Position numbers and translations under genes: made by a program
Shown: piece by piece, positions 1 to 64,000 of the stretch
How the letters are laid out: each line of letters opens with the position of its first letter
Numbering within the stretch: position 1 is the stretch's first letter
The notes under the pieces: generated by a model
Databases searched by the model: none
Told to the model about the DNA's origin: nothing
What the model saw: only the letters and a program-made list of their open reading frames with translations
Assembly: GCF_018977255.1 (NCBI RefSeq)
Contig: NW_024704742.1
Coordinates: 104,286,001-104,350,000 of the forward strand
Direction of reading: 5' to 3'
DNA length: 64,000 nucleotides
DNA from: Callorhinchus milii
Taxonomy: Eukaryota

Positions 1-295
1 TAGCAAATCCTTGGCATCTTTTTAATTGGCATGACCAAAACTGAATGCAGTGTTCTAACTGCGGTCTAACTAACTAAAAGCAATCATGTACTTTTCCAGC
101 CCTCTCCCCCAAAATACATACATGGCCCTTTGCAAATCTATTCCATTCAAGACAGTGATATTGCCAGATTACCAGCGTGCCTCACTGTAGGAGCTGAGAA
201 AGTGTGGGTGTGAAGATGCCGGGAAGAATTAGAACGTTATTTTTCTTTCACATTATGAAATGAATACTTCCATATCTCACATCATGTCTGAACAG

Positions 296-417
296 TGGCA
301 GGACTGCGTTTCAAGTGAACCGAGACCAGTCCGTCGAGCTTCCGCGGCCTGACCAGAATGTACAGAGAACACGTAGTAAGACATACCCCAAGCGGACACA
401 TCCGTCTCAGCAATCAG
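296..417 (+). CDS. EPB41L4A: EPB41L4A (band 4.1-like 4A / NBL4) internal coding exon; the FERM-domain exons lie upstream of the window
   Basis: aacag|TGGC...TCAG|gtaaga. Translates (S)GRTAFQVNRDQSVELPRPDQNVQRTRSKTYPKRTHPSQQS, matching recalled human GRTALQMSRDLSIQLPRPDQNVTRSRSKTYPKR. Confidence 0.93.
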
Positions 418-999
418 GTAAGATGCACAGTGTGGTGACCTGACCAACAATCCTCTAAATAAAATTGGTCATTCAGTTCAGCTTCGCTGCACTTTCACAT
501 TCACATCACTTCATGACAGTTTGTGGGACATTGCTGTGTGTAAATATAATCTTTACAGGAAATCCTGGAAAGAGCTTTGAGTCCTCTCGACAGAGTGATA
601 ATGCGCTACATTCATTGCAAGGATTATTTATTATTGTTGATTAGAGAAACAGTCCCATTTCATGTCTAGTTAACAGTAGCCCAGTTATTTTAAAAATATG
701 TTTTGTTTAATTCTACTATTTAATCCAAGTGTGATTTAAGAAATATATTAGTGGTATCCCCAAAATGTGATCACAGAATCAGACTGCTTAAGACAAAATG
801 GGACAAATGTGGTGCCTCTCCTGGTTGAAAAAGAATTGTTGGAATGTTTGAGGAGATATTTGAGGCATTTCCTTTTTCCAATCAAAAAGAATTATCAAAG
901 GAGCAATTGTAAAATATCACAGATGTTATTGAGATAGTTACAGAATCAAGTCTGTAAAGTCTGTAAAGTGCAGTGCTGGATATAAAGTGATATGCAATG

Positions 1000-1365
1000 A
1001 TGGTATATAAAGGAATGTGTGGCGGTGTGTAAAGGGATGTGTGGTAGTGTGTAAAGGGATGTGTGGCAGTGTGTAAAGGGTTGTGTGGCGGTGTGTAAAG
1101 GGTTGTGTGGTAGTGTATAAAGGGATGTGTGGCAGTGTGTAAAGGGTTGTGTGGCAGTGTGTAAAGGGATGTGTGGCGGTGTGTAAAGGGATGTGTGGCG
1201 GTCTGTAAAGGTTATGTGTGGCGGTGTGTAAAGGGATGTGTGGCGGTCTGTAAAGGTTATGTGTGGTAGGTGTGTAAAGGGATGTGGTAGATGTGTAAAG
1301 GGATGTGTGGTAGGTGCGTAAAGGGATGTGTGGTAAGTATGTAAAGGGATGTGTAAAGGGATGTG
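1000..1365 (+). repeat. Minisatellite with a unit of about 22 bp (GTGTGTAAAGGGATGTGTGGCG); resumes at about 1816-1875 after an L2 insertion
   Basis: Directly visible tandem units. Confidence 0.9.
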
Positions 1366-1814
1366 TTCAATTCAAGTTGAATTCAAGATCCTCATCCTCA
1401 CCTACAAGGCCATTCACGGCCTTGCTCCCTCCTACCTCTCCGACCTACTATCCCTCTACCTACCTGCCCATACCCTCCGTTCCTCTGGCTCCGGTCTGCT
1501 CCACATCCCCCGCCCCAACCGCCCTACCATCGGTGGCCGGGCCTTCAGCCTCTCAGCCCCGAGGCTCTGGAACTCCATCCCCCAGTGCCTTCGCCGCCTC
1601 CTCCCTTTCCTCCTTCAAGGCCGGTCTCAAGACCTTTCTCTTTGACCGTGCCTTCAGCTCCCCTCTCGACTCTCTACCCCCTCCTCGCTCCCTCCCTTCC
1701 CTCCCCTCACCCTAACCATTTCCCCCCTGCTCGGGTCCCGATCCAACTGTCCAGCACCTTGGCACGTCCTCCCGACATGAAAGGCGCTCTATAAATGAAA
1801 TCTTGTTGTTGTTG
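1366..1814 (+). mobile_element. 5'-truncated L2-clade LINE 3' end
   Basis: Encodes EFKILILTYKAIHGLAPSYLSDLL...GGRAFSLSAPRLWNS (L2 ORF2 C-terminus); 3' hairpin and (TTG)n tail. Confidence 0.9.
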
Positions 1815-4074
1815 ATGTTGTGTGGTAGGTGTGTAAAGGGATGTGTGGTAGTGATATGGAAGGGATGTGTGCTGTGAAAGGTATGTGAGAATGTTGGTGT
1901 GTGAGGTTGGTATGTATTGGTGTGTATACAGTTCCCAATTGATATGTGTATTTCAAGATGTGATATGTGTTTATCATTATGTTCTCACGTTAAAAACTTC
2001 CATTACCAGAATATCAATTTCTTTTTCAAGTTATTAAACCTTTTTGCTGGTGTGAGCATGCCTTCGGGGGCGTTTTTCTTGTGCCTTTTCACTGGTAGAG
2101 GTAGAATCTGGCATCTGATTTGAGACTCTTCAATGCATTTGCAAAGCTTTTCTTATTGGTTTATAATTGCTGTGAGTAACTTATACTTCGGATAATACCA
2201 ACCTGGCAAAATACCCCTACTTGTCACATCTCACGTGGAGTTGTGACTGAATAGAGATGTTTCAAAAACGTTGATTCTCTTGCTTGTGATTCTAAAATGG
2301 TTGCAATATATTGTACATTCAATTTTCAGCTGTTCTACAAATATAATGAACAGTAAAAGTTGCCTATCATACTATTTATTAACAGACAAGGTCCTAAATG
2401 CTGCTGAGCTCTTGTAGTCTAACCTTGAATAGCCTCTGCACCCCCTGGTGTTTTCTTTCAGTAAATTTAAATTGTAGGTCTCATTGAGTTTCCTCACTGG
2501 GATTCTCTCTCTCCCTTTGGTTTTAGTCACTTCAAAAAATACCTTTTAAAAATAGTAAGAATATTGCAAATCTCAAGAAGAGTAGTAGTTTTGCAATGGA
2601 TTTGTGCCACTCTCCACCTATGAATAAAGACAACCTGTTCTCTGCATCATTTTATATCTGGCCCGCTTCAGATACTTTAGCTCAAAGTAGTTGAAACTGG
2701 CATCCATCCCAGTGTGTCAATGTGCATTATATTGCTCTATGGTACAGATCATATACAGTCAATTAACCTTACAGTATATTTTGTGAAGCTCTTTGAGAAG
2801 TCTCAACGATGTGATAAGGCGCTATATTAAATGCAAGGATTATTATTAACTTTATTATTATCATCTTGGCCCACTGTCCTGGCCAACAATCACCCCCAAA
2901 TAAAAATTAGACGTTCATTTTGTGGCTGTTTGTGGAACATTGCTACTGCATTCACCTACAAATTCACAGTCACTACACTTTACAGTCCTGTGAAGCCTTT
3001 GACGTGAAAGGCACTGTATACCAAATGCAAGGATTATTATTATCTTGCCTCCATCCTCAAGGTGCTGCATTGCTGTGACATGCCAAAGTAGCACCAGCTC
3101 ATTGTTCTTTTAAATGTTGTGGATTCATAAATGTAAACCAGCCACAGTTCTCTTTAGCGTGGTCTTAAAGGGAAGAGTGGTCTCGAACAGTTACATTGTG
3201 CAGTTACAGTTCAAAATTAGGTATTAATTGGCTCTCTAATAGGAAAGAGAGGTTAGAAATCAGTGGTTTGAATTGAGCAGGTTTAACTGGTGGAGTCTCA
3301 AGGGATTCATTCTGGCATCTCTGCTGTTACAAGTTAATGACTTCAACAAAGCATTTCTAAGAATAGCATCCAGCAGGTGTGGGACGAGGCTTGTTTTCAA
3401 AGAGATCTGAAGATGCTCAGTGGTTTGGCAGTTGTACCTTATACTGAGAAAATCCATCTTAACCATGTTGATTCCAAAATAACAAATACACATACAGTAT
3501 ATTTAAAGGGGGCTTTGTTAAAGAAAATGTTTGATTAAACGCTAAAATTGTTGTATTGTGCGACAGTAATTGTTATATTTTAGAGTGGACCCGAAGTGAA
3601 GTCTTGGAGAGATTGTTTGAAGCAATGGTGAATATTACACTTTGCTTTGGTTACTTTGCTTTGCAGAAAGAGATGGTTTGGAAATGCTTCCAAGAAGGGT
3701 AACACTGATGTTAAATCTGCAGAGCTGCTCATTGGGCTAAATCTGTTTTTGTTGCCTGGGGAAAAAGAAAACTAAGGAGAGAAAGAAGCTTTTAAGATGA
3801 TGGAGGAAATCAGTTAGTAAGGTGCATTTGGACCACTTTATTATGTGGAATCAAGAGAAGAAAACAAGGGGACATAATTATAAGCCTCAAACTGATATAC
3901 GTATCAGAATTAGTTTCACTGTTGAAGAGAGTGTCAAGCGGAGTGATGATAAATGCCTATTATGAAGCATTGAGCAATTTCTCATGTAGTATTGAGCTGA
4001 TAACATGTAACATCAGACACTTACTCATTACATTGGTGGGCTCCTGATTAGCTGTATCACACTGGGCACAAATA

Positions 4075-5030
4075 CAATACAATACAAAATTAAAATGGTA
4101 CAGCACCTTTCATGTCAAGAGGACATCCCAAGGTGCTGGACAGTCAGAGATTTGGAGCCGAGCTAGGGGTCAGGATTGGGGAGGGTGGAGGGCAGGGAGC
4201 GTAGGAGGGTAGCCGATGGCTCGGTCGAAGAGGAGGGTTTTGAGACGCACCTTGAAGATGGCAAGGGAGGAGCGAGATGAAGAGAATGTGGGATAGAGTG
4301 CCCAAAGAGTGGGGGCAGAAAGGCTAAAGGGTCGGCCACCGATAGTAGGGTGGCCCGGGCTGGGGATGTGGAGCAGGCCAGAGTCTGCTAAGTGGAGGAA
4401 GCGGACAGGTTGACATGGGGTTAGCAGGTCACAGAGGTAGGAGGGAGCAAGGCCATGGAGGGCCTTGTAGGGATGGACGAGAATTTTGAATTCTATCCTC
4501 TGGCGGATGGGGAGCCAGTGGAGCCGGCTGAGGGTGGGTGCGATGGGGTCACAGAGCCTGGTGCGGGAGAGGACACGAGCTGCAGAGCTCTGGATGATCT
4601 GCAACTTGTGGAGGGAGGAGTTGAGAAGGCGACAAGCAGGGAGTTGGCAGAGTCGAGCATAGACTTGATGAATACGTGGTTGAGGGTTTCGACGGCCTGA
4701 GGGGTGAGGAAGCGGAGCTGAGCAATGTTGCGGAGGTTGGGGAAGGCAGAGGGGATCATAGCACAGATGGGGGGTAGAAAGGGTAATTGAAAGTCAAACA
4801 AGATGCCAAAGTTCTGGACTGGCTTTGTAAGGTGGAGTGTTCATCTCTGGATGGTGATACTGTCAGCGCCTGAGGTGTGGAGGCACTGACTGGAGCCAAT
4901 CAGGAGAGCCTTGTTGACGTTGAACTGTAGAAAGTTAGCTCTCATCCAGGACTCGATGTCTGACAGACGTTCTGTCAGGACAGCAGTGGTCCTGGAGTCG
5001 TGGGTGGAGGCAGAGAGATATAGTTGGGTA
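4075..5030 (-). mobile_element. L2 LINE fragment (RT C-terminal part to tail)
   Basis: IQSSAARVLSRTRLCDPIAPTLSRLHWLPIRQRIEFK motif; frameshifted. Confidence 0.9.
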
Positions 5031-7079
5031 AAGGAAATTATTCTGATGGTAGCTAGTTCAGAGTAGCTTTGACACTTGGGATCAGGGTTTTCAGCTACAC
5101 TTGTTGTGTGGGCAAGAAATTAAATAATGTAGATTGAAAGAAAGAAGGCTCAAACTGTTCTCTGTCCCACCCTTACAACAAAACAAAGAGGATAATTTTT
5201 TTTGGGTCAGACAGTGGTCTGACAAGTTAACAAGAATCAAGGCTTAGGGACCCCAGAGTGTGCGTTGGGATACTGCTGGAGGTTAACCAGCTAAAACTGT
5301 GTAGCTTGCCATTGAGACCACTGTCTGGAAAGCTTCCCACTGCATCTTCAGCTAGGATCACTCAACCTACTAGGACTTTGAATTGCAGGAGGCTTAACAG
5401 GAGCAAAATGGGTAGAAGTTCAGTGTCAAGCAAACAGGGAGATGGAAACCTTCTTGAGTGAGTTCTATACATGGATCCAATGGACAGTGAATCGGATGAT
5501 CCTAGCTGCATTCTGAGATTGCTATCATTTTCTTAACTTCTTGTCACAAAATAACCAAATGTTCCATAATTTGGAGTTGTTTGGGAAAGTGATAGGGTGG
5601 ATATTCTGGAATTCTGAGGAGTACAAATGAGCTGAAGGGCCTTCCACATCTGAACCTCTTTGGTGATCCTGAATGTAATGCTTCTACTGGTTGACAGAAT
5701 GCAGTTATGTCTGTCTCCTGAAACCTGGACATCACTTCCAAGGCAGGAGTCTGGTGTGGTAGTGCCATGTGTGGGTAATTTGACACACTTTGCGATCATT
5801 CCATTCTCTACTGTCCCCAAAGAACTGTTGTGCTGAACAGAGGGTTGTTATAGTCTGTAATAATTGGGTGGAATGCCTTATGTGCATAAATTCATGGCTG
5901 TTTTACTTAATCAGAATTAAGTAAAACTTCTGGGACCAATTTGCTCCATCAGCCATTCCAAGGTTTGTGCTAAGCATTAATGATGATATTTTTATTCAAA
6001 TCTACAGTTACAGTTTTAATAATTACAGCTAGTGGGAGTTAAGACACTTTAATAACCAGGCCTTTATTGCAGGTATTGCTGGGTACTGCTCTACTAGCTT
6101 TTATGACTTAAACGTATATTTTCATTTTGATGTTTTATGACGAGTCCAAAGCATTTAAGTACAGTGATGCAGTCCTTATGCCATTTCTTTAGCCCTGTTT
6201 CAGCGCTTTGGGACGTGAAAGGCGCTCTATAAATGTAATTTTGTTGTTGTTGTGGATGGATGCTAAGATTGTACGGTTAGGAGCAGTGTAACAAGGAGGG
6301 TAAGCCTGAGGTTAGTGAGAGTATCTCAAGGAGACAGATACCCTTTCATCTATTTCATTGTAACCTTATAAATTACATTTTTTTAAAAATAAACCTGCTA
6401 ATTTTTCTCCTTCAATTTTCCTGCTTCCTCCTTTTGAGATAAGTTCCTGAAATTCTTTACAAAAGTTATGTCTACATTCCTAAGCAATTTACAGGTAATA
6501 TTAAAAGGGTTACGTTTTTATTCGAATCTTCTCCAGGGTGTACTTTCAGGGCAAAGTGAGCTTGCCTCCCTATTAAAGGCCAGCGGTGATGGACACGAGT
6601 CTGACAGCAGCTGCCACTGATTCCCTCTGGTCTGGGTCGATGGGTGTGGGTGGGTGTGTAGGCGTGTGGAGCTTGCTTGGTGGTAAATTTCACTTGCTTC
6701 TCATTTCCTTTTCCTGTTCATTTATTTAGTGTTGTAAATGTAAATGAGTACTCCGAGTACATTTCACCAATGTTATGAATATCTTAATGTTTTTTTTGGT
6801 TGGGAGGAAAGTAAATCAGACGGGAAAATGGACTCTCTCGAAGCAGGCTCTTTGGCTCTTTAGCTGAAAATGAGATTTGACCATCCAGCCTAGGACTGTG
6901 CACAAGTCAGTCACTGCTGGCAGATTATATGAGTTTTGGTTTATGATGCCCGATTCTCATTAATGGTGAATTGTTTGGATGTATTTGATGGTTACTGTAG
7001 GAGGAGGCACACTATCAGAAGAGGATGCCAAAGAGAGTCGAGGGGCAGGAATCCTGGTTAGCTTTCCCCTCCCTAACCC

Positions 7080-7503
7080 TTCATCCTCACCTACAAGGCA
7101 ATTCACGGCCTTGCTCCCTCCTACCTCTCTGACCTACAATCCCCCTCTACCTGCCCGTACCCTCCGTTCCTCTGGCTCCGGTCTGCTCCACATCCCCCGC
7201 CCCAACCGCCCTACCATCGGTGGTCGAGCCTTCAGCCTCTCAGCCCCCAGGCTCTGGAACTCCATCCCCCAGTGCCTTTGCCGCCTCCTCCCTTTCCTCC
7301 TTTAAGGCCGGTCTCAAGACCTTTCTCTTCGACCGTGTCTTCAGCTCCCCTCTCAACTCTCTACCCCCTCCTCGCTCCCTCCCTTCCCTCCCCTCACCCT
7401 GACCATTTCCCCCTTGCTCGGGTCCTGACCCAACTGTACAGCGCCTTGGGACGTCCTCCCGACGTGAAAGGCGCTCAATAAATGGAATCTTGTTGTTGTT
7501 GTT
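7080..7503 (+). mobile_element. L2 LINE 3' end, young subfamily
   Basis: Near-identical to 1366-1814; (TTG)n tail. Confidence 0.9.
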
Positions 7504-7959
7504 GAAAGCCAGAGCAGATATAACCTTCTCAAGCAGCCTGACCTGAGATTGGCAAACTGAGCACAGCACAGCGAGCTCCAGGTCTATAAGCTGCAGTTCT
7601 ATCCATTTTACCGTTGGGGTTGCCTCCTTAAACTTGCTCTTATTTAGAATCCGGTTTACAAATTAAGATGGAATTGAAGAATTTTCCAAAATTTATACAG
7701 TTTCGAATTTTAAGCCTAAATTTCCGGCAGATGGCAATGGGAATTTTGAGTTTTTTTTCACTCCCTGGTCCAGGGTCACTGAGGTCAAATGTAACGTTCC
7801 AAGTGCTGCCTCAGAGTTGGAGTCAAACCTGAGGCCTGGTTACTATGGTTTAGTTTGACTCTAAGCAGACATTTTACCAACTAAAACATTGGGGCATTAT
7901 GTACGTTTCTCAATTAACAGATGTGTAATGTTGATCTATGGATCTGATTCTTACCACAG

Positions 7960-8050
7960 GTCCAAACAGTGTCGGCCACAGTAACATAAAAGCAGAGCAG
8001 GTGGAATGTGATGGTACCACCAAGATTATCGCTCCCTCACCAGTGAAAAG
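7960..8050 (+). CDS. EPB41L4A: EPB41L4A coding exon
   Basis: ccacag|GTCC...AAAAG|gtaaat. Translates (G)PNSVGHSNIKAEQVECDGTTKIIAPSPVKS; phase matches both neighbouring exons; human has GTIKIIAPSPVKS. Confidence 0.9.
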
Positions 8051-11000
8051 GTAAATATTTATTTTGATCAGTGAATCCACGAGTGTTTGTGGGACACTGC
8101 TGTGTGCAACTGGCTGCTGCATTTTGCCTACAAAATAGCCAATCCACTTAACAATATATATTCTGTGAAGCACTTTGCAACATCTCAACAATGTTTTAAG
8201 GCGCTGTATCAAATGCAAGGATTATGATTATTATTTTTGGTGGAAAAATCTCTCTTAAATTCCCAAGGTTGCTCATATTTTTTCCTGCAAGTTTCTTTTT
8301 TCCTCTCCTTTTGCAGTTTCATGTACGGTCCTCATATAAATAGGCACAGCAATGTTTAGCAACAAACAGGAAGTGAATAGGGGATTTTATCTGAAGGATT
8401 ATTGATCAGGACACCCTTCTGATTCTGAGTCAAGAATGCTACTAACTGAGCCAGACTGGCACCTGCCTGTTTGCAGGAAGTACTGGTAATACCATTTCCT
8501 GCAGGTGCACAACTTGCTGAAAGTAACATCAGCAGCAACATCGTGAATCAGTAGATGGCCATTTTGTAACGCTTCACTTATAATATGTGCTCTGAGCTAT
8601 TGGACCCAGAGGATCTTATTATAAGGTCCCCCTGTATAATGAATGATATGCTAAGTGTATCTTTGCAAGTGAGAACAATGAATGCAGCCTACAATTTTGG
8701 TGATTGTGTTATATATCACTAAGGATGCTCAGAGGGAGGTAGTGCTCTGCACTCTGATGAATGAGAGTCTGATGGCAGGCAGTTCGGCTACTTTTATTGC
8801 ACACCAGTAATGTTGGCACTTTTAACTGAAGTATTTGCATCCAAATATTGATTGATGTCATGCAGGTGCACTTAGAAACACCATAAATCCACAGCTTGTT
8901 TCCACTGAGTGTTTTTTTTCTCTCCACTATCACAACAAATAAAATGGTCCTGGTTTATGCCAGGTCCATGACTCCAAGACACTTCAAACATCCAATTCCA
9001 TTCTTTGCTTGACTTTGCTCACTGCAGTGTGGTTTAATGCCAGGCTAAAAGTAATTCTAAAACAAAAACAGCTTCTTATCCTTGTGTTTTAAAAAAATTG
9101 CTTCTAATCCTTGCATTTAACTCGGGACGTTTTGCTCACAAAATATACAATTAATTCACTTTAAAGTATATCCTGTGAAGCATTTTGAGACGTCTCAAAA
9201 ACGTCATAAGGCGCTATATCAAATGCAAGGATTATTATTATTATTAACGTGTGCCACAGTTAACCCCAGAATCCCTAGACAGTGTGGTCCAGGGATCCAG
9301 CCAGGGTTCTCACGTCTATCCACTAATCACTGATGGAAAATGTGTGGCTGTGTGGACAGGATCATCCTTGAATTAGGGCGTAGCACAGGAACATTTTTAG
9401 ATAGCTCGTGGTCAAATAATTGTCTCTAGACTCACATCAAGAACAGCCACTTGGGCGAGGGAGTGGAGGTTGCTGGTGCCTCTGACCAGACCGCAACACA
9501 AGGCACTGCCTTCAGCAGTGTGATGGATAGGAAAAGAACATAGGAAGAAAAAGCAGGGGTAAGCATATTGATATCCTGAAGAAGTGCAAACTGTTGGCAA
9601 AGTCTTCAAAGGTGAAGTATCTTCTCAATGTGACTTGTGGACTGCGTATTTTCTTGGCGCGTGGATTCTAACTGTAACCCAAGCAACTACAGACCTATCA
9701 GCAGTCAACCCAGGCTTGAAGTACTTCTCACACAGTGCTCCAGGGCAACTCCCAAAAATGTCAGGCAGCTTTAGCTACTACGTTTTATGTATGTATGAGG
9801 CTTCCCATTAAAATGCTGAGATTATTTCTAAATCTAAAATAATTAATAAAATTCAGAATTCATGCAGCACATTTAATGATATGAGTGCGAAGCACTTGAG
9901 TAGCTATGGAACAGAAACGAATCTTAACATATTACACAGAAAAATAAAGATTTTGTACAAAAAGTGAAAGATATACTTCTAAACGGTTGTAAAAAAATGA
10001 TAGTTTATCAAAGCTGCTGCATGATGTAAAGGGCAGACATCAATGTCAGTACAATCACAAGTACTGGGATACTGCAATTAGATGTAAGTTTTAAATTATT
10101 GCCAAGCAGAAAACCTCTGCTAACACCATTAACCCCAGCTCATCTCACACAACACAGCATTAGATCACTTGGATTATGCAGTGCTATTCATCACATGATG
10201 AGAACTTTCAGCACCAGTTCTCTACCCAGCAGTCTGCTCCTGAGGATGTGAGCACCACTTCCACAGACCATAGACTGAATGAACAACAACAACAACAACT
10301 TGCACTTACGTAGCACCCTCTACGCAGTATAGAGTCTAAGAGCACTTAGAGAGCTCGAGCTTAGAATCAGAGCGTCTCTCAGGAACCCTGCCTCCCATTG
10401 CTGCAATGGAAATATTGGGAGTCTCCAAGATAGTCATACCCGGTATCTCTTGGAAAACAATTTGCATTTATATAGCGCTCTTCACGCAGGGTTGAGTCTC
10501 GGAGCGTTTAAAAGTGGTGGAGCCTGATGATGAACCGGGAGGAGGGAGGACGTGACCATGAGCAGCGGTTGAAAGTCTTCAGGCATGATTGAAAAAGGAG
10601 AAGGAGGAAGCAAGGCAGAGGAGGGGAAAAGTTAACCTGGATTCCTTTCAGTCTCAGGAGAGAGGAAAGGAATCCAGGTTAACTTTTCCCCTTCTGCCCT
10701 GATCAGGCGACATGGCTCAAACTGAAGGCCAAACCTGGGACCTTTCTTGCTGTTTGTGGATCAATATGACAACACATTGTTCATTGACTTGCTAAAGCTC
10801 ATTTGTAAATTAATATTGGCAATAGTGCATCAGTATGCAGAATTAATGTCACTGCATCTATTACTAAAATCAATGAAACACTTTGGGGGTAATATTGTTT
10901 TGTTTAAAATGCTGATGGTGCAAAGACTCCCTCTAGCAGTGTCTATAAATTATTGCAGCCTCCAGTTCATAATGGCCTTCCCCTGTATTGTTATTTTTTA

Positions 11001-12094
11001 AAAATCAAAAATGAAACATATTTTAGCACTTGAATGTGATTGTACAATATGTAGGCTTTCCAGGCGGTCCATTTCTAACAATAATTTAATTGTAAATCAT
11101 ATTTCGGGCTTTGAGAGGCATTTATTATTAACATTATTCGCATTCATTATTATTAACCAAGAATTCGATGAACATTAGACTCACTGACCATCTATATTTC
11201 TTTCATACATTCATTATTGTGATAAAAACATAAACACTAAATTACCATATTTCTACTGTCACATAGTACATCGCTGTGTCTAGACCTGTTGAATAAGTGA
11301 TTTTAATAATATGCTGTTGCATACATGAGGGAGAAAGGAATACAATGCAACACAAATTTACATTTACATCGGGAGGATGGTCCAAGGCGCTGAATGGAGT
11401 TTATGGCACCAGAATCAACGACAGCAAAACAGAAATGAAGAGCTGCAAGTAAACCACATTACTGTATAACAATTACATAAATTTACAGGACATTCAGCTC
11501 AGTTACAATATGCCTGTCTCTGTCCCCCGTACGAGCCTCCATACATCCTAATCCCTCCCTAGCCTCCCGTTAAATCTTTTTGATGGAGTGAATAGACAAC
11601 TCCCCATTGACAATGCAGCCATTGCATGTCACTCAGGCCACCACTGAGACATTTGCATCTCACCTTCTTACACAAAATAGGTTAACAATGCTGATCAGCT
11701 GAAGGATAACCTTAATATTTGCGTTAGTCTTTATATTTGCAAAACACAAATGGTATATAGTACACCATGTTTCAGAACACACTTTACTTACCTCTGCATG
11801 AGCCAGTTTGATTGGATGTCGAATTTGTCTAGTCTTCATTTATAAAGAATTAGTTTAACACATCTACGATTTCCAACTCCTCCCAGAACTGGTCATGTCT
11901 TCAATACCCCACTTATTTCACACGTAACTGTAAAATAAACATCAACCCACTACAAGTAATTTCCCCCCACTTTGTTTTGCATCATTAACACCTCTTTCAC
12001 CCATTATCCCCTCTCCTTTACACCATTTTCTCCTTTGTCTTCCTTGTCCTGCCTCCCCCCTCTCTGTTCGTCCTTGAAAGCCTCTCCCTCCCAA

Positions 12095-12245
12095 CATGCC
12101 CCATTGCTGACAAAGGGTTGTGGACCCGAAACATTGACTCACTTTCCTCTCTCCATAGATGCTGCTTTACCTGCTGAGTGTTCTCAGCGACTTCTGTTTT
12201 TGTTTCAGATTTCCAGCATCTGCAGTATTTTGCATTTTGTTTCTT
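12095..12245 (+). mobile_element. Probable Penelope-like element terminal-repeat remnant; a second fragment lies at about 45580-45660 (-)
   Basis: CTGACAAAGGGTTGTGGACCCGAAAC...CATAGATGCTGC..ACCTGCTGAGT...TTCCAGCATCTGCAGT resembles the common chondrichthyan Penelope-derived repeat as I recall it. Confidence 0.55.
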
Positions 12246-13092
12246 ATTTTGCCCTCTCACCAATTCTATTCGTTTTAGTTATCCTTTTTTTAAGTTTTTA
12301 AAATATTAATTTATTTTGCTTTCTTTATTCAGCCACCACCATTTTAGCCACATATTTTCTTATACAGATTTTACTGGTTTCCTTTGTGTATTCCTTGGGA
12401 AAATGTTACCCCTTCAAGATTGTTTTATTCACCCAGGCTCTGTTAGCTCACAAGTTGCCAATGAGTTTACTCCTCAGCAGCACTCTCTGGCTTGAGGCAG
12501 GTTTTGTGTCAGGGATGAATCTGGATGACCTGGGAGCCTAGACCTCTTACTGGTTACAAAACCAGCGGATTACACCCAGTTTCCAGCGAATAAATGAACG
12601 CTCTGAAAACAAAGTTATTCCCAAACAGGGAGACAGAGTCGTTCAGTTAGGCTGCTGTACATGAAATCTTATCTAGTATCTGCCCTAGATCTCTGCTTCA
12701 CACATTGTGTTGAGAAACAATCACTGATGAATTCTGAAACAGTTTATACTTTACCCCTCCTTTCAGGGCATTGGGTTGCATGGAATTCTCAGTTTGGTTT
12801 GGATACTCTTAAGCATGGTGAGTTTCTGCACGTGTCAGACATGTGGAAACTAAAAAAAAATTTCAGCTGACTGAAAAAAACATTTCAGGTCACTCCTGGT
12901 GTGCACACCCCATATTTATCATGATTGTTCGTTTAATTGCTGAAGCAGCACTTAGTCTATCCGATTACTGTCAGCAGGTGGTTGATAGCAGTTCCCAGTT
13001 GGTGCTTTGTTGCCTTTATCAGCATATAATTTTATTTCTGCTGCAATGTTTTATTTCTGCTGTTTTGCGCACTTTGTTTTACTCTTTACTGG

Positions 13093-13768
13093 CCTGAGGT
13101 TTACTGCTGAAACTCTGGTCCACGCCTTTATCACCTCAAGGCTGGACTATGGGAACTCTCTCCTCGCCGGCCTTCCCGGCACCTCCCTCCACAAGCTGCA
13201 GGTCATTCAGAACTCTGCAGCTCGTGTACGTCCCGCACCAGGCTTCGCGACCACATCACTCCCACCCTCGCTCGCCTCCACTGGCTCCCCATCCCTCAGA
13301 GGATCGAATTCAAGATCCTCATCCTCACCTACAAGGCCATTCACGGCCTTGCTCCCTTCTACCTCTCCAACCTACTATCCCCCTATCTACCTGCCTGTAC
13401 CCTCCATTCCTCTGGCTCCGGTCTGCTCCACATCCCCGCCCCAACCGCCCTACCATCGGTGGTCGGGCCTTCAGCCTCTCAGCCCTGGGCTCTGGAACTC
13501 CATCCCCCAGTGCCTTCGCCGCCTCCTCCCTTTCCTCCTTCAAGGCCGGTCTCAAGACCTTTCTCTTTGACTGTGCCTTCAGCTCCCCTCTCGACTCTCT
13601 ACCCCCTCCTCGCCCCCTCCCTTCCCTCCCCTCACCCTGACCATTTCCCCTCTCCTCGCTCCCTCCCATTCTCCCCCCCCAAAGCTCGGGTCCTGACCTA
13701 ACTCTCCAGCGCTTTGGGACGTCCTCCCGACATGAAAGGCGCTCTATAAATGGAATCTTGTTGTTGTT
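13093..13768 (+). mobile_element. L2 LINE 3' fragment
   Basis: AETLVHAFITSRLDYGNSLLAGLP...LQVIQNSAARV motif; (TTG)n tail. Confidence 0.92.
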
Positions 13769-14800
13769 GAGGTTCACCAATCACTATTCTGCAAATTTTA
13801 GAAGTCAATATTTGCAAAAGAGATTCACAATTAAAGCATCAAAACCAGTTTGCAAATACTGTATTGCATTCAAAACCTCAACATCAGTATTTGAATTCAG
13901 TATCTGCACTATTATTTCTAGACTTTTCAGATTTGTGCAAAATGACTTAATTTTGTCATGCAGTAGCTACTCATCCCTAATTGACAATTTTATTCTATTT
14001 GCATTTCTCTTTTTGCCCTGAACCACAGAATCTCTTCCTGTTGCTTGATTAGCAATAACTGTAATAACTAATTATGAACAACATTTATTTACATTTAAAT
14101 AGCGCCTTTCATGTCAGGAGGACGTCTCAAAAGGGTTTCACATCACTGACTGGGGGCTGTGAGTGAGGGGGGAGCTGGGGAGGGGCGCAAGGTGGCCAAA
14201 AGTTTGGTCAAAAAGATAGGTCTTGAGGCAGGTTTGGAGGGAGAGAGGGATGTAATGATGGATGGATGGATGTCCAGGGAACAGAGGCAGAATGTCTGAA
14301 AACTCAACCACCGATGAAGGAGTCGATCGAACAGGGAACGTGAAGCAGGTCAGTGTTTTCTGAAGGGATGGAACAGCTGGGGCAGCTCCATTTGCATATT
14401 CTCCCAAATAATAATAAAAATCCTTGCATTTGATATCGCGCCTTATCATGTCTTCGAGACATCAAGTCCTTCTCTAAATTTACTGTAAAATGAATTGACT
14501 GTATATTTTGTGGGCGAAACGGCAATTGCCCACAACAGTGTCCCACAAGCAGTCGTGAATTAAGTGACCAAATTATTATTTATTTATTTATTGAAGGGAT
14601 TATTATCCCCGGAAAAGTGATCCTTCAATCGACTGACCTGTCCCTTTCCTCTCTGCTCCTTGTAAATACACTTTCTCATTGTACTCCACTTGACTCTGAG
14701 CCCTTCTCTTGGGCTCTACATAACTGAGCACAGTAGATCTGTTGCCACAGGTCAAGAGGTTAAGCAAGCTGATTTACAAGTTCCTTCCATCTCTACTTAG

Positions 14801-14884
14801 CTCTAAGGTAACAAAACCGGAATGTAGTCCAGAGGCACGACAACAGAGAAGCAACGCTCCGTGGGAAGAAAACGGTCCCCAAAG
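14801..14884 (+). CDS. EPB41L4A: EPB41L4A coding exon
   Basis: acttag|CTCT...CAAAG|gtagga. Translates SKVTKPECSPEARQQRSNAPWEENGPQS; human has APWEENGPQS. Confidence 0.92.
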
Positions 14885-15189
14885 GTAGGAAAAGCTTTCA
14901 TTAACACTTTCCAGTATGTTAACCCTCCGTGGAGCAAACCTTCATCTGCTTAGTCCAGCCATCAATTAAATTACTCGTTGGTTTCTTAACCACTAATTTC
15001 AATGAGTCAGCAGAATCGTACTACAAGCTTTAACTATTACAATAATGTTTCTCCCCTTTCCTGGCATCGCTACAGTTTTTTCTTCTATAAGTGCAGCTCC
15101 TGGGCACCAAATTTGACCCAGAAAGAGCTGCCCAGCACCCACATTTCAGCCACGTTTGACCAACCAAGATACTTGTTTGCCCACCGCAC

Positions 15190-15560
15190 CTTCAAAAGGG
15201 CATGAATGTGTTGAAGAGAGTTGAAAGACAAGTGAGGATGATCCAAGGGTTTAGAGCTCTGATTTATGAGGTGAGGCTTATAGATGTGAATGTGATCTGA
15301 TTGGAGAAAAGACAAGCGAGGGAGGATGTGGTCCAGCACCTTATAATGTGAGAGGCACAGCTGATACAGACGTAAAGCAGGCTGTTTGACTTAGACTGCT
15401 CTAGCACACTAAAGGAAATACATTTAACATTAACAAGTCTCAAACAAGGATGTTTAGAGCAGTGGGATACAGTATGTGGAACAGACTTTCAAGAAACAGC
15501 AGTTGGTATTTTGTCAATTAACTCCTCCAAATAAACAGTATTGAAAAATAACAGAGTCAT
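15190..15560 (+). mobile_element. Old degraded CR1 LINE 3' fragment
   Basis: Degenerate CR1-like segments (ATGATCCAAGGGTTTAGAG...TTATGAG, TGGAAC, AACTCCTCCAAA). Confidence 0.45.
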
Positions 15561-16652
15561 ATGAACAAATACTGCACAGGACGCAATGATTTCTGGGCTG
15601 TTGGAGGGAGGGGTGAAGAGGTAGGGATGGATCCATATTTGGGAGTTTTAATTGAATTACCTTTGGGGATCAGAGAGTTCTGTGCTAGGGGATGTCAAAC
15701 TCATTCAGCTGTCAGGGCCAGGTAAGTTGGATTACACCAGGGTTGGATTTGAACCCAGTTCTTTATGATTGATTGACAGGTAGTGATTAAAACTGGAGCA
15801 TTTGTCAGTGTATTGTATGGACAATGCTTCTTCATTGCTCACCTGACTTGTTACTGCCCTCTCTCCCCTCTTTCAAGTCCCGCCTGAAAACTTTCCTGTT
15901 CGACCGTGCTTATGGCCACCTTCCCCCTCCCCCTGGCTTGGAGTCAGGTTCCGCCACTGTTAAGCTCTCTGAGACGCTACCCTGCTTGGAGGACGCTATA
16001 TAAGTGCAAGTTGTTGTTGTTTTACTGAAATAGTTTAGCTGGTTTAATCCCAAAGCTCTTGAAACACATTAAATTGCACAGTTGTCTGGGCCCGATCCTG
16101 GTCAACCACAAAACATTGTTTTGCAATCAACGGGACAAATCAGGTCTGAGATCTGGATTCAGGTCAGATCTTGACACAAAGCCACAGCTCAAAATGTTGT
16201 GGTAGCGCTGTGGGATTAACAACAATTGAGGGATATTGACAAAGATATCCTATTGTTTGGCAAGCCTCCTCATCATCCTTTCTTTTCTCTTCATCCTCCA
16301 TCTGTCTTTTCTTTTCCTCTGCTTTACTTTCTTTACCTTATTTACTTTCTTTATGTTGCATTTGCAAAAGTAACTTCTCGGCAGTCCCCCCAAATTTCTC
16401 CAGATGCTGAGAAGCATTCCCTTGCTTACTTTTCTTTAAACTTTCCTCGTGCCTGCATTCACTTTCAGTCACCCAGTCATTAAATGCGGATATGTGAGCC
16501 TGCATATCATGCCTACATTCCCACAGCGCCTTGTGCAACTCACTCTGTACCCGAGACATGTTTGGCTTCAAAATTCTAAAAGTTCCTGCCACAGGTTTTA
16601 CGCAAACCTTTCTTACCTACTTTTCATTCACAACAGTATTATTTTCTTTCAG

Positions 16653-16766
16653 TGGGATGTACATTTCTCCAAATGAACGTAACAAATCACCAAAATTCCC
16701 TCACCCCAGGCGGCGGACTCCTTCTGGCGGAAGTGACAATGAATCAGGACAGCCTGGGAGACGACG
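16653..16766 (+). CDS. EPB41L4A: EPB41L4A coding exon
   Basis: tttcag|TGGG...GACG|gtaaaa. Translates [38 protein letters not shown]. Confidence 0.92.
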
Positions 16767-17445
16767 GTAAAATGATCAGTCAAACCTGGTTTAGCATTTA
16801 TTTCAATGATCAATAATTAGAAGCGATTGGTTGTACTCTGATGCTAGAGGTCTGATGCTTCGTGAGTCATTCTAAGTGAACATTATAACTAAGTGAGCAA
16901 TGCATTATAGAGCCTACTATCTGCACTATTTGGGACCATTGCCACTACGGACAGAAAATAATTGACTATTATTCCATGTTTCCGGCATTACACTATAGTG
17001 TAACTGTGACTATAGTGTACACTATTAGAGTTACACAGTTCACAAGGTACCAGAGGTACACTGTGAGTAGAATGGGTAAACAACATATTTGGGTACAGAA
17101 TTAGCTTCTTACAAATACTTGTTTCAAGCATTGCAGATTAAATCCTACCATCCCCACCGTGGACCAAGTGTCGATCAGAACTGAGAACTGTTGATTAGAG
17201 GAAGCAGTGTGGGAGAGTAGGTGTAAGTGAAGAACTCTGGACTGTAATTTCAAAGGGTGGTGTTTGTGACCTCTCTTGCTGAACAAGCTATGCTTAGACA
17301 TAAACCCATGTAAGCCTTGTATGAAGCAAAGGTTTGTTCTGGGAGGCAGAAGTGCAACTGCCTAGGTCATTAACTACTGCAGTTATTTGATGTCGAAATA
17401 ATAAAAACAGATGCCATCTGATGTTAACTTTTGTAACCTAAACAG

Positions 17446-17496
17446 GAAAAGCCAACACAATGGTGAGGATACTGATCCAAAGCAACAGAGGAGAAG
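17446..17496 (+). CDS. EPB41L4A: EPB41L4A coding exon
   Basis: aaacag|GAAA...GAAG|gtatgt. Translates KSQHNGEDTDPKQQRRR; human has KAHNSGEDSDLKQRRR. Confidence 0.88.
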
Positions 17497-17744
17497 GTAT
17501 GTTATTTAAAGAATGGTCTTCGAGTGCACAAAATGTGCGGAAATGTGTGCAGAGCAAAGCAAAGGCTTAACTAATTTGCTCACAGTTGTTCAAATCTGTT
17601 TACATTTTCTAAGGGAAGCTAAATCTATTTAAAACATGATTTACAAATAAAGTCTATTAATTTCAAAAATACATTTGAACTCTTATAAAGTCTTTAGGTC
17701 TCTTACAAAGTCTCTTTTTAACACTTTAGCCTCCACCAGTAATA

Positions 17745-18060
17745 ACAACGACAACAAATTACATTTGTACAGCACCTTTCACGTCGGTCGGTAGGACGTC
17801 CCAAGGCACTGGACAGTCAGGGATTTGGACCCGAACAGAGGGTTGGATTGGGAGGGGTGGAGACCAGGGAGGGTAGGGTTAGGAATGTGACTGAAGGTGA
17901 GGTCGAAGGAGAGGGTCTTGAGGTGTGCCTTGAAAGAGGCAAGGGAGGGAGCAAGACAAAGTGATTGTGGGATGGAGAGAGGGATATAGAGGCTGAAGGC
18001 CTGGTAGGGTGGGGGATGTGGAGCAGGCTGTTGAGCGGAGGGAGCAGACTGGTTGATATA
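17745..18060 (-). mobile_element. L2 LINE 3' end
   Basis: Reverse complement of the L2 tail hairpin and 3' region. Confidence 0.75.
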
Positions 18061-18765
18061 ATACTATTTAATTGTCAAGAAGCCTGCTGGCCCAATATTT
18101 CTCATGAACTTATAGAGTTTACAATAACCCATGAAGTACTTTGAGATATTCTCCTGACATGAAAGGCGCTACATTAAAAGTAAAGATTATTATTTTATTA
18201 TTATTTAGCCTTAAGGTCATGCAGTTTTTGAAAATGCTGAAATCCACTTTATTTGAAAACCTTTTTAATAATTACACAAAAAACGACTTTTAAAGTAGAA
18301 TTTAAGATTTTTCTTAACTTTCAAGGCAATGATTTTAAGGCTGAGCCCATAAATATGTTTGGGCCTCTTGATGGATAAGAGAAACTCAGGAAATTAGGGG
18401 TTAGCAAAGCTTTTGACACACTGCCACACAGGAGATTAGTTCACAAGGGCGGAAGACACATAATAGGAGGAAAGTTTCCAAAGTGGATTGAAAACTGTCT
18501 GAATCAGAGGAAGCCAGGAATATTATTATACATTAAGCTGCGACAGTGTGGAATGAGGTGACTGGTGGATATCTTGGGATCAGCATTAGGATTGTTTACA
18601 GTGCTAATAACACACAGAACTGCTTGTCCCAGGGAGACAGGAGGTTCTAAGGTTCAAAGTTCATCCAGACTCACATCCGCCAATGAAAGCAGAATCCATC
18701 CCTGTGTACTGGTCTTATCCTTCTCTTAAACCTAGTATTTCACGTCTTATGTGCTTTTTCCTCAG

Positions 18766-18843
18766 GTCTCGATCCCGTGGGAACACCAGTGGCAGCGGGA
18801 GTGAGTCTGAAAATTCCAGTAGAGAGCGTAAAAGAAGAAACAG
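18766..18843 (+). CDS. EPB41L4A: EPB41L4A coding exon
   Basis: cctcag|GTCT...ACAG|gtacac. Translates SRSRGNTSGSGSESENSSRERKRRNR. Confidence 0.92.
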
Positions 18844-18912
18844 GTACACAGGCATTAGAAAGAATATACATATACACACATATATATATGGATACAGGGA
18901 AAGGGTAGACAA

Positions 18913-19215
18913 ATAATAATAATAATAATCCTTGCATTTGATATAGCGCTTTTCACGGTGGGAGGACGTCCAAAGCGCTTCACAAAACACACTGTAAAGT
19001 GAATTGACTGTATATTTGTGGGCGAATGCGGCAGCCAATTGCACACAGCAATATCCCACAAACAGTCGTAGATTGAAAATGACCAATTTATTATTGTTTT
19101 TGGTTTTGGAGGGATTATTATTAGGCTCTGTGTGGAGTAAGGAAACTTGCCCAAGGTTTCGCTCTGCCTGGAATTGAACTCAGGTCTCTCACTTGCAAAG
19201 CGAGTGCTCTAACCT
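18913..19215 (-). mobile_element. tRNA-derived SINE with an L2-type tail and (TTA)n end
   Basis: Matches the full copies at 36479-36803 and 41407-41726. Confidence 0.88.
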
Positions 19216-19253
19216 CAAAGATGTTGTTAGTTCCAGTGAATGATTTTTAATTG

Positions 19254-19930
19254 GTCAGTTGGGTGTCTGACACATGCAGAAGCCCATCACCGTGCTTAAG
19301 AGTATCCAAACCAAGCTGAGATTTCCATACCTCCCACCTACACATGGAAATTCCAGAGACAGCCTGTTGGAATGGAATGCACACTTTCTCCTTGGAGAGA
19401 CGCATCTTGCTTACCTAATTTCAGAAAGTATTAGGCACAGTTTGGCAAGAACCAAGGTTTAGGGACCTCAGAGTGTGCATTGGGGCACTGCTGGAGGCTA
19501 ACCAGCTAAAACCAAATAGCTTGCCTTTGTTATTGCAAGCTTTCCCGCTGTTTGTCCAGCTAGGACCACCCTACCAGTTAGGGTTTTGGCTTGCAGGATT
19601 ATCAGGATCTAAGTGGGATGATTCCATGCCCCCGGTGACTGATCTGCTCTTCCATGTCGTGCCGACAAGCCAGGCTGGCTGTGAGGTCTTCAGATAGTAC
19701 CAATTCTGAAGACAATGCCTTGGGACGTCCTCCCACATGAAAGACACTATACAAATATAATTTTGCATTTTTTTGGTATTTCCTGAGCCAGGCGGATCCA
19801 CAGTATTCCTGGGCACTACTGATAATGGCACAGCTGCTCGATAGGAATTGGAAGGGAAGACCAGTCATCAGCAGTGCCCTGAAGTATTGCGGATCCACCT
19901 GGCTCAGCACATGGACTACCGAACCACCAG
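19254..19930 (-). repeat. Unclassified old A-tailed interspersed repeat
   Basis: Homologous to 21129-21590, 5205-5420, 23695-23830, 12780-12880, 37850-37960 and 61770-62140. Confidence 0.7.
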
Positions 19931-21128
19931 TTCAGCTCCAAGGAGACCCTGCTTACTTCCTNCCCCCGCCCCCAGTTTGCTCTTTCACACTAACATCTTG
20001 CAGTTTGACACGGTCAAAATTTGCACCAAAAATAAGTAAATACTTTTGGTGCCAGCAAAGTCTTAATCGCAATTACTTCCTTATCTGTCAAATTGCATTG
20101 GTTCATTTCATAGCTGTTTGTGGGACATTGCTGTGCACAAATTGGCTGCCGGACTCGCTTACAAAATACACAATCACTACATTTCAAAATAAACGTTTGA
20201 AGCTCATTGAGATGTTTTCCAATGCAAAAAGCACTGTATGAAACACAAGGATTATTATTACTGTATTTTATTGAGATCGACACAGTCTAGTCACGTGTTG
20301 AATATCAAAATCTATCCTTTCAGTGGATTAATCAAGCAAGTTACAAGGTTGGAGTAGCGATGGAAATTAGTCCTAGTCCATTAATTTACATACCAAATTT
20401 ACATGGTAATTTACATACCATGTACCATGCACTCACCATTCATTACATATATTGGATAACAAGGCAATGTGAAAAAACATACTTGTTATTTCTTTATAAT
20501 GATCCATAATATGTCATTGAGGTTTAACCTCTTATTTTATTTAGTATTGCAAGATTTTGTCAACATTTCGTTTAAAAAGCAGTGTATGGCTGTAGGAAGC
20601 AATAAAATATGGATAAAGTATATAGTAAAGGTGCTGTGAAGGATATAAACAAATTGACAGAAAATAGAAAATAGTTAATGCCATAACAATTCGCTAAATT
20701 GGTGATTTAGGTTCCTCATATTTTACTACAGTAACAATCCACATCCTTCAGTCAATAGCTATTCTAATTCAAATGCTATTTTTCCAACTGGCACTAAAGT
20801 AAGTGCTAAAATTACTAACAGCCTGAAAATGTGCTCCTTTGTTCTTTTTGTTCCCTCTTCCCCACTCTGTTCCCTCTTCTGTGTAATACCTTAAGATGTC
20901 CAGAAGGGGGCACACCTCGATCAGATATCATCAGAGCAGCAAGCATTTGGGTAACACATGTCTGAGAGAATGTTTGACATTATCTATGTCCCACAGAGCT
21001 GTCCATTTGCTTTTATTGGGAGTGATTTTCACAGTGACATTGCTAATTTTTTAACCATTCATAATTTCGATTTTTCAAAAACAGATAAGAGAAATATTAG
21101 AGCACAAGGTTGCACAATTTTTTTTTTT

Positions 21129-21590
21129 GGTCAGCCGGGTGTCTGACACATGCGGAAAAAGTATGCTTAAGAGTATCGAAACCAAGCTAAGATTTACATG
21201 TATCCCACCTACACATAGGAATTCCGGAGCTAGACTGTCTCTCACTGGAGGGACACATCCTGTTTACTTAATTCCGGAAAGTTTTAGGCACAGGTTGGCA
21301 AGAGCCAAGTCTTGGGGACCCCAGAGTGTGCGTTGGGGTACTGCTGGAGTCTAACCAGCTAAAACCGCATAGCTTGCCATTGATATTGCTGTCCGCCAGC
21401 TTTCCCGTTGCTTATCCAGCCAGGACCACTGTTAGGACCACAGGAGCTGAGTGGGATGATTCCTTGCCTCCAGTGAATGGTCTGCCCTTCCAGGTCGTGC
21501 CGATGAGCCAGACTGGCTGTGCTGTCATCAGCAGTATCTTGGAATACTGCAAACCCACCTGGCTCAGGGACTGGACTGTCAAGACCGCCA
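21129..21590 (-). repeat. Unclassified old A-tailed interspersed repeat, best-preserved copy
   Basis: Ends ...GCATGTGTCAGACACCCGGCTGACC followed by an A run on the - strand. Confidence 0.7.
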
Positions 21591-22185
21591 CAGATGGCTG
21601 GCTAGATTCCGACATCACGTTGCGAGGCATGTTACCTTGGAGCAAGTTCAACTCCAAGGGCATCCCGCTTTCCCAAACCCCAAGGAGGATCCATCTGCAA
21701 AATTAGTGTGTAATCTGTGAAATCTACACAATCTACTGAATAGAAAAGAACCTGATATTTTGAATTTTTTAAAGAAAATACTGAGAACTACTGTGGGCAT
21801 TTGCCCACAAAACACACAGTCACTACACTTTACAGTCTATCCAGTCTACGGTATAATGCCTTTCATTTCCTCATGAAATGAAAGGCGTGATACTAAATGT
21901 AAAAATTGGTATAAAGTGCTGGAGAATTATTTTAACAGTTCCTTGGAGTTTTTAATGATTCAATACTACACATCACTCGTAAAAAAAAAAGGCTCCAGTT
22001 TTAGCACCTAGAACCTTACATAAGGAGTCTTGCTCTAACCAGGATATCCCTCAGTGGATTTTGTAAATTTTCAATAGTTTCAGCTGCCTCATGTCTTCAA
22101 GGCCTATGCCTGCAGTTTCCTCATATTTTAGTGTTGTTTTAAAATTCTGGTGTAACCAGTGTTTCTTTTTTATTTCATTGCACAG

Positions 22186-22305
22186 GTCACGCCAGGAGAA
22201 TGAGATGGTGGACTCTGCCCCTCAGTGGGAACAAGTGCTGAGGAGGCAAAAGGAACGGTCACTGGCTGACCCCAACCACAGACGTTCAAAGCATAGATCA
22301 CGATC
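22186..22305 (+). CDS. EPB41L4A: EPB41L4A coding exon
   Basis: gcacag|GTCA...GATC|gtacgt. Translates [40 protein letters not shown]. Confidence 0.94.
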
Positions 22306-22811
22306 GTACGTGTTTTGTCTCCACTCTCCCTCCCTCCCTCGATTCATTTATTTATTGGGAAATCTAGTGGAGGGTCATTGCAAACACTGTCTGGCAAGCA
22401 TCCCACTGCTTGTTCAGCTAGGACCATCCTACCCATTGGGTTGGGGTTAACAGATGCCGAGTGGGAGGAATCATTGACCTAGAGACTGATCTACTCTCCC
22501 AATGCCTGCTGATTAAATCTGTTAATCCAGGCTGCCTGGTCAGTCTACTGGAGATCATGATACAGTATGTCATCATGGCAGAGAAAAATGGATCAGTCAA
22601 AAAGTGGTGAGGTACAACTAAACTTGGGTTTTAAAAGTGTGTAGAATGTATGAGTGAGTGAAGACTGAGGAAAGGAGGACTGTCAACTTCTGCCAAATTG
22701 TGTAGTTTTAGCGCTGCGGATTGATGTCCTCGGTTTAAACTCACCCTCACCCAGGAACTGTGTGGTCACCAACTCATATGTTCCATGAACATAATTTCTG
22801 TTTTTCTGCAG

Positions 22812-22859
22812 AAGAAGTCCAGACGTGCAGGCAAAGGAAGAACTATGGAAGCACATTCA
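22812..22859 (+). CDS. EPB41L4A: EPB41L4A coding exon
   Basis: ctgcag|AAGA...TTCA|gtgagt. Translates RSPDVQAKEELWKHIQ. Confidence 0.92.
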
Positions 22860-23834
22860 GTGAGTAATTAAACCGTTTTGTGCTTTATTTAGATAAAGGG
22901 GGATTTTTTTTTCACCCAAACAGGGGGTTTCAATGTCTGGAGGGAGAAACCATCATCCTAATGTTAAACACTGTTCTAAAGCTCTCATTAAGGACAGTTT
23001 CTAGTGAGTAAAGTATTCTTTAATTCTCTCCGAGATAATTAGGGATAATAACTAGTTGGGCTGAATGGCCTGTTTCCGCAGTGTCCCATTCTATGTAATG
23101 TGTTCAGAAATACCATTATTCTACTCCATTGTGTCTGTTTTTGTGCTGTGGTAGGGGTGGTTTGCACAATTTATTACGCTATAATGCAGAGTTTACTTTT
23201 GTACACGGGGGACGGGTACGGGGGTGGGGGGACAGGACTTGTATATGTGACTTATTCATTGCAACAAGTCACATATATTATATAATGTGTATTACTTCTC
23301 CTTCTACCTTAACTCCAGAAAAGGGGTTGCCAGTCTTGCAATCCATCAGCGAGCAGGTTGAAAGTACGCCTCAGTAATTTGGAGTTTGCAGGACAATTAA
23401 TCCTGTTAGTTAATCCTGTGCACTAAGTCAGTGCCAGGCTGCAAACTAGTGTATTTTACTCAGCATGAGAAGCAGACATTTATTTGCTGAAGCAATATTT
23501 TCTGGAAGACTGAAGTCTGGAAGTGAGAGAGAGGGAAAGAGTGTGAAAGTTCGGTTGGAGATGAGGTATGTAGTTTTGGACACTGAGACAGGAGAGAGAA
23601 AATTATGAGGCGGATTTGACATAAAGCAGAGCATGAATAATAGATGAAGGGTGGGATGAAGAGCAAATCCAAAAGCTGAGGGGAAATTTCCTTTGGTCAG
23701 CCAGATGCCAGACACATGTAAACCTTGCTTAAGAGTATCCAGACCAAACTACTGAGAGTTTCATATATGATTGGGGTCATTTGTCTGGAATGCAGTGCTC
23801 AGAGAGATGGACACTGTTTACCTAACCACAGAAC

Positions 23835-24345
23835 ATGCAGCTTCCCGCACTTCCTCTCCCGCACTAGGCTCCATGACCCTATCACCCCCATCCTCGCCAA
23901 CTCCACTGGCTTCCCATCACACAGAGGATACACTTCAAGATCCTGGTCCTCACAATCAAAGCCCTCCACGGCCTTGCTCCCCCCTACCTCTGCGACCTCC
24001 TAACCCCCTACCATTCTGCCCGCTCCCTCTGCTCAGCGGGCTCCAGCCTGCTTCATGTCCCCCACCTACCCGCCCCACCATTGACAGGCGGGCCTTCTGC
24101 TACTCTGCCCCCACCCTCTGGAACTCCATTCCACAGTCCCTCCACCTCGCCCCCTCGCTTGCCTCCTTCAAGACCCATCTCAAGAACCTCCTCTTTGATC
24201 GTTCTTTTGATCACCCTCCTTCCCCCCCTGCCCTCCACCCTCCCCAATCCCAACCCCCACCTTGGGTCCGAAACACTGATTGTTCAGCGCCTTGGGATGT
24301 CCTCTTGACGTGAAAGGCGATATACAAATGTAATTTTGTTGTTGT
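23835..24345 (+). mobile_element. L2 LINE 3' fragment
   Basis: RAFCYSAPTLWNSIPQSL...FKTHLK motif; tail hairpin. Confidence 0.88.
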
Positions 24346-24509
24346 AGGCGAACATGGTAGAACATCACAGTCTCTCACAAACAGCCATGGCGTGAATGAC
24401 CAATTTTATTTGGGGGATTGTTAGTCAGGACACCATTGGATAAACTCCGTCTTAGATCCTTAAATGCCCCTGTTAGGTAAAACAGACTGAGCTGTTAAAA
24501 ATACCTAGT

Positions 24510-24800
24510 TGTGGCTCCTCCAGTAGCTCAGTGAGTAAATGCATCGTTCAGTGTAGCACAAGAAAGGTCACAGTTTCACAGTTGGATTCCCTGGCTGCAC
24601 TGTTAGCTGATCTCAAGCTACAATTGGCCTCAATATGTGTAAAGCTACAGAGGAGAAAGATTAGCCAGGGTTCCTACTTTAATCATCAGCCAGTGACTCA
24701 GCTGTAAAGAGTGTAGTTGTGTGTGGGAAGTTAAGACAGCTGTGATCTTCAGCTGTGATGTTCTCAGTGTTCGACTAGTACACTGGCACTCACAGCTTGC
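24510..24800 (+). mobile_element. Old tRNA-headed SINE-like repeat of a second family; related fragments at about 9260-9500, 29940-30170 and 49230-49330
   Basis: A-box-like TAGCTCAGTGAGTAAAT head; body segments (AGCCAGGGTTC..., CAGTGAC.C.GCTG) shared between copies. Confidence 0.5.
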
Positions 24801-25316
24801 GTTACCACTTGAGTTGATGTCAGTAGTGCTCATGAAAAGAAAAGTGAAACAAATTGGCCCAAATAAATCCTGATTTGAGACCTCAATTCCATGAATTATA
24901 GTTGCTGATTTATCAGCCAATTGATGCCAGTCATCTTATTACCTTGTCTTTCTTTGACTGATGACTGTATCAAAGTACTAGAATTTAACTTTATATCTTT
25001 TGTAACCCAGAAGATATGCCATCCATCTCTTGTCTCAAGTTAACGTTTGGCTTCACAGAAGTTGAATAGCACATCACAAGCACATTGGGACGTCTTCCTG
25101 ACTATATAAATGTAAATTTGTACTGTGGAGGATATTTGCTTTCAACTTGTCCTTCCTTTGAGCACGGGTCAACTTTAATTGGGCCTCATCTGCTTGTACA
25201 GATTCATTGAGAAGCCATACTGGAGAAAACAGACTTTAATTTTTGTTACTTTAATGCTTGCACATAAATTGCTATTTTGTCATTTCTCATTTCTTGTCTT
25301 GGCTTTCATTTTCTAG

Positions 25317-25385
25317 AAAGGAACTGGTGGATCCAACTGGCTTAACAGATGCGCAGCTGAAAGAGATTCCATACACCAAAGTAGC
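25317..25385 (+). CDS. EPB41L4A: EPB41L4A coding exon
   Basis: ttctag|AAAG...TAGC|gtgagt. Translates KELVDPTGLTDAQLKEIPYTKVA. Confidence 0.93.
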
Positions 25386-25641
25386 GTGAGTTCCTTCAGT
25401 TCAATATATGATCTACATGTTAGCTGTGTGTTGGAGCCACATACACTAAAAGATATCTTATGATTTCTAAAAATACGACTAAAATTTCATGTTTTAAAAT
25501 TTAAGATTGTGTGGAATTTTGGAAACAGCCTTAAATTTGGTCTTCAGTTAGTTTTACAGTGCAGTGAATTATTAATAGTAAATTGTCTTCTAAAATCAAG
25601 ACTGGATTTAAGACTATTAGAAATTCTACATGATCTTAATT

Positions 25642-25950
25642 TAATAATAATAATCCTTGCATTTGATATAGCGCTTTTTCACATCTTCTCGACATCTCAA
25701 AGCGCTTCACAGAATAGACTGTAAAGTGAATTGACTGTATATTTGTGGGCGAAACGCGGCAGCCAATTGCGCACAGCAATGTCCCACAAACAGTCATGGA
25801 TTGAAAAATGACCAATTTATTATTGTCTTGGAGGGATTATTATTAGGCGTGAGGAGTAAGGAAACTTGCCCAAGGTTTTGCCCTGCCTGGAATTGAACCC
25901 AGGTGTCTCGCTTGCAAAGCGAGTGCTCTAACCACTGAAAGACAGGACTC
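25642..25950 (-). mobile_element. tRNA-derived SINE with an L2-type tail
   Basis: Same family as 36479-36803. Confidence 0.88.
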
Positions 25951-26239
25951 TTTTTAAGACAATGAACATGAGAAATGCTGGACTCCAGTGTTTTTTTAAA
26001 CAACACCACATATTGCTTGGTGTAGAAGTTGAATCGCGGAATTTTACATTTAAATATTATTGAACAAGCTCTTCATTTGAATTGTATTCTTATTTGTATG
26101 CAGTGAAACTGAGAGGGAGGGTAGGTGGGAAGTAAATGTTTTCCTGGTTATCGCCAGCAGTTCAGAATTGACCTTTAAACAACAACTAAGTCTCAGACAA
26201 TAATGCCAAAAGGAAACCTCAGAAAAATGGAGACAGTGG

Positions 26240-27215
26240 CAACAACAACAAAATTACATTTATAGAGTTCCTTTCACGTCAGGAGGATGTCCCAATGCGC
26301 TGGACAGTCAGGGGTCAGGACCCGAGCATGCGGGAGGGGTGGGGTAGGGGTGAGGGAAGGCAGAGAGGTGGGAGGGCGACTGAAGACACGATCGAAGAGA
26401 AGAGTCTTGAGACCGGCCTTGAAGGAGGCAAGGGAGGAAGCGAGGACTGTGGGATGGAGTTCCAGAGTGTGGGGGCAGAGAGGCTGAAAGCCCGGCCACC
26501 GATGGTAGGGTGGGTCGGGCGGGAGACATGGAACAGGCCCGCTGAACGGAGTGTGCTGTGGAGGAGAGTAAAAGTAGAGGCTGGGTTGGTGCGGGAGGTG
26601 GGCCAGAGAGGGAGGAGTTCAGAGGACTCCAGGGCAGAGGAGAGGGTTTGCAAGGAGATCTTCTTCCATGGACAGTAGAAGATGGTGGTAGGTTTGAAGG
26701 CAGTGGGGAGAGGGATATAGGAATTGAGGGAGATGAAATGATGGTTAGAGATGGCCTTGTTGGTGATGGGAGAGGCGTGATCACCAGGTCGAGCAGGTGG
26801 CCGTGAACTTGGGTAGCAGAGTGGATGTGGAGGGAGAGGTTGAGAGAGAAGTCTGAGGAGGTGGAGCAAGAGGGGATGAAGTGGAGGTAGAAGTCGCCTA
26901 GGATGATGAGGCGGTCGGAGCAGAGGCAGAGGGAAGCTAGAAGGGTGGCGATGTCAGCGATGAAGGTAAGGGAGGATTTCGGGGGGGCGATAAATTAGGA
27001 GAATTTTTAGTGAGAGATGAGCAATGTGTTCAAAAGAGGGGAATGAGCCAGCAGAGTAGGGGGATAGGACAAGTGACGCCCTAGAGATGAGGGACACAAC
27101 ACCGCCACGGCGGTTGGGGGGTGGGGCATGGTGGTAGGTATAGCCGGGTGGTGTGGCCTCAGTTAGGGGGAAGGTGTCACCTGGGGTGATCCAGGTTTCC
27201 GTGAGGGACTGACAT
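26240..27215 (-). mobile_element. Internally deleted L2 LINE (APE endonuclease region fused to the 3' end)
   Basis: The - strand reads LTETWITPG...GGV...ILGDF (APE motifs) and then joins the GGRAFSLSAPTLWNS 3' region and (TTG)n tail, with no RT core. Confidence 0.8.
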
Positions 27216-27694
27216 CAGCAGAGATAGACCTAACTATAATAATCAGTCACTTACTGAAAGTAAATATCTGTTCATTTATTCAATAAAGATAATGTTAAAT
27301 ATGTGTTCCCACAATGCATCCTTTAATGAAAAGAATGTTCAGCTAACAGCCCTGAAGCTGATGGTTAACACTCTTCATTGGTCCATGAATCAGGTTAAGT
27401 GACTTTCCATCAGTGTAATGCCAAATACTTAGGAATTCTTAACAGCATTAGAAAGCTCAAAAGGAAAACGTCCATCAAGGGGATTGTAAACTGTTTAGCC
27501 AAGCCTCACCCGATTGAAGTGATTAGCAAAGTCTCAGACAGTTGGGTTACTGTTAGTCACAGCTTTGTTGTCAGTTAAAACATGAATAAATGTGATTTAA
27601 AAAGGAATCTCGATAATAACTGGATGTTCGCTTTAGTGTTCCAAAGCCTATCGTTGTGATCCTGGTGGTTCCAATTATACTTTCTCTGTAACAC

Positions 27695-27912
27695 ACGCCT
27701 CATAATAATCCCTCCAAAAAACCCCAAACAATAATTAAATTGGTCATTTTCAATCTACGACTGTTTGTGGGACATTGCTGTGCGCAATTGGCTGCCGCGT
27801 TCGCCCACAAATATACAGTCAATTCACTTTACAGTGTGTTCTGTGAAGCGCTTTGGGACGTCCTCCTGATGTGAAAAGCGCTATATCAAATGCAAGGATT
27901 ATTATTATTATA
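27695..27912 (+). mobile_element. 5'-truncated tRNA-SINE
   Basis: Body and tail match the family. Confidence 0.85.
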
Positions 27913-29295
27913 ACCACTCTGTGTGGAGCAACTCTGCCATGTGCTTGTAAAGATTCATGATCCTAAAAGATATAGGTCAGCTAAACCCAAATAATATGTT
28001 TAACATAGTCAGAAACCCCTACAGCAAGGGACCAGGGGCTCAAACTCAACAGAGGTAGAGAACAGAGAGTTTAGATTTAACCATTTTACACAGTGTGGTG
28101 AATATGTGGAATGATCTACATATCCACAGGCAGCTTGTGTCGCCAAATTAATGAAGGAACTGGGTAGCTTTACAACCAACAAACCATAGAAATTTAAATC
28201 ACTGAAGAGGGCCATTTGGCCCATCCTGTCTGTGTTGGCTCTTTAAAGAGCAATCCCTTCGGTTCCATTTACCTGCCCTTTCCCCACACCCCTAAAAGCT
28301 TATTCCTTTTTAGATAATTATCTAATACCCTTTTGAAAGTTTTGGTAAAGAAATTGATTTGAGATATAAATTGATCATTACAGTGTGAGTTTGGTTATAA
28401 TATAACTGTTCCACTGTGGACACCATTCACTGTGCACAAAGTGCTCTGGGACGCTACCCGCGTGAAGAACGCTATATAAATGCAAGTTGTTGTTCCATCT
28501 GCGAAGACCCACTGTTTTTCCACAACTGTGTTTAAAATAGCTGACCTCCAGGTCATTAGGTCACCACAGACATCATTTTCTGTTTGTTGTGCCTGCACAA
28601 AGCAGGAAGTGACACCAGCGAAAACCTGATGACAATAACAACACTTGCAAGATGGCCATTTTAGCTTCCCATGCTTAAACAATTTCTGGCCAATTTCTGG
28701 GTTATCAGATTGCCTCCGACATCAAATACCAGAGATCAAATAATCAAATAATGATATGACACATTGAACTAAACATGGTGTCAACTCCTCACTGGAGCTG
28801 AGCTGATTTTCCTAATCAATAATAATAATAAGTCTTGCATTTGATATAGCGCCTTAGAACATTGTTGAAACGTCTCAAAGTGCTTCACAGAATATACTGT
28901 AAAGTGAATTGGCCATATATTTGGGGGGCAAAACGAGGCAGCCAATTGAGCACAGCAGTGTCCCACAAACAGTCATGGATTGAGTGACTAAATAATTCCT
29001 GTTTTCTTCACAATATCTTTTATATTGTTCCTCTTAAAATATTTGTCAAATTCTCTTTCAAATGTTGAGACAGTCGGATTAACCATACATGGCAAAGGGT
29101 TTCATGTTCTCTGTGAGAAAAAAGGGGAGAAATTAGACAAATTAATTACCCTGGCCAAAATCAGATGAAAGTCAATATCTGGTTATTGATTGAGGTGCAA
29201 TAGGCAAAATAAAACCATCATTTCTTTCTTACCAAAAAAAATTCAATTAGTCTGACTTTTCCCTGCTTAATCTTTTTGTAATATTTTTTGTGCAG

Positions 29296-29406
29296 GACTC
29301 AAGGTGACCCCATCCGCATCAGACATTCACATTCACCTCGAAGCTTTCGTCAGTACAGACGCTCGCAGTGCTCTGATGGAGAGCGATCAGTACTATCTGA
29401 AATAAA
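29296..29406 (+). CDS. EPB41L4A: EPB41L4A coding exon
   Basis: gtgcag|GACT...ATAAA|gtaggt. Translates TQGDPIRIRHSHSPRSFRQYRRSQCSDGERSVLSEIN. Confidence 0.94.
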
Positions 29407-32400
29407 GTAGGTATATTAGAGGTTCTCCCTTCAATTACATTGATGTGGAAAAAAGTAACTTCAATTATTTCAGGAAAGGATTAACTGTAGTAAATGATTA
29501 ATTTTCATTGCTACTAATTTGAAACATAGGTTCTGTAAAGATTTCACTTTAAGGCACCTGAGATTAGAAGAAATTAGAAGAAAACATGTTGGTCTTTGAC
29601 AGTGCTATCTATGGTGTGGCTGAGAGCAGCGAGTTTGGCTGGGAATCTGAATCCTGTCCAAAGGGATCATTGGAGACTTCTCATGCAATCTGTTGTGTTA
29701 TATAAAGACTCATTGAAATGTCTGAGCAAATTAGAATCAATCCATTTCCCTGTTGTGTAAAATATCTTAGATGTTCAAATTAGCTTAATCGCATATGACA
29801 GGTTTTTATAAGATAAAAATGAAAATGCAGCACAAATTAATAGCGAGTCCTTATGGTTTTCCAGGCTGGCTTTTTAGGCTTTTCTGATGTTGGATAATCA
29901 GCAGGAATGCCCATCCGCAGGGGAATGTCAGCTTGCCTATGCCTCAGCTAGTAAATAGATTGGCAGGATGTGGCACTAGTATGATCCTGAGCCAAACAGA
30001 CCAAGCAATATCTGAGGTTCAAACCTCGGTAATCAAAGCACTGCTGACTGAGAGGCCAGTGTGCTTGCTGCACACTGGTTTGGAATTCCCTGGGCTGAAC
30101 GGGGAGAAAAAAACAAACAGTCCTCCTGTTCCCCAATCTCTTTCCAGTAACTCATACTAGATGTAAAGTGTGAGGATCCTTGTTACATGTACGGTGTGTA
30201 GTGTGCTAACTTATATACTGTGAGGATCTTTGGTACCATACACTAGGCAGACTCCTGATGTGACTTCAGATGTGAAGGGACATCCTCTCAATTTGAAAAG
30301 GGCTATACAAATGTAATTTGTTGTAGTTGTTGAAAGTGAGGGATGTTCTGGAGGTGGACAAAAGTAATCAAGAATGTTTGTAGGGTTCGAAAGAGAGCTG
30401 AGAGTCAAACCAAAGGCTAGGGTGGCACATTGACTGGCTCATGAGCTGGAGTGAGCATTTGGGAGGTTTATGAAGCCAGTCATTTCTGGTTGACATTCAG
30501 CTGAAGGAAGTTGAGGGTCACCCATAACTGGAGGAAAAGAGAGAGATAATGGAAGAAAATTTGAGCTTTTAAAAATTTTAAGCATGTCATTTGACTACAG
30601 GCTAATGCGAATCACAAAGGTAGTCAGTCAGCAGAATGCCATTCGCTTTATCTGCAGCTTATCAGTCAGCCCATTAAGTAGTACCGATGCTGTGGCACAA
30701 TACTTTGTCTTTAGATTATTATCCAACTGGAAATACAATTTTCTGCATGAATCTGGTATTTGCAACAGACAGGTTAGCATGTGGCCAAAGCAATCCCATT
30801 GCACCACCTTCAACAACAACAACTTGCATTTATATAGCGCCCCTCATGCACGAGACTGCTATATAAATGCAAGTTGTTGTTGTTGAACTCAAGCATCCCA
30901 GAGTGTTGACAGTGTCGGAACAGAACGCTGAGCCGGGGGCAGGTTACTGTAAGCATAGTCGAAGAGGAAGGTCTTCATGCGTGACCTGAAAGTGGGGAAA
31001 GTGGGGACAAGGTGAAGGATAGACGAAGAGTGTTCCAGAGTTTTGGGATGTAATGACTGTAACTGCGATCACCTTTAGTTACTGTTCAGCGAGTTTAACA
31101 TTTGGCAGCACCTTTCTCTTTAAATAATTCTGATCTATAAGTTCAGCAATAACGTTCTGCCTGATCTTCACTTTGGAGAGGACTACCACAGAAACCAGTA
31201 GCAGAATAGTTTTGTCTTTGTCTGTCCGATGACCAGTAGTAGACAGCCTCAACCTTTATTTGTGTATACTCTTTCAATATTTACAGTGAAATCTCACCAA
31301 TTAGGTCAGCTAATGGACTGAGGAAGTCTGACAACAACAGGTTGACATCGCTAATGAGCCGTGACTGAAATTATCCAAAACACAAACTACTGAACATACA
31401 CTACTTGTTTATTGCCAGAATGTGCATATATCCTGTGCATTACTGCTTAAAGAAACTGATGAAAACAACACAATTTACAATTGTATAGTCCTTTGTATGT
31501 AGAACGTCTCACACTTTGTTGTCCCCACATTCTTAAAAGAGGCAACTTTTTTTGATTTTTTTTGTGTGATTCTTTGGTACTGGTCGTATTCTGGTATCTC
31601 ACTCTGTGTGATTTGGGTGGATTTCAGGGTGTGAAAAGCACTGCGAATAACAATCTGGCCTACTTTCTGAGAAACAAACCACAGAGTCAACTGCCAATTG
31701 ATAACCACATGCTCAACGTACGAGGTGGCCTCATAAATGAGTTGAATTGTTGTATAATGCAGAAACAAAACACTGACCCCATTAGTCAGTTGACCACATT
31801 AGTTGGGTGACTTTGAAGTGAGTTTCCACTGTACACAGTTGCAGCTTTTGCCTAGTTTTATCTCGTACTCACTCCGAGATATTTGATTCTTGAAGAGAAA
31901 ACTTCAAGATTATTATGTGGCTCACTAATTGCATTATTAAAGCTCTTTGCAAATGAGCTGTTAGCTTGCGGGCAACTTCAGAAAACTCCTACATACCCTG
32001 AGCCAACTGGTGTCTTGTGAAACTTTTGCTCACCTGCTTTAGACTATGTTACAATAAGATCTGCAACTGAAACTAAGTCAATTGCTACTCAAGGTGGTCT
32101 GGCATCCTAACATATAACATTTATAAAAAGAAGCTTGTGGCAGTCGCTGTGCGTGCCTTTTTAAATTAATCTGAAGCTCAAGTGCCTATGGAATTCCAGA
32201 GGCCTATACAGAGCCCAGTGCTACCTAATCTTTTTAAATTTCTCGCACTGGTGAAACTGTGGGTACAAACCTGGACAGATATATTGTACTTGGTTCATTT
32301 AATTTTTGCCATTACCAGGTGTTATGATGGCTTCAAATTAATGATTGTCAATCGATTGACATTTACATTGAAGGTTTACCAATTAGGAAATAATTACTGC

Positions 32401-32499
32401 AGGTTTATTGATTTTGCAATCCAGCTAAATACTCTGAAATGTCACTGACTGTATCAATTTTAATCTAATACAAAATGAATATCATACTGATGCCTTTAG

Positions 32500-32587
32500 T
32501 TCTAGGACTGATCTAGTGGCCCCACTGCCCGTGACCCGTGCCTCAGATGTTCAGGGTCCTCACGCCTCACCATCAACACTGCATCAA
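32500..32587 (+). CDS. EPB41L4A: EPB41L4A penultimate coding exon
   Basis: ctttag|TTCT...TCAA|gtgagt. Translates SRTDLVAPLPVTRASDVQGPHASPSTLHQ. Confidence 0.9.
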
Positions 32588-32866
32588 GTGAGTTTCATCT
32601 AAACTATTACAACTCTATGGGAATATGATATGATGTGCTGCAGTTTAGAAAATCATGTAATTGTAGGAGTAATTTATATGTGCATTAATCCACTGTGATT
32701 ATTTTCCTTTGGATAAATGATCATGTTAGTCTTGTGTGACTTGAATAATCACTTGCTTATTGTGATTGTTTCAAAGTATCTAATAACTGGATGCAGAAAT
32801 TGTATTTTGATAAATGGGTAAATGAAAAGATTAGCTATTAATACTTTTAATTTTTGTGACCAACAG

Positions 32867-32995
32867 AAGAAAGACAAATCTGAAGGTAATGCAACAGAAA
32901 GAAAGGCACAAGGATCAAGTGATGACTGGAATGCAAAATATAGCATTAAAACGTCTAGAACCATACAAACCCCACGGATAAAAGCAGAGACTTGA
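32867..32995 (+). CDS. EPB41L4A: EPB41L4A last coding exon, including the stop codon
   Basis: caacag|AAG...ACT TGA. Translates KKDKSEGNATERKAQGSSDDWNAKYSIKTSRTIQTPRIKAET*; recalled human C-terminus is TIQASRLKTET. Confidence 0.9.
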   Translation, partial: KKDKSEGNATERKAQGSSDDWNAKYSIKTSRTIQTPRIKAET

Positions 32996-33622
32996 TTATC
33001 TTTACACCGATGACTGGAAAAGATATTGGCGCACTGTGATCTAAAACTGTTGAGGTTTCTGCACACCACAACAACGATGCCTTGAGCGAAAACTGAGTTT
33101 GAAATTGTTTCTGTGTCAGTGTAACACAGTATGTTTATGGGCAACTTTATAGACTGGTGTCATACAAACCTAAGCTGTGCTGTATGACAAACCTTTTTTT
33201 TAAAATGTTGATTTTCTTTATCAGTGGCTCAATTGCAAATGACCATTAACTAGTAATGAAAATCATATTCATGACACATTATGGGACCAGAAATCTTTTT
33301 TTAATATTTTTTAAAACACAGGTATACCTGATTTTCCTGTATTTCGGTATGTACCAAACTGTCCTTAAAACACAGGTTGCCATGATGTGAACAGATATAG
33401 AGCTTATGAAATTCAGTTTTATACTGGAATGTTTATCTACTGTATTAAAGGCTTTCTACATTAGTGCATCACCATTTTAAAATGATACTCAATTGGGCGC
33501 AATAATTAAAATTTGGTGGGAAAGCTTAACAGTAATCTGGATGTACCTTTTAACAGTGTTACTTGTTTGGTTCCTACCAGAACTCATTCAGATCCTTTAC
33601 TTTCCATCCCTTGTGTAGCATC

Positions 33623-33632
33623 AATAAATAAA
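33623..33632 (+). terminator. Candidate proximal polyadenylation signal of EPB41L4A; a distal AATAAA lies near 34904
   Basis: Overlapping AATAAATAAA about 630 nt after the stop, within an AT-rich stretch with no obvious repeats. Confidence 0.45.
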
Positions 33633-36478
33633 AATGGCATTGTTTGACCTTTAAATTCACCAAAATAGAAGCACCTGTTGAGGTGCACAGCTTTTTAAGT
33701 GTCACCTGTTTGGTGAGGAAAAAAGTGGCTAACTCCAAGAGTGCACTGAGTGTGCATTAAACAGTATCAATCAGGTTGGCCTGACAGTTGTCTAAGGGTT
33801 AGCAAGCACTAACTTCGAATTTAGTAACATTTCCATTTTGCTACATTCATGTGTATTGAAATTGCCAGTTAATACATGTTATTGCATCACCTGTGATCAG
33901 GATTTGTTTCAATTTTTTGAAAGTGTAGAAAGAACTCTTCTGTAAATCATTTGCGTTGTGAATGCTACTGAAACATTGCATGAAACTGTAAAATACATTT
34001 GCTGAAGTTTCTTGGACTGTTGGTAAGTGAATGTAATAATAATGGGGTCTATCTGCCACTCTCAGCAGGAATTACTCAGGTTCTGTTAGTCTTTCTTATG
34101 GGTTGTAAGGCTTGAATTTTAATATTGAACTTAATTGCTGTTTGAAAATCAAGCTTTTTAATGTTGATAATAATTTCTGCTAGTAATACAGGTGAGTATG
34201 TATTTGGCCCAAAGCATTAAGTTAAATGGTTATTGGGGGAGAAGGTGAATCATCTCAGATTGCAGTTACGTGATAAAACTCATGCTCTGACGATAGTTAA
34301 TTGTCACACAGGGAGGTGTTATTTTATGTTACCTGCTGAGTTAACTACAGGCTGTCGAATGGCCTTCACAACAATCTGGTTTCTGTAAAATGTGATGTGG
34401 AAAAGCAGTAGGTGGTGATGACTGCTGACCTAAATCAGATTTACAAAATTCACAAATGTAGCAAACCCTGTAACCTCACAGAATGAGGTGACACAAGGCA
34501 GCAGTCACCAGACCAGGAGGATTGAAAGTTCATCACCCACCCGACTCAGATAGGCCCCATTTAAGACCAAGTACAATGTGTTTATTTTCACCTTGCAAGG
34601 TGTTGGGGGAGATGTTATCATCAGTGTTTGTATTTTCTGTGCAAAGCAGGTCTCAGCTGTGATCAGTTTTGTTTGCCAATCCCATTTTTGATTGTGTAGG
34701 GTGTATGTTTAATTGTATTTCAGCAACTCAAGAACAGTTTGTAATTTTCTAGAAATGTTAACATCAAAAGGGGAACAACCACATGCACAGTGTGAAATGC
34801 TAGGTTAGCAGAACTTTCAGGGAATTAAATTAAAACTATTGCTGTAATATTGTGCATCTTGGTGTACATTGTACCCACAACTTGGTCATAGTAGAATGAG
34901 GAAAATAAATCCAGAATTTATATTAAACAAGGTTCTAGATGGGTTTTTCCTAATAATTCAGGTACAATTATGAATTACACACTTAAAGCACCAACACACT
35001 GAGTCATTCTCTAATCTGCTTTCTAATCTGATTTTTTGGGGGAAATGCATGCCAACAAATTCTATGGGCACATTATTTAATTACAATGGAAACCTCACTT
35101 TCCCAGACACCCTGGAAGATCAAGTGATCGATTTGTAGAAACAATACAAATACAGTTTCTTCATAATCTTTATTGTGAAGTTAAATGCTGGTAATTTTTT
35201 TTACCAAATGAAATTGTACAGAAAAGCATGTACAACTGCAAGTACAAACAATTAAATTAGGCAAAATAAAAGTTTTACCCCATGACTTGTAATGAAGACA
35301 TATGAAACAAGCAGCAAATAAGAAGCAATATGAAAGGAAGCCAAATGGTGGATTAAAATATACATCAAAGTCCCAAGGTTTCACAGGTTCCCATCCCAAT
35401 TACTAGGTACTCAACTCAAAGACAAACAGCCAACTGGTCCTTATGTCCTGGAAATGTCCACGTCCCCCAGTGCGATTTCAAGATGAATCTTCCTGCATAA
35501 GATTAAAAAAAGGTGTTAATTCACATATAGCCATAAGGTACAGCACATATCCACAATATTCAGGACCAGAAGTATTTCAGATGTAATTTTTCTAGATATA
35601 CGCAAGCTGGATATTACCTTTAGTTTACTAAATTAAGCAGTTTCTCACAGCTAGCCAACAATTGGACATTACAATATCATAAATGTTGTCAGCAGTCAGG
35701 CAGGGCGGGTACCATTGTTCCTGCAATGATTTTCAGGTACTCGATTATTTCAGGGTTGATATATCTTTCCTGGAGTGATCCAAAGTGAGGTTGTAGATGG
35801 ACATACATGGTCCTCTTCAAGGCTGTGAATGTCAAAATAGATCAAGATTAGTTACTGACAGCAGGAGGGCAAGTGGGGAGGATAGCCCAGTAACAGCTTG
35901 GTCAGGTAGGATAATTAAGAATTTCAGAAATCAGCAACTGCACAGTCATTGGGATGTGGAATGCCTTGCCAAGTAAGATGATACAGGCAGAGTCCATTGT
36001 GGGTTAAAGAGGGAAGTAGACAGTTTATGATAGTTGGTGGGTGAAGGGTATGGAATTAGGGCAGAGGGATTGATTGCTCCAAGAGCTGGTGTAAACTCGA
36101 TTAGTCGAAAGGCCTCCTTCTGCGCTTTAAGTTTCAATGATTCTAACTAAGCTGAGACAAAAGATGTAAAACTGAGAATACTAGTTTATCACTGAAGATT
36201 TGGCTATATGTGTGCACATCCTGTATGACTTTCTGATGCCACATCTTCAAAACTGAACCCAAAGCCCAACATACTCTAAAGGGAAATTTAAGTAAATGAG
36301 AAACAAGTTTATAACACCAAGCTAAGCACATCAGGAGAATTATATTGAATAAGATTTCTATTTCTAATTAGTTGCCCGGATGAATGTACAGTATAGCAGT
36401 TTTCACATAGGATAACATCTTTATAGAGATGGAGTGAAAACTGGAGGGGGAATGAGACAGAGGGATTCAAGGAGAGGT

Positions 36479-36803
36479 AATAATAATAATAATAATCCTT
36501 GCATTTGATATAGCGCTTTTCACGTCAGGAGGACGTCCCAAAGCGCTTCACAGAATAGACTGTAAAGTGAATTGACTGTATATTTGTGGGCGAACGCGGC
36601 AGCCAATTGCGCACAGCAATGTCCCACAAACAGTCGTAGATTGAAAATGACCAATTTATTATTGTTTTTGTTTTTTTGGAGGGATTATTATTAGGAGTGT
36701 GGAGTAAGGAAACTTGCCCAAGGTTTCGCCCTCTGCCTGGAATTGAACTCAGGTCTCTCACTTGCAAAGCGAGTGCTCTAACCACTGAGCTCCAGGACTC
36801 CAC
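36479..36803 (-). mobile_element. Full-length tRNA(Ala)-like SINE inside the lncRNA intron
   Basis: A box AGCTCAGTGG, TGC anticodon loop, B box GTTCAATTCC, L2-like 3' hairpin, (TTA)n tail. Confidence 0.9.
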
Positions 36804-38663
36804 AAAGGTAAGAGTGGAAGGACGTGGAAGCAGGAACAAGGAACACGCAGCAGACCATTTGCATTTACCAGACTGCAGAGTTTTAACTGACCAAGACACA
36901 TGGAATGTTTAATTTACTCTGGAAATGATTACCAACCAGACTTTTCACATTACTGAATCATAAAGTTACAACAACTGAAGTTGTAATTGGACTTTGGCAC
37001 TACACCCAATCTGAACATTCCAGTGGTGCGTTTCAAAACCCACTGGGTATCACAAGGTTCATTTAAACAGTTTTTTTTAAATCAATGTCTCTTCTGCATC
37101 TGGCAACACTCAAGTACTGGGAACAAGAGTGAAAAATACAATGCAAAAGATTTCCTTTCTGCCTTTTTTGACACTTCAATAATTCAATAAAATGAAGAAT
37201 GAGCAACACAAAGGCAAGTTAAAAAGTGTCATGAACTTAGTCCCACTCCACAAAGAGGAATCACACTTTCTAACAAGAAGTTAGTACAATTGGGTATTCA
37301 AGAAATCAGTAAATGATTACTGTACTGCTGGTGCAACATAAACACAGTGGTCTTTCCCTATTAATACTGCCGTGACTGACATTCAACAGCTCGTCGACAA
37401 AAGGCAATGTGGCAAACCGTTCATCACAACCCCAGCCAGATGGACAGATCACATACTTGTATTTTCTCTAATAAGTTTTGAATTTGTAAGGCTTCAAATC
37501 TCTAGATAATTTATTAACTGAGACTAACAGCGTTTCAAGGCTGCAGCTGCATGAAACATCTTAAGTAATTCAGTTTCAGAAACTGATAGGATGAGTGACC
37601 AGTGCTTTGCCATTTAAAAAGATCAATATCTTTACCTCCTTCTCTCCCAATCTCAATTAACAGTTCAATCATGAAACTTGTACAGAATACAATATTGCAA
37701 CTCTGATTTATACAATGCCCTTTACACAGGATAGCATCTGTACAGTGGTGGGGTTGGAAGCCGAGCAAGGGAGAAGGTGACCAATAGACACCGCCAAGGA
37801 GGCAAGTCTAAGGATGGGAGGAGGGAGAACCTGCAGACAATTTGAGCAGGAAGATTTCCATGTCTAGCCAGCACACATATATGGAACTCAATCTGGTTTG
37901 GATATGCTTAAGCATGCTGATGCGTGTCTACAGGTGTCAGTTACCCTGCTGATCATAAAATACTGTAACCATTTGCATCTATATAGCACTCTCCATGTAG
38001 GGTAACATCTCAAAGAGTGTTTAGAAGCACTTAGATAGAGCAAGTTTCCTCTGCTCTGCTCTATCTTAAAAGCAGCTGGGTGGGAAAGATGGGGATCAAG
38101 GAAGCAGGCGAGGTAGGTTTCATTTTGGTTATGAGTGGCAATGGATAAGAGAAAAATAGGGGCAAAGGTGTGCAGGATTGAGGCAGTGGCAGGCAGGCAG
38201 CTGAATACAATTGTGAATAAACATTAAAAGTCAAACAATGACCCCCACCTATCCCAGATATGCATTTTAGTAATAATCCCTCCCAATATCAAAATCCAAT
38301 TCTGAAAACCTCAACTGATCTTTCGCAAGGTACCTAAAAGTGCAATCAAAGCACAAAAATGGGGGAAATCTGGATCAAGGTTGTAAATCTAGAATACAGG
38401 CTAGTTAAGTTGTAACTTAATATAAAATCCATCATTAAAAAACACGTACCTGGAATTCTACAGACGTCAATCGCTGGGAGCTGCATGTATGTACAACATC
38501 CGTTACAAAAAAGGTCAACGAATAATCATCTTTGAATAGTTGTTACCCATCACGAGAAAGATGACTTGGAGACCCAACTGCAGATAGATGGAATATTTCC
38601 ATATTAATTCCTTTTATTACAACTGATCTTCTCCTGCAACATGGTCAAACCCCTACTATTTAG

Positions 38664-38794
38664 TGATGTGCAGCACACAATATGCTAAGGAGGGAAGGTG
38701 CACCTCTCCCAGCAGACAATCACATGCCAGTTACTGTCCGCTCTTTTTGACGCCGCGTCCGCCTGAGAACTGACAAACGGGCAACACAAGAGCG
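38664..38794 (-). ncRNA. SNORA13: Box H/ACA snoRNA, SNORA13 (ACA13) orthologue; guide for the 18S rRNA pseudouridine at human position 1248
   Basis: 5' hairpin GCTCTT-GTGTT...GTCAAA-AAGAGC; the pocket arms complement 18S UUUGAC-UC-AACAC. H box ACAGTA (38732-38737) lies 14 nt from the pocket. A second hairpin and an ACA box 3 nt from the end follow; length about 131 nt; about 86 nt upstream of a 3' splice site. Confidence 0.88.
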
Positions 38795-38879
38795 ATCAAC
38801 GCGAGAAATCATGTGCAATACACCGCCTGTACTGAACACCCGTGCTCAGCGATACACCACCTGTACCAGGCCCATGTAT

Positions 38880-39306
38880 TCAGCGATACCTCCCTATCCC
38901 TCAGAGAATCGAGTACAAAACCTTGTTCTCACCTTCAAAGCCCTCCACGGTCTTGCTTCCTGCTACCTCTCCGACCTCCTAACCCCATATCAGCCTATCT
39001 GCTCCATCCGCTCGGTGGACACCGGTCTGCTTCAGGTCCCCCGCGCTTCCCGCCCCAACATTGGTGGTCGGGCATTCAGCATCTCTGCCCCTGCACTCTG
39101 GATTTGTATCCCGAATCCCTCCGCCTCTCTTGCCCCTTCAAGTCCCGTCTAAAGACCTTCCTCTTCAACCACGCCTTTGCCCACCGCTCACCCGTGCCGT
39201 CCAGCCCTCCTGACCCCAACTCCCAACCAAAAACCCCCGACTATCCAGCGTCCTGGGCCGCGCCTCCAACGTGAAGGGCGCCGTCTACACGCGTAACGTA
39301 TTGTTG
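38880..39306 (+). mobile_element. L2 LINE 3' fragment lying between the two snoRNA/exon units
   Basis: LTFKALHGLASCYLSDLL...GGRAFSISAPALW motif. Confidence 0.85.
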
Positions 39307-39499
39307 CTCCCGCACCATCCGTGTGCCGGGCCCAACTGCACAGCAACAACAGAAAATCCACCGGAGAGAGAGAGAGAGAGGGGGGGGGGGGGGGAAATCA
39401 TACCGTGAATGGCTCCAGAAGTCAATCATTGGGAACTGCACTTATGTGCGTGTAACCATCTTTGGATGAACAGTCACCCACCACCAGAGACGTGGCCTG

Positions 39500-40350
39500 G
39501 GAGACCGACCTGCAGACAGGCGGAACGATTGGGTGCATTAATTCCTTTGATTGCACCTGATCCTCGGCCCCCACACGGCCGAGGCCCGACTGTCGTGTGA
39601 TGTGCCGCACACACCCCGGGCCGAGGAGGGAAGGTGCAGCCCCTCCCGCCGGGCCATCGCCTGCCGTCCGTCCACACACCGTCCACACTGAGAACTGGCA
39701 AACCGCCCCCCACACGAGAGCGCTCCGCGCGAGGAAGCGACGTGCAATACACGTGGCAATAAATGCACCGCGTGGACCGGGCCCACCCCGAGCCGCAGTA
39801 ACCCTCCTCCCCGCGGGCCGCACTCACACCCCCCCCCCATCCTTCCCCCTCACAGTCACAACTGGTAGTGTGAGAGTCACGGGTGTAAATGACTGTCGTG
39901 TTATTGAGAAATGACCGTTTAAAGCGCCTCAAACACCTCATTCGAAGACTCCCATCTCGGCCTCGGGAACCGCGCGCCGAGAACGACCGTTGACGGGACC
40001 GGAAGAAGGAGCGGGCGGGGGCGGGGCAGGTCACACGTCAGATGATTGACATCCCGGCGGCCGCTGTCCCGCCTCCCAACCAATCAGCTACAGCGCGGGG
40101 TGAGGCGGCGGCGGGGTCGTGCGGGGCTCGGGACACAGCGCTTCCGGGTCAGTAACGGCCGCAGGCGCGGGTCCCCCGCGGGGTGGGTGGCGGTCGGTCG
40201 GTCGCGGTGTTTAGTTTGTTCTCGGGGTTTAAGTGCTGACTTCAAACGTGTGTGTTTATTGCTACGAGTGTAGAAATGACGCGAATACAATCGCAAACTC
40301 GGAAGTGACGCTGTTGATGTGACGCGAGTGTGACCCGAGCGGCCGGAGAT
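39500..40350. promoter_or_regulatory. CpG-island housekeeping-type promoter
   Basis: High GC and CpG density against an AT-rich background. ETS sites CCGGAAG (about 39999) and CTTCCGG (40141), GC boxes 40012-40026, CCAAT about 40080, ETS-CRE composite CGGAAGTGACG about 40300. Confidence 0.85.
39598..39722 (-). pseudogene. Degenerate SNORA13 paralogue
   Basis: Aligns to 38664-38794 (GCTCT.GTGT, GTTTG.CAGTTCTCAG, TGCACCTTCCCTCCT, TGTGTGC.GCACATCAC). The ACA box is kept, but the GTCAAA guide arm and the H box are lost (ACAGTA became ACGGCA). Confidence 0.75.
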
Positions 40351-40901
40351 CACAACAGGGCATCGAATACCAGCCTAAAAGTAGCCCAATATGGTGTGTC
40401 ACCTCCTCTCCTGTGGGCAGCACAGCGGCCGATCTGGGTTGAGTTTGTCAGTGCTTCTGAAACCGTAAGGACTTCAAAGAGAGAGGGGAAAAAAACACAA
40501 GTTTTGCTGTTTTAAATTTTTAAAAAAATTAAAAATTAGGTACCCGCCCAAAGCCATGTTTTCCCGCCCAGTAACAGCACCAACACAACAACACATTGCG
40601 TAAATGGGTGTCTAATAATTAATCTTTTAATTAATTGCATTCGTGCAATTTGGGAGGACGTCCCGAGGTGCCAGACAGTGAAGCGATTGCACCAACCACG
40701 TGTTTATATATAGCACTCTTCACGCCAGACAGGGTCTCGGAGCGCTTCCAAGTTGGGGTTGGGAGTCAAAAGGGGGTGAACCCGCCCAACCCGGCAACGT
40801 TGTGGAGTCTCGTTGATTAGGGCACTCGCCTCGCACGCGAAAGTATCTGGGTTCAATTCCCAGGCAGGGTGAAAAGTTAGGCAAGTTTCCTTACTCCACT
40901 C

Positions 40902-42455
40902 ACAACAACAACAACAAAATTACATTTGTAAAGCGCCTCTCACGTTGGGAGGACGTCCAAGGCAACGGACAGACAGTTAAGGACCCGAGCTGAGGGTCGG
41001 GGAGGGCAGGGGTGGAAGAAGGGAGATCGAAAGCACGGTCGAAAAGGAGGGCCTTGAGGTGGGTCTTGAAGGTGGTGAGGGAGGGGGTGAGACAGAGAGA
41101 CTGCGGGATGGAGTTCCAAAGGGTGGAGGCAGAGTGGCGGAAGGCTCGCCCACCGATAGTGGGGCGAGCAAGGCGGGGGATGTGAAGCAGGCCGTATCCT
41201 GCTGAACGGAGGAAGCGAACAGGATGGTAGGGGGTTAGGAGATCGGAGAGGTAAGGGGAGCAAGACCGTGGAGGGCTTTGAAGGTGAGGACCAGGATCTC
41301 GAACTGTATCCTCTGTGTGATGGGAAACCAGTGGAGTTGGGCAAGAATGGGGGTGATAGGGTCGCAAGGCCTAGTGCGGGAGAGGACATGGGCTGCAGAG
41401 TACTGGGTGGAGTCCTGTAGCTCAGTGGTTAGAGCACTCGCTTTGCAAGTGAGAGACCTGAGTTCAATTCCAGGCAGAGGGCGAAACCTTGGGCAAGTTT
41501 CCTTACTCCACACGCCTCATAATAATCCCTCCAAAAAAACAAAACAATAATAAATTGGTCATTTTCAATCTACGACTGTTTGTGGGACATTGCTGTGCGC
41601 AATTGGCTGCCGCGTTTGCCCACAAATATGCAGTCAATTCACTTTACGGTATATTCTGTGAAGCGCTTTGGGACGTCTAGAAGACGTGAAAAGCGCTAAA
41701 TCAAAGGCAAGGATTATTATTATTATGATCTGCAGCCTGTGGAGGGAGGAGTTGGGGAGGCCGACAAGCAAGGAGTTTGCGTAGTCAAGCCTTGATGATA
41801 ATGAAGGCGTGTATGAGGGTTTTGGTGGCCTGCGGTGTGAGATAGTGGTGGAGCCGGGTGAAGTTCCAGAGGTGGGGAAAGGCAGAGTGGGTCATGGCGC
41901 AGATGTGGGGTAGAAAGGAAAGTTGAGGGTCAAAAAGACCCCAAGGTTCCGGACTGGCTTAGTAAGGTGGAGTGTGCACCATGGATGGTGATGCTGTCAG
42001 CGCCTGAGGTGTGGAGGCCCTGATGGGAGCCAATCAGGAGAGCCTCGGTCTTGTTGATGTTGAACTGAAGAAAGTTAGTTCTCATCCAGGACTTGATGTC
42101 TGACAGACATTGTGTCAGGACAGCAGTGGTCCTGGAGTCCAGGGTGGAGGCAGAGAGGTACAGTTGGGTGTCATCCGCATACATGTGGAAGTTGATCCCA
42201 TGTCTGTGGATGATGTCACCAAGAAGGAGCATATAGATGTTGAAGAGGAGGGGACCAAGGACAGAGCCCTGAGGAACGCAGCATGAGATGGTCCGGAGAC
42301 TAGAGGAGAAGCCGTTTGAGGAGATGGAAGTGCAGGCGGTGTGAGAGGTACGATCTGAACCAATCAAGGACAGCGCCGTGGAGGTTGAGGTGAGAGGAGA
42401 GGCGGTGGATGAGGATAGAGTGGTCGACAGTGTTGAAAGCAGCAGAGAGGTCAAG
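40902..42455 (-). mobile_element. L2 LINE RT-containing fragment, interrupted by a SINE (copy 1)
   Basis: VPQGSVLGPLLFNIYM and YADDTQLY reverse-transcriptase motifs; frameshifted. Confidence 0.93.
41407..41726 (+). mobile_element. Full-length tRNA(Ala)-like SINE nested in the L2 (copy 1)
   Basis: GTGGAGTCCTGTAGCTCAGTGGTTAGAGCACTCGCTTTGCAAGTGAG head; (TTA)n tail. Confidence 0.92.
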
Positions 42456-43296
42456 GAAGGCACACCTCTGTTTAACTCGCAGTAAGCAGGAATCCAGTTG
42501 TTAGTCACTTTTCTGGGGGTTATAATCCCTTAAAAAAATAATAATGTGGTCACTCAATCCACAACTGTTTGTGGGACACAGCTATGTGCAATTGGCTGCT
42601 GCGTTTTGCCCACAAAGTATACACTTTACAGTATATTCTGTGAAGCGCTTTGAGATGTCTCATGCTTTCAGCTTTAATCCAAAAATTTTAACTTTCAGCT
42701 AATCCAAAACTCCGCTGCCCCATGCTCACTCGCACGAAACTCACACTGGCATCGGCATCGAATACCAGCCTAAAAGTAGCCCAATATGGTGCGTCACCTC
42801 CTCTCCTGTGGGCAGCACAGCGGCCGATCTGGGTTGAGTTTGTCAGTGCTTCTGAAACCGTAAGGACTTCAAAGAGAGAGGGGAAAAAAAACAAGTTTTG
42901 CTGTTTTAAATTTTTTTAAAAATTAAAAATTAGGTACCCGCCCAAAGCCATGTTTTCCCGCCCAGTAACAGCACCAACACAACAACACATTGCGTAAATG
43001 GGTGTCTAATAATTAATCTTTTAATTAATTGCATTCGTGCAATTTGGGAGGACGTCCCGAGGTGCCAGACAGTGAAGCGATTGCACCAACCACGTGTTTA
43101 TATATAGCACTCTTCACGCCAGACAGGGTCTCGGAGCGCTTCCAAGTTGGGGTTGGGAGTCAAAAGGGGGTGAACCCGCCCAACCCGGCAACGTTGTGGA
43201 GTCTCGTTGATTAGGGCACTCGCCTCGCACGCGAAAGTATCTGGGTTCAATTCCCAGGCAGGGTGAAAAGTTAGGCAAGGTTTCCTTACTCCACTC

Positions 43297-44851
43297 ACAA
43301 CAACAACAACAAAATTACATTTGTAAAGCGCCTCTCACGTTGGGAGGACGTCCCAAGGCAACGGACAGACAGTTAAGGACCCGAGCTGAGGGTCGGGGAG
43401 GGCAGGGGTGGAAGAAGGGAGATCGAAAGCACGGTCGAAAAGGAGGGCCTTGAGGTGGGTCTTGAAGGTGGTGAGGGAGGGGGTGAGACAGAGAGACTGC
43501 GGGATGGAGTTCCAAAGGGTGGAGGCAGAGTGGCGGAAGGCTCGCCCACCGATAGTGGGGCGAGCAAGGCGGGGGATGTGAAGCAGGCCGTATCCTGCTG
43601 AACGGAGGAAGCGAACAGGATGGTAGGGGGTTAGGAGATCGGAGAGGTAAGGGGAGCAAGACCGTGGAGGGCTTTGAAGGTGAGGACCAGGATCTCGAAC
43701 TGTATCCTCTGTGTGATGGGAAACCAGTGGAGTTGGGCAAGAATGGGGGTGATAGGGTCGCAAGGCCTAGTGCGGGAGAGGACATGGGCTGCAGAGTACT
43801 GGGTGGAGTCCTGTAGCTCAGTGGTTAGAGCACTCGCTTTGCAAGTGAGAGACCTGAGTTCAATTCCAGGCAGAGGGCGAAACCTTGGGCAAGTTTCCTT
43901 ACTCCACACGCCTCATAATAATCCCTCCAAAAAAACAAAACAATAATAAATTGGTCATTTTCAATCTACGACTGTTTGTGGGACATTGCTGTGCGCAATT
44001 GGCTGCCGCGTTTGCCCACAAATATGCAGTCAATTCACTTTACGGTATATTCTGTGAAGCGCTTTGGGACGTCTAGAAGACGTGAAAAGCGCTAAATCAA
44101 AGGCAAGGATTATTATTATTATGATCTGCAGCCTGTGGAGGGAGGAGTTGGGGAGGCCGACAAGCAAGGAGTTTGCGTAGTCAAGCCTTGATGATAATGA
44201 AGGCGTGTATGAGGGTTTTGGTGGCCTGCGGTGTGAGATAGTGGTGGAGCCGGGTGAAGTTCCAGAGGTGGGGAAAGGCAGAGTGGGTCATGGCGCAGAT
44301 GTGGGGTAGAAAGGAAAGTTGAGGGTCAAAAAGACCCCAAGGTTCCGGACTGGCTTAGTAAGGTGGAGTGTGCACCATGGATGGTGATGCTGTCAGCGCC
44401 TGAGGTGTGGAGGCCCTGATGGGAGCCAATCAGGAGAGCCTCGGTCTTGTTGATGTTGAACTGAAGAAAGTTAGTTCTCATCCAGGACTTGATGTCTGAC
44501 AGACATTGTGTCAGGACAGCAGTGGTCCTGGAGTCCAGGGTGGAGGCAGAGAGGTACAGTTGGGTGTCATCCGCATACATGTGGAAGTTGATCCCATGTC
44601 TGTGGATGATGTCACCAAGAAGGAGCATATAGATGTTGAAGAGGAGGGGACCAAGGACAGAGCCCTGAGGAACGCAGCATGAGATGGTCCGGAGACTAGA
44701 GGAGAAGCCGTTTGAGGAGATGGAAGTGCAGGCGGTGTGAGAGGTACGATCTGAACCAATCAAGGACAGCGCCGTGGAGGTTGAGGTGAGAGGAGAGGCG
44801 GTGGATGAGGATAGAGTGGTCGACAGTGTTGAAAGCAGCAGAGAGGTCAAG
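43297..44851 (-). mobile_element. L2 LINE RT-containing fragment (duplicate copy 2), with the nested SINE at 43803-44122 (+)
   Basis: Near-identical to 40902-42455. Confidence 0.93.
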
Positions 44852-45089
44852 GAAGGCACACCTCTGTTTAACTCGCAGTAAGCAGGAATCCAGTTGTTAG
44901 TCACTTTTCTGGGGGTTATAATCCCTTAAAAAAATAATAATGTGGTCACTCAATCCACAACTGTTTGTGGGACACAGCTATGTGCAATTGGCTGCTGCGT
45001 TTTGCCCACAAAGTATACACTTTACAGTATATTCTGTGAAGCGCTTTGAGATGTCTCATGCTTTCAGCTTTAATCCAAAATTTTAACTT

Positions 45090-45540
45090 TCAGCTAATCC
45101 AAAACTCCGCTGCCCCATGCTCACTCGCACGAAACTCACACCAGTTCAAGCCAGGCTCCACTGGCTCCCTATCACCGAATGGATCAATTTCAAGATCCTG
45201 GCTTGTTTTCAAATCTCATCATGCCCTGGCACTTCCCTCTTTGACCTGCTTATCCTCCTACCCACTCCCTCCGTTCGACTGGCTCCAGCCTTCTGCATTT
45301 CCCTCCTGCCTTCTGTTCCACCATCGGTTGCCACGTTTTCAGCCACTACGCCCTGAAACACTGGAACACTCTTCCTCTATCCCTCCTTGCCGACTCCTTC
45401 CCCATCTACAGGTTTTGCCTGAAGACCTTCCTCTTCGACCATGCCTACGTTCATCTCCCCCTTCCCTCATGCTCTGCCACTGTCAAACGTTCTAGGATGC
45501 TAACCTGCATGAAGGGCGCTATATAATTGCAAGTTGTTGA
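45090..45540 (+). mobile_element. L2 LINE 3' fragment, different subfamily
   Basis: QLIQNSAA...LHWLPITEWINFKIL motif; tail GCGCTATATAATTGCAAGTTGTTG. Confidence 0.8.
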
Positions 45541-45819
45541 TAAGGCACTATATCAAATGCAAGGTTTATTATATATAATAAAAACAAGTTGCTGGGAACA
45601 CACAGCAGGTCAGGCAGCACGTATGGAGAGGAAAATGAGTTAACGTTTAAGGTTGATAATAAATAATTCAATATATGCAAATAATTATTTTGCAAGAATT
45701 ATTGTTATTGGGTATATGGTGGTGTTTATTTGAATATAAACCACTTGTGTGATAAATCATAACATCCAGCCTTGACTATGCAAACTCTGCTTGTAGGCCT
45801 CCCCAACTCTTCCCTCCAT

Positions 45820-46146
45820 AATAACAATAATAATACTAATAATCCTTGCATTTAATATAGCGCTTTTCATGTCTTCTAAACGTCTCAAAGCGCTTCACAG
45901 GATAGACTGTAAAATGAATTGATGTATATTTGTGAGCGAAATGCAGCAGCCAATTGCGCTCTGCAGTGTCCCACAAACAATCGTGGATTGAAGTGACCAA
46001 TTTTTTATTATTGTTTTTTTCTTAAGGGATTGTTATCAGGCGTGTGGAGTAACGAAACTTACCCAAGGTTTTGCCCTTCCGGGAATCGAACCCAGGTCTC
46101 TCGCTTGCAAGGCGAGTGCTCTAACCATTGAGCTACAGGACTCCAC
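45820..46146 (-). mobile_element. Full-length tRNA-SINE nested in an L2 fragment (about 45765-46300, +)
   Basis: SINE head and tail present; the flanks read as continuous L2 sequence. Confidence 0.85.
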
Positions 46147-46302
46147 ATAGGCTGCAGCCCATGCCTTCTCCCGCACCAGGCTCCGTGACCCTATCAAGCC
46201 CATCCTCGCTCGACTCCACTGGCTTCCCATCACGCAGAGAATACAGTTCAAAATCCTGGTTCTCACCTTCAAAGCCCTTCATGGCCTTGCTCCCCCCTAC
46301 CT

Positions 46303-46930
46303 TAGAACATAAGAATTAAGAGCAGGAGTAGGTCATCCAGCCCCTCGAGCCTGCTCCACCATTCAATAAGATCATGGATGATCTATTCTAACTCCACCTA
46401 CCCGCCTTATCCCAATATCCCTTAATCCCTTTATCCACAAGAAATCTATCAAACTTAGTGTTGAATATGTTCAAGGAATGAGCATCTACAGCCCCCTGGG
46501 GTAGAGAATTTATAAATTCACTACCCTCTGAGTGAAGAAGTTTTTCCTCAACTCAGTGCGAAAGGGCTTACCCCTAATTTTAAGACTGCGACCCCTGGTT
46601 ATAGTTTCTCTAACTAGATGGAAAAGTCTCCCACTATCAATTCTGTCGTGCACCTTAATAATCTTATAGGTTTCTATATTCTTCTATATTCTAGAGAATA
46701 AAGGCCTAAATTGCTCAACCTATCCTCATAACTCACCCCCTCATCCCTGGTACCAACCTAGTAAATCTACATTGTATCCCCTCCAAGGTGAGTACATCCT
46801 TTCTTAAATAAGGAGACCGAAACTGCACACAATACTCTAAGTGCAGTCTCACCAGGGCCCTATACAGTTGCAGCAAGACTTCCCTACTCTTATATTCTAA
46901 CCCTTTTGTAACAAATGCGAACATACCGTT
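46303..46930 (-). mobile_element. CR1-clade LINE 3' end (shark HER1-like tail)
   Basis: LEYKSREVLLQLYRALVRLHLEYCVQF.SPYLRKD motif; tail CCTACTCCTGCTC...TTCTTATGTTCT. Confidence 0.88.
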
Positions 46931-47009
46931 TCAGACAGTCAGAACAGCAATAGGGATAGAACCAAGGGTTGCTGTGAAGAGGTGGAGACAAATATATAGT
47001 TTTTTTCCT

Positions 47010-47592
47010 CAAGGCTGGACTACGGGACCTCTCTCCTCGTCGGACTTCCCGGCACCTCCCTCCACAAGCTGCAGGTCATTCAGAACTCTGCAGCTCGTGT
47101 ACTGTCCCGCACCAGGACCACATCACTCCCACCCTCGCTCGCCTCCACTGGCTCCCCATCCCCCAGAGGATCGAATTCAAGATCCTCATCCTTACCTACA
47201 AGGCCATTCAAGGCCTTGCTCCCTCCTACCTCTCCGACCTACTAAAACCTATTTACCTGCCCGTACCCTCCGTTCCTCTGGCTCCGATCTGCTGCACATC
47301 TCCCATCCTAACCGCCCTACCATCGGTGGCCGAGGTTTCAGCCCCTAGGCTCTGGAACGCCATCCCCCAGTGCCTTCGCTTTGCGTCCTCCCTTTCCTCC
47401 TTCAAGGCCGGTCTCAAGACCTTTCTCTTCAGCCGTGCCTTCAGCTCTCCTCTCGACTCTCTACCCCCTCCTCGCTCCCTCCCTTCACCCTGACCATTTC
47501 CCCACTGATAAGGTCCCAACCCAACTGTCCAGCGTCTTGGGACATCCTCCCTACGTGAAAGGCGCTCTATAAATGCAATCTTGTTGTTGTTG
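47010..47592 (+). mobile_element. L2 LINE 3' fragment, young subfamily
   Basis: Close match to 13093-13768. Confidence 0.9.
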
Positions 47593-48016
47593 TAAATTAC
47601 CCTTAAATGTACACTGCATCGATTTTTGCATGCCAATCTAGCATCGACCACATTAGCCATAAATGTGCTACACCTGGCTTCGAGCGCTGACTGGCTGGTT
47701 TCTCCCACTTAAAAGTGGCCATCATCTGGCTTGTCAGGCCAGGTAGCATCGCTTCTTGTGCATTGTGCACGGGTGCAGGAAGTGACAGCAGCAGTGACCT
47801 GGAAATTGAACTTATTTTGCACCTCGCTTATAACACGGCTATTGAAATATTGGATGCAGCCGACCATGTTGTAACATGTTTCCCTATATTTTTCTCTCAG
47901 GATATTTTGGCTTGAGGTTTTACAATGGGCGATTCATAGCTTGTAGCATGTGACCATTCAGGATGTGTAATTGCTTGAGGGCAATGTTATGGTTATCAAA
48001 GTAAGGAATGCCTGTA

Positions 48017-48995
48017 CAACAACAACTTGCATTTATATAGTACCCATAACGTGTGCCGGAGCGCTTGACAGTCTGACCCCAAGCCAAGGGAAGACGGTGG
48101 GGTGGGTAGGTACGATCATAAAGGAAGGTCTTTAGGCAGCATTTGGAACTGGGGAGGAAGGGGGCAAGGCAGAGGGATTGAGGGAGAGAGTTCCAGAGTT
48201 TCAGGGCGCAGTGGCTGAAGGCATGGCCACCAATAGTGGAGGCGAGGGGACAAGGTACAACAGAAAGCCGGAGCCACCTGAGCGAAGACAGCGTTTGGTA
48301 GTGTGGGGTGGGGGAGTAAGCAAATCGGTAAGATAGGGAGGTGTGAGGGCATGAAGGGATTTGAAAATGAGTGAAAAATCGATCCGTTCAATAATTGAGA
48401 ACCAGTGGAGTCTGGCAAGGACTGGTGTGATGAGGGTATGGAGTTTTGTGCGGGAAAGTATATGGGCGGCAGAGTTTTGAATTAATTGGATTTCGTGTAT
48501 GGTGGAGCTGGGGAGACCAGTGAGGAGGGCAGTGGAATAGTCTAACCGGGAAGTGACGAAGGCGTGGACAAGAGTTTTGGCTACTTTGTTGTCCTTAAAA
48601 GACCCTCCATGGACCCATTCCTGCTGTCAACCTATCGCCCCATCGCCAACCTCCCTTTCCTCTCCAAGGTCCTGGAATGAGTCGTTGCTTCCCAGCTTCG
48701 CTCCTTCTGCTCCCACCACCCCTTTCTCGAAACCATCCAATCGGGTTTCTGTGCTGCCTACAGCACAGAAAAAGCCCTGGTCAAAGTGACAAGACATTCT
48801 GTCCATCTGCGACCAGGGCTCCCTCTGCCTCTTCGTCCTCCTTGATCTCTTTGTTGCCTTCGACATCGTTTCCCACTCTATCCTCATCCACCACCTCTTC
48901 TCTCACCTCAACCTTCACGGTTGTCTCCTTGAATGGTTCAGATCGTATCTCTCACACCGCCTCAATTTCATCTCCACAAACGGTTTCTCCTCACC
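48017..48995. mobile_element. L2 fragments in opposite orientation: 3' end on - (48017-48580) and RT N-terminal region on + (48580-48995)
   Basis: The + part shows PI..ANLPFLSKVLE, QSGFCAAYSTEKAL and LLDL..AFD RT motifs; the - part carries the tail. Confidence 0.75.
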
Positions 48996-51900
48996 GGTTG
49001 GGTTCAACGAATATTATAAGTGGACATTAAATAGAACATTACTCTGCGAACTCCCCTGTGACTTGATACAAGAGAGCTTAACGACAGTAGCACCAGAGTG
49101 ATTTTTTTAAACAAGTTGTGAGAAATTACAGACATTTATGACAGGGAAAGTCTACAATAAGTTGGATGATAAAGCCTTTTGCCTAGGCTGAAACTGACCA
49201 ACAGTAAATCATTTCGCCCAGCTGAAACTGAGCCATACATGAACTGAGGAGAAAGATTAGTCAAGGTTTCCATATTGCTCATTAGTCAATGACCCCTGAA
49301 AGTGTATGTGTTTGTCAGATAAGAGAATCAGGATCAATTGTGATATCCTATATAGTCAAATAATGTGTCAACACTTGGGAAAACAAGCATTAATTGTAAA
49401 GCCATGTTTTTTGGTCCTGTGAAAAACACTAAAAAATAGAATATCACAGGCGCTGTTGCTGGAATGTGTTTGTTTTCCAAGTGTGGCATTGAAATATGCA
49501 AAAGCTTTGTCAATATGAAGTCAATCATTTTGCACTGTTCTGTTTTTTGTTTTCACCTTTACTGATTAGCAGTCTGCTGTTGCTTCCACTGACATTCAAA
49601 TAGGTATGTATATTGGCCTGTCTCCAATTATACTCTTGTAAAATTTAGCAAGTGTTTCACTTCAAATAGAAACAAGATTTTAAACTCAACCAGTGTTCAT
49701 GACAGATCACATAAACCCTCATCAACCTTTTCACTTAATGGGCTTACTCTAGCTGTGTAGCTTGTCTCCTGCTGCTAGCCTGATCCTGCGCTTTGCCAAT
49801 AATAAGATACACATCTGAGAAAGCCTTTAACCTCATCCCACAGGAGCAATGTCATGGAAGACATTTATGTTGCACTGCACTTCCTGTTTTCCTTTAAAAA
49901 TATGGTGACAGAGCATTAGAGTTTCCCAGGAAAAGTTCACTGTTTTAGAATAATTGAGCATAAATCCTTGGGATGGCCTCCCGACGTGAAAGGTGCTATA
50001 TAAATGCAATTTTTTGTTGTTGAATTTTTCACTCCACAAAGAATGCTAAATGTATTGGAAAGTGTTCTTTAATTATACTGTGAATTGAGTGAAGTCTGTA
50101 TTATATTCCAGGAATTGGTTTACCTCAGCACTGAGAAGGTTCACATTAGTAGTTTGCAGTGAAGGACATGGGCAGTGTGGCACTATCAGATATACTGTCG
50201 TCTGCAAACCACCCTTCTACTTGTTAATGATGACATAACACGAGAAGAGGTTTGCATGATGTCCAGGCTATCAGTCCTCCAAATAAATTGGTCATTTATC
50301 TCATGGCCATTGTCTCAGTGGCCGACGCTCACTGGTATAAATGTCCCACAAAAACAGTAACTATGCGTGATGGTATCCCAGTTACTTGTGGAGCACTTTG
50401 AGATATTTTCATTTCATGATTTACTATAATCTATATTCTCGATGTACATACATTTTCTGCTGACAGACATTGCTCACCACATGGCTTGTGAGTAGTTTTG
50501 GAACCTTCTATCCTATTGAGGGCTTAAATCTGCACTTGTCAGATGTCTAATGACCAACTAATGACTATTCTCCTTTGGGGCGGGGAGAAGTAAGCAGGGT
50601 CTCTTTGGGGCTGAGTTGGCTTCCAGGTGACAATGCCTGGCAGTGGAAAATCTAAATTGAGTCTATCTGCTCTGGTGGTGGTCCAAAGTACTCCATGATG
50701 ACGGACCAGTTTGGCTCTTTAGTAAGACTTGGAGAAGCAGACTAGTGACCAATCACTGGGGAATGTGATTCTTTCCACTTAACCCCTGATAACCCTACTT
50801 GCTGAAGCCTTTTAATGGATACAGAAGTCCTAACCTGACAAGCAATGGAAAGCTTGACAGTGCTTTGCAATGTTAGGCTTTACTATTTTAGCTGAATACT
50901 ATGAGCAGTACCTCAACTCTCATTCTGAGACCCCCAAACCTTGTTTTTTTGCAAACTGAGCCTAAATTCTTTAGGATTAGCTAAGCATGGTGTAATGCTT
51001 TGGGAGGCTAGTGCACATTCCTTGTCAAATAAATGGAAACCATACACATATGAAACTTTCAGTACAGTAGAACCCATTATTAGGTGACCGATCAGGTTTG
51101 CAAAATTCCAACACATCTTTTAGCAGGGTGGGATCAAGAGTGGCCACTGATCAGCACTGCGCATCGTAATATGACCGGCGATGTCACTCTACATGCTGAA
51201 AGCTGCTGGCTCCATTGGCACACATCATGCTTGAAATTGTGGTATTGAGCTTTAAAACGTGCCTCTGTGCTTCTACTCCCATTATGTACTGTAATTAGTT
51301 TTGAAAAGCAACAACTGCAATTCAAGCAACATTTGAAGTACAGTGACATTTTTGGATTTTAGGTAAGCAACTGTCAGGGTTCACAATTGCATACAAAATC
51401 TGTGTTATGACATGGTTGTACTGTAGTTTGGTTTTGAGACTCAAATATGGCGATGGGTTTCTGCCTGTATTAGATACCTAGCTGATCAAAATAAAAATGA
51501 AGGTTCTTTCCTTTGTCTCCCTTTTCCACGTGACTCATTACTATTATATTTTCAGATTTCTGTGTGACTGTTATAGTGTAGTGTGAAACCAAATCTTAAC
51601 TAGCTTTACTATAATTGCTTTACTATAATAGCTTTACAAAATATTATTATTTATTTATTATTATTGCAGAATTATTTGAGTCTTAGGAGTGCAGATCCCT
51701 TCATAAAACTGTGTTCTTATTGTTCAACTAGTAGCATTTAACAACATTAATTACACATCCTAAAAGTGGCAGGTACACAAGAAAACTATTGGGACTTTTT
51801 AGCGTTTTTACCCAGTGAAATTGTTCTATAATGCATCGTCTTTCTAAGCAGAAAGTGTATTGTTTTTGCCCACACCCCGGTAGGTATGAAAAAGTCTTGC

Positions 51901-54339
51901 AGACTTAGACATTTTATAACTTGTAACATTTAGTAGACAGTTGTTTGGAATTTGTTCTTTCCATGGAAACTGAGTCACTGTAAGGGAGTTATGTGTGCCA
52001 ATGCAACTTGTGCTACACAATGTCTTCTGTTATTATTAGTAGTCAGCATTCTGAACGCCTACCCTCCCTTACTGCTTCCACAAACCTTTTAATCATGAGG
52101 TTTGGCCGTCTTTGCCAATTCTTGATATGGCTAATGTTGAATCCTCATGCTTGCAGACATTCCTCTCCCTCTTCAGCTTCCAACCCAGGCTGTTACCAGT
52201 GCACTTTCTCACACAACACCCTTTGACTTGGGGCTCTTGCCAGTAAACATGTCTGCTTGGTGGTTTTCGTGTGGACTAATGCCTGTTAAGGCACATACAG
52301 TCTAAAATTATACCTTGTCTAGCCTGTAAGACCTGAAAGTTTAAAATTGTGCAGAATTCTGTAAAATTCTTAAATCAAGTCTTAATTTGGAAGCCATTTT
52401 TCAGCAGTTCTTAACAAGAACTAGCTCCAAACTAAGAATGAAGTTAAGAATTTTCCACAATCTTAAATTTTAAGGTTTTGCAGATTAGACTCAGTGGAAT
52501 TTCAGGTCTAAAGCTTTATCTTGGAGTGCCCATAGCATTATGTTGGTACCTGCTATCTAACCTCCATAGGCAATATTCCACCTTAATGTTATCTTTAACA
52601 GCAGCCAATATTAAAGGAACATTAATCACTCTTTGTGACTAACATGATTAATAAGACCTGACTTGAATTTGCTATAGCATTTTATTACAGCAAAAAATAA
52701 GTGCACAATGAGTTAGTTTGACATGGACTGACTATTTTCAAGAAGGCACATGTTCAGTCAATCTGCCAGCAGGAACCCACAATGGATAGGGAAGTAAATT
52801 ACTGATTTTAATTTATGTTTGGTCAATTTGGACGAGAGAGGAAAATTGACTAGGACGAGTAGAAACAATGAACAAGACAATACAGAACAAAAAAAAGTAA
52901 ATTGTGTCCCTCTGACTCCCTCCCTCCCCTCATTCAAAGCCGGCCTCAAAACTCAAAACTTCGACTGAACTTTTGGTAAACTTTCCCCTCACCACCTCCC
53001 TCGGGAACCACCCCCAGCACAGATGCCCAACCAGCAGTGTCAAGTGTTTTGAAAGGCGTTATATAAATGTATATTGTATTGCATTTTACATTAATCACAG
53101 AAACTGCTGTTTACATGGCATATTGCCAGAGTACTGGGTACTTTCCAAAAGTCATGATTATTAATTGATTATTGCGAGAATTGCAAGAATGCTGGGTGCT
53201 TTCCAAAATCATGATTATTAAGTGATTATTTTTAGATTATTTAAGACTATTTAAGATAGGCTGAAAGAATGAAATACATTGAATGCTTTTTGTTAGTCTT
53301 GCAGGTTGGGGATTCATTATTACAAATAAGTTTACTCACCATATGACTTTTAAAAATACAGTAATAAAACTCTTAAGGTCAACCTCTTACTATCAATAGA
53401 AAACTTCCCTTATGGAGTGCTACCTGTTTGATAAATAAAAGTAATTTTATTATTGCTTGTCATGCCTTATATTTTTAATACATCGCTGATGGTTAATTTA
53501 TCATTTTTGTTGATGGAGATAGTTGATTAATTTGGTAAATACACTACACATTGGCCACACTGGACTTGCTTACATTGAAAACCTATTATAACCTCGCTTT
53601 GACTTTATCGTCAATAACTCTCCAAATGCATCTCAATACTTCAATGGCCTTGTTGATAAAAGCTTCTTTGTCTATTTTAACATGTTTTTGAGCTGCCCAC
53701 TAGCGATGGATGTAGGATGCAGTCTTTATCTCTACCTCTCTTGCCTAGAAGCATTTGGATCTATCATGTTTGGATCCCTGAATGTAGTGAACCTTTCATC
53801 CTGTGCTTATAATAGGAAAAGCACAGGAGAAAGAAAGAAATAATTCTCTAGTTGTAGTGTGATATGTTTGCATTATCTCTTTCTTTGCACAGCCAGAACT
53901 TAGGTATATTGTTTGTAAAATTATGGGTTTGAGCTGACTTCCTAACATTCTCTAATAAGATATGCCATTAAAGCAAATTATAATTAGGACTTCTGTGTTG
54001 CTAAGGTAATGATAGTTCCCTAATTTGAATGTTTTTTGGCTTGCACGTGCAACTTGACAACTGAGTAAAATTAGAATCAAACAGCGAAATGTAAAGTTTA
54101 ATTAAATTGTATTTGAATATTTGAAATGCAAACCTTTGGTACTATTTAACAGCTCAATTTTAGATGTTATTGGCCTCGGTTACACAACGATACACAGACA
54201 GAACATTCTACTATAACATCAATAACTTTCATTTCTATAGTGCATTTCAAGGAAGATAGCACCTCAAAGTACATTGCAGGGCTGGTCTGTATCACCAAGT
54301 GGAGACGGGTAGATTTAGGCGGGGTGATTTAATAATATA

Positions 54340-55085
54340 ATAATAAATATAATCCTTGCATTTGATATAGCGCTTTTCACGTCTTGTAGATGTCTCAAAA
54401 CACTTTACAGAACATACTGTAAAGTGAATTGACTGTATATTTGTGGGTGAAACGTGGTAGCCAATTGCGCACAGCAGTATCCCACAAACAGTCATGGATT
54501 GAAGTGACTAATTTTTTTTTGTTTTTTTTGAGGGAAAATAAGATGCATCTTAGATGCATAAGATGCCTCGCTCCCTCTCTTCCTACTTTCAGGTCCCTAC
54601 TGAAGATCTTTCTTTTCGACCGTGCCTTTGGTCACTTTCCTCCCCCTCCCCCTGGCTCGGCCCCGGGATCCGTTACTGTGAAGCGCTCTGAGATGCCGTC
54701 CGGCATGGAGGGCGCTATATAAATCCAAGTTGTTGTTGTTCAATTTGTTTAACTCCTGCTAAATTGTTCCTTGAGGTGTGGTATCAAGCCTTAGTGGATT
54801 CTGAATATCAAAAAAGTGGTAGCCATCTAGTGTTAGTAGTCTACAATACAAAATTACATTTGTATAGCACCTTTCACGTTGGAAGGACGTTCCAAGGCGC
54901 TGGACAGGAGGGATTTGGACCCGATCAGGGAGGGTGGAGCGTGGAATATAGCTGAAGGCACGGTCGAAGAGGAGAATCTTGAGAAATGCCTTGAAAGAGG
55001 CAAGGGAAGAGTCGAGGCGAAGGGAATGAAGTTCCAAAGGGGACATGAAGCAGCCTGCTGAGCGGATGGAGCGGACAGATTGTTA
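54340..55085. mobile_element. Cluster of a SINE tail (-) and two L2 3' ends (+ 54570-54740, - 54843-55085)
   Basis: Tail hairpins and terminal microsatellites are visible. Confidence 0.75.
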
Positions 55086-55894
55086 TGAACAGTCTACCAC
55101 TGTTAGCTGATATTCTAACCTCCAATAGGAAAAAACACATCCAGGATTCAACAAGACAGGGCTGGTTATATATACAATCGAATCATCAGTGAATCACCAA
55201 CAGTACACCATTATCTGCAGGTAAACTATATCTCCATTTATATGCTATAAACTAGCAGTTATTAACAGTGTCAAATACATTAGCTACATCAAACCCTTTA
55301 CAGTGGGACCTCATCGTAACAGATTGTTTTACACTATGTTTGAAATAACAAAACGTTTTTTCGTGTTCTCAGCTCGAGGGTTTATCTGCAATTTGAATGA
55401 AAGATTTGACAGCAACAATTTACATTTATATGGTGCCTTTTATGTTAGGAGCATGTCTCAAAGTGTTTCGCACAACTGACTGACTGTCCTGTAAGTCATG
55501 TAAGTCTTGTTAATACGCAGTGCTTGCTAGTGTAGGGTTATCAGATACAAGTCATTAATAAAGTGAACCACTGGCTTTTAATTTCATGCTGTTCCTGGTA
55601 CATTAACTGCAAAATATTATTTGAGCTTAGCAGTTTGTTTTGCTTTTCTCTGTCAAGGTTGACTGACCAGGGCCTTCAGATTTATTACCAGATTTTTCTT
55701 TTGACTGGTGCTTAATATCTTGTTTGTGTGGTCTTTTTTAACTGCTGCATCAGCTGAAGTCTACATCCTTTGGAATTTCTCATTTCTCAAACAAGACCCC
55801 AATATTGTACAGTATATTATGGGACAAAGAGACTGAATCCCATTTGGAGCAAAAAGGAACATAGAAATCCAGACTCCCCTGAACAAGTACCATG

Positions 55895-56195
55895 TAATAA
55901 TAATAATCCTTGCATTTGATACAGTACTTTTCACATCTTCTAGACGTCTCAAAGCGCTTCACAGAATATACTGTAAAGTGAATTGACTGTATATTTGTGG
56001 GCAAAACGCAGCAGTCAACTGCACACAGCAGTGTCCCACAAAAAAGTCGTGGATTGAAGTGACCAATTTATTATTGTTATTTTTCTTGAGTGATTATTAT
56101 TAGGCATGTTGAGTAAGGAAACCTGGCTAAGGTTTTGCCCTACCGGGAATCGATCCCAGATCTCTCACTTGCGAAGCAAGTGCTCTAACCACTGC
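55895..56195 (-). mobile_element. tRNA-derived SINE
   Basis: Same family as 36479-36803. Confidence 0.85.
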
Positions 56196-58439
56196 AGATA
56201 GAGACAAAAATGATCTTGAAATTTAACCAAATGGTCATTTAAATGACTGAACAACACAACTTTTGTTACATTATTCTACATGTCCGGTATAATATTTGTT
56301 TCCAATATAATATTCATTGCATCCTGGGCTATGTTCCTAAATTAAACTTTTCCAAATGCTATTTGACTGCACTTGTTTAGACTTCCTTAATTGAAAGCCG
56401 CTTTGTTGTGTTGTAAATAAGAGTGCATTGTCTGGAAATTATAGTTGATGTAAAGAATAATTACTAACTGGAAAAGCAAGATTAGGTGAAATAATTAAGA
56501 ATATTATTGTTTCATAATATCATAATGAAATGAAAAATGTGATGCGATAATTAGCCTGGTGAGAATTTTTACATTGACGAAAATTGCAATCAAACCATTT
56601 GATGATTATGCATTTGTAGATTTGTAGAACACTTCACCTCCCTCTCCAGATTTTAGCACAGTGGTTTGCCCAAGGCTTTCTGCAGTCTCCATTCTCACTA
56701 CTGAAGCTGCTAGTTATAATTATAATTGTCATTGCTAAAGTTGTTCATGGATGTCATTGATGTTGCTGTCAACGGATTGTGACATTTCATTGCTCCTTCA
56801 CGGGATACTGGTTCAGTTCTGAATGATTTTGCTGTTCAAGTTGAACTCCATTATTCTACTCTTGGTTGTATTTGCTAAAGCCTTCCTGGCCCCCTCTGAT
56901 AAGGATCCATTGATTGTTTTAATAATCTCAACTCACTCTTCTCAATATACTTTATTGTTACATCTCCTGCCAACATATCAAATAATTTAATCTGGACTCG
57001 AAAATACATTTACTCTTTTTATCAGTATATCGTTCACATTCAATCTTGGCTGATGTTCTTACTAAGTTCTTTTGGCATATTCACAAATGGGACATTTAAT
57101 TGAGGGTAGTGCCTGCTAAATATATTCTAGTGTCTATTTATATTGGCATGGTGCAGTTGATTTCTGGACCAAATATGCTGCTTAGGATATCAAATGAATC
57201 TGCTGCTAATTATAATGTTAAGCAACATTTTTATGAACCAAAATAGTTATCTCTTTGTTATAAATCATTACATGTCTCCTGATCAATTAGGGAGTCCCAC
57301 TGCAGCTCACAAAAGACACTTTCAGTTAGTAAAGAAGTGCCTGAAACATTTCTGAAACATTTCTGCTCAGTCAGGAATCATTCTGTCTCTTGGTAATTCA
57401 CTTTAACATTTCTGCATGTTTGAGAACAGCAAACAGAAATGGAATAATAATGAATTTCTAATCCCCACATATAACTCCAACCATCGATTATAAAACAACC
57501 ATTTAAATAAACTCCACTACCAAAAACAATGGAAATACTGCCGCATCCGATATTTGAAGATTATAAACATCCTGGATTTCTTCTGGCTTCATTCTATCTT
57601 ATCAAACTTGAAAAAGAACGTTGATAAATTGTCAAGAGCTCCAGGGATTTCCTACAAATACTGTAGTAGCATATCATAGACACACTAGGCATCATGGAAC
57701 AGTCTGTGGATGCAAATTTAGCTTTCATTTGAGAAAATTATATAAATGTAGAACTGCAAAATATATTTCTTAGATATACACATCTATACGCAACTGCAAA
57801 AAAAAGACAATTTCTAGGTTGTGTTGCAACAAGTACATATTTTGTTCAGCTCTACTGACTTGTTTGTTAATTATGGAATTAAATAACCAGAACAAAAATA
57901 TCCAGACCAAAAAGGAAATTGGTTCATATAAAACACAATGCAGAGTGAGGAGCAGGTCTGAAAGAAGAGGCTCATACAGGACTGCTATAAGGAGGTTAAA
58001 ATCAGGCTAACCCAAATAAGGCCATTTCACAGGGTGTACTGGATGCTGGCCAATTTATTCTGAGCTGGTCTCGCAGGAATGAAAAATTGTTGGAGATTCT
58101 CCAGCACCAATGGTTCGCTGATCCATAGTCTTTAAAACCATCCCACAGCTCATTTTTCAGGGGAGCAGGGTGAATTTTAAAAGATACTTCACAAACGCTG
58201 CGTATAAAATTATTTCTACATCATTGTTAGATCTCTCAAGTGACAATTGTGCATAATTTAAATTGGAACGCTCGCCCACCCTCCACTCCCCTTCTCTTCC
58301 TCGATGTCCAACCCCGTCCTTGTAAAACGCTCCGAGACATTGCGCAATGTGAAGCGCGTTATATAAATGCAAGCTGCTGTTGTTGTATTTGGAAACAAAT
58401 TTCTTACAGAAAATGACCAAAGGTCACCCAAACATCAAA

Positions 58440-58850
58440 TAATAATAATCCTGCATTTGGGATAGCGTCTTTCACATCAGGAGGATGTCCCAAAGCGCTT
58501 CACAGGATTTACTGTGAAGTGGAGTAACTGTGTATTTGTGGATGAGCACAGCAGCCAATGTCCCAGAAACACCCATGAAGTGAATGACCGAATTTTATTT
58601 GGGAGATTGTTGTCCAGGAGAAAATGCCTTCAAAAAGTGCCATGGGATCTTTAACGTCCACCTGAACAGGCAGATGAGACCTTGTTTTAATGTCTCATCC
58701 AAAGGGAGGAACTTCTAACAATACAACACACGCTCAGCACTGCATTGCAGTGTAGCTTAGATTGTGTATTTCCAAGCCCTGACCTGGGTCTTGAACCCAC
58801 AACCATTTGACTCAGAGGCAATAGTGCAACCACTAAGCCAGGGGGTTAGC
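58440..58850 (-). mobile_element. Deu-domain SINE (DeuSINE, SacSINE1/AmnSINE1-like)
   Basis: tRNA head GCCTCTGAGTCA...GGGTTCAAG, then Deu core TTGGATGAGACATTAAA...CAGGTGGACGTTAAAGATCCCATGGCACT, then an L2-type tail. Confidence 0.8.
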
Positions 58851-60379
58851 TATCAAGAAACAATATGTATCCATGCAATATCAATTTCAAGACAATTAGT
58901 ATATTTCTTTAAGTTTTCAGATATATTTGTAACTCATGTGTAAAAGAGCTGAAGTACATTTAAAGAGCAGTGGTCTCTAAGGCCTTACAAAAGCAATAAT
59001 GAAGCTGGAACAATGGTGTTCCAGGTGCAGTGGCTCGAATCCAGGTGCCTTAATGGGCCACAGGAAAAAGTTGCAGAAGAAATCCTATAAAAACAGCTTC
59101 CATGTGTGAATTGGAAAGATTTGAGTTTGCCACGCACAGGGTTCACAAAAGGATGAAATTGCCTCAGGAAGTAGATATTGCCTGAGGAAGTGGCTTTGGC
59201 ACAAGGCCAGGGGATCAGCCTGAGAAGATAGATGAAGAGGTGGATGAATGGAAAAAGAATAAAACTGTATCATGGGGAAAACAAAACGTAGGTTGTAAAG
59301 AAAAAGAGGCCAAGAAAGATTAAGAATAAACAAAATTAAACTGAAATGAAAGTCAGAAGGGTTAAAGAAAGGAAATAGTGGTTGAGATAAACCAGATGTA
59401 CAAAATAATTTTAAAAATCTAGTTCAGTAAATCTATGAATCGGAAACTAAATGGAAAAAACTACAGGTTAAAAAATATAGTGACTTTTCACTGATGTGTT
59501 CAAATCCACGATGGAAAAATGAGAATAAAGTCTTATCTTGTGACTATATGTTGAGGTTCATTATAGTTTTGGGCTGTCAGAAACCAGACCTTAGTAAAAT
59601 CTGCTATCAATTTGGCATTAAATCAGCAATTTTGAGCAGTGAGGACATGGGGCAGGCTACTCTAGGAAAGTAAACACTAGTGCAGTCGTGTCTGCTCTGC
59701 AGAAGCGTGGTTAAGAACAAAAACAACAATTTGCACTCATGTAGTGCCTTAAACATAGGGGGAACACACATATCATAGCACTTTACAAAGTCTGAGAACT
59801 GCAGGAAGCCAAGCTGGGAGAGAGAAAAAGATGAGTAAGGGAGTGGCCGAAAGCACAAAGAGATATTTTTTAGATGGGTTTTGAAAGCCACGAAAGGGGA
59901 TAAGTAAAGGGATTTCGGAAGAGAGCCGTAACATATTTCTTACCCATAACAAAGTTCCAACGTTTGTCTTTCTCTCCTCGTTCATTTCTGTCTGTCTTTC
60001 TCTCTGTCTCTAGAGAGACAGGTGAAGAGGTGGTTGGTTGGAAAAAGAATAAAACCATACCGGGAGAAAAGAAAACGTAGGCTGGAAAGAATTGCAGTAC
60101 TGACAAGTATTTTGCAATCTCAGCTGCATTGTTGTTGCCTGAATATCTGGCTATCCAATGCAGATAGATGGCTCTTGGCTACAGTCGGCTTACATCCATA
60201 TTATCTATAGCTCTCAGTATTTCAATAATGACTATCTTCCTGGGGGAGGTGGGGGGAGGCAAATTTAATGTTACTAATCTCATACGGTCTCATAGAATCT
60301 TGTTGGACTCTTAACTGTCCTTTAAACCTCACTGGGTGCTGACCCATTCAACTTTCCAACACCTCTGCAACACTGCCTG

Positions 60380-60865
60380 CCTCCACCATTACTTCTCTCC
60401 TTGGGCTGTCAAGACCCTTATCCAGCTTTTGTCAGGTCCAGGAAAACTAAGCCAATTCTTTTCTTGCTAAGTCTTCCCTCCACAAGCTGCAGACCATCCA
60501 GAACTCTGCAGCTCGTATCCTTTCCCACACTAGACTCCTCGAGCTTTTCATCCCTATCCTTGCCCGGTTCCACTGGCTCCCCATACCACAGAGGATTGGG
60601 CTCAAGATCCTCATCCTCGCTTTTAAATCCCTGCATAGTCTTACATCACCCTACCTCTGCAACCTTCTTAAACCTGCCTGTTACCTCCACTTGGCAGGCA
60701 CTGGGCTGCTTTATGTTCATTACCCTATCCACCCCCACGCCCACCCCCAACCACCACTCCTCCCGAATCCAACCCTGAGCTCTGGTGCAAGCCCTCGACT
60801 GTCCAGTGCTTTGGGGTGTCCTCCCAAAGTGAAAGATGCTATATAAACACAATTTGTTGCGGTTG
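60380..60865 (+). mobile_element. Degraded L2 LINE 3' fragment
   Basis: CTCCACAAGCTGCAG...CAGAACTCTGCAGCTCG segment and tail hairpin. Confidence 0.75.
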
Positions 60866-62141
60866 TTTCCTTGGAGATGAAGCTTGGCAACGGAATGCCA
60901 GAATAAATCAACCCTCTGTACCGGTCTTGATAGCTCAGTTCCTAAGACAGGTGGGTCCGCAGTATTCCAGATGACAGCACAGCATGGTGATGGGTTTCTA
61001 CATAACAACCAATGCAGAGCTCTTTTCCTTTTTAATTAAGTTGGCCGACACGGCACACAGTATTCAAATATAGCAGCACCGGTGATCTATACAAGGTTAG
61101 AGTAACTTATTTCCACTTATAGTCTAATGCTTCTAAAGGTGAATGCTACTATTTGACATTGGATGTTGAATTGAAAAGACATAGGCTATCTGGCCTGCAG
61201 CCAAATTTCAAAGAATATTCAATGCTCCACAGTATTTATTATATACTTCAGTTACTTCTTTTGCCAAAAATCTTCCAATCTCATAAATTTGCATTTATCT
61301 AAATGAAATGACATTAGCCACTTCTGAGCCAATCTCTCAAATCTCTCAGGATAAATAATAATAATCCTTGTATTTGATATAGCGCCTTATCATGTCTTCG
61401 TGATGTCTCAAAGCTTTTCACTGAATATATGGTAAAGTGAATTGACTCTATTTTGTGAGCGAAACACGGCAACCACAAGCAGTCGTGAATTGAGTGACTA
61501 AATTGTTTTTTGTTGGTTTAAAGCTAGAAGAAAGGATTTTTGTTCAGGAGAATAAATGACCTTGATCACTTTGTATCCGATCTGGCTATTCCCGATTGCT
61601 TTCAATCCCTCTCATTATAGTGACTGACTTTTCACTCCTGGAAATATAGTGGTGAGGCTTCCTCTAGTTCAGTTGTGATGAGTGCAGGATCAAGCAGTGA
61701 GGTGGATTTGTGGTAAACAGGGGAAGAGGCTGCATGGAAGGATGGCTCCATTCTACATTGATTTGTAGGGACAAATCGGGAGCAGGGATTCTTCCCACTC
61801 AGCTCCTGTTAGCCCTGCAAGCCAAACTTCTAATGGGTAGGGTGGTCCAGGCTCAACAAGCAGCAGTAAAACTTGCTAGCCGATGTTTTCAGTGACAAGC
61901 AATGCAGTTTTAGCTGGTTAACCTCCAGCATTACCCCATTGCACACTCTGGGGAGCCCAACGTTTGCTCTCGCCATCCTGCGCCTAATCTCCGGAATTAG
62001 GTGTACAGGATGCGTCCCTCAAGGGAGAGAATGCACATTCCATTCCAAACATGGGAATTTCCATATGTAGGTGGGGTGCATGGAACTTTCAGTCTGGTTG
62101 GATACCCCCAAGCATTTGATGGGTTTCTGCATGTGTCAGAT

Positions 62142-62274
62142 ACAACAACAACAACAACAACAAGATTCCATTTATAAAGCGCCTTTCACGTCAGGAGGAG
62201 GTCCCAAGGCGCTGCACAGTTGGGTCATGACCCGAGCAGGGGGGAAATGGTCAGGGTGAGGGGAGGGGGGGGGG

Positions 62275-62320
<46 letters not shown>

Positions 62321-62456
62321 GAGGCACGGTCAAGGAAGGTTTGAGGGCTTGAGGGGAGGAGGAAGCGGTGAGGCACTGGGATGGAGTCGACTCGGGTGAG
62401 GCTGAAGCCGACTGATGGGCGGTTGGGGGGGGGGGGAGGGGGAGGAAGGGGGGGGA

Positions 62457-62495
<39 letters not shown>

Positions 62496-62570
62496 GGAGG
62501 GGGGGGGGGGGGGGGGGGGGGGAGGGGGGGGGGGGGGGGGAGGGGGGGGGGGGGGGGGGGGGGGGGAGAG
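62142..62570 (-). mobile_element. L2 3' end with poly-G-corrupted body
   Basis: The tail at 62142-62265 matches the young L2. Residual L2 words (GAGGCACGGTCAA, GGCACTGGGATGGAGT, GAGGCTGAAG) sit between the G runs. Confidence 0.7.
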
Positions 62571-63619
62571 AAGTCAGCTTGAGTGACAAAAAAAGGAAAA
62601 AAAAAAATCACTTTGGTGACATTGGCAAACTCTTATGGCTTTATTTCCGTTTTCCGATTTGAAATCTTTTAGCAAGAATGCAAGCAATACCATCTCTAGC
62701 ACTGATCTCTGAGGCACTTCATTCCATGCTGATGCTGCTCCATAACTATATCACCAACTCTTTCTCTCTCCCTCCTCCCCCGCTCCCCCCAAATTTTGTA
62801 CCTTCTGACCTTGTGGACCAATGTGCGTTGTGGCATAGTGTGAAAAGCTCAGCTAAAATCAAAGATACAATGGCTGTTAACTTTTGCTTGTTCATTAGAC
62901 CAATGTGTCTTTGAAACATTCTGGGATTCGCTAGGTAAAAGCTATTTCCCTTAATATGGTGGGAAAGGTGTTTTACCTAGCAAATGTCACATTTACTGGA
63001 AACGTTCAATCATCACATCCCAAACCTTTCCCTTTTTTCTTTGTCAATGTGCACACATTACAACAACAAATTACATTTGTATAGTGCCTTTTACATTGGG
63101 AGGACGTCCTAAGACGCTGGACGTCACAATGCACTGAACATTACTGTTTTCGGTTTCAGTCTTTATTTTGTGCTCATCTACATTAAAATCTGTCTGCTAT
63201 CCTTTAACTCAGTATTGGCCAGTCTGTTTAGTTGGTCAACCAAATCAATTTTAACTTTATTGAATCTTTCGTCATTCATAGCTGTGAACAATCACACCAG
63301 TCCAGGCAACTCCACAATAAATCATTACCTTGTGTCCCCACCAGCTATTGACCAAGTTAATCATGGCACTGCCATAAATTAAGAAAAATTCAATAAATAA
63401 CAATGTAGTTGGTTGGTCAACCCATCAGCAGTTCATAATTCTAAATGTTTACCTTGCTTACAATTGTCATATATATTTGGCATTAGTATTTAATTCAGCT
63501 CACTCAATTCACTACAAATTCCTGTGAGCCTTTACCTTCTATAGTCTTACATATGAGAGTTTATCAAATGACTTCTGAAATTAATGAATATTCATGCATG
63601 TGATTTAATGCCATTGATG

Positions 63620-63955
63620 TTAGGACGAATGTGGCAGCCAATTTGCAAACAACAATGCCCACAAAGAGCAAAGAAGTGAATGACCAATTTTATCTGGGGA
63701 TTGTTGGCCTGAACACCAAGAGAAACTATCTTCTCTTTCTGAATAGAGCCATCAAATTGTTTAAATCTCCCTGAATAGGTAGACAGGACCTTAGTTTAAT
63801 GTCTCAAATGAAGGACAACACTTCTGACAATGCCGTGATTCCTGGCATTACATTGGAGTGTCAGCCAAAATGATGAGCTCAAAGTCCCAATGTGGGACTT
63901 GAACCCAAAACCTTTTGACTCAGAGGCGAGAGTGCTACCAACTAAATCAGGCTGA
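63620..63955 (-). mobile_element. Deu-domain SINE
   Basis: AGTTGGTAGCACTCTCGCCTCTGAGTCA head, GCTGACACTCCA and TGAGACATTAAA Deu-like core. Confidence 0.78.
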
Positions 63956-64000
63956 CACGTGGCAGCCATCTAAGTTATATCTATTGAGTAGCCCTCACAT

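What the first reader, a model, noticed from the sequence alone, without database searches (positions are those of the whole stretch)
35150..40011. SNORA13 host lncRNA tail-to-tail with EPB41L4A: an EPB41L4A-AS1 equivalent in a probable cartilaginous fish
Seen: a CpG-island promoter, a TOP-like pyrimidine start, several GT-AG exons without a long ORF, an intact intronic H/ACA RNA and a poly(A) signal converging on the EPB41L4A 3' end. Known: human EPB41L4A-AS1 hosts SNORA13 at the 3' end of EPB41L4A, and snoRNA host genes often have 5'TOP starts. Inference: this arrangement dates to the jawed-vertebrate ancestor. The ORF track cannot show this gene, and it may be unannotated.
Basis: partly seen in the sequence, partly recalled or inferred. 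Interest (0 to 1): 0.7.

Follow-up and report, generated by a model that had tools for sequence, protein, structure and literature searches.

The report
Chimaera SNORA13 host gene, three copies
In a chimaera (cartilaginous fish), a spliced non-coding gene sits tail-to-tail with EPB41L4A as in humans and carries two intact and one decayed copy of the small RNA that guides a key ribosomal RNA modification; it is a known kind of gene, here probably as old as jawed vertebrates.

Summary
Real, and richer than reported. A five-exon minus-strand gene (about 40011-35150) starts in the window's only CpG island and converges on the EPB41L4A 3' end; those exons match Callorhinchus milii protein. Two GT-AG joints stand in 3 of 3 RNA-like runs and 0 of 1 DNA-like run; the two 5' joints were not listed and rest on contig-length arithmetic. 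The longest spliced ORF is 56 aa, as chance gives. Both intact pockets pair best with the 18S helix-31 uridine (human U1248). Best reading: positional orthologue of EPB41L4A-AS1, a snoRNA host gene. The TOP start, poly(A) sites and continuity of the arrangement in other fishes are not shown; no CTCF consensus was found in the island. The scan's index held no earlier SNORA13 finding. New member of a known kind; moderate interest.

The parts
38501..41250 (.). CpG island covering promoter, exons 1-2 and intron 1
   Evidence: CpG o/e 0.72-1.07 in 500-base windows
40012..40147 (-). TATA-less promoter motifs: GC boxes at 40024/40018, CRE-like 40040, CCAAT 40084, ETS-like 40147
   Evidence: consensus scan with recalled motifs; not evidence of function
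40001..40011 (-). TOP-like tract, C plus 10 pyrimidines; candidate start site
   Evidence: sequence; 159 of 2000 shuffles give one; start not shown by reads
39828..40011 (-). exon 1 (both ends predicted)
   Evidence: GTGAGT donor at 39827; about 54 nt in X8 record 28 by length arithmetic
39598..39722 (-). copy 1: decayed SNORA13 paralogue in intron 1; ACA box kept (39603), pocket arms and H box lost
   Evidence: aligns to copy 2, score 88 vs 18.5+-3.0, 0 of 300 shuffles; 13-nt loss; fold z +0.43; no Rfam hit; DNA-like run X11 spans it without a gap
39404..39509 (-). exon 2 (106 nt), paralogue of exon 3
   Evidence: GT-AG ends; 73 of 103 columns identical to exon 3; length arithmetic in X4 and X8
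38890..39225 (.). interspersed repeat inserted in intron 2
   Evidence: up to 7 matches elsewhere in the window
38664..38794 (-). copy 2: intact SNORA13-like H/ACA RNA in intron 2; pocket arms 38787 and 38751, H box 38737, ACA 38669
   Evidence: Rfam SNORA13 45.7 bits, E 1.6e-5, below gathering 53; fold z -2.78; pocket test; coordinates; a 138-nt contig of X2 lies on 38667-38781 (weak)
38450..38577 (-). exon 3 (128 nt)
   Evidence: piece 38450-38577 in X2, X4, X8; joint to 35822 in 3 of 3 RNA-like runs
37083..37216 (-). copy 3: SNORA13 in intron 3; pocket arms 37209 and 37172, H box 37158, ACA 37088
   Evidence: Rfam 62.5 bits
36478..36808 (.). tRNA-derived SINE in intron 3
35618..35822 (-). 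exon 4 (205 nt)
   Evidence: both joints in 3 of 3 RNA-like runs
35150..35492 (-). exon 5, terminal; 3' end predicted
   Evidence: joint 35618/35492; AATAAA 35174-35169 with U/GU-rich sequence behind it
32867..34930 (+). EPB41L4A last exon: coding to stop 32993-32995, 3' UTR probably to AATAAA 34904 (end predicted; alternative signal 33623)
   Evidence: tblastn; joint 32587/32867 GT..AG in 3 of 3 RNA-like runs

Best explanation
This is a non-coding snoRNA host gene, the positional orthologue of human EPB41L4A-AS1. Shown: a spliced minus-strand RNA, no long ORF, two intact H/ACA guides in introns 2 and 3 whose 5' pockets fit the 18S helix-31 uridine, convergence on EPB41L4A. Inferred from the known pathway: Pol II starts in the CpG island, the excised introns are trimmed to H/ACA snoRNPs that pseudouridylate the equivalent of human 18S U1248, the first step to m1acp3-pseudouridine (then EMG1, TSR3); the spliced exons carry only short upstream frames and are a predicted nonsense-mediated-decay substrate, so the main conserved product is the snoRNA. 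History (inferred): an older duplication gave copies 2 and 3; a younger duplication of an [snoRNA + intron end + exon] unit gave exons 2/3 and copies 1/2; copy 1, inside the GC-rich island, then lost its pocket and H box. Host gene and EPB41L4A were already tail-to-tail in the jawed-vertebrate ancestor.
For: Joints with minus-strand GT-AG ends in 3 of 3 RNA-like runs, 0 of 1 DNA-like run. Rfam hits. For both intact copies the best-pairing uridine in 6 of 6 rRNA loci scanned is the helix-31 site, 8-9 + 6 pairs, score 29-33 against 12-20 for the next best; pocket 14 nt from the H box (3 of 3 loci checked are SSU_rRNA_eukarya; the loci were fetched by that motif, so only the ranking is a test). 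Basal stem: 3 of 7 pairs change on both sides between copies, none broken (four rows only). Unit duplication: blastn 68% over 313 nt, E 8e-21. Longest frame 56 aa; 13 of 14 AUG frames starting before the last junction stop 50 nt or more upstream of it. Human parallels: about 300 nt gap to EPB41L4A against about 220-230 nt predicted here; human SNORA13 lies in a 394-nt intron 1, 70 nt from the next exon, host non-coding and NMD-susceptible; here copies 1 and 2 lie 88 and 86 nt from the next exon. Chicken ACA13 is hosted by an EST, not a named protein gene.
Against: The two 5' joints were not printed. Run type is a guess and contigs give no strand, start or level. X2 record 10 runs unbroken from the EPB41L4A last exon into exon 5, so the 3' ends may overlap or read through in some RNA. 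Copy 2 is under Rfam's gathering score. Orthology rests on position and cargo only: no exon similarity to L007 (last exon 187 of 300 shuffles as good; exon 4 8 of 300), no EPB41L4A exon in L007 (0 hits from 120 proteins), no second flanking gene found in 40501-64000. Frog SNORA13 copies lie on X. tropicalis chr2 at 4.31 Mb, whereas snoRNAs that I recall as human chromosome 5 (SNORA47, SNORD72) are on chr1 in that table, which may mean the cluster moved in frogs. The 18S used is not from this animal.
Confidence: 0.85

Rival explanations
1. The host RNA or its transcription has a role of its own (cis support of EPB41L4A transcription or a chromatin boundary, as reported in human cells), and that, not the snoRNA alone, keeps it next to EPB41L4A. 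Compatible with the best explanation; it adds a function.
For: Human knock-down lowers EPB41L4A transcription and the locus is a strong TAD boundary (PMC12975130, abstract and discussion part 1). Orientation and a gap of 200-300 nt look kept over the chimaera-human split. snoRNAs often change hosts (PMC13736004 passages), so staying put is not automatic.
Against: No match to a recalled CTCF consensus in the island: 0 of 6 window matches lie in 38500-41250. Exons show no similarity to the other vertebrate locus. Gene order can persist without selection in a slowly evolving genome. All functional data are from human cancer lines.
Confidence: 0.2
2. Convergence: SNORA13 reached the EPB41L4A flank independently in chimaera and amniotes, or the host transcript arose twice around a conserved island.
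For: No exon homology found; host associations of snoRNAs are unstable across vertebrates; frog and L007 give no confirmation.
Against: Same snoRNA, same neighbour, same orientation and similar gap; two independent arrivals at one spot in a gigabase genome are very unlikely (inference).
Confidence: 0.06
3. The exons encode a microprotein (a TIGA1-like product; 49-aa frame from exon 1 or 56-aa frame over exons 3-4).
For: Such frames exist; human AS1 has a reported peptide.
Against: Lengths equal the shuffle median; a 5-codon AUG frame in good context precedes them; no Pfam family at cut-off for 6 of 6 frames; no homologue for the 43-aa exon-4 part (near lengths only); the paralogous exons 2 and 3 differ by a 25-nt indel; most human isoforms skip the TIGA1 AUG.
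Confidence: 0.04
4. No separate gene: the signal is EPB41L4A read-through, DNA in the libraries or an assembly artefact.
For: X2 record 10 bridges both genes; run type is a guess; a 2390-bp 99.7% tandem duplication begins 350 bp upstream.
Against: Joints have minus-strand GT-AG ends, opposite to EPB41L4A, are absent from the DNA-like run, and recur in three studies; units 1 and 2 are only about 70% alike, not an assembly echo.
Confidence: 0.02

Closest known systems
Human EPB41L4A-AS1 (TIGA1/GRAS1 locus), host of SNORA13 (PMC12975130; PMC13627766)
   Same: Spliced non-coding host of SNORA13, convergent on the EPB41L4A 3' end with a gap of a few hundred bases; snoRNA 70-90 nt from the next exon; NMD-type ORF layout.
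   Different: Five exons over 4.9 kb against three over about 2 kb; three SNORA13-derived copies against one; the intron-1 copy is the dead one; no long first-exon AUG frame in the modelled transcript; no CTCF consensus seen; exon homology not testable.
SNORA13 / ACA13 (Rfam RF00396; yeast snR35; insect snopsi18S-1377 RF00543)
   Same: Two hairpins, H and ACA boxes, the same 5' pocket arms pairing around the 18S helix-31 uridine.
   Different: 3' hairpins diverge freely; copy 2 scores under the gathering threshold; the RPL23-binding role reported for human SNORA13 was not testable.
Xenopus tropicalis SNORA13a-d cluster (PMC6984369 supplement)
   Same: Several same-strand SNORA13 copies within 4 kb and no other listed snoRNA family among them.
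   Different: Four copies listed as guides; host and neighbour gene not given; no decayed copy described.
Syntenic non-coding snoRNA hosts such as DANCR (PMC12694859) and GAS5 (PMC2653536)
   Same: Position and intronic snoRNA cargo conserved across vertebrates while exon sequence is not; growth by intragenic (cis) duplication.
   Different: Different snoRNA and neighbours; documented in zebrafish or chicken, whereas this case reaches a cartilaginous fish.

Membership tests
SNORA13 (RF00396), copy 3 | Rfam score at or above gathering | tested here: met
   62.5 vs 53 bits
SNORA13 (RF00396), copy 2 | Rfam score at or above gathering | tested here: not met
   45.7 vs 53 bits, E 1.6e-5, full-length model match; filed as SNORA13-like paralogue that works like SNORA13
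H/ACA guide for 18S U1248, copies 2 and 3 | hairpin-H box (ANANNA)-hairpin-ACA three bases from the 3' end | tested here: met
H/ACA guide for 18S U1248, copies 2 and 3 | bipartite pocket pairing around the target U, 14-15 nt from the box | tested here: met
   best site in 6 of 6 rRNA loci, 14 nt; 18S from other eukaryotes
H/ACA guide for 18S U1248, copies 2 and 3 | accumulates as a discrete dyskerin-bound RNA and modifies 18S | not testable with these tools
   only contigs; one 138-nt contig on copy 2 in one run
H/ACA guide, copy 1 | H box and pocket arms | tested here: not met
   both arms and the H box absent; fold z +0.43; treated as pseudogene
non-coding snoRNA host genes (SNHG) | spliced transcript with snoRNA wholly inside an intron | tested here: met
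   joint 35822/38450 removes the intron holding copy 3 in 3 of 3 RNA-like runs; intron 2 indirect
non-coding snoRNA host genes (SNHG) | no substantial ORF in the spliced RNA | tested here: met
   56 aa at most
non-coding snoRNA host genes (SNHG) | 5'TOP start (common, recalled; not universal) | tested here: inconclusive
   tract present, 8% by chance, start unmapped
non-coding snoRNA host genes (SNHG) | NMD sensitivity, broad expression | not testable with these tools
   predicted from stop positions; seen in three studies
EPB41L4A-AS1 orthologue | convergent on the EPB41L4A 3' end | tested here: met
   human layout
EPB41L4A-AS1 orthologue | hosts SNORA13 | tested here: met
EPB41L4A-AS1 orthologue | second flanking gene (NREP/STARD4 side; human order recalled) | tested here: inconclusive
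   no such family in 93 + strand frames of 175 non-repeat frames in 40501-64000; may lie beyond the window or in short exons
EPB41L4A-AS1 orthologue | unbroken presence in intermediate lineages | not testable with these tools
   no vertebrate genomes held; L007 uninformative
EPB41L4A-AS1 orthologue | exon sequence homology to the human RNA | not testable with these tools
   human sequence not available from a tool

The most novel reading that the evidence does not exclude
The host gene has been held tail-to-tail with EPB41L4A, at a gap of 200-300 nt, since the jawed-vertebrate ancestor because its transcription has the cis or boundary role reported in human cells, while its exons and snoRNA copy number turn over freely (birth and death of whole snoRNA-intron-exon units, with GC-biased decay of the copy caught in the island). 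The chimaera's two divergent live copies, alike in the pocket but not in the 3' hairpin, would then be natural variants for separating pseudouridine guiding from the RPL23/senescence role of SNORA13.
Probability: 0.2. Interest if true: 0.6.

Novelty: new member of a known kind. Interest (0 to 1): 0.36.

Why it matters
EPB41L4A-AS1 and SNORA13 are under active study (cis regulation, nucleolar biology, senescence), and the papers I could read describe conservation without going beyond mammals, chicken or frog. A chimaera counterpart with the same neighbour and orientation puts the locus near the root of jawed vertebrates and shows what is kept (position, pocket, boxes) and what is not (exons, copy number, 3' hairpin). 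It also gives a clear three-stage example of snoRNA cis-duplication and decay, with one live copy that a Rfam cut-off misses. It does not change what snoRNA host genes are known to do.

Tried and rejected
No whole genome is held, so other SNORA13 copies in this species were not searched. The look-up of sequencing runs: no RNA holder listed on record; ten runs are guessed RNA. No contig of the three RNA-like runs covers 39525-39825 (intron 1 with copy 1), and none of X4 or X8 covers either intact snoRNA; a part without cover proves nothing. X4 and X8 cover stops at 34773 and 34902 and resumes at 35283 and 35279 while X11 goes on: a weak hint of two 3' ends, contradicted by X2 record 10. Contig depths were not used to rank expression. 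Metagenome scan for the pocket pattern: 1 of 16 loci is SNORA13 (L007), the other 15 gave no SNORA13 match; L007 has a similar-looking exon layout by eye but no EPB41L4A exon and no shared sequence outside the snoRNA. Copy 3 flanks share nothing with unit 2 (138 and 264 of 300 shuffles as good), so its origin by the same unit duplication is not shown. A C-box/D-box pair at 37427/37309 in intron 3 was rejected as a C/D snoRNA: no terminal stem, longest rRNA complement 9 nt against 9-15 in 60 random segments (3 of 40 loci dropped as not rRNA; mostly 18S, so 28S targets poorly covered). Weak Rfam matches (SNORA43 at 33655, SNORA21 at 36940, E 0.1-9) taken as chance. CTCF consensus: none in the island. 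The zebrafish synteny table of PMC12694859 gave no EPB41L4A hit, but also none for GAS5, SNHG1 or SNHG8, so that blank is uninformative. No EPB41L4A hit in supplements of PMC5577775 or ACA13 in those of PMC2653536; the supplement of PMC13389317 could not be read and may list orthologues. Cheng et al. 2024 (Cell) is not held. PMC10188112 held nothing relevant. Earlier scan findings: none on this locus or SNORA13.


Full report
Setting. An exon at 22184-22306 is 100% identical to Callorhinchus milii EPB41L4A and 90-98% to sharks and rays. tblastn places the C-terminal half of the protein on the + strand in 12 exons from 294 to a stop at 32993-32995, matching P0002 at 96-100% over exon-length hits. 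No whole genome is held.

The observation. The only clear CpG island of the window spans about 38500-41250. On the minus strand five exons can be drawn (40011-39828, 39509-39404, 38577-38450, 35822-35618, 35492-35150), all introns GT-AG. I laid 4 of the 14 listed runs (three guessed RNA, one DNA-like; four studies; contigs only). Joints 35618/35492 and 38450/35822 stand in 3 of 3 RNA-like runs and 0 of 1 DNA-like run, with ends that are GT-AG on the minus strand; the EPB41L4A joint 32587/32867 serves as a + strand control. The two 5' joints are not among the 15 printed of 482. They are supported by arithmetic only: X8 record 28 has 160 unlisted letters beyond 38577 and X4 record 21 has 111, and depths in the bins of exon 2 and exon 1 fit 106 and 54-56 letters of those same contigs. 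The spliced model is 966 nt; its longest AUG frame is 56 aa, against a median of 50 in 2000 shuffles; 0 of 6 frames reach a Pfam cut-off and the exon-4 part of the 56-aa frame has no homologue at near lengths. The TOP-like tract is there but 159 of 2000 shuffles give one; the start is unmapped. AATAAA signals at 35174 (-) and 34904 (+) predict a gap of about 220-230 nt between the two genes; reads give only a weak hint, and one X2 contig runs across the gap.

Rfam at gathering finds one SNORA13 (37083-37216, 62.5 bits). Below gathering it finds a second full-length match in intron 2 (38664-38794, 45.7 bits, E 1.6e-5). Aligning intron 1/exon 2 with intron 2/exon 3 shows a duplicated unit (68% over 313 nt, E 8e-21) that holds a third copy at 39598-39722. 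Copies 2 and 3 have both pocket arms, an H box 14 nt from the pocket and an ACA box three bases from the end and fold better than shuffles (z -2.8, -2.7). Between them 3 of 7 basal-stem pairs have changed on both sides and none is broken; over 12 pairs and four rows 0 of 500 shuffles reach the covariation score, a small sample and a structure taken from these sequences. Copy 1 keeps the ACA box but has lost both arms and the H box through a 13-nt loss and substitutions, and folds like its shuffles (z +0.43). A DNA-like run that differs from the window at several sites spans copy 1 without a gap, so the loss is not an assembly slip. Unit 1 has G/C where unit 2 has A/T at 66 columns and the reverse at 12 (p 3.5e-10); at the pocket, copy 3, L007 and the Rfam consensus side with copy 2, so copy 1 is the derived one there. 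GC-biased change inside the island, or CpG loss outside it, are both possible (inference).

Target. With 18S loci fetched by a recalled helix-31 motif (40 loci; 3 of 3 checked are SSU_rRNA_eukarya), I ranked every uridine for pairing with the two arms in 6 of the 40. For both intact copies and for L007 the best site in 6 of 6 is the helix-31 uridine, score 29-33 against 12-20 for the runner-up. Human SNORA13 guides this position, 18S U1248, the first step to m1acp3-pseudouridine (PMC12975130 section 6), and the site is conserved across eukaryotes (bioRxiv 10.1101/840132 passages). The animal's own 18S was not available.

Mechanism. Shown: splicing of exons 3-5, lack of coding frame, guide anatomy and fit. 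Inferred from the known H/ACA pathway: transcription from the island, release and trimming of intronic snoRNPs, pseudouridylation followed by EMG1 and TSR3. Inferred from stop positions: 13 of 14 AUG frames that begin before the last junction end 50 nt or more upstream of it, so the spliced RNA should be an NMD substrate, as the human host is annotated. I put 0.85 on this reading. A cis or boundary role, as in human cells, is not excluded, but no CTCF consensus lies in the island (0 of 6 window matches).

Orthology and age. Same cargo, neighbour, orientation and similar gap in chimaera and human make inheritance from the jawed-vertebrate ancestor the simplest reading. It is a two-point inference. 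Chicken has one ACA13 in intron 2 of an EST; X. tropicalis has four copies in 4 kb on chr2, host not named, possibly outside the block that matches human chromosome 5 (human positions recalled). The one vertebrate locus I could fetch (L007, 85 bits; 1 of 16 loci) gave 0 tblastn hits with 120 EPB41L4A proteins in 5.2 kb downstream and no exon similarity. No second flanking gene was found in 93 of 175 non-repeat frames scanned.

Literature seen. PMC12975130: abstract, sections 6 and 17 part 1, passages; 'zebrafish', 'shark' and 'vertebrate' do not occur in its main text. PMC12694859: passages and two supplement searches. 10.1101/840132, PMC12976135, PMC13736004, PMC3349704, PMC3466250, 10.1101/031385, PMC10188112, PMC13627766: passages. 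PMC6984369: passage, supplement rows and part 11. PMC10234308: one supplement row, one file not searched. PMC2653536: passages and supplement search. PMC5577775: supplement search. PMC13389317: listing only, supplement unreadable. Searches listed no paper describing this locus in a cartilaginous fish; the library lacks subscription papers, among them Cheng et al. 2024 (known to me through) and, from recall, the 2015 seventeen-species lncRNA comparison that included elephant shark and may have catalogued it. Database annotation could not be checked; copy 3 would be caught by any Rfam pipeline, copy 2 probably not (inference).

Verdict. A real, spliced, non-coding SNORA13 host gene, very probably the EPB41L4A-AS1 orthologue, with two live guides and one pseudogene. 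Deeply syntenic snoRNA hosts and cis-duplication of snoRNAs are known, so this is a new member of a known kind. Interest 0.36.

Noticed in passing
window 40359-42746 and 42754-45141: Head-to-tail duplication of 2390 bp at 99.7% identity, starting about 350 bp upstream of the predicted start site and made largely of repeats; recent tandem duplication or assembly artefact.
   Followed up: no
window 37177-37363: One X2 contig covers intron sequence and the first 40 nt of copy 3, has four other letters, 28 loose letters and an unusually high depth figure; possibly a chimeric contig; unexplained.
   Followed up: partly
window 37309-37427 (-): C-box and D-box-like motifs 122 nt apart upstream of copy 3; no terminal stem or rRNA complement above chance.
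   Followed up: yes
protein P0033: A Polypterus gene model fuses EPB41L4A to a START domain, suggesting a STARD4-like gene downstream on the same strand; no START exon was found in this window.
   Followed up: partly
window 25878, 36733, 40806, 41415, 43811, 46071: tRNA-like Rfam hits that are heads of an abundant tRNA-derived SINE; LINE fragments with reverse-transcriptase-like frames at about 41930-42529 and 44326-44925.
   Followed up: no
window 33731 and 32671: A 19-nt deletion in the EPB41L4A 3' UTR in run X2 and a 29-nt insertion in its last intron in run X11: probable polymorphisms.
   Followed up: no
L007:4030-5570 (-): Vertebrate contig in a metagenome collection with SNORA13 (85 bits) followed by two candidate exons, a short last intron and an AATAAA: by eye the same 3' layout as the window's gene, without sequence similarity.
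   Followed up: partly
L017-L056: Most of these contigs in prokaryote genome assemblies are eukaryotic 18S rRNA, i.e. contamination of those assemblies (3 of 3 checked by Rfam).
   Followed up: no
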